From NCBI GenBank assembly GCA_041664905.1, contig JBAYJX010000004.1:1-53411 (forward strand): 53,411 bases of DNA, written 5' to 3'. Positions 1 through 53,411 of the stretch are shown here, in pieces (within the stretch, counting starts at the first letter, position 1; the number at the start of each line of letters is the position of its first letter). Source of the stretch: an archaeon (GTDB taxonomy: Archaea > Iainarchaeota > Iainarchaeia > Iainarchaeales > JAAZKV01). The notes beneath the pieces were generated by a model, which saw only the letters and a list, made by a program, of their open reading frames with translations, did not search any database and had not been told where the DNA came from. The translations under genes and the position numbers were made by a program.

Positions 1-29
1 TTACAAAACTGGGAATAGAGGTTGAATAA
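1..29 (+). CDS. 3' end of a CDS that begins upstream of the window (position suggests ribosomal protein uL5)
   Basis: Frame 3 is open from the window edge and reads ...TKLGIEVE-stop (TAA 27-29). It lies directly upstream of S14, where uL5 sits in archaeal spc-type clusters. Only 9 codons are visible. Confidence 0.3.
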
Positions 30-51
30 TTAATTTTTGAGGACGATTATT

Positions 52-234
52 ATGGTTGAAACAGTTGTTAAAAAGTCAAAGTCAAAAAATGACAAAATGA
101 AAAAGAGAACTGTTGGAATAAGAGAGTGCAAAATTTGCAGATCAAGAAAAGGAATGATTAGAAAATATAGTCTTGGAATATGCAGACGATGTTTTAAAGA
201 AAGAGCCAAGGATCTTGGCTGGGATAAATACTAG
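52..234 (+). CDS. rps14: 30S ribosomal protein uS14 (zinc-ribbon type)
   Basis: 60-aa basic product with CKIC...CRRC zinc-ribbon cysteines and a GWDKY C-terminus. GAGGA lies 8 nt upstream of ATG 52. The track start at 37 is an upstream TTG. Confidence 0.9.
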   Translation: MVETVVKKSKSKNDKMKKRTVGIRECKICRSRKGMIRKYSLGICRRCFKERAKDLGWDKY

Positions 235-245
235 GGCGTGAAAAA

Positions 246-638
246 ATGGCACAAATGGACCCAATTGTTGATGCATTCGCAAAAATAAAAAATGCTGAAA
301 CTGCGTCAAAAAAACAGACTGTTATAAAACCAGCCTCAAATTTCCTTGCGGAATTATTAGACATAGCCAAGGCTAACGGTTACATTGATAGTTTTGAAAA
401 GAAAGACGAAAATGGAATTATTTCAATTACAGTAAATTTAAATGGAAAAATGAATGAATGTAAAGCAATAAAACCAAGATATGCAGTAAAGAAATCAGAA
501 TTTGAAAAATATGAAAAAAGATATTTGCCTGCAAGAGATGTTGGTTTAATTGTTGTGTCAACATCAAGTGGACTTATGACACATGCTCAAGCAAAAGCTA
601 AAGGCTTAGGCGGAAGATTAGTTGTATTCATGTATTAA
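246..638 (+). CDS. rps8: 30S ribosomal protein uS8
   Basis: 130 aa. N-terminal DPIVDAFAKIKNAE and C-terminal VVSTSSGLMTHAQAKAKGLGGRLVVFMY match the S8 family pattern. The S14-S8-L6 order is conserved. Confidence 0.95.
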   Translation: MAQMDPIVDAFAKIKNAETASKKQTVIKPASNFLAELLDIAKANGYIDSFEKKDENGIISITVNLNGKMNECKAIKPRYAVKKSEFEKYEKRYLPARDVGLIVVSTSSGLMTHAQAKAKGLGGRLVVFMY

Positions 639-659
639 TGTAAATTTGGGTTGATATTT

Positions 660-1244
660 ATGGTAGAAAGCATTGTTAAAACATTAAAGTTTGCTCCAGA
701 ACTAACTGCAGAAGTTAAACCTGACAATTATTTAGTGTTAAAAGGGCCAAAAGGAACTCTTGAAAGACACTTCAAAACTCACAGAGTAAAAATAACTCTT
801 GAAGGTAAGAAAGTAATTCTTGAAGGTAGTCCAAAAAACAAGCAAACAGATAAATTAGTAGAAACAATTGTTTCACATATTAAAAATATGGCTGAAGGAT
901 TAATGTATGGTTACAAATACCAATTAAAAGTTATTTACTCACACTTTCCAATGTCAATTACAGTTGACAAAGAATGTGTAAATATTAAGAATTTTTTAGG
1001 AGAAAAATTCCCCCGAAAATCAAAAATAAGAGGGACAGTAAAAGTTGAAGTTAAAGGACAAGATGTTACTGTTAGCGGGATAAGTAAGGATGATGTTGGG
1101 CAAACAGCATCAAATTTAGAACTTAAAACAGTAGTTAAAGGTAAAGATATTAGAAGATACCAAGATGGAATTTATATAGTTGAAAGAGGAAATATTGACG
1201 CTATAAAAGAAGCAGCAGTAGAAATAATTAGAGGACGAGAATAG
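660..1244 (+). CDS. rpl6: 50S ribosomal protein uL6
   Basis: Two-domain L6-like sequence (LKGPKGTLERHF..., GKDIRRYQDGIYIVE) following S8. ATG 660 is preferred over TTG 651. Confidence 0.92.
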   Translation: MVESIVKTLKFAPELTAEVKPDNYLVLKGPKGTLERHFKTHRVKITLEGKKVILEGSPKNKQTDKLVETIVSHIKNMAEGLMYGYKYQLKVIYSHFPMSITVDKECVNIKNFLGEKFPRKSKIRGTVKVEVKGQDVTVSGISKDDVGQTASNLELKTVVKGKDIRRYQDGIYIVERGNIDAIKEAAVEIIRGRE

Positions 1245-1266
1245 TTAAATTTTTGAGTGTGATTTT

Positions 1267-1779
1267 ATGACAGCAGAAAAAACAATTACAAAAAATGATG
1301 CAAAGCCAAAAACAGAAGAGAAAAGAGACGAAAAAGTGGCTGAAACAAAAAAAGAAGTAAAGAAAAAATTTATTCAGTTTATAAAAAGAGAAAATAAGAA
1401 AAAAAGTAAAGAAGTGTATGCTGTTCAAAAAGAACTTAAGAACAAAAAAAGCACACCAGTATTTAGAGGAAGATTTGGAAAGAAAAACATTAGAAGAAAA
1501 TCAATTGAAAAATGGGACAAGTGGAGAAAACCACACGGAATTGATCTTGATAAATGCATAGCCCACGGTTTTAGACCAAAGATAGGGTATAGAAATTCTA
1601 CAGAAACAAGATTTATTCACCCTTCAGGATTTAAAGATGTTTTAGTTTGTAATATGAATGATCTTGAAAAATTAGATCCAAAGGTTGAAGCTGCAAGAAT
1701 TGCACGAACTATTGGAAAAAGAAAAAGAAATGAATTGATGACAAAAGCTAATGAAAAAGGGATTTGGGTATTAAATTAA
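1267..1779 (+). CDS. rpl32e: 50S ribosomal protein eL32 with a K/E-rich N-terminal extension
   Basis: The core FRGRFGKKNIRRKSIEKWDKWRKPHGIDLDK...GYRNSTETRFIHPSGF is eL32-like. About 50 N-terminal residues are lysine/glutamate-rich low complexity. Confidence 0.9.
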   Translation: MTAEKTITKNDAKPKTEEKRDEKVAETKKEVKKKFIQFIKRENKKKSKEVYAVQKELKNKKSTPVFRGRFGKKNIRRKSIEKWDKWRKPHGIDLDKCIAHGFRPKIGYRNSTETRFIHPSGFKDVLVCNMNDLEKLDPKVEAARIARTIGKRKRNELMTKANEKGIWVLN

Positions 1780-1796
1780 ATTTTTAGAAAAGGTGT

Positions 1797-2249
1797 ATGA
1801 CGATGGAAGCAAGAAAAGCAAGAGAACTCGCAGCAAGATTACTTAAGGTTGGAGAAGGAAGAATATATATTGACCCTGTAGCAGAATCAAAAGTTGCTGA
1901 AGCAATGACAAATGATGATATAAGAGGATTAATTGCTGAAAGAGCCATTAAAAAAAGAGCTTCAAAAGAACAATCTCTTGGAAGAGCAAGATTTGCAAGA
2001 GCCCAAAGAGTAAAAGGAAGAAGAAGAGGAGCAGGTAATAGATCTGGAACAAAGAAAGTAAGAACACACCAGAAAAAAGAATGGATAAACAAAGTAAGAT
2101 CATTAAGAAGAACACTTAAAGAAATACGAGCAAGAAGTCCAAGTGCAGTAGAAGAAAAAGTTTATTCTAACGTTTACAAAAAAATAAAAGGAAATTTTTT
2201 CAAAGGAAAAAAGAACTTAATTGAATATGTAGAGGGGGCGAAAAAATAA
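1797..2249 (+). CDS. rpl19e: 50S ribosomal protein eL19
   Basis: ARELAARLLKVGEGRIYIDP followed by a very basic C-terminal half is typical of eL19. ATG 1803 is an alternative start, 8 nt after a GGTG. Confidence 0.92.
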   Translation: MTMEARKARELAARLLKVGEGRIYIDPVAESKVAEAMTNDDIRGLIAERAIKKRASKEQSLGRARFARAQRVKGRRRGAGNRSGTKKVRTHQKKEWINKVRSLRRTLKEIRARSPSAVEEKVYSNVYKKIKGNFFKGKKNLIEYVEGAKK

Positions 2250-2815
2250 TGGCTATGACAACAACTTACCAAACAAAATTCAGACGAAGAAGACAAGGAA
2301 AAACAGATTATGTGAAAAGACTTGCGCTTGTTAAATCTAAAAAACTAAGACTTGTAATTAGAAAAACAAATAAAAGAATAATCGCTCAAGCCATGAAGTT
2401 CGATTCTCGCGGAGATATAGCTGTTGCAACAGCAGATTCTAATGAACTTGCAAAATACAAGTTTTATGGAACAAATAATACTCCATCAGCATACTTAGTT
2501 GGATTTTTATTAGGAAAAAAATTAGGCAAACAAAAATGTGTTCTTGATATGGGAAGAAGAACTCCAAGTCACGGTGGAGCAATATTTGCTGCATTAAAAG
2601 GTGCAGTTGATTCAGGGCTTGAAATACCATTTGCACAAGAAGCAATTCCAAGTGAAGAAAGACTAAATGGAAAAGCACTTGATGATTATGCTAAAAAGCT
2701 TGGCGAAAAAGCTAAGGCAGTTTTTGCTAATTATATAAAAGAAGGAATACAACCTGGCGAAATAAATAGTGCATTTGAAAAAGCTAAAACAGAAATCTCT
2801 AAGGTGAAAGCATGA
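2249..2815 (+). CDS. rpl18: 50S ribosomal protein uL18
   Basis: FRRRRQGKTDYVKRLALVKSKKLRLVIRKTNKRIIAQ is the uL18/eL5 N-terminal signature. The start overlaps the eL19 stop (TAATG). Confidence 0.93.
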   Translation: MAMTTTYQTKFRRRRQGKTDYVKRLALVKSKKLRLVIRKTNKRIIAQAMKFDSRGDIAVATADSNELAKYKFYGTNNTPSAYLVGFLLGKKLGKQKCVLDMGRRTPSHGGAIFAALKGAVDSGLEIPFAQEAIPSEERLNGKALDDYAKKLGEKAKAVFANYIKEGIQPGEINSAFEKAKTEISKVKA

Positions 2816-3558
2816 ATAGGAAAGATGTTGGAAGAGGAAAAAAGCCTGGGAGAAGAGACAGGGTAGAAGAATCTGAAATTGAAAGAATTGAAAGAGAACT
2901 AAGTGAAAAACAATTAGTTTTAGATAATTGGGTTCCAAAAACAGAACTTGGAAGAGATGTAAAGAGCGGAAAAATTACTAATGTTGATGATATATATGAA
3001 AAAGGACTTAAAGTGCTTGAACCAGAAATACCTGATTCATTACTAAGACTTGAAGACCACCTTGTACAAGTTGCAAGAACAACAAGAGTAACAAGAGCGG
3101 GAAGAAAATATTCTTACAGAGCAGATGTACTTGTTGGAAATAGAGCAGGTTACATTGGAATAGGTTCAGCAAAAGATGTTGATAGATTCCCTGCAATAAA
3201 CAAAGCAAAGCGAATGGCAAAATTAAATTTAATGAGAATATATCCTGGAAGCGGTTCATGGGAAGAACAATCAACAAGCGATAAACACTCAGTACCATTT
3301 AAAGTAACTGGAAAATCAGGGAGTGTAAGAGTAATATTAATGCCTGCACCAAAAGGAACTGGCCTTGCTGTTGGTAAAGGAATAAAACCAGTAATGGAAC
3401 TTGCAGGAATAAAAAATGTTTGGGGACGAACACAAGGGAGATCTTGTATTCAACTAAACTTTGTTCAAGCTGCAATTGATGCACTAGCACAAACCGCAAA
3501 AATGAAAGCATCAAGAGATATTGAAAGAAAGTTATCAAAAGATACAAGAACAATGTAA
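2812..3558 (+). CDS. rps5: 30S ribosomal protein uS5
   Basis: S5 dsRBD and C-terminal domain motifs are present (VARTTRVTRAGRKYSYRADVLVGN..., GSGSWEE..., GTGLAVG). It overlaps the L18 stop by 4 nt (ATGA). Confidence 0.93.
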   Translation: MNRKDVGRGKKPGRRDRVEESEIERIERELSEKQLVLDNWVPKTELGRDVKSGKITNVDDIYEKGLKVLEPEIPDSLLRLEDHLVQVARTTRVTRAGRKYSYRADVLVGNRAGYIGIGSAKDVDRFPAINKAKRMAKLNLMRIYPGSGSWEEQSTSDKHSVPFKVTGKSGSVRVILMPAPKGTGLAVGKGIKPVMELAGIKNVWGRTQGRSCIQLNFVQAAIDALAQTAKMKASRDIERKLSKDTRTM

Positions 3559-3587
3559 AAATGAAATTTGTTTAAGGTTGTGATTTG

Positions 3588-4016
3588 ATGTATGCAATAA
3601 TAAGAATTCGAGGAACAGTAAAAATAGCACCAAAAATAAGCACTACGCTTGAACTTTTAAATTTAAAGAGAGTAAACAACCTAAGTGTTTGGCCTGAAAC
3701 AGAACAAACAAAACAAATGGTAAAAATGGTAATGGATTACGTTGCATATGGGAATATTTCTAGCGAAGTATTAACAGAACTTATCGAAAAAAGAGGAAAA
3801 AGTATTGAAGAAGGAAAAAAGATTGATGTTAAAAAAGCAGTTAAAGAACTTGAAAGCGGAAAAACAATGAACAACGTTGGAATTTTTAATTGTTTTAGAA
3901 TGAGTCCTCCACGAAAAGGATACGAAAGAAAAGGAATAAAAGTTCCATTCAAATTAGGTGGGGCAAGTGGAGATAGAAAAGAAAAAATCAATGATTTAAT
4001 TTTGAGAATGATTTAA
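3588..4016 (+). CDS. rpl30: 50S ribosomal protein uL30
   Basis: MYAIIRIRGTVKIAPKISTTLELLNLKRVN is the uL30 N-terminal signature. It sits between S5 and L15. Confidence 0.9.
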   Translation: MYAIIRIRGTVKIAPKISTTLELLNLKRVNNLSVWPETEQTKQMVKMVMDYVAYGNISSEVLTELIEKRGKSIEEGKKIDVKKAVKELESGKTMNNVGIFNCFRMSPPRKGYERKGIKVPFKLGGASGDRKEKINDLILRMI

Positions 4017-4047
4017 TTTTAATGTGTTGAATGCAAAAGGTGAAAAA

Positions 4048-4554
4048 ATGACTGACAGAAAAAGACGAAAAAAGAATAAGTTGCGCGGACAGCGAACAAT
4101 GGGTGCAGGAAACACAAAGAATAGAAGAGGAGCAGGATGCAGAGGCGGAAGAGGAAAAGCAGGCTCAAATAAACACAGATTCCACTCAATGCGAAGATTA
4201 AGACTTAGAAGATACAAGTTGAAAATTGATATGAAAGTAAACGCAATAACTCTAAAACAACTTGATTTAATTATTGAACAATTAGCTATCCAAGGAAAAG
4301 TAAAGAAAGAAGGAGATAGTTATATTGTTGATTCAAAATCAGGTTATACAAAAGTGCTAAGTCAAGGTGAAGCAACTCACAAAATTATTTTGAAAATAAA
4401 TGCTTCAACAAAAGCAATAGCTAAAATAATTAAAGCCGGCGGAAAGTTTGAATTCGCAAAAGAAGGATATGTTGCAGACGAAGCTAACGCGGAAGATGAA
4501 GATTTAGAATTTGAAGAAGCAGAAGAAGGAGATAGCGCGAAAGAAAAAGAGTAA
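4048..4554 (+). CDS. rpl15: 50S ribosomal protein uL15 with an acidic C-terminal tail
   Basis: RKRRKKNKLRGQRTMGAGNTKNRRGAGCRGGRGKAG is the uL15 N-terminus. AAAGGTGA lies 6 nt before ATG 4048. The track start at 4024 is an upstream GTG. Confidence 0.9.
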   Translation: MTDRKRRKKNKLRGQRTMGAGNTKNRRGAGCRGGRGKAGSNKHRFHSMRRLRLRRYKLKIDMKVNAITLKQLDLIIEQLAIQGKVKKEGDSYIVDSKSGYTKVLSQGEATHKIILKINASTKAIAKIIKAGGKFEFAKEGYVADEANAEDEDLEFEEAEEGDSAKEKE

Positions 4555-4715
4555 ATTCTTTTTCATTGCGCGAAATTTTTTAAAGCCCTTTAGCGAGGGG
4601 GGCTTGAGCCACACAGAAACAAATAATGGGATAAATTAGATGTTTTTTGTTGAATTGAAAGTAATATAAAGCTTTAATGTGAAATTATATTAAAAAAATT
4701 AAAAGGAAAAGGTGT

Positions 4716-6098
4716 GTGTTTTTGGGTATTACTGATTTTTTAGTAGGGTTATCCCAATATCTGCCTGAAATTAAAAAATCTGAAAAAGAAATTCCTTTTA
4801 CTCAAAAAATGATGTGGACTGTGTTCGCATTAGTTGTATTCTTTGTTCTTGCTAATATTAATTTGGTGGGTCTTGATACATTATCAGCGAATGTACAAAA
4901 TATTATGTTCGCACAAACACTAATGGCAAGTGAAGTTGGAACACTTATCACAGCAGGAATTGGGCCAATAGTAATGGCATCAATATTTTTACAATTATTC
5001 CTTGGAGCACAACTACTAAAACTTGATATTCATTCTCCGGAAGGAAGAGCCAAATTTCAATCCTTACAAAAAATACTTGCAGTTGCACTTTGTTTTATTG
5101 AAGGATTCATTTATGTTGGATCGGGTTTGCTTACTCCAATAGGCGGAGCAGGATTAGGAAATCCAATGACCTGGTTACTTACTTTCCAAATTGCACTTGG
5201 GTCATTAATATTATTATACTTAGATGAAATTGTTTCAAAATACGGAATTGGTTCAGGAGTAAGTTTGTTTATTGCTGCAGGAGTATCCGGTTCATTGTTT
5301 TGGCAAGTATTTTTGCCCCCTATTCAATCAATGTTAAATCCTGCACTAGCAACAGGTGGAATTTTGTGGAGAACATTTACAACAGGAGATCCATTACTAT
5401 TACTCCCAATACTTGGTGCAATAATAATATTTTTAGTAGTTGTATTTGCTGAAGGAATGCATGTAAACATTCCAATTACTATGGGATACAAAGGAACAGG
5501 TGGAAGATATCCTGTAAAATTTTTGTATGTAAGTAACATGCCAGTAATACTTGCAATGGCATTATTTATGAATGTTAGATTATATGCATTATTTGTAGCA
5601 AAAATTCCAATAATTGGGCCTGCAATGGATGCTTTGTCTTGGGCCGTACAAATACCAAATATTGGTGGAATGAGTCTTTTCCACGGTTTGTTTATTCAAG
5701 GATTAACATCAACAACCATACTTGCAATTGGACAAGGGATATTATTTTTGATATTATTAACTGTAGCATGCATAGTATTTGGGTGGTTCTGGGTACAAAT
5801 GGGAAACCAAAGCACAGAAGCTGTGGCTGCACAACTTGAAAGAAGCGGAATGCAGATACCTGGATTTAGAAGAGATAAGAGAGTAATAGAAAAAGTACTT
5901 GAAAGATATATTCCTCCAATTACAATTTTAGGATCAATATTTGTTGCATTATTGTCTGGCTTAGGAGATTTTGTTTTAGCCGGAGTAGCAAGTGGGACAG
6001 GAATATTATTAACAGTTGGAATTATTTATAGATTCTACGAAGAAATAGCAAAAACACAACAAGAAGCATTAACAAAAATTCTTGGAAAAATGAGTTAA
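4716..6098 (+). CDS. secY: Preprotein translocase subunit SecY
   Basis: 460-aa polytopic membrane protein immediately after uL15. It carries SecY-like segments (GIGPIVMASIFLQLF, YLDEIVSKYGIGSGVSLFIAAG, IPGFRRDKR). The start is ambiguous: GTG 4716 or TTG 4722. Confidence 0.93.
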   Translation: MFLGITDFLVGLSQYLPEIKKSEKEIPFTQKMMWTVFALVVFFVLANINLVGLDTLSANVQNIMFAQTLMASEVGTLITAGIGPIVMASIFLQLFLGAQLLKLDIHSPEGRAKFQSLQKILAVALCFIEGFIYVGSGLLTPIGGAGLGNPMTWLLTFQIALGSLILLYLDEIVSKYGIGSGVSLFIAAGVSGSLFWQVFLPPIQSMLNPALATGGILWRTFTTGDPLLLLPILGAIIIFLVVVFAEGMHVNIPITMGYKGTGGRYPVKFLYVSNMPVILAMALFMNVRLYALFVAKIPIIGPAMDALSWAVQIPNIGGMSLFHGLFIQGLTSTTILAIGQGILFLILLTVACIVFGWFWVQMGNQSTEAVAAQLERSGMQIPGFRRDKRVIEKVLERYIPPITILGSIFVALLSGLGDFVLAGVASGTGILLTVGIIYRFYEEIAKTQQEALTKILGKMS

Positions 6099-6142
6099 AT
6101 TTTGGAGAAATTGGCAAAATATTGGATTTATTGGCAGTATTT

Positions 6143-6164
6143 AAAGGTTCTTTTGGGAACCTTT
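6143..6164. terminator. 8-bp perfect hairpin (AAAGGTTC-TTTTGG-GAACCTTT) followed by a T-rich stretch after secY
   Basis: The inverted repeat was read directly. It lies 45 nt after the secY stop and is followed by TTTTAAAATGTTGCTTTT. Confidence 0.3.
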
Positions 6165-6220
6165 TAAAATGTTGCTTTTAAGAAAATTGTTATACTGGTG
6201 AGTAAAGTTAAGGTGAATGT

Positions 6221-6721
6221 TTGGAAGCTGCAATAGTAGTTTTGTTAATAACAATTGCACTGGCCGCCATAACTAAAGTATTGCAAAGAAAATTAATTGA
6301 TAAGAAAAAAATGCAAGAATTGCAAAAACAAATAAAAGATGATCAAAAAAAATTTAATGAATTATTAAAGGAGGCTGAAAAAAACAAAAAAGAGATAGAG
6401 GAATTACAAACGCAAATCCTCAAAGAAAATACAGAAATGTTAAACATGAATATGAAATTAAGCATGTTTACAATGCCTGCATTTTTGGTAGCGTTTTGGT
6501 TTCTTGGTACACTCTACACAGGAAAGATATTGGAGTCAATAATACCTCTACCAACATTTCACAATTTTAATTTGTTTAATCCGTTGAGTTGGGTTCCAGT
6601 TGGAATTAGTGTGAGTACTGGGTATTACAAGATGTATTTCTTTTATTATTTTGTTTCAGCAATATTAATGGGTTTGATTGAGAAATTGTATGATATAGTA
6701 AAACAAAAAATGAAAAAATGA
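6221..6721 (+). CDS. DUF106 / EMC3-TMCO1-like membrane protein (archaeal YidC/Oxa1-like insertase candidate)
   Basis: Topology is TM1, then a K/E/Q-rich coiled coil, then two C-terminal TM segments, in 166 aa. It sits downstream of secY, which is the usual place for the Mj0480-type DUF106 gene in archaea. TTG start. Confidence 0.7.
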   Translation: MEAAIVVLLITIALAAITKVLQRKLIDKKKMQELQKQIKDDQKKFNELLKEAEKNKKEIEELQTQILKENTEMLNMNMKLSMFTMPAFLVAFWFLGTLYTGKILESIIPLPTFHNFNLFNPLSWVPVGISVSTGYYKMYFFYYFVSAILMGLIEKLYDIVKQKMKK

Positions 6722-6740
6722 TTTTTAGAGTTGATGAAAA

Positions 6741-7082
6741 ATGGTATCGCCACAGAAACAAAGACAAAAGTACAGACACAGAAAGTCTTCTACAAAGACT
6801 AAAAGAGAATACTTTGATGGAAAACATAAACTACAAGTATGTTCTTTAACTGGAAAAAAATTGCACGGAGTTCCACACGAAACAAAATGCGGGATGCTAA
6901 AGCACAGTAAAACAGAAAAAAGACCAAGTGTTCCTTTTGGAGGAGTGCTATCTGGAGAAGCCAGAGCAAAAGTATTTATTGAAATGGGAAAAGTTCTTGC
7001 AGGCGTAAAAAAGCTTGATGAAGTTGATGAAAAATACAGAAAATATGTTAAACAAGCAATTAAGCGAGCAGATATAGAATAA
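6741..7082 (+). CDS. rpl34e: 50S ribosomal protein eL34
   Basis: RQKYRHRKSSTKTKREYFDGKHKLQVCSLTGKKLHGVP resembles the eL34 N-terminal region. Confidence 0.85.
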   Translation: MVSPQKQRQKYRHRKSSTKTKREYFDGKHKLQVCSLTGKKLHGVPHETKCGMLKHSKTEKRPSVPFGGVLSGEARAKVFIEMGKVLAGVKKLDEVDEKYRKYVKQAIKRADIE

Positions 7083-7096
7083 TTGAGTTGGTGTTT

Positions 7097-7318
7097 ATGG
7101 AAATAGGACAAGTTTGTATTAAAACAAGAGGAAGAGAAGCTGGAAGAACAGTTGTTGTTCTGTCAAAGCCAAAGAGCGGAAAAGTTCTTATTGATGGACC
7201 AAAAGTAAAAAGAAAAGAATGTAATTTTTTGCATTTATTCCCACTTAGTGAACAAGTAAAAGTAAAAGAAGAAGAATCTCACGAAGGGGTAGTAAGAGCG
7301 CTTAAGGCGATGAAATAA
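7097..7318 (+). CDS. rpl14e: 50S ribosomal protein eL14 (KOW domain)
   Basis: MEIGQVCIKTRGREAGRTVVVLSK is the eL14 KOW signature and follows eL34 as in other archaea. The track start at 7088 is an upstream TTG. Confidence 0.85.
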   Translation: MEIGQVCIKTRGREAGRTVVVLSKPKSGKVLIDGPKVKRKECNFLHLFPLSEQVKVKEEESHEGVVRALKAMK

Positions 7319-7341
7319 ATTGTATTTAAAATGGTGAAAAA

Positions 7342-7851
7342 ATGGAAGAATTTAATTATATTGTTCGTGTAATCGGAAAAGACCTTGACGGTACAAAAAG
7401 TATCCAGTCAGCAATACAAGGAATAAAAGGAATTGGACAAAGAATGGGCGGACTTATTGCAAACGAATTTAGAAAAGAAAATAAAGATGCTAAAAAACGT
7501 TTACTTGGAGAACTTACTAATGAAGAAGTAAAAAAACTTGAAGAAGTAATACTTTTACCTCACAAACACAATTTACCACAATGGACATTAAATAGACAAA
7601 AAGATTTTGAAAATGGACTTGATAAACACTTAACAATGAATGATTTAGCATTTGCGTTAAGAAATGATTTGACACGAATGGCCGAAATTAAATCCTACAA
7701 GGGACTTAGACACATGTGGGGCTTGACAGTAAGAGGACAGAAGACAAAGAGTAAACACAGAGGAAAAGGCGGAACAGTAAGTGTAACAAAGAAGGATGCA
7801 GGAAAGCCAGCAGCACCAGCAAAAGCAGCTGCGGCTGGGGCAAAGAAGTAA
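7342..7851 (+). CDS. rps13: 30S ribosomal protein uS13
   Basis: [30 protein letters not shown] ... [19 protein letters not shown] is uS13-like. The S13-S4-S11-RpoD order is conserved. Confidence 0.93.
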
Positions 7852-7858
7852 AGATGTG

Positions 7859-8467
7859 ATGATTATGGGTGACCCAAAAAAGAAACGAAAACAATTCAAT
7901 AGACCAAGAAAGTCTTTCCAAAAAGAAAGAATAGAAAAGGAAAGAGTACAAAAGAAACTTTACGGTCTTAAGAACAAAAAAGAATTGTTTAGAGCAGAAA
8001 CTACAATAAGAGCAAAAAGAGCAACAGCTAGAAAATTACTTGCACTTGGGCTTGAAAACAGATTGAAAAGAGAAAAAGAGTTACTTGATTCATTAAAAAG
8101 AGTTGGAATACTTAGAGCTACTCCTGCACTTGATGATGTTTTAGTACTAACTCCGGAAACTCTGCTTGAAAGAAGATTACAAACAATTGTTTGGAGAAAA
8201 GGTTTAGCAAATACATCAAAACAAGCAAGACAATTTATTGTGCACGGACACATTGCAATTAATGGAAAGAAAGTTGATAGACCAAGTTACATAGTATTGG
8301 CTGATGAAGAAGATAAAATTACTTGGTATAAAAATGAGATTATGTTTGAATCAAAGAAAAGTTCAAATAAAAAAGCTATAAAAGGAAAAGAAGAAGCAAA
8401 AGAAAGCGAGCTAAAAAAAGAATTTGAAGAAGCAAAACCGCAAGAAGCAAAAGAAGAAACTAAATAA
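7859..8467 (+). CDS. rps4: 30S ribosomal protein uS4 with a K/E-rich C-terminal tail
   Basis: [17 protein letters not shown] at the N-terminus and an S4 RNA-binding domain ([24 protein letters not shown]). The first in-frame ATG after the S13 stop is 7859. The track ORF start at 7796 overlaps S13. Confidence 0.92.
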
Positions 8468-8493
8468 TAAATGAGATTTGTGAGTGGATTGAT

Positions 8494-8883
8494 ATGGCAG
8501 AAACAAGAGGAATAGTTCATGTGTTTGCAACACACAATAATACAATGTTGTTACTCACTGATTTAACAGGTGCAGAGACAATAGCAAAAGCAACAGGTGG
8601 AATGGAAACAAAAGCACAACACAAAGAAGGTTCTCCTTATGTTGCAATGAAGCTTGCTGAGAATATTGCAAATGCAGCAAAAGAAAAAGGAATAAGAGAA
8701 GTTTATGTTAAAGTAAGGGGAAGAGGCGGAAACAAAAGTCCATCAGCAGGAACTGGGGCAGAAGCTGCAATTAGATCAATCACAAGAAACGGACTAAGAA
8801 TTGTTTCAATTGAAAATGTAACACCACTTCCACATGATGGATGCAGAAAGCAGAAGAAATTCAGAGGAAAAGCTGAAAAGTAA
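8494..8883 (+). CDS. rps11: 30S ribosomal protein uS11
   Basis: GIVHVFATHNNTMLLLTDLTGAE ... GLRIVSIENVTPLPHDGCR is the uS11 signature. Confidence 0.95.
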   Translation: MAETRGIVHVFATHNNTMLLLTDLTGAETIAKATGGMETKAQHKEGSPYVAMKLAENIANAAKEKGIREVYVKVRGRGGNKSPSAGTGAEAAIRSITRNGLRIVSIENVTPLPHDGCRKQKKFRGKAEK

Positions 8884-8904
8884 ATTAACTAAAAAGGGAT
8901 TTTT

Positions 8905-9651
8905 ATGGATACAAAAAAAGTATTTGATGATGGAATTGTTTCAAAGTACCTAATCAAAGGCACTACACCCGTTTTCATGAATACACTAAGAAGAGCAATA
9001 ATGATTAACGTTCCATGCCTTGCAATAGAAGATGTTCAAATATATGAAAACGATTCACCAACATTTGATGAATTACTTTCAAACAGATTAGGATTACTTC
9101 CAATTAAAACAGATGTTAAAACCTATAAACGAGGAGACACTGTTAAACTAGTACTAGAAAAAACTGGGCCATGCACAGTTACAAGCAAAGACATAAAATG
9201 CACTGATCCAAAAATAGAAATACTTGATAAAAAAATAATTATTACTAAACTTGCAAAAGATCATAATCTTAAACTTGAAATGACTGCAATAATGAATTCT
9301 GGGGAAGCACATGCTAGATTTCAACCAGCAATTGTTTCATACAACGAAGTAATTGAAGTAAAAAATGACAAAAGTTATGATACTAAAGCAATACTTGCAG
9401 AAATGCCAAAAGGAAGTATTGAAGTAAAAGCAGGAAAATTGTTTTTTTCTGATCCTTACAATACAGAACACCAAAACCAACACCTTGATATTTTAAGAAA
9501 ACACAAAGTAGATGTGGAATATAGTAAAACTGACTTTATATTAACAATTGAATCAACTGGACAATTAACTGCAAAAGAAGTAATTAGTGCAGCAGTTGAT
9601 CAGTTAAATGAAAAATTAGAAGAATTAGATAAAGAAATTAAAAAATTATAA
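8905..9651 (+). CDS. rpoD: DNA-directed RNA polymerase subunit D (Rpo3)
   Basis: FMNTLRRAIMINVPCLAIEDVQIYENDSPTFDELLSNRLGLLPIK matches the RpoD/RPB3 dimerisation-domain pattern. It follows S11. Confidence 0.9.
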   Translation: MDTKKVFDDGIVSKYLIKGTTPVFMNTLRRAIMINVPCLAIEDVQIYENDSPTFDELLSNRLGLLPIKTDVKTYKRGDTVKLVLEKTGPCTVTSKDIKCTDPKIEILDKKIIITKLAKDHNLKLEMTAIMNSGEAHARFQPAIVSYNEVIEVKNDKSYDTKAILAEMPKGSIEVKAGKLFFSDPYNTEHQNQHLDILRKHKVDVEYSKTDFILTIESTGQLTAKEVISAAVDQLNEKLEELDKEIKKL

Positions 9652-9673
9652 ATAAAATTTAATAATTGGAAAA

Positions 9674-9692
9674 CAATTCACAAAGTGAATTG
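9674..9692. terminator. 8-bp perfect hairpin (CAATTCAC-AAA-GTGAATTG) between rpoD and tRNA-Leu
   Basis: The inverted repeat was read directly. A second hairpin, AAGCCA-N9-TGGCTT (9697-9717), abuts the tRNA 5' end. The function (termination or processing) is not established. Confidence 0.25.
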
Positions 9693-9719
9693 GATTAAGC
9701 CAAAATAAAAGTGGCTTCC

Positions 9720-9848
9720 GCAGGGGTTCCCGAGCGGTCAAAGGGGCAGGACTTAAGTGGTCAAAAATTGATTTACTTATGTAAAGTCAATGGATCAAAG
9801 TTATCCTGTAGCTTAGTGCTTTCGAGAGTTCGAATCTCTTCCCCTGCA
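9720..9848 (+). tRNA. tRNA-Leu(UAA) with a 45-nt intron at the canonical 37/38 position (9758-9802)
   Basis: Manual cloverleaf: acceptor GCAGGGG/CCCCTGC, D-arm CCCG..GGGG, anticodon stem CAGGA/TCCTG, loop CT-TAA-G[intron]A, long variable arm, T-arm GAGAG-TTCGAAT-CTCTT, discriminator A. The intron holds a hairpin (TTGATTTAC/GTAAAGTCAA). Confidence 0.85.
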
Positions 9849-9878
9849 GTATATTATATTTAAAAGAAGTGAAAAAAT

Positions 9879-10238
9879 ATGGCAAAAAAACTTGAAACAA
9901 TAAAACTCGTTGCGAGTCTTGAAAAAGCAGCAAGAAAAACAAATAAAGAAATGTGGGCGGATTTAGCTGAAAGACTAGCAGCTCCAAGCAGAAACAAAGT
10001 TGCAGTAAATATAAAGAAAATTGATCTTTTAGCTAAAAAGTTTAAAGGAAAAATACTTTTAGTTCCTGGAAAAGTACTTTCAGAAGGAGAACTAAATGAA
10101 AAAGTTACTGTAGTTGCAATAGCGGCTTCAGCAGGCGCAAAAGAAAAAATAAATGCAAAAGGAAAATTAATTTCATTAATTGACTTCGCGAAAGACGCGG
10201 CAAAAGTTGAGTTAAAGAATGTAATGATAGTTAAGTAA
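9879..10238 (+). CDS. rpl18e: 50S ribosomal protein eL18
   Basis: LVASLEKAARKTNKEMWADLAERLAAPSRNKVAVNIKKI ... LLVPGKVLSEGEL fits the eL18 family. It precedes L13-S9 as usual. Confidence 0.88.
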   Translation: MAKKLETIKLVASLEKAARKTNKEMWADLAERLAAPSRNKVAVNIKKIDLLAKKFKGKILLVPGKVLSEGELNEKVTVVAIAASAGAKEKINAKGKLISLIDFAKDAAKVELKNVMIVK

Positions 10239-10254
10239 TGTAATGGGTGTTAAT

Positions 10255-10677
10255 ATGGTTGTAATCGACGCAAAAGGAGCTGTTGCAGGAAGACTTGCAT
10301 CAAAAGTAGCAAAAAGAATAATTAGAGGAGAAACAATTACAATCGTTAATGCAGAAGAAGCAGTAATCGTTGGAAGCAACACTGCAGTAATGGAAAAATT
10401 TACTCGAAGAGTTGAAGCAGCAGTAAAAGGAAATCCGCACTATGGACCAAAATACTCAAGAATTCCTGATAGAATATTACGAAGAATGATAAGAAACATG
10501 CTTCCTACAAAGAAAAGTGCAAAAGAAAGAATAATTGCAAAACTTAGTGTTTATAACTCAGTTCCAAAAGAACTTAACAAAGACAAAATGGAAACATTTG
10601 ATGATATTAAGTGTAATGAAAGACATTCTTTCATGACAATGAAAGAAATAGCGCTAGCATTAGGCGGAAGATGGTAA
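10255..10677 (+). CDS. rpl13: 50S ribosomal protein uL13
   Basis: MVVIDAKGAVAGRLASKVAKRIIRGE is the uL13 N-terminus. GGGTG lies 5 nt upstream of ATG 10255. The track start is 10243. Confidence 0.92.
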   Translation: MVVIDAKGAVAGRLASKVAKRIIRGETITIVNAEEAVIVGSNTAVMEKFTRRVEAAVKGNPHYGPKYSRIPDRILRRMIRNMLPTKKSAKERIIAKLSVYNSVPKELNKDKMETFDDIKCNERHSFMTMKEIALALGGRW

Positions 10678-10695
10678 TTCACAGGTGCATAAAAA

Positions 10696-11127
10696 ATGGA
10701 TGAAGAACGAAAAATAAAACCTGCAGCAAAAAGAGCAGGAATGACTGTAAAAGCAAAGAAAAAAAGTGCTGTTGCAAGAGCTGTAATACGAAAAGGAACA
10801 GGCACAATTAAAGTTAATAAAATTAATGTAAATGCTTACTCAAAAGGATATGTGAGAGAATTAATTTTTGAACCAATTAGATTAGCAGAAGATGCTGCAA
10901 AAGAATATGATATTGATGTATCAGTTAATGGTTCAGGATTCATGAGCCAAGCTATAGCAGTACGTTCCTGCATAGCAAAAGCATTTGTAAAAGCAAAAGG
11001 CAAAAAGCTCAAAGAGTTATACACCGCATATGATAGAGCATTGCTTGTTGATGATGTTAGAAGAGTTGAAACTAAGAAGCCACTTGGTAGAAAAGCAAGA
11101 AGGCACAAGCAAAAAAGTAAGAGATAA
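10696..11127 (+). CDS. rps9: 30S ribosomal protein uS9
   Basis: GKKKSAVARAVIRKGTGTIKVN ... and the basic C-terminus KKPLGRKARRHKQKSKR are characteristic of uS9. Confidence 0.93.
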   Translation: MDEERKIKPAAKRAGMTVKAKKKSAVARAVIRKGTGTIKVNKINVNAYSKGYVRELIFEPIRLAEDAAKEYDIDVSVNGSGFMSQAIAVRSCIAKAFVKAKGKKLKELYTAYDRALLVDDVRRVETKKPLGRKARRHKQKSKR

Positions 11128-11201
11128 AATTGTGGATTTAGCTTTTTTTGCAATTTTTTTGCAAAAGAAGCAATTTTACAAATTTGATATTTGGTGATTG
11201 A

Positions 11202-11396
11202 ATGATTGTTCCAGTACGATGTTTTTCATGTGGGAAAGTCTTGGGCGGCCTTTACGGCGAATTTAAAGAACGAACTCAAAAAGGGGAAGATGCAGGAAAA
11301 GTACTGGATGACTTAAAAGTTAAGAAATATTGTTGCAGAAAAGTACTCTTAACACATGCTGAACTCATTGACGAAATAATGAAGTTCCAAAAGTAA
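11202..11396 (+). CDS. rpoN: DNA-directed RNA polymerase subunit N (Rpo10)
   Basis: [15 protein letters not shown] ... [10 protein letters not shown] is the Rpo10/RPB10 zinc-bundle signature in 64 aa. Confidence 0.92.
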
Positions 11397-11420
11397 ATTT
11401 GATATTGACGAAGTGATATT

Positions 11421-12176
11421 ATGGAAGAAAGACAAGTTGAAAAAGAAACAAAACAAGAAGTTGATGATTCAGAATTCTATAAAGGTAAAGACCTTTTAAT
11501 TGATATAGAAACATACCTGAAAAGCGGAGTTCATATTGGGACAAAGTTCAAAACTGGGGAAATGCGAAGATATATTTTCAAAAAAAGAAAAGATGGGTTA
11601 ATGGTATTTAATATTGAAACAATTGATCAAAGAATTAGAATGGTTGCAAAGTTACTTGCAAAATATAATCCAAAAGAAATTGCAATAGTTGCAAGAAGAA
11701 TGTACGGACACAAACCTGCAAAGAAACTTGCTGCAATGATTGGGGCAAGAGAATTTACTGGGAGATTTATTCCTGGAACATTTACTAACCCACAAGCACG
11801 ATTATTTGTTGAACCAAAAATTGTATTAATTACTGATCCTATAGCTGACGGACAAGCACTAAAAGAAGCTGCTGAAGTAAAAATACCTGTAATAGGTTTC
11901 GCTGGATCAGATTCGCCACTAGCAAACATTGACTTGGTTATTCCTGCAAATAATAAGGGAAGAAAATCACTTGCTGTATTATACTATTTAATTGCAAGAG
12001 AAACTCTTGTTGAAAGAAAAGAAATATCTCGCGATACTTTCTCTTCAAAAGTTGAGGACTTCGAACAAGAAATTGACGAAGCTGCTGAAGAAAAAGCAAG
12101 AAAAGCATTCCAAGCAAGAAAACTAAATAGTCGAAGCAGAACTGATAGTCGCGGAAGAAGACCAAGAAGAGATTAA
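11421..12176 (+). CDS. rps2: 30S ribosomal protein uS2
   Basis: YLKSGVHIGTKFKTGEMRRYIFKKRKDGLMVFNIE ... GRFIPGTFTNPQ ... DLVIPANNKGRKSLAVLYYLIARE is the archaeal uS2 pattern. Confidence 0.93.
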   Translation: MEERQVEKETKQEVDDSEFYKGKDLLIDIETYLKSGVHIGTKFKTGEMRRYIFKKRKDGLMVFNIETIDQRIRMVAKLLAKYNPKEIAIVARRMYGHKPAKKLAAMIGAREFTGRFIPGTFTNPQARLFVEPKIVLITDPIADGQALKEAAEVKIPVIGFAGSDSPLANIDLVIPANNKGRKSLAVLYYLIARETLVERKEISRDTFSSKVEDFEQEIDEAAEEKARKAFQARKLNSRSRTDSRGRRPRRD

Positions 12177-12346
12177 ATTCTTGGTTTTAGTTTTTTTATT
12201 CACTCTTCTTAACTTACGGTTAAACTCTGTGGTCTTGAAGTTAAATTTCAAAAACCCTAGATAGAACCCTAATTAACGTTTTAAAGTAAATTTATATACT
12301 TGTTTGTGTAGTATATTTATGAAGAAGTGCTTTCTAAAGTGATTGT

Positions 12347-13087
12347 ATGAATAATGGTGCACATGAATTATTAGAAAAACTTGGCTTAACAGAATACGAA
12401 GCAAAAACATTAAGCACGCTATTTAATTTAAAAGAAGCAGAAGCTCCAGAAATTTCTCGCACAGCACAAGTGCCAAAAACAAGAGTATATGATGTCTTAG
12501 AAAAATTGATGGCAAAAAATCTGATTATTGAAATAAAAGGAAGACCAAAATTATACCGCGCAATGGAACCGCAAAAAGCAATTGATACTCTAATTATTAG
12601 TAAAAAAAATCAATTAAAAGAACTTGAGAGCCAAGCAGTTGAATTAAAAGAAAACTTTTTAGGTTTTGAAGAAGGGAAAGATGAAACTGGAGAAAAAGTA
12701 ATGAAAGTAAAAGACAAACAAGATTTTGAAAGAATTTTGGGCCAAGAATTATTAAAAGCAACAAAAACAATACAAGGATTAACAGAAATAACTGATGAAC
12801 ATGATATTATACATGATGCACTTATGCGAGCAAAAGACAAAAATATTTCAATTAAACTACTAAATTCAACAGCATCAAAAAGACTAAAAGATTGTTGTGA
12901 CGTGCGACAATTTAATCACGGTCTTAATGCATTCATAATAGATGGTAAAAAAATAGTTATGGCAATAAGCGATTTTAAGAAAACAAAACCAGATTACCAC
13001 TTTGCAATAATGAACGAACACTTGCCAATGGCAAATGCGCTAGTACACTTCTTTGATAAGAATTGGAAAGACGCAAAACAATACTAA
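12347..13087 (+). CDS. TrmB-family transcriptional regulator
   Basis: N-terminal wHTH LGLTEYEAKTLSTLFNLKEAEAPEISRTAQVPKTRVYDVLEKLMAKNLI is a typical TrmB DNA-binding domain, followed by a coiled coil and a C-terminal effector-like domain. Confidence 0.75.
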   Translation: MNNGAHELLEKLGLTEYEAKTLSTLFNLKEAEAPEISRTAQVPKTRVYDVLEKLMAKNLIIEIKGRPKLYRAMEPQKAIDTLIISKKNQLKELESQAVELKENFLGFEEGKDETGEKVMKVKDKQDFERILGQELLKATKTIQGLTEITDEHDIIHDALMRAKDKNISIKLLNSTASKRLKDCCDVRQFNHGLNAFIIDGKKIVMAISDFKKTKPDYHFAIMNEHLPMANALVHFFDKNWKDAKQY

Positions 13088-13128
13088 TTAAATAAAAGAA
13101 TAAATTTTTGCCGGATCGCTGTGTTGAA

Positions 13129-13470
13129 ATGACCTCTAGAAAAGTTAAATTAATAATTTCTGAAGGGATAAATCCCAGAAGCGGAAAAAATTTTCCTGCG
13201 CGTAATGTAAATGGGAAAAAAGAATATCCTACAATTCAATTTAAGCGAAACTTGGCTGCCCATCAAATTAATGGTATGAGAGCAAAAATCCGTGCAAAGA
13301 AAGATTTGTGGCAAAAAACAATATCCCTGATTAGATTGAGTAAAGCTGTTGCCTCTGAAAAACAAGAACGTGAATTAATGCGCAAGCTGGCAGAAAATAT
13401 TTTCGCCGCACACAATAATCGGAGTCTTCTCGATAAAAAAATCAAGCGAATCAGAAAAAGGTTTAGTTAA
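13129..13470 (+). CDS. Hypothetical basic protein
   Basis: Open frame of about 113 aa from ATG 13129 (track start 13108 is TTG). K/R-rich, no recognisable motif and no clear SD. Confidence 0.35.
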   Translation: MTSRKVKLIISEGINPRSGKNFPARNVNGKKEYPTIQFKRNLAAHQINGMRAKIRAKKDLWQKTISLIRLSKAVASEKQERELMRKLAENIFAAHNNRSLLDKKIKRIRKRFS

Positions 13471-13510
13471 TTTAGAAAAACAAAGAAATAAAAACACTCT
13501 TTACAAACTA

Positions 13511-15193
13511 ATGATTATGGCTGAAAAGATTTACGAAGCTGCGTTAAAGTACTCAATAAAGAATGCGTTTGAGCATGATGGTAAATCACAAGTCGGGGCA
13601 GTTGTCGGGAAAGTAAAAGCACTGTTTCCTGAAGTTGATCTAAAAAAAGAAATGCCTTCTATAACAAAAGCTGTTAGTGAAGCTAATTCTATGAACAAAG
13701 AAGAACTCATTAAAAAGTATAATGCGTTTGCTAGCGAGGGTTGGGAACTAAAGCACGTTGAAAAAGAAAAAACTTTGCCAGAACTAGATTGGTTTAAACC
13801 TGGAATGAAATTAATTACAAGAATGGCTCCAAACCCAAACGGAGTAATGCACTTTGGGCACGCAAGACCGGCAGTACTTGCTGATGAGTACTTGAAAAAA
13901 TATGGCGGAACAATGGCACTTAGATTTGATGATACTGATCCAAAAGTAAAAATTCCTGTAGCGGGAATTGAAAAAGAATTTATAAAAGATTTTACTTGGC
14001 TAGGGATAAAATTTGATGAAGTATCAAACGCATCTGACAAACTTGATAGATACTATGAAATAATTGAACAATTAATAGAAATGGGAAAAGCATATGTTTG
14101 TAATTGTGAAAGTGAGGAATGGAGAAAACTTATTTGGAAATCAAAAGCTTGTCCTTGCAGAGAAAAATCTGTTAAAGTGCAAATGGAAAAATGGCAAGAT
14201 ATGCTTATTCACAAAATAAAAGAAGAAGAAGCAGTTGTAAGAATAAAAACAAATTTAAAAGACCCTGATCCATCTACACGTGACTGGTGGGCAGCAAAAG
14301 TAGTTGACAAAATAGATCATCCAAATCCTCGCGTGAAAGACAAACACGTTTGGCCATCATACAACTTAGCTAGTGCAGTTGATGATCATGATATGGGAAT
14401 AAATTTTATTATAAGGGGACAAGAACACATATCAAACGAAGAAAAACAAAAAGAAATGTGGAAATATTTGGGTTGGGAAGATTATCCTCATTGTTACTAC
14501 CACGGAAAAATATCAAAAATCGGAGACATGACTCTAAGCAAAAGCAAAATGAAATTAATAATGGAACAACTTGGTGTTGAGAGATATGATGATCCAAGAA
14601 TGGCAACAATACAAGCTTTTAGAAGAAGAGGATTTACTCCGGAAGCTCTACGAAAAGTAATAATTGATTGTGGACTGAGTCTAAAAGAAGTAAAAATAAC
14701 ATTAGAGATGTTTGCTGCTGGAAACAAAGCAGTTCTAGGTGACGCGAGTTCATTTCCATTTTTTGAAGAAGCTGTGCCGGTAGAAATATATAATTTAATT
14801 CCTGGCGAAGCAGATTGTTATGGGGAGCAGGTAAATTTTGACAATGCGCTAGAAAAAGTATTTATTGATAAAAAAGAACTTGCAAAATACAAAACAAAAA
14901 AAGATGCCCTTGTTAGATTCAAAAAAGCATTTAATGCAAAAATTACAGAAGCTACTGAGTTTGAAGGAAAAGCAATGTTTGTTTCGTACCTAAAAACTGA
15001 GTATCCGGTTGTGTCTTGGGTAGATGAACTAGTTGATGTTGAAATAGTAATGAGTGATGGAACAACAAAAAGAGGCTTCTCTTCACCTTCTTTACTTACT
15101 GCAAAAGGAATAGTTCACTTTGAAGGCCTTGGCTATGCTAATATTGAGGCAAAAGAAAAAGGGATTGTTAAGTGTGTTTATAGCTATGCATAA
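13511..15193 (+). CDS. gltX: Glutamyl-tRNA synthetase (archaeal type)
   Basis: Class I signatures PNPNGVMHFGHAR (HIGH-like) and LSKSKMK (KMSKS-like), plus LRFDDTDP typical of Glx-tRNA synthetases. The 560-aa length is archaeal-type. Confidence 0.9.
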   Translation: MIMAEKIYEAALKYSIKNAFEHDGKSQVGAVVGKVKALFPEVDLKKEMPSITKAVSEANSMNKEELIKKYNAFASEGWELKHVEKEKTLPELDWFKPGMKLITRMAPNPNGVMHFGHARPAVLADEYLKKYGGTMALRFDDTDPKVKIPVAGIEKEFIKDFTWLGIKFDEVSNASDKLDRYYEIIEQLIEMGKAYVCNCESEEWRKLIWKSKACPCREKSVKVQMEKWQDMLIHKIKEEEAVVRIKTNLKDPDPSTRDWWAAKVVDKIDHPNPRVKDKHVWPSYNLASAVDDHDMGINFIIRGQEHISNEEKQKEMWKYLGWEDYPHCYYHGKISKIGDMTLSKSKMKLIMEQLGVERYDDPRMATIQAFRRRGFTPEALRKVIIDCGLSLKEVKITLEMFAAGNKAVLGDASSFPFFEEAVPVEIYNLIPGEADCYGEQVNFDNALEKVFIDKKELAKYKTKKDALVRFKKAFNAKITEATEFEGKAMFVSYLKTEYPVVSWVDELVDVEIVMSDGTTKRGFSSPSLLTAKGIVHFEGLGYANIEAKEKGIVKCVYSYA

Positions 15194-15253
15194 TGCATTT
15201 GAAAAAGGAAATTGTTTTTTACTAAAAACTAATTTACAAAGGTTGCGATATTT

Positions 15254-15823
15254 TTGAGATCCCTAAAAAGTTTTCTTTTTAAAAAAAAATTCTCTTCAAA
15301 GAAAGTTATTACTACAAAACCTGTTGTTCGAAATAAATCTGGACAAAAAGTTGGGTTAGATTCAATGGAAATTGAGTTGAGAAGAAACCCTGAGATTGAT
15401 TTGTTAGGTGTGTCCAAAATAAGACGAGGGGTTCACACAGCTTTTGGTGATGTGAATGAAGTTATTACTACTTGTAAAGATAGTAAAGATCAATTGGGGT
15501 ATGGGGAAATAAGGTTGGCGGCGTTTCCAAATGGGACTCTGGGAAAAGTACAGTTCCAAAAGATTTTGGGTCGACCAGTATATTTAGTTCATAATCTGGC
15601 AGTAAAGTCATTTGCACAAAAAGGGGGAATAGCCACTCAATTACTTTTAGAGACAATAACTTGTATAAAAAAAGAGAAAGGAGTAAGAAGAATTGTTTTG
15701 CATGTAAAAAGAACCAATACAACTGCTCAAAAAATATACGCTCAACTCGGGTTTAAGAAATATTTAGGGATAAGTTATGTGCGACTAAAAAAAGGGGAAA
15801 TACAGCTAAGTCTGGAACTATAA
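15254..15823 (+). CDS. GNAT-family N-acetyltransferase
   Basis: Acetyl-CoA binding region VHNLAVKSFAQKGGIATQLLLETI ... RRIVLHVKRTNTTAQKIYAQLGFK. The true start may be ATG 15365, giving a 152-aa product. Confidence 0.75.
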   Translation: MRSLKSFLFKKKFSSKKVITTKPVVRNKSGQKVGLDSMEIELRRNPEIDLLGVSKIRRGVHTAFGDVNEVITTCKDSKDQLGYGEIRLAAFPNGTLGKVQFQKILGRPVYLVHNLAVKSFAQKGGIATQLLLETITCIKKEKGVRRIVLHVKRTNTTAQKIYAQLGFKKYLGISYVRLKKGEIQLSLEL

Positions 15824-15957
15824 CCCTAAAAAAGTGTGAATTAGAAAAAAATGGAGTAATTGGCTTTTTGGGAAAAGTCCGTTTTGGTCAAGTTTTTAAA
15901 GGTTTCATTTAGGTATTATTTTAGTTTTTAGGCTAATTTTGCCTATGAAGCAGACGC

Positions 15958-15967
15958 TATATATATT
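15958..15967 (+). promoter_or_regulatory. TATA-box-like element (TATATATATT) upstream of the L7Ae operon
   Basis: AT-alternating decamer about 30 nt upstream of ATG 15994. GGAGGTG lies between it and the start. No transcript data. Confidence 0.3.
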
Positions 15968-15993
15968 CGGGCGGTTGACGCGGAGGTGTTGTT

Positions 15994-16356
15994 ATGGCGG
16001 AGTACGTTAAAGTACAATTAACAGATGAATTAAGAGACAAGACTATTGATTTGCTTGAGAAATCAGCAAAAAATGGGAAAATAAGAGGCGGAATTAACGA
16101 AGTAACAAAAGCTATTGAAAGAGGAACTGCGAAGTTTGTAATCATAGCCGAAGACGTTAGTCCAAAAGAAATTGTAATGCACTTACCAATTTTGTGCGAC
16201 GAAAAACAAATACCCTTTAGTTATATTGCAACAAAAAAAGAACTTGGGGACAAAGCAGGTTTACGAACAGCAACTGCATCAATTGCAATAACTGATTCAA
16301 GCGTTGACGCTGAATTAAAAGATTTGGGTAAAAAAATTGCTGAACTTAGGAAGTAA
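15994..16356 (+). CDS. rpl7ae: 50S ribosomal protein L7Ae (eL8, K-turn binding)
   Basis: GKIRGGINEVTKAIERGTAKFVIIAEDVSPKEIVMHLPILCDEKQIPFSYIATKKELG is the L7Ae/L30e/S12e family core. Confidence 0.95.
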   Translation: MAEYVKVQLTDELRDKTIDLLEKSAKNGKIRGGINEVTKAIERGTAKFVIIAEDVSPKEIVMHLPILCDEKQIPFSYIATKKELGDKAGLRTATASIAITDSSVDAELKDLGKKIAELRK

Positions 16357-16367
16357 ATTACGGAGGG

Positions 16368-16589
16368 ATGATTATGGGTGATGAAAAAGGAACTCCTGCT
16401 GAAGTAGTTGAAGTTGTAAAAAAAACAGGTGTTCATGGAGAAGTAACACAAATCCTCTGTAAAATACTTGACGGTCCTGAAAAAGGAAGAGTTAAGCGAA
16501 GAAATGCAAGAGGAAGCGTACAAAAAGGAGATGTCTTGATTTTGCTTGACACTGAAAGAGAAGCAAAAGAAATTAAGACAAGGAATTAA
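16368..16589 (+). CDS. rps28e: 30S ribosomal protein eS28
   Basis: [28 protein letters not shown]...[26 protein letters not shown] matches eS28. The L7Ae-S28e-L24e order is conserved in archaea. Confidence 0.93.
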
Positions 16590-16603
16590 ACGAAGGTGTG
16601 AAT

Positions 16604-16870
16604 ATGGTTAAATGCAGTTTTTGTGGAAAAGACCTTCCGGTTGGTGGGGGCAAAATGTATGTGAAAAAAGAAGGAACAATCTTCTACTTTTGCTCAAACA
16701 AATGCGAAAAAAATCAAATAAATTTGGGAAGAAAACCAATTGAAACAAAATGGACTGAATCATACAACAAACTAAAGAAAACATTGTTATCTGTTAAAGC
16801 TAAAGAAGGAACTGAAACTAAAGCTAAAGAAACTAAAGTTAAAGAAGCTAAAGCTAAGGACGGAGAGTGA
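16604..16870 (+). CDS. rpl24e: 50S ribosomal protein eL24 with a KAKE-repeat tail
   Basis: [37 protein letters not shown] is the eL24 zinc-binding signature. GGTG lies 6 nt before ATG 16604. The C-terminal tail is K/A/E/T repeats. Confidence 0.92.
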
Positions 16871-16875
16871 AGTTT

Positions 16876-17421
16876 ATGATAGAACAAACTTTACTCTTAG
16901 TAAAACCTGACGGAGTACAAAGAGGCTTGACTGGAGAAATCCTCAAGCGCTTTGAAAACGTGGGCCTAAAAATAGTTGCAATGAAAATGGTTTGGATAGA
17001 TAATGAATTTGCTGCAAAGCACTATTCTGATATAAAAACTAGAAGAGGAGAAAAAGTTTTCAATGCACTATTAAGTCTTGTGACAATGGGACCAATAGTT
17101 GCTGTAGTACTTGAAGGAGTAGATTCTGTTGAAGTAGTAAGAAAAATTTGTGGAACAACAGAACCAAAATCAGCTCTACCTGGAACAATAAGAGGGGATT
17201 ACGCACACGTTAGTTTTGCTTACTCTGATAAAGTAGATCAAGCAGTAAGAAATGTAGTGCACGCTTCAGGAACAAAAGAAGAAGCAAAAAATGAAATTGC
17301 TTTGTGGTTTAAACAAGACGAAATACATGACTATCCGTCAGTAAATGATATTCATATATTGCACTATAAGGCAGAAGATATAAAGCACATGAAAAAATCA
17401 CCCGGCCAATATGGGGTATGA
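16876..17421 (+). CDS. ndk: Nucleoside diphosphate kinase
   Basis: EQTLLLVKPDGVQRGLTGEILKRFENVGLKIVAMK ... GTIRGDYA ... NVVHASGTKEEAKNEIALWF contains the NDK active-site His context. The track start at 16867 is an upstream GTG. Confidence 0.92.
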   Translation: MIEQTLLLVKPDGVQRGLTGEILKRFENVGLKIVAMKMVWIDNEFAAKHYSDIKTRRGEKVFNALLSLVTMGPIVAVVLEGVDSVEVVRKICGTTEPKSALPGTIRGDYAHVSFAYSDKVDQAVRNVVHASGTKEEAKNEIALWFKQDEIHDYPSVNDIHILHYKAEDIKHMKKSPGQYGV

Positions 17422-17427
17422 GAAAAA

Positions 17428-17892
17428 GTGCATGCGTTGATAGTAGTAAAACCAAGTGCTGTTAGTAATCGACTGCTTGGAAAAATAATTCTTCTAATAG
17501 AAGAAAGCGGCGCATATATTGAGGGCATCAAGGCAGAAAACCTTGATGTACACAATCTCAAACAAAAAGCTAAAAAAGAAAAAGAGCCTAATCAGTTGGA
17601 AAAAATTAGTGCTGCTCTTAATGTTCCATGCGTATTAATTGCAGTAGCTGGAAAAAATGCGTTAAACGTTTGTAACAAAATAAAAGATGAATTTGAAAAC
17701 GAAGTTCACACATCATCAAACGAAGAAGTTGCAAAATACGAACTTGCAAGATTCTTTAAAGATGATGAATTATTTGAATATGAGGAGAATGATTTTGCTA
17801 GTGTGCTTGGAAGCGAACCTGCATTAAAATCTTGGAGAAAATATAAAAACAAAAGTGTAGAAGAAATTGCGGAAAAAGAAAATAAAAAATAA
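17428..17892 (+). CDS. Divergent NDK-like paralogue lacking the Kpn-loop region
   Basis: Aligns by eye to the adjacent ndk product. HALIVVKPSAVSNRLLGKIILLIEESGAYIEGIK matches the NDK beta1-alpha1-beta2 region, PCVLIAVAGKNALNVCNKI matches PIVAVVLEGVDSVEVVRKI, and NEVHTSSNEEVAKYELARFF matches NVVHASGTKEEAKNEIALWF. There is no counterpart of TEP...GTIRGDYA. GTG start. Confidence 0.6.
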   Translation: MHALIVVKPSAVSNRLLGKIILLIEESGAYIEGIKAENLDVHNLKQKAKKEKEPNQLEKISAALNVPCVLIAVAGKNALNVCNKIKDEFENEVHTSSNEEVAKYELARFFKDDELFEYEENDFASVLGSEPALKSWRKYKNKSVEEIAEKENKK

Positions 17893-17913
17893 GTAAAAAA
17901 ATAATTGGGATGA

Positions 17914-19659
17914 ATGAGTATGATTAGACAACCAATAATTACTGTTCTTGGTCACGTTGATCATGGAAAAACTTCTCTTTTGGATGCAATTAGAAGTTCA
18001 CGCGTTGCAGCAAAAGAAGCGGGCGCAATAACTCAGCACATTGGGGCAACAGAAGTACCAATTAGTACAATACAAGCACTAGCTGGGCCAATAATAAAAA
18101 AATTTGGTTTTACTCTAACAATACCCGGATTATTATTTATTGATACGCCTGGACATGAAGCTTTCACAAACTTAAGAAAACGCGGAGGCGGAATTGCGGA
18201 CCTCGCAATACTAGTAATTGATGCAATGCAAGGAATACAACCACAAACAATAGAAGCAATAGAGATATTACGCGCATTCAAAGTTCCATTTGTAATAGCA
18301 ATGACGAAAATAGATTTAATTCCATTTTATTCTTCAAAAGAAGGAAGTTTTCTTGAAAATCTTGCAACCCACGACAAGCGAAGCCAACAATTGTTTGATG
18401 AAAAATTATACACTTTAGTCGGAAAATTATATGAACATGGATTTGAAGGAGAAAGATTTGATAGATGTGCTTTTGGAAAACAAATCCCGATTGTTCCAGT
18501 TTCAGCTCACACAAAAGAAGGATTGGCAGAATTATTAACATTACTATCTGGATTATCACAAAGATACTTAGAAAAAAAACTTGACATTAATAATGATGAA
18601 GTAGCAAAAGCAGCAGTACTTGAATCAAAAGAAGAAAAAGGACTTGGAATAACAATTGATGTAATACTTTACCAAGGAACACTGCATGTGAATGATGAAA
18701 TTGTGGTTGTTGGAAAAAAAGGCGTAATTAAAACAAAAATAAGAGCGCTACTTGAACCAAAACCAATGCAAGAAATGAGTTTAACAAAAGAAAAATTTTC
18801 ATCAGTAAAAAGCGTTACTGCTGCAACAGGAGTAAAAATATCGGCTCCTGGACTGGAAGACGTTTTAGCAGGAGCAACACTTAGTGGAATAAAAACAGGA
18901 AAAGAAATGGAAGAACTAAAAGCAGAATTCAAAGAAACACAATACGTTTCTGATAATAAAGGATTAATTGTAAAAGCTGATGCGATAGGCTCACTTGAAG
19001 CAATGATGAATTTACTAAAAAAAGAAAAATATTTACTTAGAAAAGCGGATATTGGAAATGTTACAAGAAAAGATGTGATGGAAGCAGCCTCACTTAAGTG
19101 TGATGATCCATTACTTGGAGTAGTTTTAGCATTCAATGTTTTAGTTGATGCTGATGCGGTGGCTGAGGCAGACAAGCGAGGAATAAAAATATTTAACGAA
19201 AAAGTAATTTACCATTTAATTGAAAATTATCGTGCGTGGGTAGAAGAAGCAAAAAGACTTGAAAAACAAAATGAAATGGCTTGCTTAATTTGGCCAGTAG
19301 AATTTGAAGTATTACGAGGAAAAGTATTTCGAAATACAAAGCCTGCAATAGTTGGAGTAAGAATACTTGAGGGTAAGCTAAGAGAAGGCTGTAAACTAAT
19401 GAATTCTAGTGGAGTAGAAGTAGGTAAAGTTGAGGGTATTCAAAACGAAGGAAAAGCAGTAAAAGAAGCAAAAAAAGGGGATGAAATGGCGGTTTCTATA
19501 GATGGGGCAAACATAGGCAGAAACCTTTCTGAAGGAGAACACCTCTATTCTTGCATTCCTGCAAAACAATATGCTGAACTTGAAAAATATTCAAGTGATT
19601 TTACTGTTGATGAAAAACAATTACTTGAAAAAATAAAATCCAAACAAAGGGTGGAATAA
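17914..19659 (+). CDS. infB: Translation initiation factor aIF5B (IF-2 family GTPase)
   Basis: QPIITVLGHVDHGKTSLLDAIR (G1), DTPGHEAF (G3), MTKID (G4). The 581-aa length and domain order are typical of aIF5B. Confidence 0.93.
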   Translation: MSMIRQPIITVLGHVDHGKTSLLDAIRSSRVAAKEAGAITQHIGATEVPISTIQALAGPIIKKFGFTLTIPGLLFIDTPGHEAFTNLRKRGGGIADLAILVIDAMQGIQPQTIEAIEILRAFKVPFVIAMTKIDLIPFYSSKEGSFLENLATHDKRSQQLFDEKLYTLVGKLYEHGFEGERFDRCAFGKQIPIVPVSAHTKEGLAELLTLLSGLSQRYLEKKLDINNDEVAKAAVLESKEEKGLGITIDVILYQGTLHVNDEIVVVGKKGVIKTKIRALLEPKPMQEMSLTKEKFSSVKSVTAATGVKISAPGLEDVLAGATLSGIKTGKEMEELKAEFKETQYVSDNKGLIVKADAIGSLEAMMNLLKKEKYLLRKADIGNVTRKDVMEAASLKCDDPLLGVVLAFNVLVDADAVAEADKRGIKIFNEKVIYHLIENYRAWVEEAKRLEKQNEMACLIWPVEFEVLRGKVFRNTKPAIVGVRILEGKLREGCKLMNSSGVEVGKVEGIQNEGKAVKEAKKGDEMAVSIDGANIGRNLSEGEHLYSCIPAKQYAELEKYSSDFTVDEKQLLEKIKSKQRVE

Positions 19660-19740
19660 GAAGAATATTATAAAATTGGCCGGCTAGGAAGGAATAAAAT
19701 GGTTTCTAGAGGCATTATTTTTAATGAATGGGTGATTTGA

Positions 19741-20214
19741 ATGAAGTTCGTAATAAGCGATCAAAAAACAGGTAAAGGATATACAGCAAGCCAAGAACAA
19801 GAATTGTTTTTGGGGAAAAAAATAGGAGAAGTAGTTAAGCTTGATGAATTAGGCTTAGCTGGCTACGAAGGAAAAATAACCGGCGGAAGCGATAAACAAG
19901 GATTCCCTATGAATGTGTCAATGGTTGGATCTGCAAGAAAAAAGATCTTTACTAAAGGTGCCGCAGGATTTAGAGCAACAAAAAAAGGAGAGAGAAAAAG
20001 AATTTCTGTAAGAGGAAACACAATAAGCAACGAAATTGCACAACTAAATATTGTTGTTACAAAAGTTGGAGCAGTTGATATTTCACAAATACTAGCTAAG
20101 AAAGAAGCTACTGGTGACGACGCATTAAGTGCAAAAGAAAGACTAATTAAGAAAAGTCTTGAACAAGCAGGAAGCGAAGAACTAGGTAGTGGAGTAAAAA
20201 AAGCAAAACATTAA
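19741..20214 (+). CDS. rps6e: 30S ribosomal protein eS6
   Basis: LGLAGYEGKITGGSDKQGFPMNVSMVGSARKKIF is the eS6 signature. Confidence 0.9.
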   Translation: MKFVISDQKTGKGYTASQEQELFLGKKIGEVVKLDELGLAGYEGKITGGSDKQGFPMNVSMVGSARKKIFTKGAAGFRATKKGERKRISVRGNTISNEIAQLNIVVTKVGAVDISQILAKKEATGDDALSAKERLIKKSLEQAGSEELGSGVKKAKH

Positions 20215-20238
20215 AATAAAAATAACGGGTGTTAGAGT

Positions 20239-21894
20239 TTGACTGGAAAGAAAAAAGAAAGCGAAGAAACTGTAAAAAAAACAGTGAAAAAAAAAGACTT
20301 GCCAGTAGACTCCAGTCCAAAAGAAATCAAAATAAAAGCAAAGAAAAAAATTGTTGAAAAAGTGGTTGAAGAAGTTCAGCAAAAAACCCATTCAGAAAAA
20401 GCTGAAAGTCTAAAAACCACTTCTCCACAAGACCATGAAACTAAAGTTCATGCTGAACATAAATTAACTGCTGAAAGAGTTTCTACTGAACACAAAGCGC
20501 ATGTTGAACACAAAATTTCTACTGAACAAAAAGTTCATACTGAACATAAAGAGCAGGTTGAACACAAAGAACATGTTGAGCACAAAGAACACAACATTAA
20601 ACCAGCTGAAATAACTGCTAGTGTTTGTTCACCTCAACAAAAAAAACAAAAAGATGTTGATCAATCAGAAATAAATATCGGGATGATTGGACACGTTGAT
20701 CATGGTAAAACATCTCTAACAAAAGCTCTGACAAACAAATGGTGTGATACACATAGTGAGGAAATGAAAAGAGGAATATCAATTAGACTTGGATATGCAG
20801 ATGTTACTTTTTATAAATTAAAAACTGACTCTGGAACCACTTATAGTAACAAACCAGAATACAGTGGAAAATCAGCCGAAGTAGTGAGCAAAAGAATAGT
20901 TAGTTTTGTTGATGCCCCGGGGCATGAAACACTAATGACTACTATGTTATCTGGAGCAGCACTAATGAACGGAGCAGTACTAGTAATTGCGGCAAACGAA
21001 GCCTGTCCACAACCAAGAACAATAGAACACTTAATGGCACTAAAATTTGCAGGAGTGGATAAAGTTGTTGTTGCTCAAAACAAAATTGATTTAATAACAA
21101 AAGAACAAGCCCTGTTAAATTACAAAGCAATTCGAAATTTTCTTGATGGGTATGGATACACTACTGCACCAATAATTCCGACTGCAGCAAACTTTGGAGC
21201 AAACATTGATTCACTAATTGAAGCAATAGAAACACACATTCCGACACCCGATTTTGATTTATCAAAACCACTAAAAATGTTTATTGCAAGAAGTTTTGAT
21301 GTAAACAAACCTGGAACAAAAATAAAAGATTTAAAAGGAGCAATAATTGGTGGAAGCATAGCACAAGGAGTAGTTGCAGTTGGGGACGAAATTGAACTTT
21401 GCCCTGGATTAAAAGGGAGTACTCTAACAAAAGTAACAAGCATATCCACTGATCAAGGATTCATACAAAAAGCAAGACCTGGCGGATTAATTGCACTCGG
21501 AACAACACTTGATCCAAGCGTTGCACAAAATGATCAATTGCGCGGGCAAATAGCAGTAAAACCAAATACGGCGCCAAAACCAGTGCGTGAACTTGTGCTA
21601 AAAGTAAATATGTTTGAAAGAATGATAGAAGAGAACATGAAAAACCAAACAAAAGGGGCGTCTGGGAAAAATGAAGCGAACAGTGCGTCACAAAAAACTA
21701 CTATAAAAGTAACTGAGCCACTAGTTATTACAATCGGAACAAATACAGTAGTTGGATTTGTAATAAAATCTGATGCTAAAGCAACAACACTTAATTTGAA
21801 AAATGAAGTAATTGCCCAAAAAGGAGAAAAAGTAGCAATAAGTAAAAACCTTAATGGCCAATGGAGACTAATAGCCTACGGCGAAATACAATAA
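20239..21894 (+). CDS. Translation initiation factor aIF2 gamma subunit with a ~140-aa N-terminal K/E/H-rich extension
   Basis: The core starts at INIGMIGHVDHGKTSLTKAL (G1), with DAPGHE (G3), QNKIDL (G4) and EF-Tu-like domains II/III. TTG 20239 is preceded by GGGTG. There is no in-frame ATG/GTG/TTG between the EHK repeats and the G domain. Confidence 0.88.
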   Translation: MTGKKKESEETVKKTVKKKDLPVDSSPKEIKIKAKKKIVEKVVEEVQQKTHSEKAESLKTTSPQDHETKVHAEHKLTAERVSTEHKAHVEHKISTEQKVHTEHKEQVEHKEHVEHKEHNIKPAEITASVCSPQQKKQKDVDQSEINIGMIGHVDHGKTSLTKALTNKWCDTHSEEMKRGISIRLGYADVTFYKLKTDSGTTYSNKPEYSGKSAEVVSKRIVSFVDAPGHETLMTTMLSGAALMNGAVLVIAANEACPQPRTIEHLMALKFAGVDKVVVAQNKIDLITKEQALLNYKAIRNFLDGYGYTTAPIIPTAANFGANIDSLIEAIETHIPTPDFDLSKPLKMFIARSFDVNKPGTKIKDLKGAIIGGSIAQGVVAVGDEIELCPGLKGSTLTKVTSISTDQGFIQKARPGGLIALGTTLDPSVAQNDQLRGQIAVKPNTAPKPVRELVLKVNMFERMIEENMKNQTKGASGKNEANSASQKTTIKVTEPLVITIGTNTVVGFVIKSDAKATTLNLKNEVIAQKGEKVAISKNLNGQWRLIAYGEIQ

Positions 21895-21953
21895 AATAAA
21901 AACTCGTTTTTCTTCAACTAAAAGCTTTTATTTGAAAAAGTCTTATTGTTTTA

Positions 21954-22547
21954 GTGGATAATCTAATAATTGATCTAGGCGAAACAGAGCCAATGGATAG
22001 ATTAAGAGTAGGCGAATTAAAGAAAATGGATAAATATAACCAACAAGAATTTGTTACTCGCCAAAAAGAAATTAATCAATCTATAAAAACTGTTTCTAAT
22101 GGAAAAATGCTTCCTGAAAGAACTCTTGCGCGTTATGATGAGCGGTTCTCTAAAAAAAATGAGAAAAGAGCATTATTGTTTGTGCTTTGTGCGTTTTTAG
22201 TTGCATTCACATTTTCTTTTTTTATGCAACCAAGCATATTTTTTCAATATTATTCTGACACAGTTTATTTAGCTAACTTATCTGGAAGAGAAATAAATAA
22301 TATATCTATTTATCCTGTTACTGAACTTGCGGGGCTACAAAAATTAGAGAAAACCCAAGCAATAGTTTTTATTGAAAAATTAGCCCCAAAAGAAGTTATT
22401 ACTATTCCAAGTGACTATACAGGGCTTTTTGTTGCCCTTTCTGATAGACAAATGCCCGCAATTGGTTTTATTCCTGGTTCAAATGAAAGTTCTGGCGGAC
22501 TTGGAGATGGAGTTTATCAAGGGCTTAGAGATCAAGCAAAGGAGTGA
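21954..22547 (+). CDS. Hypothetical single-pass membrane protein
   Basis: 197-aa ORF with one central hydrophobic segment (LLFVLCAFLVAFTFSFF). No family recognised. Its stop overlaps the start of the next ORF by 4 nt. Confidence 0.5.
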   Translation: MDNLIIDLGETEPMDRLRVGELKKMDKYNQQEFVTRQKEINQSIKTVSNGKMLPERTLARYDERFSKKNEKRALLFVLCAFLVAFTFSFFMQPSIFFQYYSDTVYLANLSGREINNISIYPVTELAGLQKLEKTQAIVFIEKLAPKEVITIPSDYTGLFVALSDRQMPAIGFIPGSNESSGGLGDGVYQGLRDQAKE

Positions 22548-23203
22548 TTAAGATGGTTGAAGAAAAAAGTATAATCCAAATAATACAAAAAATGGTTCAA
22601 GATAATGAAAGTGAGGAAAAAATAATAAGCACTCTTGAAACACTTGGAGTTGAAGAAGGGCAAGCAAAAAGATTACTCCTCATAGCCCAAGCAGACACAT
22701 TCACTCTCCTAAAATCAGAAATAGATAAATTAGTTGGAGCAAAAGTTGAATCAAAAAAAGAGCAAATTGAAGAAGATTCAAGAAAATTTATTGACAAAGA
22801 AATGGATACAAGAAAATCTGAATTATCTAGTTCAATTGAGAAAGAATTTTTAAAAAACAAATTAGCTTTTTCTGAAGATCAAAAGAGATTCCAAGCAACT
22901 GTTTCTGATTCAGTTTCAAAAGTAGCAAAACTAAATGAAGAAGCATACATGATGGCTGAAGAAAACAAAAAGTTAATTGCCATGGTTCAAAAAGATTTGG
23001 CTGAAACAAAATTAAAAGGAATTAAACTAAAGCGTTCATTAATGAGAAACATTTTGTTATTATTTGGGCTATTGTGTTTCTTATCATCGCTTACATTTGT
23101 TGTCTTAGTGTTTAATTCAGCATTCAATGTGGATTACATTACCATTTCAATAGTGCTAGCACTTGTCGGAACTGGAACAATCTATTTGTCATCAAACATG
23201 TAA
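22544..23203 (+). CDS. Hypothetical coiled-coil protein with two C-terminal TM segments
   Basis: 219-aa ORF with a long K/E-rich helical region, then ILLLFGLLCFLSSLTFVVLVF and ISIVLALVGTGTIYL. Translationally coupled to the upstream ORF. Confidence 0.5.
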   Translation: MIKMVEEKSIIQIIQKMVQDNESEEKIISTLETLGVEEGQAKRLLLIAQADTFTLLKSEIDKLVGAKVESKKEQIEEDSRKFIDKEMDTRKSELSSSIEKEFLKNKLAFSEDQKRFQATVSDSVSKVAKLNEEAYMMAEENKKLIAMVQKDLAETKLKGIKLKRSLMRNILLLFGLLCFLSSLTFVVLVFNSAFNVDYITISIVLALVGTGTIYLSSNM

Positions 23204-23264
23204 ATTTGGGTTTTAATTGGGTTTGTTGCAAATAGATTAATATCCAAATGGAGTGAAGTTAAGT

Positions 23265-23654
23265 ATGGCTAAAATAAAAGTACTTTTAGATACAAATTTT
23301 TTGCTTACTATGGTTAGGCAAAAAATACATGGTCTTGAAGAAATCAAAGAAAAAATTCCTGCTGAGTTTTACACACTAAGCCGAGTGCTTGTTGAACTTA
23401 ATGGGTTGTCAAAACAGGATAAAAAAATAAAAAATGAGGTAAGAATTGTTGAAGAAATACTCCAAAAAAACAATGTGAAAACAATTGATAGTACTATAAA
23501 TGATGTTGATTCAGAACTTGTAACTCTAAGCAAAGAGTATGTAATTGCAACAAACGATAAATATCTCAGACAGCGAGTGAAAAAAGAAGGCGGAAAGACC
23601 ATTTTTATCAGAAGTTTAACTTATATTGACACGGGCGAAGTAGTAGAAGAGTAA
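23265..23654 (+). CDS. PIN-domain protein (Fcf1/Utp24-like, the conserved aIF2gamma-neighbour type)
   Basis: VLLDTNFLL at the N-terminus and ATNDKYLRQRVKKEGGKTIFIR near the C-terminus fit the Fcf1-like PIN pattern. It sits between aIF2-gamma and Rpo7 as in many archaea. GGAGTGA lies 8 nt before ATG 23265. Confidence 0.75.
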   Translation: MAKIKVLLDTNFLLTMVRQKIHGLEEIKEKIPAEFYTLSRVLVELNGLSKQDKKIKNEVRIVEEILQKNNVKTIDSTINDVDSELVTLSKEYVIATNDKYLRQRVKKEGGKTIFIRSLTYIDTGEVVEE

Positions 23655-23663
23655 AAGAACGCT

Positions 23664-23710
23664 AAAACCTGGACAGGTTTTGGACTTAACGAGTAATTTT
23701 TTTGTTGTTT
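23664..23710 (+). terminator. Hairpin (AAAACCT-GGAC-AGGTTTT) followed by T-runs after the PIN gene
   Basis: The inverted repeat was read directly at 23664-23681. TTTTTTT and TTTTT runs follow within 30 nt. Oligo-T is the usual archaeal termination signal. Confidence 0.4.
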
Positions 23711-23862
23711 TTAAGCCAAAAGTGATGGTTTTTAAACATGGCGTTTTCTTAATTAATTAATCCTGCCTTAGTGTTAAGGCTAGAAATTAAGCTAATATTG
23801 GTGAGCAAAACTAAGCGTTTTGATAATGAAATTAAAGTTAATTTTTACTTGAAGGTGAGCAA

Positions 23863-24486
23863 ATGTTCTATACTACAAAAATTGTTGACAAAGTAAGAGT
23901 TCCAGCAAAAAAATTAGGGGCTAAAGTAAAAGATTCATTACTTGATATTTGCAGAGAAGATTACGAAGGAAGAATAAATGAAGAATATGGCGTAATAATT
24001 GCAGTAACAGCTATTGGCGAAGTTGGACTAGGACACGTAATACCCGGAGACGGTGCAGCATACTACGAAGCAGAAATAGAAATGCTTACCTATAAACCAC
24101 ACATACAAGAAGTAACAAGAGGAACAATCACAGAAGCAACAGAATTTGGTGCATTTGTAAGAATAGGTCCAATTGAAGGGCTAATTCATGTAAGCCAAAT
24201 AATGGATGACTTCATTAATTATGATTCTAAATTACCAGGATTTGTTGGAAAGAAAAGTGATAAAAAATTAGTTCCAGAAGACAATGTTCTAGCAAGAATA
24301 GTTACAATTTCTCTAAAAGGAGATACATCAAGCTCAAAGATAGGGCTAACAATGAGACAACCTTTCTTAGGAAAAGCTGATTGGGGCAAAATAGACGAAA
24401 AAGGAACAAAAGAAAAAGTAAAAGGATTGTCAAAAGAAGAAAAAGCTGCTAAGAAAGAAAAGAACAAAGGCGAGAAAAAGGATTAA
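23863..24486 (+). CDS. rpoE: DNA-directed RNA polymerase subunit E' (Rpo7, S1 domain)
   Basis: The N-terminal Rpb7-like domain (MFYTTKIVDKVRVPAKKLG) is followed by an S1 fold (GTITEATEFGAFVRIGPIEGLIHVSQIMDD). Confidence 0.9.
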   Translation: MFYTTKIVDKVRVPAKKLGAKVKDSLLDICREDYEGRINEEYGVIIAVTAIGEVGLGHVIPGDGAAYYEAEIEMLTYKPHIQEVTRGTITEATEFGAFVRIGPIEGLIHVSQIMDDFINYDSKLPGFVGKKSDKKLVPEDNVLARIVTISLKGDTSSSKIGLTMRQPFLGKADWGKIDEKGTKEKVKGLSKEEKAAKKEKNKGEKKD

Positions 24487-24502
24487 ACTAGAGGGATTTT
24501 GG

Positions 24503-24697
24503 ATGTTAAAAGAAAAAGCATGTCGAAATTGTAGATTCATAGTTGAAGAAGGCGCTGTCTGCCCTAACTGCAACGAAACAACATTTACTACTTTTTGGAG
24601 AGGATATGTTGTAATAATAAATCCTGAACAATCAGAAATAGCTAAAAAAATGGGAATAACTCGAAGAGGAAAGTTTGCTTTAAGATTAAGTAGATAA
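24503..24697 (+). CDS. spt4: Transcription elongation factor Spt4 (RpoE'')
   Basis: 64 aa with CRNC...CPNC zinc ribbon and GYVVIINPEQSEIAKKMGI, typical of archaeal Spt4. It lies directly after Rpo7. Confidence 0.88.
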   Translation: MLKEKACRNCRFIVEEGAVCPNCNETTFTTFWRGYVVIINPEQSEIAKKMGITRRGKFALRLSR

Positions 24698-24717
24698 ATG
24701 TTTAAAGGTGAATACAA

Positions 24718-25047
24718 ATGGAACTAAAAGTACTGAGCAAGAAAAAAAATGAATTATTAAAAAGAACAGAATCGGTTTTTGAAATGCACGAAAAAACCAT
24801 TCCTTCAAAAGTACAAATAAGAGAAAAGTTAGCTGCAATGCTTGATACATCAGCTGAAAAAATTGCAATTACAAAAGTTGTTTCAAAATTTGGTTCATCA
24901 AAAGCAAAAGTACACGCAAGAATATATGCGACTGTTGAAGAACTGAAGAAAACAGAACCAAAACACATAATTGTTAGAAACTTTGGAAAAGAAAAGAAGA
25001 ATGAAGCGGAAGCTGATGCTAATGCTCCTGCGAGTTTTAAGAAATAA
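24718..25047 (+). CDS. rps24e: 30S ribosomal protein eS24
   Basis: KKKNELLKRTESVFEMHEKTIPSKVQIREKLAAML ... GSSKAKVHARIY fits eS24. The Rpo7-Spt4-S24e-S27ae order is conserved. Confidence 0.88.
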   Translation: MELKVLSKKKNELLKRTESVFEMHEKTIPSKVQIREKLAAMLDTSAEKIAITKVVSKFGSSKAKVHARIYATVEELKKTEPKHIIVRNFGKEKKNEAEADANAPASFKK

Positions 25048-25063
25048 ATACTTGGTGATATGA

Positions 25064-25240
25064 ATGGCTGAAAAAGAAGCAAAAAAAATATCAAAATCTG
25101 CAATGTACGATGTTACAACTGGAGTACTTAAAAGAAAAAATAAATTCTGTCCAAAGTGCGGGCCAGGCGTATTTTTAGCTGATCACAAAGACCGATACGG
25201 CTGCGGAAAATGCGGATACATGGAAACAAAGAAGAAATAA
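25064..25240 (+). CDS. rps27ae: 30S ribosomal protein eS31 (S27ae). It falls below the 60-aa cut-off of the supplied ORF track.
   Basis: My own translation gives [58 protein letters not shown] (58 aa), with the CPKC...CGKC zinc ribbon of S27ae. GGTGA lies 5 nt upstream of the ATG. Confidence 0.88.
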
Positions 25241-25350
25241 AGGGCTTCTTTTTTTCTTTTAAATTCTTATTCTTAATTTCTCCCTTTGCCTTTTAAACTT
25301 TTTTTCCTTCTCTTAAGACTTGAAACATTTAAAACAAGTTACAATCTCTA

Positions 25351-25896
25351 TTGAACATGCTTTACTGGCTACTAATGTTTTTTTTACTTGTTTTTCCGTT
25401 CTTCTGGTTAAGGGTTATTAAAAGTTGGTCTTGGGAAAAAATAAAATTAGAAATGTTTTCAAAGTTTAAGGGTTGGAAAAAAGAACTAACTGGTTCAATC
25501 ACTTTACTAATTTTAATGCTTGTAGCTTATTTTGTACTTGTTGGGTTGTTGAGCTTAATTGGACTAAATGATTTGGAAAAAGTAAGCCAAATAGTAAACG
25601 GGGAAATATTAAATGGTCTTGGATTGTTTATCTTAACTGTAATAATAATTGTTTTTATTGAAGAGATATTTTTTAGAGCATTCCTTGTGAAAAGAACTGG
25701 AATAATAATCGCAACAATAATTTTTACACTTGCACACATTGGATATAATTCAATTGCTGAATTAGTTGGAGTATTTGTTTTAGGACTAATACTTGCTTAC
25801 TGGTACAAGAAAACTAATTCATTAACCCAAGTCTATATTGCACACCTAATATACAATTTGTTTGCAATAGCAATGTATATTATGGTGATGAAATGA
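25351..25896 (+). CDS. CPBP-family (CAAX-type) intramembrane metalloprotease
   Basis: Multi-TM protein with EEIFFRAF (motif 1), FTLAHI (motif 2) and AHLIYN (motif 3). TTG 25351 or ATG 25357 is the start. Confidence 0.8.
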   Translation: MNMLYWLLMFFLLVFPFFWLRVIKSWSWEKIKLEMFSKFKGWKKELTGSITLLILMLVAYFVLVGLLSLIGLNDLEKVSQIVNGEILNGLGLFILTVIIIVFIEEIFFRAFLVKRTGIIIATIIFTLAHIGYNSIAELVGVFVLGLILAYWYKKTNSLTQVYIAHLIYNLFAIAMYIMVMK

Positions 25897-26966
25897 ATTG
25901 CCTTGCGTTTGAATCAACTGCACACACTTTTGGAGTGAGTGTTGTAAAAAGCGATATTGAAAAAGAAAGTTATGAAAAGTCAATTTGTGAGATACTCTCA
26001 AATGAAAAAGAATCTTATACTACAGAAAAAGGGGGAATGATTCCTCGAGATTTGGCAGAACATCACTACAAAGCCGCTCCGACAGTTATAAAATCAGCTT
26101 TAGAAAAAGCTAAAGTGAGTTTAAAGGAAATTGATTTAGTTGCATTCAGTGCTGGCCCAGGAATTGGAAATGCACTTCGTGTTGGAGCAATAACAGCTAG
26201 ACAAATTTCTCAAAAAATAAATAGGCCAATAATCGGAGTGAATCACTGCGTTGCGCACATAGAAATTGGAAGAAAACTTTGCTCCGCAACTGATCCAGTA
26301 ATTCTTTATGCTTCAGGAGCAAATACGCAAGTAATTCGCTATGAAAATGAGTATTACAGAGTATTTGGTGAAACACTTGATAGTGGAATAGGGAATTTTT
26401 TGGATGGGTTTGGAAGAGAACTAGGGTTAGGGTTTCCTGCAGGACCAACACTTGATGAAATATATTTTAAAGGAAACCTTGCAAAAGCAGATGCTTTTGT
26501 GGGGCGTAGTGAAGCAGTGGCTTCACCACGAGAATTAATTGAACTCCCTTATACAGTAAAAGGAATGGATCTAACTTTCTCGGGATTATTTACTAATGCG
26601 GTTAACAAAATTCCTCAAATTGAACAAGGAAAAATAAGAAAAGAGGATTTAGTTTACTCAACACTACATTATGCATTTGCAATGCTAACAGAAGTAACTG
26701 AACGTGCACTTGCATACACCCAAAAAAACCAAGTACTACTTGGGGGCGGAGTAGGGTGCTCAAAAGCACTACAACAAATGGTTGGAAAAATGTGCGAAGA
26801 ACGAGGGGCAAAGTTATTTGTTCCGCCTGAAGAAGTAATGACAGATAATGCTGCGATGATAGCATGGCTAGGATTATTAACTTCCACAAAAGGTGAAAGA
26901 AACAAATTTTTTGGAATATTGCCAAAACAAAGAACAGATGATGTAAAAGTAAGTTGGAGAAAATGA
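25893..26966 (+). CDS. kae1: tRNA N6-adenosine threonylcarbamoyltransferase Kae1 (no Bud32 fusion)
   Basis: CLAFESTAHTFGVSVV at the N-terminus, the metal site VNHCVAHIEIG, and the ASKHA-fold C-terminal part (LLGGGVGCSKALQQM, TDNAAMIAW). The start overlaps the upstream stop (ATGA). Confidence 0.9.
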   Translation: MNCLAFESTAHTFGVSVVKSDIEKESYEKSICEILSNEKESYTTEKGGMIPRDLAEHHYKAAPTVIKSALEKAKVSLKEIDLVAFSAGPGIGNALRVGAITARQISQKINRPIIGVNHCVAHIEIGRKLCSATDPVILYASGANTQVIRYENEYYRVFGETLDSGIGNFLDGFGRELGLGFPAGPTLDEIYFKGNLAKADAFVGRSEAVASPRELIELPYTVKGMDLTFSGLFTNAVNKIPQIEQGKIRKEDLVYSTLHYAFAMLTEVTERALAYTQKNQVLLGGGVGCSKALQQMVGKMCEERGAKLFVPPEEVMTDNAAMIAWLGLLTSTKGERNKFFGILPKQRTDDVKVSWRK

Positions 26967-27024
26967 AATTTAGATACTAGGAAAGTATATTAACAACCGA
27001 AAATACAATATTTGTGGTGATTTA

Positions 27025-27234
27025 ATGGGTCTTGGAAGAGTTGGGAATAGAAGAGTAATGGGTGGAATTGGAACTAAAAAAGTAACAATTGGAACAGGGG
27101 TTACAAAAGGGATACCTACACCACAAATAAAAATGACTATTGGTTCAAAGGGAACTATTAGCCCAAAAGCTATAGCTGAAGCAAGAGCTGCACGAGATAT
27201 GTTACTTGCAGCACAAAAGAAAGCTAAGAATTAA
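27025..27234 (+). CDS. Small Gly/Thr/Lys-rich hypothetical protein
   Basis: 69-aa ORF preceded by GGTGA 5 nt upstream. It has internal (T)IG(T/S)xG repeats and no recognised family. Confidence 0.45.
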   Translation: MGLGRVGNRRVMGGIGTKKVTIGTGVTKGIPTPQIKMTIGSKGTISPKAIAEARAARDMLLAAQKKAKN

Positions 27235-27309
27235 ATAACGAGTTTTTCTTATTTTTTTTCTTAAACGCTGGTTTTTTATTCAAGAAAAGCTATATCAAAT
27301 AGTGAAACA

Positions 27310-27984
27310 ATGATTACAGATGACCGAGTAGAAGCACTCTTAGAGAAATATATTAAAAACAAATCCGTAGTTTCTTTTGGGACGGGCCCCACTAACGAAG
27401 CTTTCTTAAAAAAATTAGCACTATACGTTGAATCAAATGGATTAAATATAAGAGTTGTTCCGACTGCCCACACAATGGGAATACTTTGCTCTCAATTAAA
27501 ATTACCAACTGTTTCATTAAATGATGTTGATATTGATTTAGCATTTGATTTTGTTGACCAAGCAGATGAGGACTTTAATTATATTTCAAACGAAACCACT
27601 TCATTAATTAGAGACAAAATGATTGCACAAGATGCAGCAGAACTAGTTGTTATTTGTGATGAAAAAAACTTTGTTCCTCGATTAAATTGTGGAATGTGCG
27701 TAGAAGTAAGTTCATTTGCAATAAACAAAACCCTATCCCAAGTAATGAATTTAGGCGAAGCCAAACTAAGGAAAATAGGTGACAAACCCGTGATGAGCGA
27801 AACAGGACACTACTTTGTTGACATAAAGTTTGATGAAATATATTCGCTTGAAGACATTGATTACCAAGCAAAACGAATACCAGGAGTACTAGAAACAAGT
27901 TTGTTTATGGGATACGCTGACAGAGTAGTACTACACGGAAGCACTCTTACGGTAAAAAGCAGATTGGGAAACCCTGACTTGTGA
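27310..27984 (+). CDS. rpiA: Ribose-5-phosphate isomerase A-like protein (divergent)
   Basis: Overall RpiA layout: VVSFGTGPTNEAFLKKL (compare GxGTGST), DLAFDFVDQADEDF (compare DGADE) and IPGVLETSLFMGYADRVVL (compare GVVExGLF). Several remembered catalytic positions are substituted. Confidence 0.65.
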   Translation: MITDDRVEALLEKYIKNKSVVSFGTGPTNEAFLKKLALYVESNGLNIRVVPTAHTMGILCSQLKLPTVSLNDVDIDLAFDFVDQADEDFNYISNETTSLIRDKMIAQDAAELVVICDEKNFVPRLNCGMCVEVSSFAINKTLSQVMNLGEAKLRKIGDKPVMSETGHYFVDIKFDEIYSLEDIDYQAKRIPGVLETSLFMGYADRVVLHGSTLTVKSRLGNPDL

Positions 27985-28469
27985 ATGGTGCCCGCATGAA
28001 AAGATTGTTAGTGGCCGTGTCCAAAAAAATTGCAGATGAAGTAGAACATTATTGCCAAAAAAGAAAAGTGGCTATGCGAGTCAAAAACCATACTAATGAG
28101 ATTGTTGGAGGGGTATTGCGCGAAAGAATAAGAAAAAGTAATCTTTCTTCCGCAGAAAAAGAAAAACAAACAGTTGCTCTTGCCCAAAAACTGATGTCAA
28201 GAATAATTCTTGACGAAGCAAGAATAACTAATACTAGAATTGATCCAAAAAGAAGAAAAAAAGCGGAAGAAGTTCTTGGAAGAATTTTTACTTGGCTAAG
28301 AATAACCGAAAAACACGGAACAAATGTTGAAAATCATCCATTCAAAATTGAATTGAACAGACAATTGGCAGAGGTTTTAGGGGTCAGGGACAGTAGAAGA
28401 GTGATTAGGCAATTTAGATGGCTCGCAGAGATTTTGGAAAAACAAGAAAAAGATGCGGCGAAAAAGTGA
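27981..28469 (+). CDS. Hypothetical basic protein
   Basis: 162-aa ORF overlapping the rpiA stop (GTGA). ATG 27996 (MKRLLVAVSKK...) is an alternative start. K/R/E-rich and helical, with no family recognised. Confidence 0.45.
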   Translation: MNGARMKRLLVAVSKKIADEVEHYCQKRKVAMRVKNHTNEIVGGVLRERIRKSNLSSAEKEKQTVALAQKLMSRIILDEARITNTRIDPKRRKKAEEVLGRIFTWLRITEKHGTNVENHPFKIELNRQLAEVLGVRDSRRVIRQFRWLAEILEKQEKDAAKK

Positions 28470-28555
28470 ACTAGGCAAACACTAACTTTAGGCGCACCAA
28501 AAGCAAGTATTAAAATCTTTCTAAGAAGGTTTTCTTTAGAAGACAAATTACTTCA

Positions 28556-28628
28556 GCCACTGTAGATCAGCAGTTAGATCGCCTGACTCATAATCAGGAG
28601 GTCGGCGGTGCGATTCCGCCCAGTGGCA
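28556..28628 (+). tRNA. tRNA with CAU anticodon (elongator Met or Ile2), no intron, unusual T-loop
   Basis: Perfect manual cloverleaf: GCCACTG/CAGTGGC acceptor, GATC-AGCAGTTA-GATC D-arm, CCTGA-CTCATAA-TCAGG anticodon arm, AGGTC variable, GGCGG-TGCGATT-CCGCC T-arm, discriminator A. It lacks the A1-U72/GGG-CCC features of an initiator. Confidence 0.85.
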
Positions 28629-28675
28629 TAAGTTTAAATAATACTTAATTAAATTGTAAATAAGGTGATTGAGAA

Positions 28676-29095
28676 ATGACTGTGGTTGGTTCAACGAAGA
28701 TGTTAAAATTGTTACAAAGAGTCCGAGATAAAATAAAAAGAAAGGAACCAAGTCATTCAAGAGGAAAAGCCGTTGTTTCTGGTTATTTAAATCCAACTTT
28801 AAAAAAAGGTAGTCAAGGAATTTTAATTCGTACGGGAAGAATAGACGATGCTTATGGTTATGTTCGGACGCTTGCAAGCATTTGTAAAGGAAGACCCGCA
28901 ATTAAGACACGGGTTCTTAGAGTTTGGGCAGACCTTGAAAAGAAAGGAGTTAAGGGAGCAATTGAAATTGATGCTATGGAACCAGGGTCCAAGCTGGTGT
29001 CATTTTCACAGATGAGAGAGTGGCTTAATGATGGGTCAGTAGGCAAATCCAGTACTCAGTTAAATAATGATTTAAAAAGAATGACCCGAAAATAA
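28676..29095 (+). CDS. Hypothetical protein (cassette 1)
   Basis: 139-aa ORF. GGTGATTGAGAA precedes the ATG. No recognised family. Confidence 0.5.
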   Translation: MTVVGSTKMLKLLQRVRDKIKRKEPSHSRGKAVVSGYLNPTLKKGSQGILIRTGRIDDAYGYVRTLASICKGRPAIKTRVLRVWADLEKKGVKGAIEIDAMEPGSKLVSFSQMREWLNDGSVGKSSTQLNNDLKRMTRK

Positions 29096-29152
29096 TTGGG
29101 GTATTCTTTAATACTTTTCATAAAAGTGTTCTGCTCTGTTTCTGATACGAGT

Positions 29153-29220
29153 GAGAACAGATGAGTTAGTTTCGCATAGTAGTGCGATTCCGCCCAGCGG
29201 CATCATACTTAGTGTGATTC
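29153..29220 (+). repeat. Composite cassette boundary 1: GAGAACAG, then 31 nt, then GCCCAGCGGCA, then 6 nt, then TTAGTGTGATT. It includes a 21-nt tRNA 3'-end copy at 29182-29202.
   Basis: GTGCGATTCCGCCCAGCGGCA compared with the tRNA GTGCGATTCCGCCCAGTGGCA (28608-28628) shows one T-to-C difference. Confidence 0.8.
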
Positions 29221-29283
29221 TAACAAACTAAATAAATATGAGAAAAAACTAATACTTTTAACAGAGCAAGAACAGGTAAGGGT

Positions 29284-29862
29284 TTGTGGGTGATTAAGAT
29301 GAATTTATTCCAAAACAAAAGAAATTATTTAAACGATTGGTTGAAAAATAACAAATACACAGAAAAAGTATACAAAGAACAAAAAGACGCTTCAATAATA
29401 GAACCCACAGTAAATGAACTAAAGAACGCATTAAAACAATACGCGCCTCAAAGTATTTTAGAAATTGGGTGCGGTTGGGGCAGACTAATGAAACCAATAA
29501 ATAAGGAATTTAATTTAGAGGGGTGCGACATACAAAAAGAATATTTACAGGCCGCAAAAAAAGAAGGACTAAAAGTATATGAACTAGATATTGTAAAATC
29601 CGCCCCTCCCAAGAAATATGACTTAGTTTATTGTTATGGGTTATTTATGTATTTCAATGAGAAACAAATACAACAGGCTTTAGAAAATACAATAAAAATA
29701 ACAAACAAAAAAATAATAATATTTGAATGGGCAGATACGTGCGAAAAAATATTAAAAGCAGTTAATAAAGGACTAATACTAAATAGCAATAAATTAGAAC
29801 TACACATAATCCTAAATAAAGGATTGGAAGAATGGAAAAAAACAAAAAGAAGTTCAATGTAA
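29284..29862 (+). CDS. Class I SAM-dependent methyltransferase (cassette 2)
   Basis: Motif I ILEIGCGWGRLMKPI and post-I acidic residue LEGCDIQ, in a short 192-aa Rossmann-type protein. ATG 29299 is an alternative start. Confidence 0.7.
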   Translation: MWVIKMNLFQNKRNYLNDWLKNNKYTEKVYKEQKDASIIEPTVNELKNALKQYAPQSILEIGCGWGRLMKPINKEFNLEGCDIQKEYLQAAKKEGLKVYELDIVKSAPPKKYDLVYCYGLFMYFNEKQIQQALENTIKITNKKIIIFEWADTCEKILKAVNKGLILNSNKLELHIILNKGLEEWKKTKRSSM

Positions 29863-29887
29863 TAAAAAAAACAATGTTTAAGGGCGA

Positions 29888-29954
29888 GAGAACAGGGTGG
29901 CATCACACCACAAGGCTTTACTTGCCCAGCGGCACTTATCTTTTTAGTGTGATT
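29888..29954 (+). repeat. Composite cassette boundary 2: GAGAACAG, then 28 nt, then GCCCAGCGGCA, then 9 nt, then TTAGTGTGATT
   Basis: It has the same three conserved blocks in the same order and nearly the same spacing as 29153-29220. Confidence 0.75.
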
Positions 29955-30024
29955 TTTTTATGTTTTTTCTAGTTTCAATAGTTTTTTATAAGGTTTGAGA
30001 GAGTATTACTATTAGTGATGTTTT

Positions 30025-30213
30025 ATGGGTCAAACTGTTACTATGGATTTGTTGTATAAAGAAATTCTGTCTCTAAAAAAAGAAGTTGAGACAGTTAAAC
30101 GTGTTCTTATTTCTGATGAAAAGGTTTCGGCTAAAGAGCTTGCTGAAATCAAGTTAATCAAAAAAGAAATGCTTTCTGGAAAAGAAAAATCAATGAAAGA
30201 GGTGTTTGGTTAA
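30025..30213 (+). CDS. Putative antitoxin (cassette 3)
   Basis: 62-aa helical ORF whose stop overlaps the start of the RelE-like ORF by 8 nt, which is type II toxin-antitoxin architecture. No specific family recognised. Confidence 0.5.
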   Translation: MGQTVTMDLLYKEILSLKKEVETVKRVLISDEKVSAKELAEIKLIKKEMLSGKEKSMKEVFG

Positions 30214-30502
30214 TGAAAAGGTGTTGTGTTTGTTTGAAATCAGATTTAGCAACAAAGTCGATAAATCCTTGAAGGATTGTAATGAAAAATTAAAGAGTCG
30301 ATTAAAAGAGCTTTTTTTTAAACTACAAGAAGCGCCAGTCCCAGCAAAAGAATATGATTTAAAAAAAATTAGTGGTGTAGATGACACTTATAGAATAAGG
30401 CTTTCAAGTTACAGAGTAACTTACACAGTGTTTTGGGAAGAAAAAATAATTCGTGTACTGTTTGTTGAATTAAGAGATGGAAGTACATACAAGAATATGT
30501 AA
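30206..30502 (+). CDS. RelE/ParE-superfamily toxin (cassette 3)
   Basis: FEIRFSNKVDKSLKD...LKSRLKELFFKLQEAP...YRIRLSSYRVTYTVFWEEKIIRVLFVELR matches the YRIRxGDYRxIY...I pattern of RelE/StbE-type mRNA interferases. The true start is probably one of the in-frame TTG/GTG codons at 30221-30230. Confidence 0.7.
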   Translation: MVNEKVLCLFEIRFSNKVDKSLKDCNEKLKSRLKELFFKLQEAPVPAKEYDLKKISGVDDTYRIRLSSYRVTYTVFWEEKIIRVLFVELRDGSTYKNM

Positions 30503-30515
30503 CTGCCCTAAGTTG

Positions 30516-30535
30516 GCCCAGTGGTACTTATTTTC
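30516..30535 (+). repeat. Distal degenerate tRNA 3'-end copy (GCCCAGTGGTACTTATTTTC)
   Basis: 10/11 match to the tRNA core. It shares ACTTAT with the sequence after copy 3 (GCCCAGCGGCACTTATC). Confidence 0.55.
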
Positions 30536-30575
30536 AAAACCTCTGTTTTAATTCTTTTTTGTTCATATTATTTGT

Positions 30576-30743
30576 ATGGGTAGGAAAAGAATTACCCCAA
30601 AATCACCGGCTAAACCAAAGAAACCAATTAAGGCTCAAATTGAGTTTTTAAGAAAGTACGTGAATAGTAGGGTGTTTAGGGGAAATGTTCGTGTTAGACA
30701 ACAAAAAGCACTTGGGGCTTGGCCGCCAAAAGAAACCAAATAA
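30576..30743 (+). CDS. Small basic hypothetical protein (55 aa, below the ORF-track cut-off)
   Basis: My own translation gives MGRKRITPKSPAKPKKPIKAQIEFLRKYVNSRVFRGNVRVRQQKALGAWPPKETK. There is no clear SD, so coding status is uncertain. Confidence 0.3.
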   Translation: MGRKRITPKSPAKPKKPIKAQIEFLRKYVNSRVFRGNVRVRQQKALGAWPPKETK

Positions 30744-30817
30744 AGTGGTTTTTATTTTAAATTAATTCAATTTTTAGTTAGTGTCTATTTTTTAATAGTT
30801 TTTCTTTTACTTTTATC

Positions 30818-31420
30818 ATGTCTGATAGCATTTATACAAAAATTAGGTCTGCTATAGGAAAAGTTGCTGATGCAGGAGCGCATTTTAATGCAGCTAGCGC
30901 TGCGGAAGGAATCGGAAAATCTTTAGGTTTAAGCGACACAATGATACAATACACTCACGTTGAATTAAGAAACACTATTTATGAACCAGAGTTTAGAAAA
31001 GTGCCGCTTGATGAAAGAGTTTTGTTTTTACCCCATTGCTCAAGAAATATTAAAGTGTGTAAAGCAACAACTGATGAAGAAGGGATTCACTGCAAACACT
31101 GTGGCGGATGCAACATTGATGAAGCTGTTAAACTTGCTAAAAAAATGGGCTACAAAAAAACGTTTATTGTTCCTGGCGGGAGCATGGTAAAAAAAATACT
31201 AGAAAAACACAAACCAAAAGCCGCAATAGGTGTATCTTGTTTTCATGAAGCAGTAATGGCTTTTGAACTCGCAAAAAGCGCAGGGGTTATCCCTCAATCA
31301 GTTTTATTATTAAAAGATGGGTGCAAGGATACTTTGATTAATTTGCCTCTCTTAGAAGAAAAACTTGCTTTAGTAGATGAAAGAGTTTTAACTAAAGATG
31401 GAAAACTAAAAAACAATTAA
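30818..31420 (+). CDS. Cys-rich DUF116-like protein
   Basis: LPHCSRNIKVCKATTDEEGIHCKHCGGCNIDEAVKLAKKMGYKKTFIVPGGSMV resembles the conserved cysteine core of DUF116 proteins as I remember it. The N-terminal TM segments usual in that family are absent. Confidence 0.5.
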   Translation: MSDSIYTKIRSAIGKVADAGAHFNAASAAEGIGKSLGLSDTMIQYTHVELRNTIYEPEFRKVPLDERVLFLPHCSRNIKVCKATTDEEGIHCKHCGGCNIDEAVKLAKKMGYKKTFIVPGGSMVKKILEKHKPKAAIGVSCFHEAVMAFELAKSAGVIPQSVLLLKDGCKDTLINLPLLEEKLALVDERVLTKDGKLKNN

Positions 31421-31451
31421 CAGTTGCTTTAATTAAATAAGTGTTTGGATT

Positions 31452-32117
31452 TTAAATATCTTCAAATAATTCAATAAATCTTTTTATTTCATCAAAGTCC
31501 TTTGCTACAAAAATCGGGTTAAATTTTCTTAATTGGTTCTCTGTAGAAATTCCGCCGAGTTTAGCAATAAACTTTACTCCGAGTCTTTGACACATTAACC
31601 CGTCTTGAATAGAGTCTCCTACAAAAATAACTTCTTCTTTTTTCAAGTGCATTTTATTTATTGCTTTAAGTAATGGTTCAATATCTGGTTTTTTGTGTTC
31701 CACATCATCACTTGTAATTATAAATTTTAAACAATCTTTGGTTTTTTTATCAAAAACTTCATTTACAAACAAATGTCTTGAACCAGTAATAACTGCTAAA
31801 GGATATTTTTTGCACATTTCAACAATGAAAGGTTTTGCATCTTTAAACCAAAGATTTCTCGCTTTACATTTTCTTAACAATTTTACAAAAGTCTTTCTTC
31901 TAAACTCAACAAACTTAAATATGTCAAAACTAGTTTTCTTTGAATCCATTAAATAATAGGCTATGTCGCGTGAGTGACACATGGACAATTCCCTTAACTC
32001 TTGATGAGATACCTTAAATCCAAATTCTTCAATAGCGGTTTTGTCACTCGCCATGATTAGAGGGATAGAATCAATTAGAGTGCCATCAAGATCCAGTAAA
32101 ACAGCTTTAATATCCAT
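31452..32117 (-). CDS. HAD-superfamily hydrolase (phosphoglycolate phosphatase / PpaX-like subfamily IA)
   Basis: MDIKAVLLDLDGTLIDS (motif I), ITGS (motif II) and FVGDSIQDG (motif IV). Start taken at the internal ATG (32117) rather than the track start at 32165. Confidence 0.8.
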   Translation of the reverse strand: MDIKAVLLDLDGTLIDSIPLIMASDKTAIEEFGFKVSHQELRELSMCHSRDIAYYLMDSKKTSFDIFKFVEFRRKTFVKLLRKCKARNLWFKDAKPFIVEMCKKYPLAVITGSRHLFVNEVFDKKTKDCLKFIITSDDVEHKKPDIEPLLKAINKMHLKKEEVIFVGDSIQDGLMCQRLGVKFIAKLGGISTENQLRKFNPIFVAKDFDEIKRFIELFEDI

Positions 32118-32184
32118 GTTAGTTCTCGGATAAAGTAAGCCAATAAACAATATAAACCTAATCAAAGAAAGAATTTCTTAAGAA

Positions 32185-32248
32185 GCCCCGATAGTGCAGG
32201 AGCCTTTTGAAAAAAGGTTCGCGAAAAAAAGCCCTATCGGTTCAGGCT
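32185..32248 (+). repeat. Partial tandem duplicate of the tRNA-Glu 5' end joined to intron-like sequence
   Basis: GCCCCGATAGTGCAG (32185-32199) is identical to tRNA positions 1-15. The following GAGCCTT..AGGTTCGCGAAA..GCCCTATC parallels the intron GAGCCTT..AGGCTCGCGAAA..GGGCTATC. Confidence 0.7.
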
Positions 32249-32396
32249 GCCCCGATAGTGCAGCGGTCAAGCACAGTGCCTTCTCAGAGCCTTAATACAG
32301 GCTCGCGAAAGGGCTATCTTCGCGCTTTAGCGCTCGATAACCCCAAGCGAAAAATGGAATTAGGCATTAACCTGGGTCCGAATCCCAGTCGGGGTA
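32249..32396 (+). tRNA. tRNA-Glu(CUC) with a 75-nt structured intron at 37/38 (32287-32361)
   Basis: Manual cloverleaf: GCCCCGA/TCGGGGT acceptor (G1-U72), GTGC-AGCGGTCAA-GCAC D-arm, GTGCC/GGCAT anticodon stem, loop TT-CTC-A[intron]A, T-arm CTGGG-TCCGAAT-CCCAG, discriminator A. The intron has three hairpins (GAGCC/GGCTC, GCGAA/TTCGC, GCGC/GCGC). Confidence 0.75.
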
Positions 32397-32437
32397 CTTT
32401 TTTATACTACTTCTAACTTCTTGTTTATTGGGCATAA

Positions 32438-33970
32438 ATGAAAAAAATTGTTTTTGGAATAATTTTGTTAATTGTTTTGCTTTTATTTTTTGGATGCACT
32501 ACGCAACCATCTAATTCTCAAGAAGCGACTCAGCAACAGTCCATTCAGCAGTCTTCGGTTTCTCAAGGTTGTAAATATAATAATCCTTCTTGTGAATCCG
32601 ATTATAATTGTGTTAACAATCAGTGTACCTTAAAATTGGGTTGTCAATATAATAATCCAAATTGTAATGCAGGTTCTAATTGTATAAATAATAAATGTGT
32701 GCTTACAGTCATCAACTCTGTTGATGCGTGTATCAACCAATCTGCGGGCAGGGGAAAGTTAGATATTTTTGATTCCCATGTTCACATAATGTCCAAAGTT
32801 AGCACATCCCAAATAATTTCAGAGATGGATAAGGCGGGTGTGAGTATGTCATTATTGTATCCTATTGATGGGGATGATGATTCGAGTTCGCTTGAAGCTA
32901 TCTCTAAATATCCTGGTAGATTTATAGCGTTTGTAGATACTCCTGACTCTCCAGAGCCTTCAACTTGGTTAACGCAAGGCCAAGCATTTGTTAGATTTGC
33001 TGAGGCACAACTAAAAACAGGAAAATTTTACGGAATAGGAGAAACTAATTTAAGATATTATAGCGGAGACATAATTTCGCCTCCAACTGTTTATGTTCCT
33101 GCAGACAATTCAGTGTGGCTTGCGCTAGTGGATTTGTCAGCTAAATACCACGTCCCTATTTCGTTTCACTTCGTGCCTGATGATTCTGCTGCTAATGTCG
33201 CGTTTGAAAAAATGTTGAGTCATAACAAAGACGCTATTTTAATTTGGGCGCACCTAGGCTTTAATAACATGCCACTCGATAGTGCGAAACTCAACGACTT
33301 TCTCTTAAGATACCCTAATTTGTATTTTGATACCGCGGGGATTCAGAATATGCAAAACCCTTTGCCGCAATCCAATTCTAATTGGGCACTTCTCACAAGT
33401 CAATCTGATAAGGGTCAGTTAAAAGAAGAGTGGAGACAGTTCTTCCAAACATGGAACTCTCGTATTTTATTTGGTTCAGATGCAGGCGGGGGTCAAAATG
33501 GCCTAGAAAGATGGCTCAACTATTCAAGTAATACAAGTGATGGGGCGCCAGCTGATGCTATTGGGCATTGGATGCGTCTTTTTTCTAATTTAGAATATAG
33601 TGCTGCTCGTAACATCTTAAGCGGTAATGCCAGAACACTCTTTTTGAAAGAACAAAAACCACCTTATGATTATTTGATTTCATCAGGTGACGAGTGTCAT
33701 CACATTTTAGTAAGTTCCGCTTCCTCTGTTTCGGCTCTGGCTTTTAATCAGAGTACAAGCGTAATCACTTTTACAGTTGCTGATTCTAGTGAGACAAATG
33801 GGTCTGCAGTCATAACAATACCTGCAATGCTAGCCAAAGGAAACTTCATGGCGTTTGTGGATGGTCAGAGTGTTTCAATCAAAGAAGAGTCTAATTCTAC
33901 TAATACAATTATAACTGTTGAATATAGCGGCGGGATAAAAACGATTACTCTCAAGGGAAAGAAAATTTAA
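32438..33970 (+). CDS. Secreted/lipoprotein-like metal-dependent amidohydrolase (TIM-barrel, Amidohydro_2-like) with N-terminal tandem Cys-rich repeats
   Basis: Signal peptide ending FFGC-TTQP. Two tandem repeats GC(K/Q)YNNPxCxxxxNCxNNxC. Amidohydrolase marks follow: DIFDSHVHI, ISFHF, WAHLG and FGSDAGG. Confidence 0.7.
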   Translation: MKKIVFGIILLIVLLLFFGCTTQPSNSQEATQQQSIQQSSVSQGCKYNNPSCESDYNCVNNQCTLKLGCQYNNPNCNAGSNCINNKCVLTVINSVDACINQSAGRGKLDIFDSHVHIMSKVSTSQIISEMDKAGVSMSLLYPIDGDDDSSSLEAISKYPGRFIAFVDTPDSPEPSTWLTQGQAFVRFAEAQLKTGKFYGIGETNLRYYSGDIISPPTVYVPADNSVWLALVDLSAKYHVPISFHFVPDDSAANVAFEKMLSHNKDAILIWAHLGFNNMPLDSAKLNDFLLRYPNLYFDTAGIQNMQNPLPQSNSNWALLTSQSDKGQLKEEWRQFFQTWNSRILFGSDAGGGQNGLERWLNYSSNTSDGAPADAIGHWMRLFSNLEYSAARNILSGNARTLFLKEQKPPYDYLISSGDECHHILVSSASSVSALAFNQSTSVITFTVADSSETNGSAVITIPAMLAKGNFMAFVDGQSVSIKEESNSTNTIITVEYSGGIKTITLKGKKI

Positions 33971-33986
33971 AGAGTTAGAAACTCGG

Positions 33987-33999
33987 GTCGGGGTACTTT
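33987..33999 (+). repeat. 13-nt direct repeat of the tRNA-Glu 3' end (GTCGGGGTACTTT, partner at 32388-32400)
   Basis: Exact 13-nt GC-rich match in an AT-rich context. The flank GAAACTCGG resembles the degraded T-loop GAATCCCAG. Confidence 0.65.
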
Positions 34000-34752
34000 C
34001 TATTCTTTTGCATCTTTCCATAAAATATTGAAGTATTGTTTAAAGCTTTGTGCAACATCTTTGCTTCTTACGCGCATAATTAAAGGGTTTTTTGTTAAGA
34101 GAATAATTAAAGTTGTTTGGTTATAAATGTGAATTTCTGCAGGAGTTATTTGGTCAAGAAACCGTACTTCTGCATTTTTTGATTGAAAAAGATTTATTCT
34201 ACTGCGTTGAGTCTTTACTATTGTGTTGAAAATAATTTTTGTTGTAATGTTATTTTCTATTCTTTTTTTGTTAAATGCTGCAAAAAATAAATCGGCTTTT
34301 TTTGTGTCTTCTCCAAGACTTGCCCCAAAAACATAATGTGGGGATTCGTTTGCTTCCAGAATCCTGTCATCAAAAACTGTTTTCATTCCATCCCAACCTG
34401 AAAAAACTTCCACATTAACATCGCTTTTGCTTTTACCAAACTTTGATAACAATAGTGGCATCAGTTCTCCAACAACTTTTTTTTCATTAGAAAGTTGTTC
34501 TTCTTTTTTGTTTATAAACTCAAGAATTTTTTTTGGGTTTGCTGGTAAAAAGTGTGCTACCCCATTTTTTTTAACTTTTGAAATAAATCCTTTTTCTAAT
34601 AATTTATCGGCGATTATATAAAGGTTTGAGGATGAAACTTGCGATTTACGCAAAAGAGTGGTTTTAGTGCACTCCCCTAAGTCCAAAAGTGCAGAATAAA
34701 CTTTTATTTCTCCAACTGTGAGACCTAGGTCTTGCAATTCTGTTAATTCCAT
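34000..34752 (-). CDS. TrmB-family transcriptional regulator (second copy)
   Basis: N-terminal LGLTVGEIKVYSALLDLGECTKTTLLRKSQVSSSNLYIIADKLLEKGFI is a TrmB-type wHTH. The 250-aa length and C-terminal domain resemble the 12347 gene product. Confidence 0.75.
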   Translation of the reverse strand: MELTELQDLGLTVGEIKVYSALLDLGECTKTTLLRKSQVSSSNLYIIADKLLEKGFISKVKKNGVAHFLPANPKKILEFINKKEEQLSNEKKVVGELMPLLLSKFGKSKSDVNVEVFSGWDGMKTVFDDRILEANESPHYVFGASLGEDTKKADLFFAAFNKKRIENNITTKIIFNTIVKTQRSRINLFQSKNAEVRFLDQITPAEIHIYNQTTLIILLTKNPLIMRVRSKDVAQSFKQYFNILWKDAKE

Positions 34753-34865
34753 ATATAACTACTCTTGCGAAAGCTTTAAAGTAGTTCTGTATAAGAGCCC
34801 CCATTTATAAAAGCGCGAGAAGAGGAAGCTTCGTTATTGACTAAGCAACTGGAGGAAGTGATTTT

Positions 34866-36008
34866 ATGAAAAAGAGATTATTGATTGGGAGTATTTTAGT
34901 AGTCGCTATATTAGTAATTGGATTAGTACTGGTGCAAAACCCAACAGGGGTATTTGTATTTAATCATTCTCCAAGCATGCTTACTCTCCAAAAACCAAAA
35001 ATAGGCGGGTTGTTTGGACTCACTGGATATGCTGCATTTGCCGGCGAAGCAGGTAAAAATGGATTTTTATTAGCAATAGAAGATTCAAATAATTTTGTAG
35101 ATTATTCAATTGAAGATACTACTTCCAACGTGGCTAATGCCGTAACTTCAGCAACAAAACTTACCCAAATAGATAAAGTAATTGCGGTAATTGGGCCTGA
35201 ATGGGTAGAATTTGGCGAAGTAGTAATACCGGTTGCTCAAAAAACAAGCACTGTTTTTATTTCTCCTTGGATGACACTTGAACTAAATTGGGCTAAATCA
35301 AAAGATTATATTTCAATGACACCAAGCGATAGAGGGATGCAAAAAAAGATGCTTGAACTTATACAAAGTAAGGGTTACTCAACAATTGATGTTGTGTATG
35401 AAGACAATTCTTTTGCAATAGCAACTAATGATACATTCAAAGAAGAATTGCAAAAAACAAACTTGAAGTTAATTAATGAAATAAAAACAACTCCTAATCA
35501 AAAAGATTTTCGTACAGAAATTACTAGATTAAAAAATTCAAGTGCAGATTGTGTATTTGTTGTGTTAGCTGCAGATTCAGAACAAGCTGACTTTGATAAA
35601 CAACTTAAAGAACTTGGGTACACTAAATCAGTTTTCATTACTTTTGCACGTGCGGAAAGCGATGCTTTCTTGGAGTCTACTGGAGAAGCGAGTAATGGAG
35701 TTTATTATTATACAAAAAAAGAATCTGCGCGAGCAGGCGAATTCAACCAGAAATATTTAGCTCGTTTCGGAAAAGAGCCAACTGCATTATCTGCAGCAAC
35801 AGCATTTGATGCAACAACTTTAGTAATTGAAGCAATAAAAAATGGTGCTACTAGCTCAAGTGAAATTAGAGAATATTTAATAAATAAGAAAAATTACGAA
35901 GGATACTCTGGAACAATTATATTCAATTCAAGTGGACAAAGAGAGACAGCAAATGATGCAGTAATCAAAATGATTAGTGGAAAAAACTCTACTGTTGTGT
36001 ATGAATAA
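34866..36008 (+). CDS. Type 1 periplasmic-binding-protein fold solute-binding protein (LivJ-like), membrane anchored
   Basis: N-terminal TM/signal anchor, then IGGLFGLTGYAAFAGEAGKNGFLLAIED and a two-lobe alpha/beta pattern typical of branched-chain amino-acid-type binding proteins. GGAGGAAGTGA precedes the ATG. Confidence 0.7.
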   Translation: MKKRLLIGSILVVAILVIGLVLVQNPTGVFVFNHSPSMLTLQKPKIGGLFGLTGYAAFAGEAGKNGFLLAIEDSNNFVDYSIEDTTSNVANAVTSATKLTQIDKVIAVIGPEWVEFGEVVIPVAQKTSTVFISPWMTLELNWAKSKDYISMTPSDRGMQKKMLELIQSKGYSTIDVVYEDNSFAIATNDTFKEELQKTNLKLINEIKTTPNQKDFRTEITRLKNSSADCVFVVLAADSEQADFDKQLKELGYTKSVFITFARAESDAFLESTGEASNGVYYYTKKESARAGEFNQKYLARFGKEPTALSAATAFDATTLVIEAIKNGATSSSEIREYLINKKNYEGYSGTIIFNSSGQRETANDAVIKMISGKNSTVVYE

Positions 36009-36065
36009 AATAATTGGATTAAATGAAATTGAGTTTGGGCGGTTAATATTTCTAATTTGAAATAT

Positions 36066-38255
36066 TTATCTTCCAAACAAGTATCCTATTCGTGTTATGT
36101 CAAATGCATTTGAGAATTTCTCGCTCTCGGATTTTAAATCAGCTATTTGCGCATCAAGCATATCGAGGACATCTTTATCATCAGCATTTTGTTTTGAGGC
36201 AAGTCTATCTCTTGCAATTATTAGTTTATCAGTTCTTTCTTTAAGTTTTTGAGCGTAATTTCCATCACCAAACAAGTAACTCACAATATTCAAACTTTTC
36301 TGGTCAGCAATGTTTTTCTCTGAAGTATCACTTAATTGACTTGCGAGAGCAGGATCTGCTTGATTAAATTCTGCGGCAAGAGTTAGGAGTTTATTATTTT
36401 TTGTTGTATCCTTACTAATAAATCTTAAACACATATTGTTTACAATCATTGTAGCAATTGTCTCTGGGCTATTCTGCATTTCATTGCAAGTCGCTACTGC
36501 TTGTCTTTTTGATTCACAGTCAAGTGCTGCATCAGCCAAGCACTTTGCGGACTCTAAATTATATCTACTTATTTCATTAAGAGTATTAGTTGATTCTTGT
36601 TTACATCTATATTCATTTCTTTGTTTATCCAAAGTCAAATTAGATTCCATATTGCCCATGTACTCTGCAACTATTTCATCGTCAGTTAAAGTGCATAATT
36701 GTTGTGGAGACATTCCTGAACCGGGGCCTCTTGATTGATTTGGTTGATTAGGATTCATTTGACCAGCTGCTGAATTTGGGTCTTGGTTGTTTTGGTTTGG
36801 AGTACAATCCTTTGGACAGTTTTGTTGATTTTCACCTAGGTCTGGTTCACACATTCCATTACCACAAACAGCTTGAGTGCCCTCAAACATTATTCCAAAA
36901 AGACCTGATATTGATTTATTTATTGCTGTAGCTACTATAGTTTGAACTGTTGGAGTTTCTCCACCACCTTCTGTTGCAGGAGTAGTACTGGGAGCAGCAG
37001 ATTCACTTTGAGTGGGAGTAGCTTCTGTTGTTGGTTGTGGGGGTGTAGTTGTTTCTGTTGTTGGGTTAGTGTCTGTTGTTGTAGTTACTGTTTGTTCAGT
37101 AGTTGAGGGAGTTTGATTTTGTTGTTGTGGGGTTTGTTGCCCTTGTGGATTATTTGTTTGGGGACAAACCCAATTTCCGTTTTCACAAAAAGGGGCTGGA
37201 CCCGCATCACAATTTGGGGCTTGCGAATTACAAACATTTTGTTCAGGGCCAATTGGTTGTTGTCCTTGAGGGGGATTTTGATTTTGTTGTTGTGGGTTTT
37301 GTTGCTGCATAGGGTTTTGCATTTGTTGAGGATTTTGATTTTGTTGAACTACTCTACCTTGTTGTTGTCCGGGTTGATTAGGGCCTGTGCCTGGAGCGTA
37401 TTGTTGAGTTGGAAAATTAAACGTAGGTAATTGCATATTTTGTCCTTGATTAGAATTCTTTTTGTATTCCTCACAACTAGCTCTGAATTTTGGAATTTGA
37501 TCTTGAATACTTTTCTTTGTAGCGGTAACCATTTCGGCTCTAGTTGCTAAATCAGAACTTGCTTGCTCAATACAAACTTTAATTATCAAATCTTGAGTAA
37601 TGTCCTGTGCTTTCATTGTATCTGGGTTATAACCAAGCTTTTTCATAGTAGATTTTGTTTGAGGGGGAAGTGGAAGATTTCCTGAGCGCATTGTTGTACA
37701 AAACAATTCGGGATCACAAGCGGTTACTTCGGCACTAAATCTCTGACAAATATTAGATGCTTCTGTTGAATTCTGAACAACTCCTGTAATTTCTTTTATT
37801 AAATCATCTTTGTTTGCCTTACATCCTTCTGAAAAGTGGGTAGTGTTTAATGAAATCCAATTGTATGCAGTAGTCATTCCTTCAACCATTTTTTGTTGAG
37901 CAACATACTCTGGATCAGCACTACTGCTTGAAGGCATACCAAAATTAGATTGAGGTTGCATCATTCCGTCTTGGGGCGAATTATTTTGTTGATTATTATT
38001 TGATTGTTGGTTTTGATTATTGTAAGGCTGTGATTTTTGATTGTTATTGAATTGTTGGGGTTGTTGAGGTTGGGTATTGTATTGTTGTGGGTTATTTTGT
38101 GGTTGATTATTAAAAATTTGTTCGGGTTGAGAATTATTTTGGGTAGTTTGGGTATTTGTTGGTTGTGAAAAAGAATTATCATCAGCGAATGCAAAAAAAG
38201 AAAGAATTAAAATAAAAATAAGAATTAGCAAGATTTTAGTTTGTTTCATTTTCAA
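36066..38255 (-). CDS. Secreted Q/N/P/T-rich low-complexity protein with Cys-containing modules and a C-terminal coiled coil
   Basis: 729 aa. The signal peptide is MKMKQTKILLILIFILILSFFAFA. Long Q/N/P tracts, a T/P linker and a CGNGMCEPDLGENQQNCPKDC motif. No TM anchor. Confidence 0.75.
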   Translation of the reverse strand: MKMKQTKILLILIFILILSFFAFADDNSFSQPTNTQTTQNNSQPEQIFNNQPQNNPQQYNTQPQQPQQFNNNQKSQPYNNQNQQSNNNQQNNSPQDGMMQPQSNFGMPSSSSADPEYVAQQKMVEGMTTAYNWISLNTTHFSEGCKANKDDLIKEITGVVQNSTEASNICQRFSAEVTACDPELFCTTMRSGNLPLPPQTKSTMKKLGYNPDTMKAQDITQDLIIKVCIEQASSDLATRAEMVTATKKSIQDQIPKFRASCEEYKKNSNQGQNMQLPTFNFPTQQYAPGTGPNQPGQQQGRVVQQNQNPQQMQNPMQQQNPQQQNQNPPQGQQPIGPEQNVCNSQAPNCDAGPAPFCENGNWVCPQTNNPQGQQTPQQQNQTPSTTEQTVTTTTDTNPTTETTTPPQPTTEATPTQSESAAPSTTPATEGGGETPTVQTIVATAINKSISGLFGIMFEGTQAVCGNGMCEPDLGENQQNCPKDCTPNQNNQDPNSAAGQMNPNQPNQSRGPGSGMSPQQLCTLTDDEIVAEYMGNMESNLTLDKQRNEYRCKQESTNTLNEISRYNLESAKCLADAALDCESKRQAVATCNEMQNSPETIATMIVNNMCLRFISKDTTKNNKLLTLAAEFNQADPALASQLSDTSEKNIADQKSLNIVSYLFGDGNYAQKLKERTDKLIIARDRLASKQNADDKDVLDMLDAQIADLKSESEKFSNAFDITRIGYLFGR

Positions 38256-38452
38256 GATGAGTCTTAAGTAGTATTTAACGTTTTTGTTTGGGCGGCTTGT
38301 TTGTTTAAATTTTATTTGAGAAGGTTTGAAATTTTTTTGTTTAATTAATGAACTTTAATTTGATTAAGAACAACAATTTATGTGCAAAAAGCATATTTAC
38401 AAAATACTCGTTGGTTGACGAAAAAGAAACAATGTTCAAGAAAATAAAAAGA

Positions 38453-38462
38453 TTTAAATATA
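38453..38462 (+). promoter_or_regulatory. TATA-box-like element (TTTAAATATA) upstream of the giant surface-protein operon
   Basis: Lies in the 249-nt divergent intergenic region, about 50-60 nt upstream of the start codon. No transcript data. Confidence 0.3.
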
Positions 38463-38513
38463 AGTATCCCTCAAGGGGTTAGTACAAGTTTAGTTTGGGT
38501 TTTTGTGATAAAA

Positions 38514-41500
38514 ATGTTTTTTAGGAATGAAATTTGCATAATTGTTTTGGTTCTAATTTTTTCGGGAATAAATTTTGCTGCAAGCGTTCAAGTTGATATT
38601 AATGGTTTGTATTACGTGGGCGGAGGGGTAACTGTTTCTGGGGCAATTTCTCCTGCAGATGACGATGATTTGAATATTGTTTTAATTAATGCGCGAAATG
38701 GAACAATAACAGATCAAAACAGGATAACTGCTGATGTGAATGGAAATTATTCAATAACATTTAATGGACTTGCCGCTGCTGATTATAATGGAATTGTAAG
38801 AGATATTAATTTAGCTGTGACCAATAACTTTTATTTTACAATTACAAACTATGCGAGTATTGATGTGAACTTTGTAGGGAATAAGCCTCCATTAAATGTA
38901 GGACAAACACTTGTTGCTAATTTTATTTTAAGAGATTATAATGGGGATGTTGTAACTGATGATTATAATATCGCTTTAAAATTAGTTGATTCTAATGGAA
39001 CCATTATAAAAGATCAAAATAATTATGTTCCAAAATCTTCGTTAGGAAACAGTACAGTTGATTATAATTTTGGGGTGCTTTCAAGTCCCGGCATTTATAC
39101 TATTATTGTTGATAATGGCGTAACAGCGTTTAATGTTCCTGTAATAGCATACAATTTATTTGTAAATTCATTTAATTCAAGTTCTGGAGAATCTCAAAAA
39201 AGATTTGCTTCGGGGCAAGATGCAAACATCAAAGTATTTTTGAGTTATACAAACGGAACACCAATAACAAATGGGTCTGTGACAGGGACAATCATGGTTC
39301 CGAATAGCCCTTCCCCAACAGCAATAACATTTACTCAAACAGGAGGATATTTTGCATCAAATACTGGGGTTTTGAGTGTTTTGGGAGATTATATTATTAG
39401 AGTTAATTCAAGTGCTTTGGGTTATTCTCAAACACAAGAACTGAAAATTTCGGTGCAAGGGTATGAACTAGCACTTCAACCAAAAAAGAATTCGAATGCA
39501 GGTAAGAAAGAAAGGATGAAAGGGGCTTATGGTTCTGCACTGCCCGCGTTACTTGAATTACGCGTAATTGATTTGAACTCTGCTACTGAACTTAACGGAC
39601 TTGATTTGAATAATGCGTGTAATAAGAGCAAATTAAGTTTAATGGTTTACAAATCCGGTTCGACTGCAGGAACAAGTGTTTTATTTGACCTAAACAATGT
39701 GCCAGATGCTACCTGCGATTTGAACTTTACTACTCCGAGCACAATTGGGGATTATTATTACAAAATAAGTGGAACCGATCTTAATGTGAAAAATACGTCC
39801 CAGAGTTTAAGTGCGTCTTCAGGATTAAAAGTTCAAAACCAAATGATTTTCTTTGATTCTGTTGAACCTAGGGGATACTTGCAGGATCCAAATAATGCCT
39901 GGAAATTTACTTTTTTCGAGGATGAAAATGTCGGATTCAAGATTAATGTAATTGATTTGAATACACAAGTAAATTCAAATATTCTAAGGGTAACAAAAGC
40001 AAGCGTAATGCAAAATAATCAAAAAGTTGAAATAACTGACCCCTCATATTTTGATTTCAATGCTGAAAGTCAAGTATTAAATTTAATCGGAACTGCACTT
40101 ACTGATAATAATATTCTGGCCGGATTTGTTCCAATAGAATTCACTGTTGATGTTAACACTGGCAATGCTGTACTTGATGCAAATGGAGTTATAGGATTTG
40201 GTGCATTCAAATACAAGAAAATGAGTATTGCTAGTACTCCTGCGGACGAAAATGGTAATTCAAAGTCCAATATGTTTGGTCCGCCAGTATTCCATTCAAA
40301 TGATGAAGGAGTTTACCTTTCAGTAGCTGTAACTAATGCAGGGGGAACAGCAATAAAATATGCTAATGTTGAGCTTTATTCTCTACGAAATGTTGATGAT
40401 TGGAATGATATTGCTGTGGCTCCGATAAATGCTTTAAGTGATAATAATAATTTAATAACAAACAGCAGCGGAGTGGCACTGCTTTCGCTGGGCATGCGCG
40501 CTTCAGGAATTTATGTGGGGCAAGTAAAAGTTACTAATGGAAGCACAGTTGATTATGGAGATTTCTTTTTAATGGTAAAAAGTTATATGGTGTTCACACA
40601 ACCGATTGTCCAAGAAGAAACACCTGAAGGAACTGTGTGCCAGTACTTAGATAGTGTTGGGTCAGCAAGCGATTTTAATTTAGTTGTAATGGCAATGAAT
40701 CCGGCAACACAAATGCCCATCCAAACATATGTTCCGGATGAAAATAATACTAAAGTATACTTAATGAGCATGGGGGAAGAATTCAAACAACCAACAGAAT
40801 ATGCTGCAACTTTGGGCGTAAGAGATATTAATTGTTTAGGGATGATGGGGCCTCCTGGGCAAGTACAAACACTAAAGGCACTTACTGTAAGTCCGCCTGA
40901 TGAAGGATGGATATCTGGAAATTATAGGGTTCTAATAAAAGGAAGCGATTCAATATTGGGGGCAGAAAGCGGAGACGGATTTTTTAGAGTACAACCATTC
41001 AGATTCAGTGTAATTCCTTTAGCAGCACCAGGGCCTGGTGGAGACAAAATGCTAAAAGCTACTCCTGGAGCAAACTTTGATTTTAATATTTCTTCCGATA
41101 GTAATGTTACACTCCGAGCAATTCTTGTTGATGATAAAACACAACAAGATATTAATTCAAATATTAATTTTGTTGGAGGGAATACAGTTACTGCTAATGA
41201 ACTTACGACTGTATCAGTAAAAATTCCCTCAGATATTCCTCTTGCAGAATATCCTTTAATTATTTTCGCGGAAGATGCCAGTGGGAACCAAGCTGAACAA
41301 GATCTTTTTTTGAGCATGAGTTTGTTTGGTTTATCTGTTCCAAACAATCTTGGAATGCAAAACCTTAGATACCAAACAACAAACACTGGTGCATATGATA
41401 CAAATATTTTGGATGATGCAACAAATGGAAATCTTAGCCCTTGGAGTAATCATTATTGTGATGGAAATGTAACTGTTGGTAATATTAGTTACAATCGGTG

Positions 41501-42989
41501 GGTAATGGCAGGAACAGAGTGGGCACAAAATGATTTTAATCATTTAATTTTAGTGAACACTGTGGATCAAAACCTGTGGGTAGATTATGATAATGATTGT
41601 AATTTCCTAGATGATGCGGATAATAACAGGCATGTTGGGGATACTAATGTTGGGCTTATGATTGATGGTAACGCAATGCTTGTAACTGATATTACTTCAA
41701 TGTCATTAACTTACATGAAAAATCAGTTTGATTTTAATAATTCAAGTAAGATGCAAGGAACATTTATCGGACAATATCCGGTAGATGAAAATATTGGGGT
41801 GCCAATAATAATAAAGAATTTAAGTGGACTTCCTTTAGCTGATGTCAATGTTACAATAAATCGTGCAATGCTCTTACCTTCGTTCGGAATGGGGATGCCT
41901 ACAGAAATTTCTTCAAACCTATGGAGTACAACACAAGGGACAACAGATAGTAGCGGCTTTGCAAGAATTGTTCTAAATGTAACAAGCCCCGGAACATATA
42001 TGCTTGAAATAAAAGCAACAAGTTTGGCTGGTTCACAAATATTCAAGCCATGGGAAGGAATGGTTTTAGAAACAAAGAAATACCAAAGCGAAATGTTTTT
42101 GATAAATCAAACAGGGAATATTGCAATTAATTTTGACCGCGAACTGGCAGGAAGCGGAATATATATTGAAGATGAAGCGGGGGGACCAGGGGATAACGGG
42201 GGAGGATTAAATCCAACTTATTATGATTCAAATTATGGATTATTTGATGAAAATTCAAATAATTTTGATTTAGATAAAGACGGAGCAAAGGATAAAAACT
42301 TTTATTTCATAAAAATGACTGATGCGTTCCATGCAGCTAATCCTGGGCAGGACGCAAACATTTTGGTTGATGATGATACAAATTTCTGTGACATATTATA
42401 CAGAGGGCCTGATTCAAATGTTGATAATTGTGATGGAAACCATGTAGCCGAAGTTGGATTAAACGAGGGTTGGTTTGATAATTCAAGCGGATTATTCCTG
42501 TGCCCCTATAGTAATGCACAAGGCTCAATGCAAAATACTGCTTGCGGAAACAGAGAAGCAATTTATGCAGTTTCTGAAAATGATTCAAACGTAACAGACA
42601 ATAATGCAATAATGATTAATAGAACTAATTGGAGAGCACTAGATAATAGCGGAAACAATTGGGGATTATGGATGATAAAAGACGGAACAAACAATGCTGT
42701 TGACGCAAACACTATTACTTGGACTGCGATTAAGAATCTTGAAGGGGTAAGATTGAATTCTAATGGGACAATGAGTGCAAAACTCTTCAGAACAAATGCA
42801 AGACCCTCACAAAATCAGCAAACAATAATGATTCCTCTTTCTGGTTCATACACTGGAACAATAATTGGCGGAGTGGGAAGAATTAACTTCGGCAATCTCG
42901 CTGATTCAAATTATTCAATTGCAATTGATGTAAATATTAATAATGCACTACAAACACAATACGAAAATTTTGAAGTAAGAACAAATTAG
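38514..42989 (+). CDS. Giant secreted surface protein (about 1490 aa), Asn-rich, candidate outer S-layer/adhesin subunit
   Basis: N-terminal signal peptide (FFRNEICIIVLVLIFSGINFAASV), beta-rich repetitive Ig-like segments, very many N-x-S/T sequons and no C-terminal anchor. The track start at 38505 is an upstream GTG. Confidence 0.85.
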   Translation: MFFRNEICIIVLVLIFSGINFAASVQVDINGLYYVGGGVTVSGAISPADDDDLNIVLINARNGTITDQNRITADVNGNYSITFNGLAAADYNGIVRDINLAVTNNFYFTITNYASIDVNFVGNKPPLNVGQTLVANFILRDYNGDVVTDDYNIALKLVDSNGTIIKDQNNYVPKSSLGNSTVDYNFGVLSSPGIYTIIVDNGVTAFNVPVIAYNLFVNSFNSSSGESQKRFASGQDANIKVFLSYTNGTPITNGSVTGTIMVPNSPSPTAITFTQTGGYFASNTGVLSVLGDYIIRVNSSALGYSQTQELKISVQGYELALQPKKNSNAGKKERMKGAYGSALPALLELRVIDLNSATELNGLDLNNACNKSKLSLMVYKSGSTAGTSVLFDLNNVPDATCDLNFTTPSTIGDYYYKISGTDLNVKNTSQSLSASSGLKVQNQMIFFDSVEPRGYLQDPNNAWKFTFFEDENVGFKINVIDLNTQVNSNILRVTKASVMQNNQKVEITDPSYFDFNAESQVLNLIGTALTDNNILAGFVPIEFTVDVNTGNAVLDANGVIGFGAFKYKKMSIASTPADENGNSKSNMFGPPVFHSNDEGVYLSVAVTNAGGTAIKYANVELYSLRNVDDWNDIAVAPINALSDNNNLITNSSGVALLSLGMRASGIYVGQVKVTNGSTVDYGDFFLMVKSYMVFTQPIVQEETPEGTVCQYLDSVGSASDFNLVVMAMNPATQMPIQTYVPDENNTKVYLMSMGEEFKQPTEYAATLGVRDINCLGMMGPPGQVQTLKALTVSPPDEGWISGNYRVLIKGSDSILGAESGDGFFRVQPFRFSVIPLAAPGPGGDKMLKATPGANFDFNISSDSNVTLRAILVDDKTQQDINSNINFVGGNTVTANELTTVSVKIPSDIPLAEYPLIIFAEDASGNQAEQDLFLSMSLFGLSVPNNLGMQNLRYQTTNTGAYDTNILDDATNGNLSPWSNHYCDGNVTVGNISYNRWVMAGTEWAQNDFNHLILVNTVDQNLWVDYDNDCNFLDDADNNRHVGDTNVGLMIDGNAMLVTDITSMSLTYMKNQFDFNNSSKMQGTFIGQYPVDENIGVPIIIKNLSGLPLADVNVTINRAMLLPSFGMGMPTEISSNLWSTTQGTTDSSGFARIVLNVTSPGTYMLEIKATSLAGSQIFKPWEGMVLETKKYQSEMFLINQTGNIAINFDRELAGSGIYIEDEAGGPGDNGGGLNPTYYDSNYGLFDENSNNFDLDKDGAKDKNFYFIKMTDAFHAANPGQDANILVDDDTNFCDILYRGPDSNVDNCDGNHVAEVGLNEGWFDNSSGLFLCPYSNAQGSMQNTACGNREAIYAVSENDSNVTDNNAIMINRTNWRALDNSGNNWGLWMIKDGTNNAVDANTITWTAIKNLEGVRLNSNGTMSAKLFRTNARPSQNQQTIMIPLSGSYTGTIIGGVGRINFGNLADSNYSIAIDVNINNALQTQYENFEVRTN

Positions 42990-43001
42990 GGGTTGACTTA
43001 A

Positions 43002-44120
43002 ATGAAAGGGATAAAATTTGCAGTACTACTAATGATTTTGCTTACTTTTATTGGATTTGTAAATTCTGCAAGCCTATCTTTATCGCTTAATTCACTTGGG
43101 GCGGTTTCAGAAGGAGAAACTACTACAATAACCGCAACAGTAACTGCGGTAGGGGATAGTGTAAGCAACGTTTCCCTACAACTAGGCGCATTACCTACTG
43201 GAACAAGTACCTCAGATTCTTTAACCCAATCAGTTGGGACATTAAGTTCAGGACAAAGCTCTTCTAAAAGCTGGACTGTTAGAGGGGATATTGCTGGAAA
43301 TTATACATTTAACATAACTGCTTCCGGCACAAGTGTTAGCGATGTATTCCAAAATGCTTCCCTTGTTGTAAACACTGCTGCATATGTTGATGTTACAAAC
43401 AAAACCTGCAGTGATTCAACACTAATAGTAGGCGAAACGGTTACAATGAATTTTATTACAAAAAATACTGGTGGAAGTTCTGCAACCGTATCAATAAATA
43501 TGAGTGGGTACTCAAGCAATTTTACTTTAAGTTCAGGAAGCGCTTCTTCTAGTTTTGATTTGACTGCGGGGTCACAAAGCAGTAAATCCTATGTTTTTAC
43601 CGCAACAACTGCAGGGACAGCAACAATAAATGCGGCAATTACTTCAACAAAAAATGATCCAACTGACCAAACATGTTTGGTAACAATAACTGCTTCTACA
43701 GCATCAACTGATACAGGAAGTACAACTACAACAAATATTTGTTCATCAAATTCAACTTGCAATGATAACAATCCGTGTACTACTGATTCTTGTGTGAATA
43801 CAACTTGTGTTCATGCAGATGTGACAAATGGCACTTCTTGTGGAACAGAAAAAACATGCCAAAGCGGAGTATGTACCACAATAATTCCTACTACACAAAC
43901 ACAAAATCCTGTAGGTACAAATAATATTAACACAACTGATACAAACACACTAACAGAACAAACCACTAAAGGAACCGATAAAAATACTTTGAATTCGGGG
44001 GTTAATCAACCGTCTGCACAGTCCCCAATCGATTTGGGTTTTATTGCAGGAATAATAGTTGTTTTAGCAATAATTGGTGGGGCAGCATACTTTATTTTTG
44101 TAAGAAAGCCCGGGCTATAA
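43002..44120 (+). CDS. Surface protein with signal peptide, beta-sandwich repeats, Cys-rich module, Thr-rich stalk and C-terminal TM anchor
   Basis: It starts 12 nt after the giant gene's stop codon. Signal peptide MKGIKFAVLLMILLTFIGFVNSA. Two CARDB/DUF11-like repeats (GETTTITATVTAVGD..., GETVTMNFITKNTGG...). The C-terminus is DLGFIAGIIVVLAIIGGAAYFIFVRKPGL. Confidence 0.8.
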   Translation: MKGIKFAVLLMILLTFIGFVNSASLSLSLNSLGAVSEGETTTITATVTAVGDSVSNVSLQLGALPTGTSTSDSLTQSVGTLSSGQSSSKSWTVRGDIAGNYTFNITASGTSVSDVFQNASLVVNTAAYVDVTNKTCSDSTLIVGETVTMNFITKNTGGSSATVSINMSGYSSNFTLSSGSASSSFDLTAGSQSSKSYVFTATTAGTATINAAITSTKNDPTDQTCLVTITASTASTDTGSTTTTNICSSNSTCNDNNPCTTDSCVNTTCVHADVTNGTSCGTEKTCQSGVCTTIIPTTQTQNPVGTNNINTTDTNTLTEQTTKGTDKNTLNSGVNQPSAQSPIDLGFIAGIIVVLAIIGGAAYFIFVRKPGL

Positions 44121-44180
44121 AAATTATTTAAAAAAAGCAAAGACTATAAAGCATTTTCTTTTCCTACTTTAGTGATACTT

Positions 44181-44915
44181 ATGGAAAAAAATATTAAAAA
44201 AATTGTTAAAGAAAGTTATGCTAATGCAGCAAAATTGAGTGGGTGTTCTTGTCACTCTACTAAGGATGAACAAGAAAAAATTGCTAAAACAATCGGTTAC
44301 TCTCAGCAAGAATTGAATAATGTTCCTGAAGCAAATCTTGGACTTGGATGCGGAAACCCTACTGCACTTGGCGAGATAAACAAAGGGATGACAGTTTTAG
44401 ATTTGGGTTCTGGGGCAGGACTTGATTGTTTCTTAGCAGCAAAAAAAGTTGGCGAAGATGGAAAAGTAATTGGGGTAGACATGACTATTGAAATGATTAA
44501 ACTTGCAAAAGCTAATGCAAAAAAATACGGGTTCAAAAATGTGGAATTCCGCTTAGGCGATATTGAATCTTTGCCAGTTGATTCAGATTCAATTGATGTA
44601 ATTATTAGTAATTGTGTAATTAATCTTGCTCCAGATAAATCAAAAGTATTCAAAGAAGCTTACCGTGTACTCAAAAAAGGCGGAAGAATGCTTTTGTCAG
44701 ATATTGTTTTGTTAAAAGAATTATCTCTTTGGCAACGCGAAGACAAAGAACTAATTGCAGGATGCGTAGGCGGAGCGCTTCTTCGAGAAAAATACTTAAA
44801 AATTGTTGAAAATGCAGGGTTTAAGGTAACAATACTTGACGAAGACATGCAAATAAGTAAAAGACAATACAACGGAATTCCTCTTGAAAGCCTAAAAATA
44901 TCCGCGCAAAAGTAA
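44181..44915 (+). CDS. arsM: Arsenite S-adenosylmethionine methyltransferase (ArsM-like)
   Basis: [73 protein letters not shown] and AGCVGGA match the conserved Cys-containing ArsM motifs. GTG 44172 is an alternative start. Confidence 0.8.
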
Positions 44916-44984
44916 AATGTATTTTTGGGATAAGTCAGAGTACTTTTATTAATCTAATACTGCTAAATCTGTTAAGTGAACAAA

Positions 44985-45701
44985 ATGAAAAAACATATTT
45001 CAAAGCCAAGTGTTGAAACAAAAAAAGAGTCTTTTGTTCAAAAACTTAGGGGCTTTGCAAAAGCAAAACCTTATTTTGTCTTGGGTTTAATTATTGCAAT
45101 AATTGCAATTTTAATTTTTTCCGCACAATACTTTACTGCGCCGCAAGCAACACTATCGGATAAAGCAATTTTTGCAAAACAAATTTATTTAGATAATAAC
45201 TCAGTGCTTGGGGAATTTAGATTAAATTTAGAAGAAGAAATGAAGAATCCTCCGGTGACTACTCTTGATGATGATTACTTATATTCAATAAAATCCGACC
45301 TTGACTGGCTAACAAGCAAGAATGAATCAATATTTAACTCAAAACCAAATAGCGGGGTTTACATAAAAGAAATTGCTTTCTCTTTAGCATTGCAAAAAAT
45401 AATTGAACTTAATTCAACTTTTTCAATTGACTTAGGCGAAGCGGATTATCAAACAGAAATAAATTTAGCGAAGAATACTGACATTAACACGCCTGTATTG
45501 CTCACTTTGCTTGAAATGGGGCAATACTTTGATAATGATGCTGAACGAGAGCTTTACTCGAACTCATTAAAATCAATTTTTGATGAATATATTTCACTAA
45601 AAAGAATATTAATTTCTAATTCTGATTCAATGGAAAGAAAGTATGTTGAATCAAAAAAACTAATTCTTTTATCACAGAGTTATGACGAAAATTTAGCTTA
45701 A
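44985..45701 (+). CDS. Hypothetical N-terminally anchored membrane protein
   Basis: One TM (YFVLGLIIAIIAILIFSAQYF) followed by a soluble helical domain. No family recognised. Confidence 0.5.
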   Translation: MKKHISKPSVETKKESFVQKLRGFAKAKPYFVLGLIIAIIAILIFSAQYFTAPQATLSDKAIFAKQIYLDNNSVLGEFRLNLEEEMKNPPVTTLDDDYLYSIKSDLDWLTSKNESIFNSKPNSGVYIKEIAFSLALQKIIELNSTFSIDLGEADYQTEINLAKNTDINTPVLLTLLEMGQYFDNDAERELYSNSLKSIFDEYISLKRILISNSDSMERKYVESKKLILLSQSYDENLA

Positions 45702-45704
45702 TAT

Positions 45705-46403
45705 TTATTCTTTTTTTGGCATCATTTGAGTTAATTCTTCTAAAGTTATTTCTCCAAGAGGTTTATCTTGCAAAAATAAAAGTCCTTTTTGTGGGGGAGT
45801 TCGCCATAGCTTTGTGAAAGTTTTATCATTAACCGCCTTAAAATAATCCTGAACCTTAGCATAATAAATTTTTGATTCTAAAGCAAGGTCTTTGAAAGTT
45901 TTTCGGAAAAGTTCGCAAAAAGGGTATTGTTCTCTATACCCTGCAACTGCAATAAAAGGAAATAATTTACAAGGCGCTGGACGTGATTCATAAATTTCGC
46001 AAGAGTTAGATGCGTCAAGAAAAAGACAAGCATTTCTTTTCTCGTGAGTTGTTTTTTCTTTTGAAAAATTAAAAACAGTTTTTTCTTCTCTTTTTATGAC
46101 AACTTGTGGAACAATAAAAAAACTTTCCTGCATTAACGGAAACTCTTTTTCAATTAAAGTGTAAATTCTCTCAGGCAAAAAAGTACTTGGAAAAGTTAAA
46201 ACCCCCGGAGTAGTTTTTGGAAAAAGTTTTACGTGCAAAACACAATTATTTTCTAAAAAATCTTTTCTTGAAACGGATAATAATTTTGCTATTTTAGTTG
46301 CTTCTTCTGGTAAAACAGTAATCCAATATCTTTTACAACACTCTCCGCAAGCAAGACAAAGCGCGGATTCCTCTTTTTTTGAGAGTTTTTGGCCCAAATT
46401 CAT
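45705..46403 (-). CDS. YkgJ-family cysteine-cluster protein (CxxCxxCC zinc/iron-chelating domain)
   Basis: N-terminal CLACGECCKRYWITV and a C-terminal Cys motif (NSCEIYESRPAPCKLFP) fit the PF03692-type pattern from memory. Confidence 0.7.
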   Translation of the reverse strand: MNLGQKLSKKEESALCLACGECCKRYWITVLPEEATKIAKLLSVSRKDFLENNCVLHVKLFPKTTPGVLTFPSTFLPERIYTLIEKEFPLMQESFFIVPQVVIKREEKTVFNFSKEKTTHEKRNACLFLDASNSCEIYESRPAPCKLFPFIAVAGYREQYPFCELFRKTFKDLALESKIYYAKVQDYFKAVNDKTFTKLWRTPPQKGLLFLQDKPLGEITLEELTQMMPKKE

Positions 46404-46468
46404 TTTAGGATTGTTATGGGAAGGCTTTAAAAGTTTATTAAACCCCTTTTACTTATAGTTGGCAGAAT

Positions 46469-46561
46469 GCCTCTGTGGCTCAGTTGGTAGAGCGCCGGTT
46501 TTGTACTCCATTATTTGGACAAATTAACCGATGGTCGTGGGTCCGAATCCCACCAGAGGCT
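46469..46561 (+). tRNA. tRNA-Thr(UGU) with a 20-nt intron at 37/38 (46506-46525)
   Basis: Manual cloverleaf: GCCTCTG/CAGAGGC acceptor, GCTC-AGTTGGTA-GAGC D-arm, CCGGT/ACCGA anticodon stem (one C-A mismatch), loop TT-TGT-A[intron]A, TGGTC variable, GTGGG-TCCGAAT-CCCAC T-arm. Intron ACAAA pairs with the anticodon-region TTTGT, which is BHB-like. Confidence 0.8.
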
Positions 46562-46722
46562 TAGTTCCTGCTATTTATACGTGCCTCCAAAAAGAGGCTA
46601 AGTGTAAGTGGCGGATATGGCTTTCAAGGAAAGCTCTACTTCTGCTATTTATTTGTGGTTTACAAAAATTGTAAACTTTGCCCATTAATACCAGTTCAAC
46701 ACAGTGTTGATAGGTTGTAATA

Positions 46723-47949
46723 ATGGAAAATAATTTTGACATACATGATCATGCAAAAACCATTGCGGCGTATTGTGCGAAAATTCCCACTTCAGAGTTT
46801 ATTTGTGAAGCCAGTAAGCCAGTCTTGCTTGACTATCACAGAGCCAACGTTATGGACGGTCTCGCGCTTCCAACCCAACTCAAGCATTTACAGGCGATGT
46901 ATCATTTGGCTAAACAATTGAAAGAGAAACCATTGCTTAGTCTTGAGAAGAAAGACATTGAGGAACTGGTTTTTCAAATTCGAAGTAGCCCAAAGTCATT
47001 ATCTACTAAACAAAAATACCTTATTTGTATGAAAAAGTTCTACAAATGGGCTAATGGGGGTACATATCCCGAAAAAATAGCTTGGGTTCATGTAAAGAAA
47101 AGTATAAGCGACCAAAAACTTCCAGAAGATTTACTTACGCTTGAAGAAGTAAAACGAATGTTAAATGTGTGTGAAAATGATAGAGATCGTTGTTTCATTA
47201 GCTTGCTAAATGAATTGGGTTGCAGAATAGGCGAGATACTCCCAATTAAAGTAAAACATTTTGTTCAAGATGGACAATTAGCCCATATCACCATGCAAAA
47301 ATCCAAAACCAAACCCCGAAGTCTGATAGTGATAGATTCTGTGCAATATGTGGGACGTTGGTTAAATAAACATCCAACTAAAGATCCTGAAGATTCTCTT
47401 TTTGTTGGAATTGGGGCAAAAAATAAAGGTAAACGTTGGAGTTACTCTGCTGCAGTAATGGCATTAAGGAAAATTGCCAAGCGTGCTAACGTAAAGAAAG
47501 GTGTTAACCCACATAATTTTCGACATAGCACAGCAACAAGGTATGCTCAGAGAATGCTCGACGCGCAATTAAACTCTTGGTTTGGTTGGGTGCAAGGTTC
47601 TTCTGTTTCCAGAACGTATGTTCATCTTGCTGGAGGAGACTCAGATAATGTTGCATTAGAAATGAGGGGAATGAAAAAACGCGAAGACAACAAACTAACC
47701 ATGGGCCAATTAGACTGCAAATACTGCGGTACTGTAAATCCGGGCAACCTTGATTTTTGTGAAAAGTGTGGTTCAGCAATAACTGTAATTGGCGGCCTAA
47801 AAAAAGACTCTGAAGCCGAATTATTCAGAAAAGAGATGGAAGCAAGACAAAAAGTACTTGAAGAATATTTAAAATATCAAAATGAACGAATGCAAAAACT
47901 TGAAGATGCACTAAAAGAAACTGAAAAATTAAAAATACAAAATAAATAG
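46723..47949 (+). CDS. Tyrosine recombinase/integrase with a C-terminal zinc-ribbon and coiled-coil extension
   Basis: Catalytic pattern read from the translation: LGCRIGEIL (Arg I), HNFRHSTATRYA (His-x-x-Arg II), GW and SRTYVHL (Tyr). A SAM-like N-terminal domain is present. The extension is CKYCGTVNPGNLDFCEKCGS followed by a K/E-rich helix. Confidence 0.85.
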   Translation: MENNFDIHDHAKTIAAYCAKIPTSEFICEASKPVLLDYHRANVMDGLALPTQLKHLQAMYHLAKQLKEKPLLSLEKKDIEELVFQIRSSPKSLSTKQKYLICMKKFYKWANGGTYPEKIAWVHVKKSISDQKLPEDLLTLEEVKRMLNVCENDRDRCFISLLNELGCRIGEILPIKVKHFVQDGQLAHITMQKSKTKPRSLIVIDSVQYVGRWLNKHPTKDPEDSLFVGIGAKNKGKRWSYSAAVMALRKIAKRANVKKGVNPHNFRHSTATRYAQRMLDAQLNSWFGWVQGSSVSRTYVHLAGGDSDNVALEMRGMKKREDNKLTMGQLDCKYCGTVNPGNLDFCEKCGSAITVIGGLKKDSEAELFRKEMEARQKVLEEYLKYQNERMQKLEDALKETEKLKIQNK

Positions 47950-47951
47950 TT

Positions 47952-48626
47952 CTATTGGGCAATATTTTCTAACTCGGCTGATTCAAAAGCAGTTTGCTTG
48001 GAAAGGTAATCATAAACAGAAATTTGAATTGTGTACTTTCCTATCACTTCAGCAGTATAATAAAATCCGTGTACTACAAATTCTTCGCTTGTGCCTGTTT
48101 TCTCGCCGGCATCAAAATTAGCCCAATATTGGGTGTTGTTTTTATCAAATATTTTTTCATTAATGCGAATATCATACTTTGAGTTGTGCAATACCCTATA
48201 TATTTTGTAAGTAACGGTTCTTGTTTCTCCGAGTTTAAACGGAGTTGCAAGTATTGATTTATCAATTTCTATTCTTGGACTGCCTTCACAAGAACAACTG
48301 CATTGTGCTACCAAGTATTGCCCACTTGAGCTATCCCCCAATATACTTTGGTATTTTCCGCCATTTTCTTTGCATAAATTAGCACAAGCAACTTTTGCTT
48401 TGGATTCAGTTTCATAAAAAACTTCGCTAGGTTGCGTAGTATACACGCCTTTTTCTCCGCAAGATGGGGCAGAGTCTAATGTGCTAATATCGACTTGTTG
48501 GTCAGTTTGGTGTAAACCAGTATTGGGGATTGATTTTGTTCCTGCAGTAGCTCCAACAATAAAGAATGCAATGATAATAATTGCGGCTACAAGCATTATT
48601 GCGGTCACAATCTTATTTTGTTCCAT
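47952..48626 (-). CDS. N-terminally anchored extracellular protein with a Cys-rich segment and a beta-sandwich-like C-terminal domain
   Basis: TM IVTAIMLVAAIIIIAFFIVGA, a Cys cluster (CGEKG...CANLCKENGG...AQCSCSCEG) and a beta-rich C-terminus. No family recognised. Confidence 0.55.
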   Translation of the reverse strand: MEQNKIVTAIMLVAAIIIIAFFIVGATAGTKSIPNTGLHQTDQQVDISTLDSAPSCGEKGVYTTQPSEVFYETESKAKVACANLCKENGGKYQSILGDSSSGQYLVAQCSCSCEGSPRIEIDKSILATPFKLGETRTVTYKIYRVLHNSKYDIRINEKIFDKNNTQYWANFDAGEKTGTSEEFVVHGFYYTAEVIGKYTIQISVYDYLSKQTAFESAELENIAQ

Positions 48627-48709
48627 ATTTGGATTAGCTCTGGATAAGGTGAGTTCTTTCTTTATGCAAAATCACTAAGTAACTTAGGCAATTTCTCTTT
48701 AAAAAACTT

Positions 48710-48728
48710 GTTACGCTGGTGTTACGCT
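48710..48728 (+). promoter_or_regulatory. Tandem direct repeat GTTACGCT-GGT-GTTACGCT (11-nt period) next to a TTTAATTTA TATA-like box. Candidate operator of the wHTH gene.
   Basis: Repeat read directly. It lies 30-48 nt upstream of the 48758 start, with a TATA-like sequence at 48732-48740. Confidence 0.35.
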
Positions 48729-48757
48729 TGCTTTAATTTAGCCTTAAAACCATTATA

Positions 48758-49030
48758 GTGATGAAAGATTACAATGTAATTGCCTCATTACGACGAAGCA
48801 AAATTAAGCCTCATTTGCTTGAGCTTCTCAGTGAACCAAAAACTGTAACTGATTTAAAAAAACTCACAACCTTGCACCGTGAAAGCATCAGTAGAGCACT
48901 AATTGATTTGGAAAAACAAGGTCTGGTAAAATGTCTAAATCCAGAACAACCAAACTTTAGGTATTACAGTTTAACAAAAAAAGGGAAAGCGTTGGATAAA
49001 GCTATTTGTTTGAAGCCGCGTGTAAGTTAA
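48758..49030 (+). CDS. Small winged-helix (ArsR/MarR-like) transcriptional regulator
   Basis: 90 aa. SKIKPHLLELLSEPKTVTDLKKLTTLHRESISRALIDLEKQGLVKCL is a typical wHTH recognition unit, followed by a wing (RYYSLTKKG). Confidence 0.7.
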   Translation: MMKDYNVIASLRRSKIKPHLLELLSEPKTVTDLKKLTTLHRESISRALIDLEKQGLVKCLNPEQPNFRYYSLTKKGKALDKAICLKPRVS

Positions 49031-49086
49031 TAGTGCTAGTACTAAAAGTCAAAAAACCACTTAATTTAACCTTTTTGTATAGTTCA

Positions 49087-50436
49087 ATGAATATGGGACT
49101 CATAAATAAGGACTTAAGTTTTTTTGATAAATTGGGGTTTAGAGCCGAATCAATTAATGTGAAAAAAAATGTAAAAAAAGAATTTGGATTATCTGTCTTC
49201 TTTTTTGTTTCATCAATATTTCTTTCAGTCTTGCTTTATTTGTCAGCTGTTAACTTAGAATTCTTTTTTAATCATAATCAGGAGGTAATAAAATTCATTC
49301 CTCAAGACCTTGTGCAGGGTTTCTTAATATTTTTTATACTATTTTTTTTGGCACTCACTCTTTATTTGGTTATATTGGCTATAGTAATTTGGTTACACGA
49401 AATTATTTTTTTGGGTATACTGGGTTTGGGCCGCATACTATTGTATACATATAAAAAGGACTTTGTTAAGGATAATGCTACTATTAAAAAAATCAAGCCA
49501 AAAATTGTTTCCTTAGTTCCAAAGTGGGACCTTACAAAAACTAAATTCCATAGGTTTCTTAATGACTTTAGGAATTTTACAAATTTTGAGCTTGTGTTGG
49601 GTGTAACATTTTTTGTTTTTGCTATTTTATTATTTCTTTTTGATATAAAAATCGCGTTAATGGCGTTTTTCATGACATTTTCAATACGGACAATTTTGGT
49701 AACTCAAATGTTTAAAAAAACAAGAATCAATAATTTTACATGTTTTTTTGTAACATTTGCGATTATTTCTTTTTTAGTGGTTTCAATTGTTTTAGCCGAG
49801 ATTGCATTAATGCTATTTTTAACTTCAATTTCATTTGATTTAATTTGTTTATTTTTGGAGAAAAGACAAAAAGAACTCCTGACTTTTTATTTATCTAAAT
49901 TAGAACAGATTGATTTAAACCAACCTGATGAACGGAAATTACTCACACCAATTTTAATTGAGATTGAGAGGTATGTTCACTTTAATTTTTCAATTGATAG
50001 AACCATAGGGAGTTTGGGTTTATCCTCGCCTCGTGTAGATAAAAAAATAATTCATACTTGGGAAAATAAACTTTACTCTCTTCCTCCAGACGTAGCAATG
50101 GTACAACTTCATAAAATAGCGTTATTGAAACAGGACTTGGATATTGAACCGTATGCCTTTTATCAAAAAATGATTGGGGTTTCGGTTGAGCTAGAAAAAA
50201 TTGCAAAAGACAATGAATTTTATATTAATCTAAAAAAAAGATATTATGAGTCAAATTTTAAGAAAGTTTTGGATTTTGTTGTTACCAATGGAATAAAAGA
50301 ATTGTTTAAAATAATAATTTCTGCATTGGGGGGTATTGGATTAATTGCTTTGTTTTTGATACTTACTGGACACACGGTGGATATTTCAACTATCTTTGCC
50401 GCATGGGCTAATATAACTACTATAACTAACGGGTGA
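49087..50436 (+). CDS. Hypothetical polytopic membrane protein (about 8-9 TM in two clusters)
   Basis: Phe/Leu/Ile-rich hydrophobic segments across the N-terminal two thirds and at the C-terminus, with a soluble helical insert. ATG 49087 avoids the overlap with the wHTH gene implied by the track start at 49006. Confidence 0.55.
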   Translation: MNMGLINKDLSFFDKLGFRAESINVKKNVKKEFGLSVFFFVSSIFLSVLLYLSAVNLEFFFNHNQEVIKFIPQDLVQGFLIFFILFFLALTLYLVILAIVIWLHEIIFLGILGLGRILLYTYKKDFVKDNATIKKIKPKIVSLVPKWDLTKTKFHRFLNDFRNFTNFELVLGVTFFVFAILLFLFDIKIALMAFFMTFSIRTILVTQMFKKTRINNFTCFFVTFAIISFLVVSIVLAEIALMLFLTSISFDLICLFLEKRQKELLTFYLSKLEQIDLNQPDERKLLTPILIEIERYVHFNFSIDRTIGSLGLSSPRVDKKIIHTWENKLYSLPPDVAMVQLHKIALLKQDLDIEPYAFYQKMIGVSVELEKIAKDNEFYINLKKRYYESNFKKVLDFVVTNGIKELFKIIISALGGIGLIALFLILTGHTVDISTIFAAWANITTITNG

Positions 50437-50563
50437 CGAGTTTACTTGCCGGTAGTAATTACAAAAAGTTTAATTATTTTGTGTATTTGTTTTGCTAACG
50501 TAAGATTTCTTCTATTTGGGCCTCTGATACCCGTTTTAAAAGATTGTGTGACATAAACCATTT

Positions 50564-52024
50564 ATGGACAAAACTGTTATTGTTGCAGTAGTGTTTTTTA
50601 GTCTAATAATCACTTTTTCTGGATGTGTACAACAAAGTGATTCTAATTCGCAAGCGCAATTAAACACTTCTGCGAATGAGTTACTGGGGGCAAGTCCAAG
50701 TTCTTTAATAGCTACTCAACCGCTTGTTTGTCCTTATGACTGCTGTGTTGGTACTGATTATGTAAATAAAAGTTGTAGTGTGAATTATGTGTGTGAACAA
50801 AATAAATGTAATCCTGTATGCAAAGAGGTTACATATTTTGAAAATGTGCCTAAACAAATATCGGTGCCATACCAAGATACTGTGTGTGTGGATATTCCTT
50901 ACCAAGAACCATACCAAGAACAGGAATGTCATTTGGAAAATGTGATATATTCTACAACAACCCCGGTTGTAAATGATTATTGGACATTAGCCAGTGGTTG
51001 TGTAACGGAGTATTACTTAAATCTTACAAACACTGACAACCAAGTGGGAGTGTTTCAAGCAAAATTTGATTTAAAACTTCAAGATGGTACTATTCAACAA
51101 AAAACAAGTTCAAATAGTGTTTTTCCTGGAACAACAACTAAGTTTAGCGTGTCTTATGATCGGTCTTGTTTTAGTCAAATTCCTACACTAAACTCTTTTT
51201 CAGTTACGCCTTCTCAGAAAAATGTTTGTGTTATGGTTACCAAGTATAGGTCGTTGACAAGGCAAGAGTGCCATATGGAAACTAAATACCGTGATGAAAC
51301 AACTTATGAAAGTGTTCAGAAAACAAAAACTGTTTGTGGTAATGAACTTAATGCATGCTCACAAATGACTTGTAACGATAACCAAGAATGTACAATTGAT
51401 TCCTGTTCAGATAGTGTTTGTCAGTATTCAGCAAAACCAAATGGTGAAACCTGTTCCGATGGATTATGCTCTAATGGAATTTGTATATTAAACAAGACAA
51501 GCGCGGTTGTACAAACTTGTAATGAAGTTGAATGTTCAATTAAATCAACTTTTGTTTGCCAAGGAACTACCAAATTGATTAACAAATTTTCATGCCAAAA
51601 TAATCTGTGCGTGAGTAGCAATTCGCAGGAAGCTAATAGTATAAGCTGTGGATACGTCGCAGGTGTTCCAATACCGGCGGTGTCAATTAAAGATAAAGTT
51701 CAGGACTTATTTAATCGGTTTACTGAGTTTAAATTACTTCAAAATGGGGCAGTGGTAAATTTATATTTGATTGATGAAACAATCGATTTTTCAATCATGA
51801 AAAATTCTTCAGGTGTAACGGTTACTGAAAGTGATGTGGGGGATATAACAATGTCGCTGGACGACCATGTTTTTAACCTTCTTTATAGTGCATCAAATAT
51901 TTGTTCCAAAGCAAAAGAACTAAGGACTCAAGGGTTAATTTCAGAATACAATTTTATTCAAAACAAATCACAAACTGACTTAGTTGCTGCGGGCTACAAT
52001 AACCTTATAAGTTGTTTTAGTTGA
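50564..52024 (+). CDS. Secreted/lipoprotein-like Cys-rich protein
   Basis: Signal peptide ending FSGC, an N-terminal Cys-rich segment (CPYDCCVGTDYVNKSCSVNYVCEQNKCNPVC) and a central module CSQMTCNDNQECTIDSCSDSVCQYSAKPNGETCSDGLCSNGIC. Confidence 0.65.
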   Translation: MDKTVIVAVVFFSLIITFSGCVQQSDSNSQAQLNTSANELLGASPSSLIATQPLVCPYDCCVGTDYVNKSCSVNYVCEQNKCNPVCKEVTYFENVPKQISVPYQDTVCVDIPYQEPYQEQECHLENVIYSTTTPVVNDYWTLASGCVTEYYLNLTNTDNQVGVFQAKFDLKLQDGTIQQKTSSNSVFPGTTTKFSVSYDRSCFSQIPTLNSFSVTPSQKNVCVMVTKYRSLTRQECHMETKYRDETTYESVQKTKTVCGNELNACSQMTCNDNQECTIDSCSDSVCQYSAKPNGETCSDGLCSNGICILNKTSAVVQTCNEVECSIKSTFVCQGTTKLINKFSCQNNLCVSSNSQEANSISCGYVAGVPIPAVSIKDKVQDLFNRFTEFKLLQNGAVVNLYLIDETIDFSIMKNSSGVTVTESDVGDITMSLDDHVFNLLYSASNICSKAKELRTQGLISEYNFIQNKSQTDLVAAGYNNLISCFS

Positions 52025-52034
52025 AAACTATACT

Positions 52035-52637
52035 ATGAAAGCAATTAAAATTCTGATTTTAGTAATATTAATGGTCTTTTTTTTATTTGGGTGTACAACA
52101 CAGCCAAAAACTGAAGCAGCTTTGGGAGCTTCAGCAACAGCAAAAACAATTGTTCCTGATTTAGACGGATACAATGCAGATAAAGAAATTCTTGGAAATC
52201 AAGGAGCTTTTGCTGCAGGAAAATTGTCGGCAGGGATAGCTGCAGTTGGTGGGGTTACTGTTCCTATGGCTGCCGCGATAGATAATCGCGTTCAAGTTTT
52301 TATTAAGTGTGCAAATGATGTTGGGGCCGGAAGTATAACTGGGTACACTAGCAAATCTAATGGAGCTGATTTTGCAGTATTAGCTATTGGTGAAGATGAC
52401 GCAAGCAAAATCTTTAAGTGCATAGTTAAAACTGGAACTCAATTATTTTCAATTGCTGGTCCAACAACATATGGTGTTTACGGTGCAGCATATAGCGTAA
52501 AAAATACTGACACTGGAAGAAGTTTTTATTTGACTTTTGTTGCTTCTAATGATAAAACAGCAAGTGCTCTTTGTGGTAAAATACCAAACTGTGACAATAG
52601 CAAGTTATTTACTGTTGCGGTGTACACTGCTGAATAA
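52035..52637 (+). CDS. Lipoprotein-like hypothetical protein
   Basis: Signal peptide MKAIKILILVILMVFFLFGC-TTQP, the same lipobox context as the 32438 gene. The mature part is Ala/Gly-rich. Confidence 0.6.
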   Translation: MKAIKILILVILMVFFLFGCTTQPKTEAALGASATAKTIVPDLDGYNADKEILGNQGAFAAGKLSAGIAAVGGVTVPMAAAIDNRVQVFIKCANDVGAGSITGYTSKSNGADFAVLAIGEDDASKIFKCIVKTGTQLFSIAGPTTYGVYGAAYSVKNTDTGRSFYLTFVASNDKTASALCGKIPNCDNSKLFTVAVYTAE

Positions 52638-52772
52638 TTTTTTATCCCAAGTTCAGCAAATGCTATCACTAAAAAATGTTTCTAAAACACACATTCTAAC
52701 TTTTAGTTCATTAATTTGAAATATACTCAAAAAGTGCCTGTTTTCCACGCTTGTTCTTGGGGTAGTTATTTT

Positions 52773-52801
52773 CCTCAGCCCATAATTAATATGGGCTGAG
52801 G
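52773..52801. terminator. Perfect 11-bp hairpin (CCTCAGCCCAT-AATTAAT-ATGGGCTGAGG) between convergent genes
   Basis: Inverted repeat read directly. It is GC-rich relative to its surroundings and lies between the 52637 (+) and 52837 (-) gene ends. Confidence 0.45.
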
Positions 52802-52836
52802 GTCATTTCATAAAAGTTTTTTTAGTTCTTACCCGC

Positions 52837-53411
52837 CTAATGTGGTGGAGGCAAATATCCTTCGAGCATTTTCTCAGCAACCTCTTCATCATTAGTTTCG
52901 ATTTCTCCATGTGGTGAAAAGTGGTGCGATTTATCCATGCCCATCCATATTTTTCCCCGAGACACTGTGTAAGTGATCCCAAGCTTTGTTATCTTCCATG
53001 CAACTTTATCTTTTTTTGCCCAATGCGCGTGCAGAGCTGGCTTTCCCAGAATCAAGTTCTCTTGAAAGCGCAAAAGAGCTTTGTTTTTGACAGCATTGCC
53101 CAGTGCAATAGCAGTAGCTTTGACTGACTGAATCGCCACTTTTCCAAATCCAACATAGTTTATTGCCATGTCACGTGGAAACCGTACAATCAAGTTTTTA
53201 GTAGTCTTTTCTACTTTGAAGTACAAGGAATCATATTCTACAGTTTCTTCCGAAACCTTGCTTCTCCAATACTCTTTATTATGTTTTAGGTTGCATCCAT
53301 TATCTTGTGTAATTGGGCACACTACAGAAATGTGGTGGCAATTCAAGGTCACAAATTTTCCGGGCAGCCGTTCTTTAAACTCATGAATTTTGTCTTTTAG
53401 TTGTTGAGCAA
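52837..53411 (-). CDS. Hypothetical protein, N-terminally truncated by the window edge
   Basis: The minus-strand frame stays open upstream of the track start (GTG 53352) to the window end (...AQQLKDKIHEFKERLPGKFVTLNCHH...). No family recognised. Confidence 0.5.
   Translation of the reverse strand, partial: AQQLKDKIHEFKERLPGKFVTLNCHHISVVCPITQDNGCNLKHNKEYWRSKVSEETVEYDSLYFKVEKTTKNLIVRFPRDMAINYVGFGKVAIQSVKATAIALGNAVKNKALLRFQENLILGKPALHAHWAKKDKVAWKITKLGITYTVSRGKIWMGMDKSHHFSPHGEIETNDEEVAEKMLEGYLPPPH

Follow-up and report, generated by a model that had tools for sequence, protein, structure and literature searches.

The 3' end of a single tRNA-Met(CAU) gene in a DPANN (Iainarchaeota-like) archaeon acts as an insertion site for genes, and nearly all of the sampled relatives carry something different there. 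In the window studied here, i.e., the whole stretch of 53,411 nt to which all repeat and block counts refer, this gene is followed by three compact units, each closed by a further copy of the tRNA 3' end. The locus is a tRNA integration hotspot of a well-known kind, since the repeat constitutes the att site of an ordinary tRNA-targeting integrase in relatives; it is unusually miniature and devoid of an integrase. Serial recombination by tyrosine integrases at the tRNA att site has probably left these units behind as integrase-less, att-flanked mini-elements, which are either decayed or comparable to cis-mobilizable elements (CIMEs). The locus shows the entry and build-up of accessory genes in a very small archaeal genome.

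Repeats and boundaries of the array

The tRNA-Met gene (28556-28628, + strand; ARAGORN; Rfam RF00005, 69 bits) is the intact, attL-type proximal end of the array, and its final 11 nt are the att core GCCCAGTGGCA. The initial annotation had described four direct copies of the tRNA 3' end from this gene onwards, and their positions as well as their spacings were confirmed, with cores starting at 28618, 29192, 29924, and 30516, i.e., 574, 732, and 592 nt apart. The 21-nt tRNA end, GTGCGATTCCGCCCAGTGGCA (28608-28628), recurs as copy 2 (29182-29202, + strand) with 20 of 21 positions identical, extending from the T-loop to the discriminator of the tRNA and featuring a C at core position 7. Copy 3, GCCCAGCGGCA (29924-29934, + strand), matches the core and precedes CTTATCTTT, a sequence similar to the trailer of the native tRNA. 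Copy 4, GCCCAGTGGTA plus CTTATTTT (30516-30534, + strand), was assigned by its core match and by comparison with the native trailer; together with CTTATTTT it corresponds to the tRNA 3' end shifted away from its gene, including a trailer of native appearance (attR type). The trailer CTTATTYTTT, the commonest one in relatives (L007, L008, L010, L013, L016, L017, L023, and L029), follows copies 3 and 4 of the window, where ACTTAT directly after both cores had been recorded correctly.

A chance recurrence of short repeats in an AT-rich genome might be suspected, as copies 3 and 4 comprise just 11 nt. Nevertheless, the consensus GCCCAGYGGYA matched exactly four times in the window, always on the + strand and within 1.9 kb after the tRNA-Met, and not once in any of 100 dinucleotide-preserving shuffles of the window. 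In addition, the same pattern occurs independently in the related loci L026, L013, L034, L177, and L166. The shuffle test, which had been proposed together with the repeats, refutes a chance origin, whose probability is practically negligible. The inverse core was not found in the window search.

The initial annotation further placed copies 2 and 3 inside composite boundaries, and both of their flanking blocks were indeed recovered, each exactly twice in the window. The block GAGAACAG, located 31 and 28 nt ahead of cores 2 and 3, respectively, represents the right (P) arm of unit 1 (29153-29160, + strand) and of unit 2 (29888-29895, + strand). The block TTAGTGTGATT, located 6 and 9 nt past the same cores, represents the left (P') arm motif of unit 2 (29209-29219, + strand) and of unit 3 (29944-29954, + strand). 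For GAGAACAG, a count of two is unremarkable by itself, the fixed position being the rare part. TTAGTGTGATT belongs to the motif GTG[CT][AG]A[AT]T, which lies 9-12 nt past the core and recurs behind the core of L045, an element with an integrase, as well as in L025; it occurs in 4 of 32 distinct flanks (0.15 expected). A search of 185,579 species genomes retrieved no exact match to the composite boundary. Single-stranded DNA folds of six boundaries shared no fold or hairpin, with z-scores of -0.03 to -0.8 except for copy 2 at -2.8.

At core position 7, the functional tRNA has a T where copies 2 and 3 have a C, and all repeat pairs have (A)GTGGCA or TGGCA in common. As both patterns are consistent with recombination on the 3' side within the core, the crossover may be placed near its TGGCA end.

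The hotspot in relatives and its integrases

The array is framed by a conserved backbone, with an RpiA gene (27310-27984, + strand; PF06026, 8e-34) on the proximal and a DUF116 gene (30818-31420, + strand; PF01976, 3e-39) on the distal side. The same tRNA-Met is present in 37 related loci, with RpiA upstream of it in approximately 30 and the start of DUF116 30 nt to 4.5 kb past it; the order RpiA, tRNA-Met, variable region, DUF116, and HAD is common to approximately 30 DPANN (Iainarchaeota-like) loci. The site is empty, with a length of 30-120 nt, in L018, L017, L043, L031, and L024. Occupied sites feature inserts of 0.5 to 4.5 kb with unrelated content, i.e., different single genes, several of them with a closing tRNA 3'-end repeat. 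Such units at the same tRNA comprise 491 nt with an 18-nt repeat in L026 (P=0.000), 499 nt with a 13-nt repeat in L013 (P=0.005), and 80 and 1,232 nt in L034; L020 has an 11-nt repeat (P=0.04). Across the loci, unit sizes amount to 80-100, 491, 499, 574, 592, 593, 616, 732, and 1,232 nt. The distal core of L013 directly adjoins the DUF116 promoter, a position taken by the tRNA at empty sites, and L026 and L033 have an identical 26-nt left arm in front of different genes. A recognizable distal repeat is missing in about half of the occupied relatives (L032, L011, L044, L036, L007, L014, and L035). Cassette polymorphism, by which the array was to be judged according to the initial annotation, is accordingly seen between relatives with empty sites or other cassettes, and not at the strain level: the four or five metagenome contigs carrying the array all agree at 99.9% identity, and no cassette polymorphism was found among these contigs and the strain pairs compared.

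The integrase of this site was recognized in L166, where a 410-aa tyrosine integrase (PF00589) begins 56 nt past the same tRNA-Met. The corresponding element of 9,554 nt is closed by an exact second copy of the 11-nt core GCCCAGTGGCA, and identity stops at the same left edge as it does in the window. Apart from the generic PF00589 match, the integrase features SAM-like N-terminal domains. Homologous integrases directly follow the tRNA-Met in L042/L021 and L012, and another tyrosine-recombinase ORF begins right after it in L015, so that at least three further relatives have an integrase ORF starting at this position.

Within the window, the claim that no recombinase lies in or next to the array was borne out, with no recombinase ORF between 23.8 and 36 kb. 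The nearest one encodes a 408-aa tyrosine integrase (46723-47949, + strand; PF00589, 7e-23) at a distance of 18 kb, downstream of an intron-bearing tRNA (46469-46561, + strand; tRNA calls). It shares 32% identity over 398 aa with the L166 integrase (3e-64). Judging from sequence, the region 46469-47949 is a second integrated element with an integrase of the same type as the tRNA-Met-targeting one, which makes this enzyme the sole candidate for a trans-acting recombinase within the window. The 3' end of the intron-bearing tRNA is not repeated in the rest of the window. Neither integration nor transfer genes were detected by Pfam and PHROG scans of all unit ORFs in the window, and tblastn revealed no integrase similarity in ORFs abutting cores. 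A relaxed tblastn with two integrases detected no integrase fragments or pseudogenes in any of the mini-cassette arrays, so that direct traces of a simple decay from large elements are missing.

Elements of the SSV type (class I) carry the att site inside the integrase gene, which is split by integration into Int(N) and Int(C). The present loci do not match this type, as both the L166 integrase and that of the window are uninterrupted and encoded entirely past the tRNA.

Decayed tandem duplications of the tRNA, or island replacement via homologous recombination in the tRNA and DUF116, would dispense with a site-specific recombinase altogether. Both genes are indeed highly conserved anchors across relatives, and the 80-nt unit of L034 holds a tRNA-leader-like sequence and could represent a tRNA duplicated together with its leader. 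Still, all copies are 3' fragments, 5' parts of the tRNA are never kept, and nearly all copies begin at or near GCCCAG, the exceptions being copy 2, one copy in L034, and L020. The same 11-nt core also delimits an element with an integrase, and homologous recombination would not be efficient over repeats of just 11-18 nt. An origin by duplication or homologous recombination is accordingly very unlikely.

Cargo of the units and recurrence of the toxin-antitoxin cassette

Each interval was reported to hold one compact coding unit, and this holds true for the 139-aa ORF, the methyltransferase, and the toxin with its 62-aa companion. Unit 1 (28629-29202) encodes the 139-aa ORFan (28676-29095, + strand), which is preceded by the Shine-Dalgarno sequence AGGTGAT, matches no Pfam or PHROG family, and has no homologue but itself in 5.8 billion protein clusters; its AlphaFold2 model reached a mean pLDDT of 54. 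Unit 2 encodes a 192-aa class I SAM-dependent methyltransferase (29284-29862, + strand; PF13649, 3e-11, as well as PF08242 and PF08241), for which gene callers set the start at 29299. Homologues with 70% identity belong to a chromosomal glycosylation cluster; at 63%, they are found on a contig of 14 kb which also codes for a protein-primed PolB.

Unit 3 combines a 62-aa putative antitoxin (30025-30213, + strand), which overlaps the start of the toxin gene, with a 98-aa toxin of the ParE/RelE family (30206-30502, + strand; PF05016, 6e-7; RelE-like phrog_1213, 4e-10), whose start is set at 30221 by gene callers. The toxin has 22 homologues, and the upstream 62-aa ORF co-occurs with it in all homologous loci, being kept together with the toxin in L020 (76% aa identity), L175, L177, and others. 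Unit 3 thus has the features expected of a type II toxin-antitoxin (TA) module, with a RelE/ParE-fold toxin and a small overlapping antitoxin ahead of it. A TATA-like region in this cassette is conserved across the window, L020, and L175, and several cores have TATA-like sequences right behind them. Judging from this conservation, at least the TA cassette seems to be equipped with a TATA-like promoter region.

The TA cassette recurs in three other array contexts, namely as the sole unit in L020, as an internal unit of the array in L177, and in L175, where the repeats on either side stem from another tRNA-like 3' end. Homology between L020 and L177 runs exactly from core to core (84% over 629 nt), and nucleotide homology of the window cassette to those of L020 and L177 stops just before or at copy 4. 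The core-to-core length is always approximately 590-620 nt with two different att cores.

Between copy 4 and DUF116 lies a 55-aa ORF (30576-30743, + strand) which was absent from the initial annotation and has no homologue in the related loci. It is followed by AGTGGTTTTTATTTT (30746-30760, + strand), possibly a degenerate fifth copy of the core; the likeness was spotted by eye, is not significant, and depends on an ambiguous alignment, so the assignment is weak and uncertain.

Origin of the mini-elements and comparison with known systems

According to the explanation considered likely, the tRNA-Met 3' end would act as attB for a family of plasmid- or virus-like elements with a tyrosine integrase of approximately 410 aa. 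With each integration, the element-borne core GCCCAGTGGCA would recombine with the tRNA, which would be restored from the copy of the element, and the earlier 3' end would be shifted downstream. Repeated use of the site would yield a head-to-tail array with partial tRNA 3' ends as separators and the newest unit beside the tRNA. Each unit comprises the core and a single cargo module between two short arms, the left of which carries the TTAGTGTGATT motif in units 2 and 3, and copy 4 would represent the original tRNA 3' end if the weak fifth copy is disregarded. The mini-elements most likely derive from shrinkage of larger integrase-bearing elements or from hitchhikers on such elements, being cis-mobilizable-element-like either way, and they would be formal substrates for excision and re-integration only given a cognate integrase in trans. 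We infer both the insertion order, with the newest unit next to the tRNA, and the origin of the mini-elements, be it reduction or mobilization in trans. Several observations count against this explanation: the window features no tRNA-Met-specific integrase, the sole one residing at another tRNA and sharing just 32% identity with that of L166, and the unit sizes cluster at one gene, unlike the spread that random deletions might give. The arrays free of integrase fragments, the occupied sites lacking a distal repeat, and the array found uniform among its contigs also speak against it.

Tandem tRNA-anchored arrays, partial-tRNA separators, and degenerate integrase-less units have already been described (10.1101/2020.12.28.424599, PMC5704250, PMC6563490, PMC8371274), with partial tRNAs arising as attR sites (PMC9897764). 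CIME accretion was defined in ICE/IME systems of Streptococcus (PMC5704250). Like the units described here, CIMEs have lost integration and transfer genes and kept attL and attR, and they are arranged in tandem at a tRNA 3' end with att copies in between and a related integrase-bearing element at the same site. The cognate integrase on the same core at the same tRNA is found in relatives and is absent from the window. Decayed CIMEs derived from ICEs or IMEs comprise several kb, whereas the present units, with one gene and 0.08-1.2 kb, are far smaller; moreover, the host is an archaeon (DPANN), a conjugation context is absent, and mobilization is hypothetical.

Tycheposon islands likewise harbor partial tRNAs and degenerate remnants (10.1101/2020.12.28.424599). 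In these islands of Prochlorococcus, as here, streamlined genomes feature a tRNA anchor and tandem elements separated solely by partial tRNAs; newer elements push older ones inward, and degenerate remnants and extra partial tRNAs are scattered. Tycheposons are defined by one clade of tyrosine recombinases together with replication modules and carry multi-kb cargo, whereas the present units are single genes without hallmark genes and are likened to them by layout, not by integrase clade.

In Thaumarchaeota, att sites of 8-26 bp are re-used in tandem (PMC6563490), which compares with 11-21 nt here, and elements with class II type integrases also target the 3' part of tRNA genes. Integrase loss after integration has been described in archaea (PMC8371274) and explains integrated elements without integrase, as proposed for the present units. 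The sizes quoted for archaeal tRNA-integrated elements, approximately 9-23 kb, exceed those of the present units (PMC6563490, PMC8371274, PMC9897764), and no description of archaeal arrays made up of sub-kb single-gene units was encountered in the articles consulted. A 2021 review of archaeal integrated elements does not mention DPANN (PMC8371274).

The initial annotation favored an integron-like array. In a dedicated system of this kind, the single-gene units of approximately 0.5-0.7 kb would themselves be the mobile unit, circularizing with one 11-18-nt tRNA-end core and short arm motifs. Capture, excision, and shuffling would be performed in trans by integrases of co-resident plasmid- or virus-like elements of approximately 10 kb, with the tRNA end as the primary capture site, a mechanism which overlaps with that of serial integration. 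At least seven distinct single-gene units of tightly clustered size at this tRNA across relatives speak for such a system, as do the arrays without integrase fragments and the identical left arm shared by L026 and L033. The TA cassette adds to this by its four array contexts of near-constant length and by a nucleotide identity of 82-84%, somewhat above the 68-77% of flanking host genes. In addition, junctions 2 and 3 resemble reconstituted attP sites because unit 2 carries both arm motifs. Nevertheless, no circular or empty-site junctions were found among the four to five array contigs, the boundaries lack a conserved structure, their exact composite form was found in no other genome of those searched, and over its initial approximately 40 nt the left arm of the TA cassette in the window is unlike that in L020/L177. 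Vertical descent with later insertions at the tRNA can also explain the TA distribution at the tRNA-Met hotspot, and preferential survival of TA modules under deletion is to be expected. A dedicated cassette system is accordingly rather doubtful, and the proposal that DPANN (Iainarchaeota-like) archaea built an integron-like cassette platform from ordinary tRNA-targeting integrases is equally tentative.

In integrons, intI adjoins attI, and each cassette is closed by an attC site, an imperfect palindrome which adopts a conserved fold; these cassettes are largely promoterless and expressed from the common promoter Pc. The array shares with them ordered, co-oriented, single-function cassettes of approximately 0.5-0.7 kb without their own recombinase, each closed by a recombination site, as well as the newest cassette presumably beside the primary site and a cassette content that varies between relatives. 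Unlike in integrons, no integron-type integrase adjoins the array, and the boundaries consist of a tRNA end repeated directly over a short length. Sequence conservation further points to a possible promoter inside at least the TA cassette. Thus, discrete, single-function, att-bounded cassettes without their own recombinase remain from the initial interpretation; a distinct integron-type system does not, as the same core bounds the conventional 9.55-kb element of L166 and an attC-like fold is missing.

If the mini-units were mobilized in trans, the locus would represent integron-like gene capture in archaea, and a true cassette platform would offer streamlined, host-dependent cells a compact route for accessory-gene exchange. 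If they are scars, the locus still offers a clear natural archive of successive integrations and of reductive decay taken to an extreme. With the att core GCCCAGTGGCA and the cognate integrase family now defined, recombination assays and read-level searches for cassette circles become straightforward. As partial tRNA copies can be mis-called, caution is also advisable in tRNA annotation.

Repeats of the tRNA-Met 3' end

The tRNA-Met(CAU) gene on the + strand (28556-28628, recognized by ARAGORN and Rfam) is followed by three short units, each ending in a copy of the last nucleotides of the tRNA. The 11-nt core, GCCCAGYGGYA, starts at 28618, 29192, 29924 and 30516, corresponding to spacings of 574, 732 and 592 nt, and these four are the only matches on both strands of the 53,411-nt window, compared to none in 100 of 100 dinucleotide-preserving shuffles. 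The repeat array described in the initial annotation is thus confirmed and its recurrence by chance excluded; likewise, the claim that no recombinase lies inside or adjoining the array was borne out. Copy 2 (29182-29202, + strand) comprises the last 21 nt of the tRNA with one mismatch. GAGAACAG occurs twice in exact form, 31 nt ahead of core 2 and 28 nt ahead of core 3, as does TTAGTGTGATT, 6 nt past core 2 and 9 nt past core 3. Genes for 3' halves of split tRNAs were rejected as an explanation of the repeats, given that the T-stem 5' strand is missing from copy 2 and that copies 3 and 4 consist of just 11 nt.

The cargo comprises a 139-aa ORFan in unit 1 (28629-29202), a 192-aa SAM methyltransferase in unit 2 and, in unit 3, a 62-aa ORF with a ParE/RelE toxin (TA cassette). 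Among 5.8 billion protein clusters, the 139-aa protein had no homologue besides itself, and its AlphaFold2 single-sequence model (pLDDT 54) was too poor for a fold search. Contigs of four samples, ERZ27249449, JGI 3300037810, SRR18595301 and SRR6484324, carry the array, and its copies were 99.9% identical.

A variable site shared with integrase-bearing elements

About 40 related archaeal loci (L-numbers) were collected by a protein-anchored scan and two scans with the tRNA 5' half. They share the order RpiA, tRNA-Met, DUF116, HAD, and between 30 nt and 4.5 kb separate the tRNA from DUF116. In L018 (30 nt), L017 and L043 (67-68 nt), L031 (73 nt) and L024 (120 nt) the site is effectively empty; occupied sites hold unrelated cargo genes; the locus is a hypervariable hotspot in a conserved backbone. 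The commonest trailer after the tRNA among the relatives, CTTATTYTTT, is also present after copy 4 (CTTATTTTC) and copy 3 (CTTATCTTT) of the window. Due to this native-like trailer, copy 4 looks like a displaced tRNA 3' end, the classical signature of an attR; attR sites have served as an explanation for partial tRNA genes before (PMC9897764).

Several side observations concern the same region. At 30576-30760, between copy 4 and DUF116, a 55-aa ORF precedes AGTGGTTTTTATTTT, which may be a degenerate fifth copy of the tRNA end, of weak likeness; its end lies 65 nt from DUF116, equal to the spacing in empty sites. The interval from RpiA to the tRNA (27981-28469 in the window) is variable too, as seen in L007, L012, L016 and L025: it holds a 162-aa ORF without family in the window and a 228-aa methyltransferase-like ORF in L007, while most relatives are empty here. 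Directly before DUF116, L008 (4700-4770) retains a 21-codon C-terminal remnant of a PEP-utilising enzyme gene that is intact in L007 and L026, thus indicating deletion-driven decay within the hotspot.

The uncultured archaeon LFW-252_2 (L045/L166) carries a 410-aa integrase with PF00589 and SAM-like N-terminal domains 56 nt past the same tRNA-Met, followed by plasmid- or virus-like genes. At its far end, this element of 9,554 nt has GCCCAGTGGCA for a second time without mismatch, after which DUF116 follows, and identity ends at the left edge that also delimits the window units. Homologous integrases stand directly after the tRNA in L042/L021 and L012, and another tyrosine-recombinase ORF begins there in L015. 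A family of tyrosine integrases uses this repeat as its att core. IS200/IS605-type or other transposition was rejected because terminal inverted repeats and conserved subterminal hairpins are absent and the core is shared with an integrase element. All mini-units lack an integrase, and integrase fragments were not detectable in them either. The integrase ORF of L042 (approximately +56 to +438 downstream of tRNA-Met) seems to be frameshifted near residue 107, owing either to decay of the integrase or to faulty assembly.

Arms, relatives of the units and reuse of the TA cassette

The TTAGTGTGATT block falls within a motif, GTG[CT][AG]A[AT]T, that lies 9-12 nt past the core and also follows the core in the integrase-bearing L045 and in L025. 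Of 32 distinct flanks, 4 contained it (0.15 expected), a count reached in none of 2,000 shuffles, and it resembles the T-loop of tRNA-Met, GTGCGATT. Judged from sequence, it would represent a left-arm (P') feature of the element family. Junctions 2 and 3, consisting of GAGAACAG, core and TTAGTGTGATT, are laid out like reconstituted attP sites, which would be the outcome of two related elements lying end to end. The post-core motif (GTGTGATT or GTGCAATT) is moreover a direct near-repeat of the T-loop about 30 nt upstream (29182-29220 in the window; flanks of L045 and L025), and both may form a pair of integrase-binding sites.

Comparable units occur in relatives. L026 features a 491-nt unit encoding a 137-aa membrane protein, with an 18-nt repeat, and L013 a 499-nt unit encoding a secreted protein, with a 13-nt repeat and a distal core adjoining the DUF116 promoter like the tRNA in empty sites. 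L034 combines an 80-nt gene-less unit with a 1,232-nt unit that encodes a 388-aa secreted protein and ends in a 24-nt copy containing three mismatches. A distal repeat was not recognisable in the occupied sites L032, L011, L044, L036, L007, L014 and L035. The gene-less unit of L034 (1416-1500), between tRNA and second core, contains two hairpins and a stretch similar to the leader preceding the tRNA in relatives; either a truncated copy of the tRNA or a remnant consisting of a solo arm may be present here. Furthermore, the first 26 nt past the tRNA are identical in L026 and L033 (CTTAGGTTTAAATAGTTTAAAAGAG, with a TATA-like box) and precede different single genes, the host flanks being just 76% identical.

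The TA cassette is the sole unit between tRNA and DUF116 in L020/L172/L173. Its homology between L020 and the window (82% over 559 nt) stops 1 nt short of copy 4, and that between L020 and L177 (84% over 629 nt) extends exactly from core to core, with the cassette of L177 lying internally, flanked by TTGCCCAGTGGCATT and with other genes on either side. At another locus, L175, a 63% identical cassette of the same size (593 nt) is bracketed by direct copies of TTCAAATCCCAGTCGGGGCA, a tRNA-like 3' end different from that of tRNA-Met; an intact matching tRNA was not found within 8 kb. Flanking repeats of the homologues L174, L176, L179, L180 and L187 were absent, or the contigs too short. A toxin homologue stems from a 'Candidatus Diapherotrites' genome, in line with an assignment of these archaea to DPANN, which is reasonable. 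In the test for horizontal transfer, the nucleotide identity of the cassette (82%) exceeded that of the flanks (71-77%), which is suggestive of such transfer, though not decisive. As a side observation, L175 (3633-4339; JGI Ga0370355_1004080) has three direct copies of TTCAAATCCCAGTCGGGGCA, which enclose, in addition to the TA cassette, a gene-less unit of 100 nt containing two hairpins. The cassette methyltransferase has a homologue, 63% identical, at the end of L171 (Logan SRR27710320, 13,970 nt), a contig of viral or linear-plasmid appearance with many small ORFs and a protein-primed family-B DNA polymerase.

Serial integration and the origin of the units

The data are compatible with serial site-specific recombination at the tRNA 3' end. 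At core position 7, the functional tRNA has a T, paired with A4, and copies 2 and 3 have a C, and (A)GTGGCA or TGGCA is common to all repeat pairs across loci; accordingly placed at the 3' side of the core, strand exchange would let the tRNA retain its own left part. With each insertion occurring at the tRNA, unit 3 would have arrived before unit 2 and unit 1 last. Archaeal integrated elements are known to use short att sites and to re-use the same site in tandem (PMC6563490), CIME accretion has been described for bacteria (PMC5704250), and tycheposon islands consist of tandem elements with a partial tRNA as sole separator, in which older ones are pushed inward and degenerate remnants occur (10.1101/2020.12.28.424599). 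The locus matches such tRNA-anchored islands built via repeated integration. Unusual are its scale, with one-gene units below 1 kb, and the lineage of its host; DPANN archaea go unmentioned in a 2021 review on tyrosine recombinases of archaea (PMC8371274).

The likeness to an integron array initially proposed holds for the cassette-like modularity, which nevertheless rests on a conventional tRNA att site. The array does not qualify as an integron: an adjoining integrase is lacking, the boundaries are without attC-like structure, and at least the TA cassette appears, from sequence conservation, to have a TATA-like promoter region of its own (a sigma-70 promoter and terminator scan was uninformative for an archaeon). 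Folding of the boundaries, as suggested initially, revealed no conserved structure. The composite boundary, proposed for a search of other genomes, had no exact match as GCCCAGYGGCA-N6-9-TTAGTGTGATT in 185,579 species genomes, another point against an integron; it is not a widespread conserved site.

Two readings of the mini-units are left. They may be products of extreme reduction, with precedents in integrase loss after integration, known for archaeal elements (PMC8371274), and in CIME formation, known in bacteria (PMC5704250). Alternatively, they may be mini-elements moving only with an integrase supplied in trans, consistent with unit sizes clustering tightly at one gene, the reuse of the TA cassette with two att types and its identity slightly above that of the flanks. 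Nevertheless, the left arms vary, and the TA distribution at tRNA-Met would also follow from vertical descent with later insertions. The expected cassette polymorphism was found as empty or differently occupied sites in relatives, but not at strain level, where close pairs yielded only duplicate contigs. Nor did viral scans reveal an episomal form: the L166 integrase had no relatives there, and hence no episomal attP was recovered; two matches to core plus P' motif were rejected as chance (contigs of 55-61% GC without tRNA or integrase), and more than 120 non-specific matches to a 14-nt tRNA-end pattern were set aside. A genuine trans-mobilised cassette system is considered rather improbable.

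Elsewhere in the window, an intron-bearing tRNA (93 nt) stands 160 nt upstream of an intact 408-aa tyrosine integrase (46723-47949) on the + strand (46469-47949). As the 3' end of this tRNA is not repeated in the remaining 6.9 kb, the far end, if any, is outside the window. The integrase is a full-length homologue of that of L166 (32% identical, 3e-64) with a Zn-ribbon-like segment (DUF7577) at its C-terminal end, and the region is probably a second integrated element.
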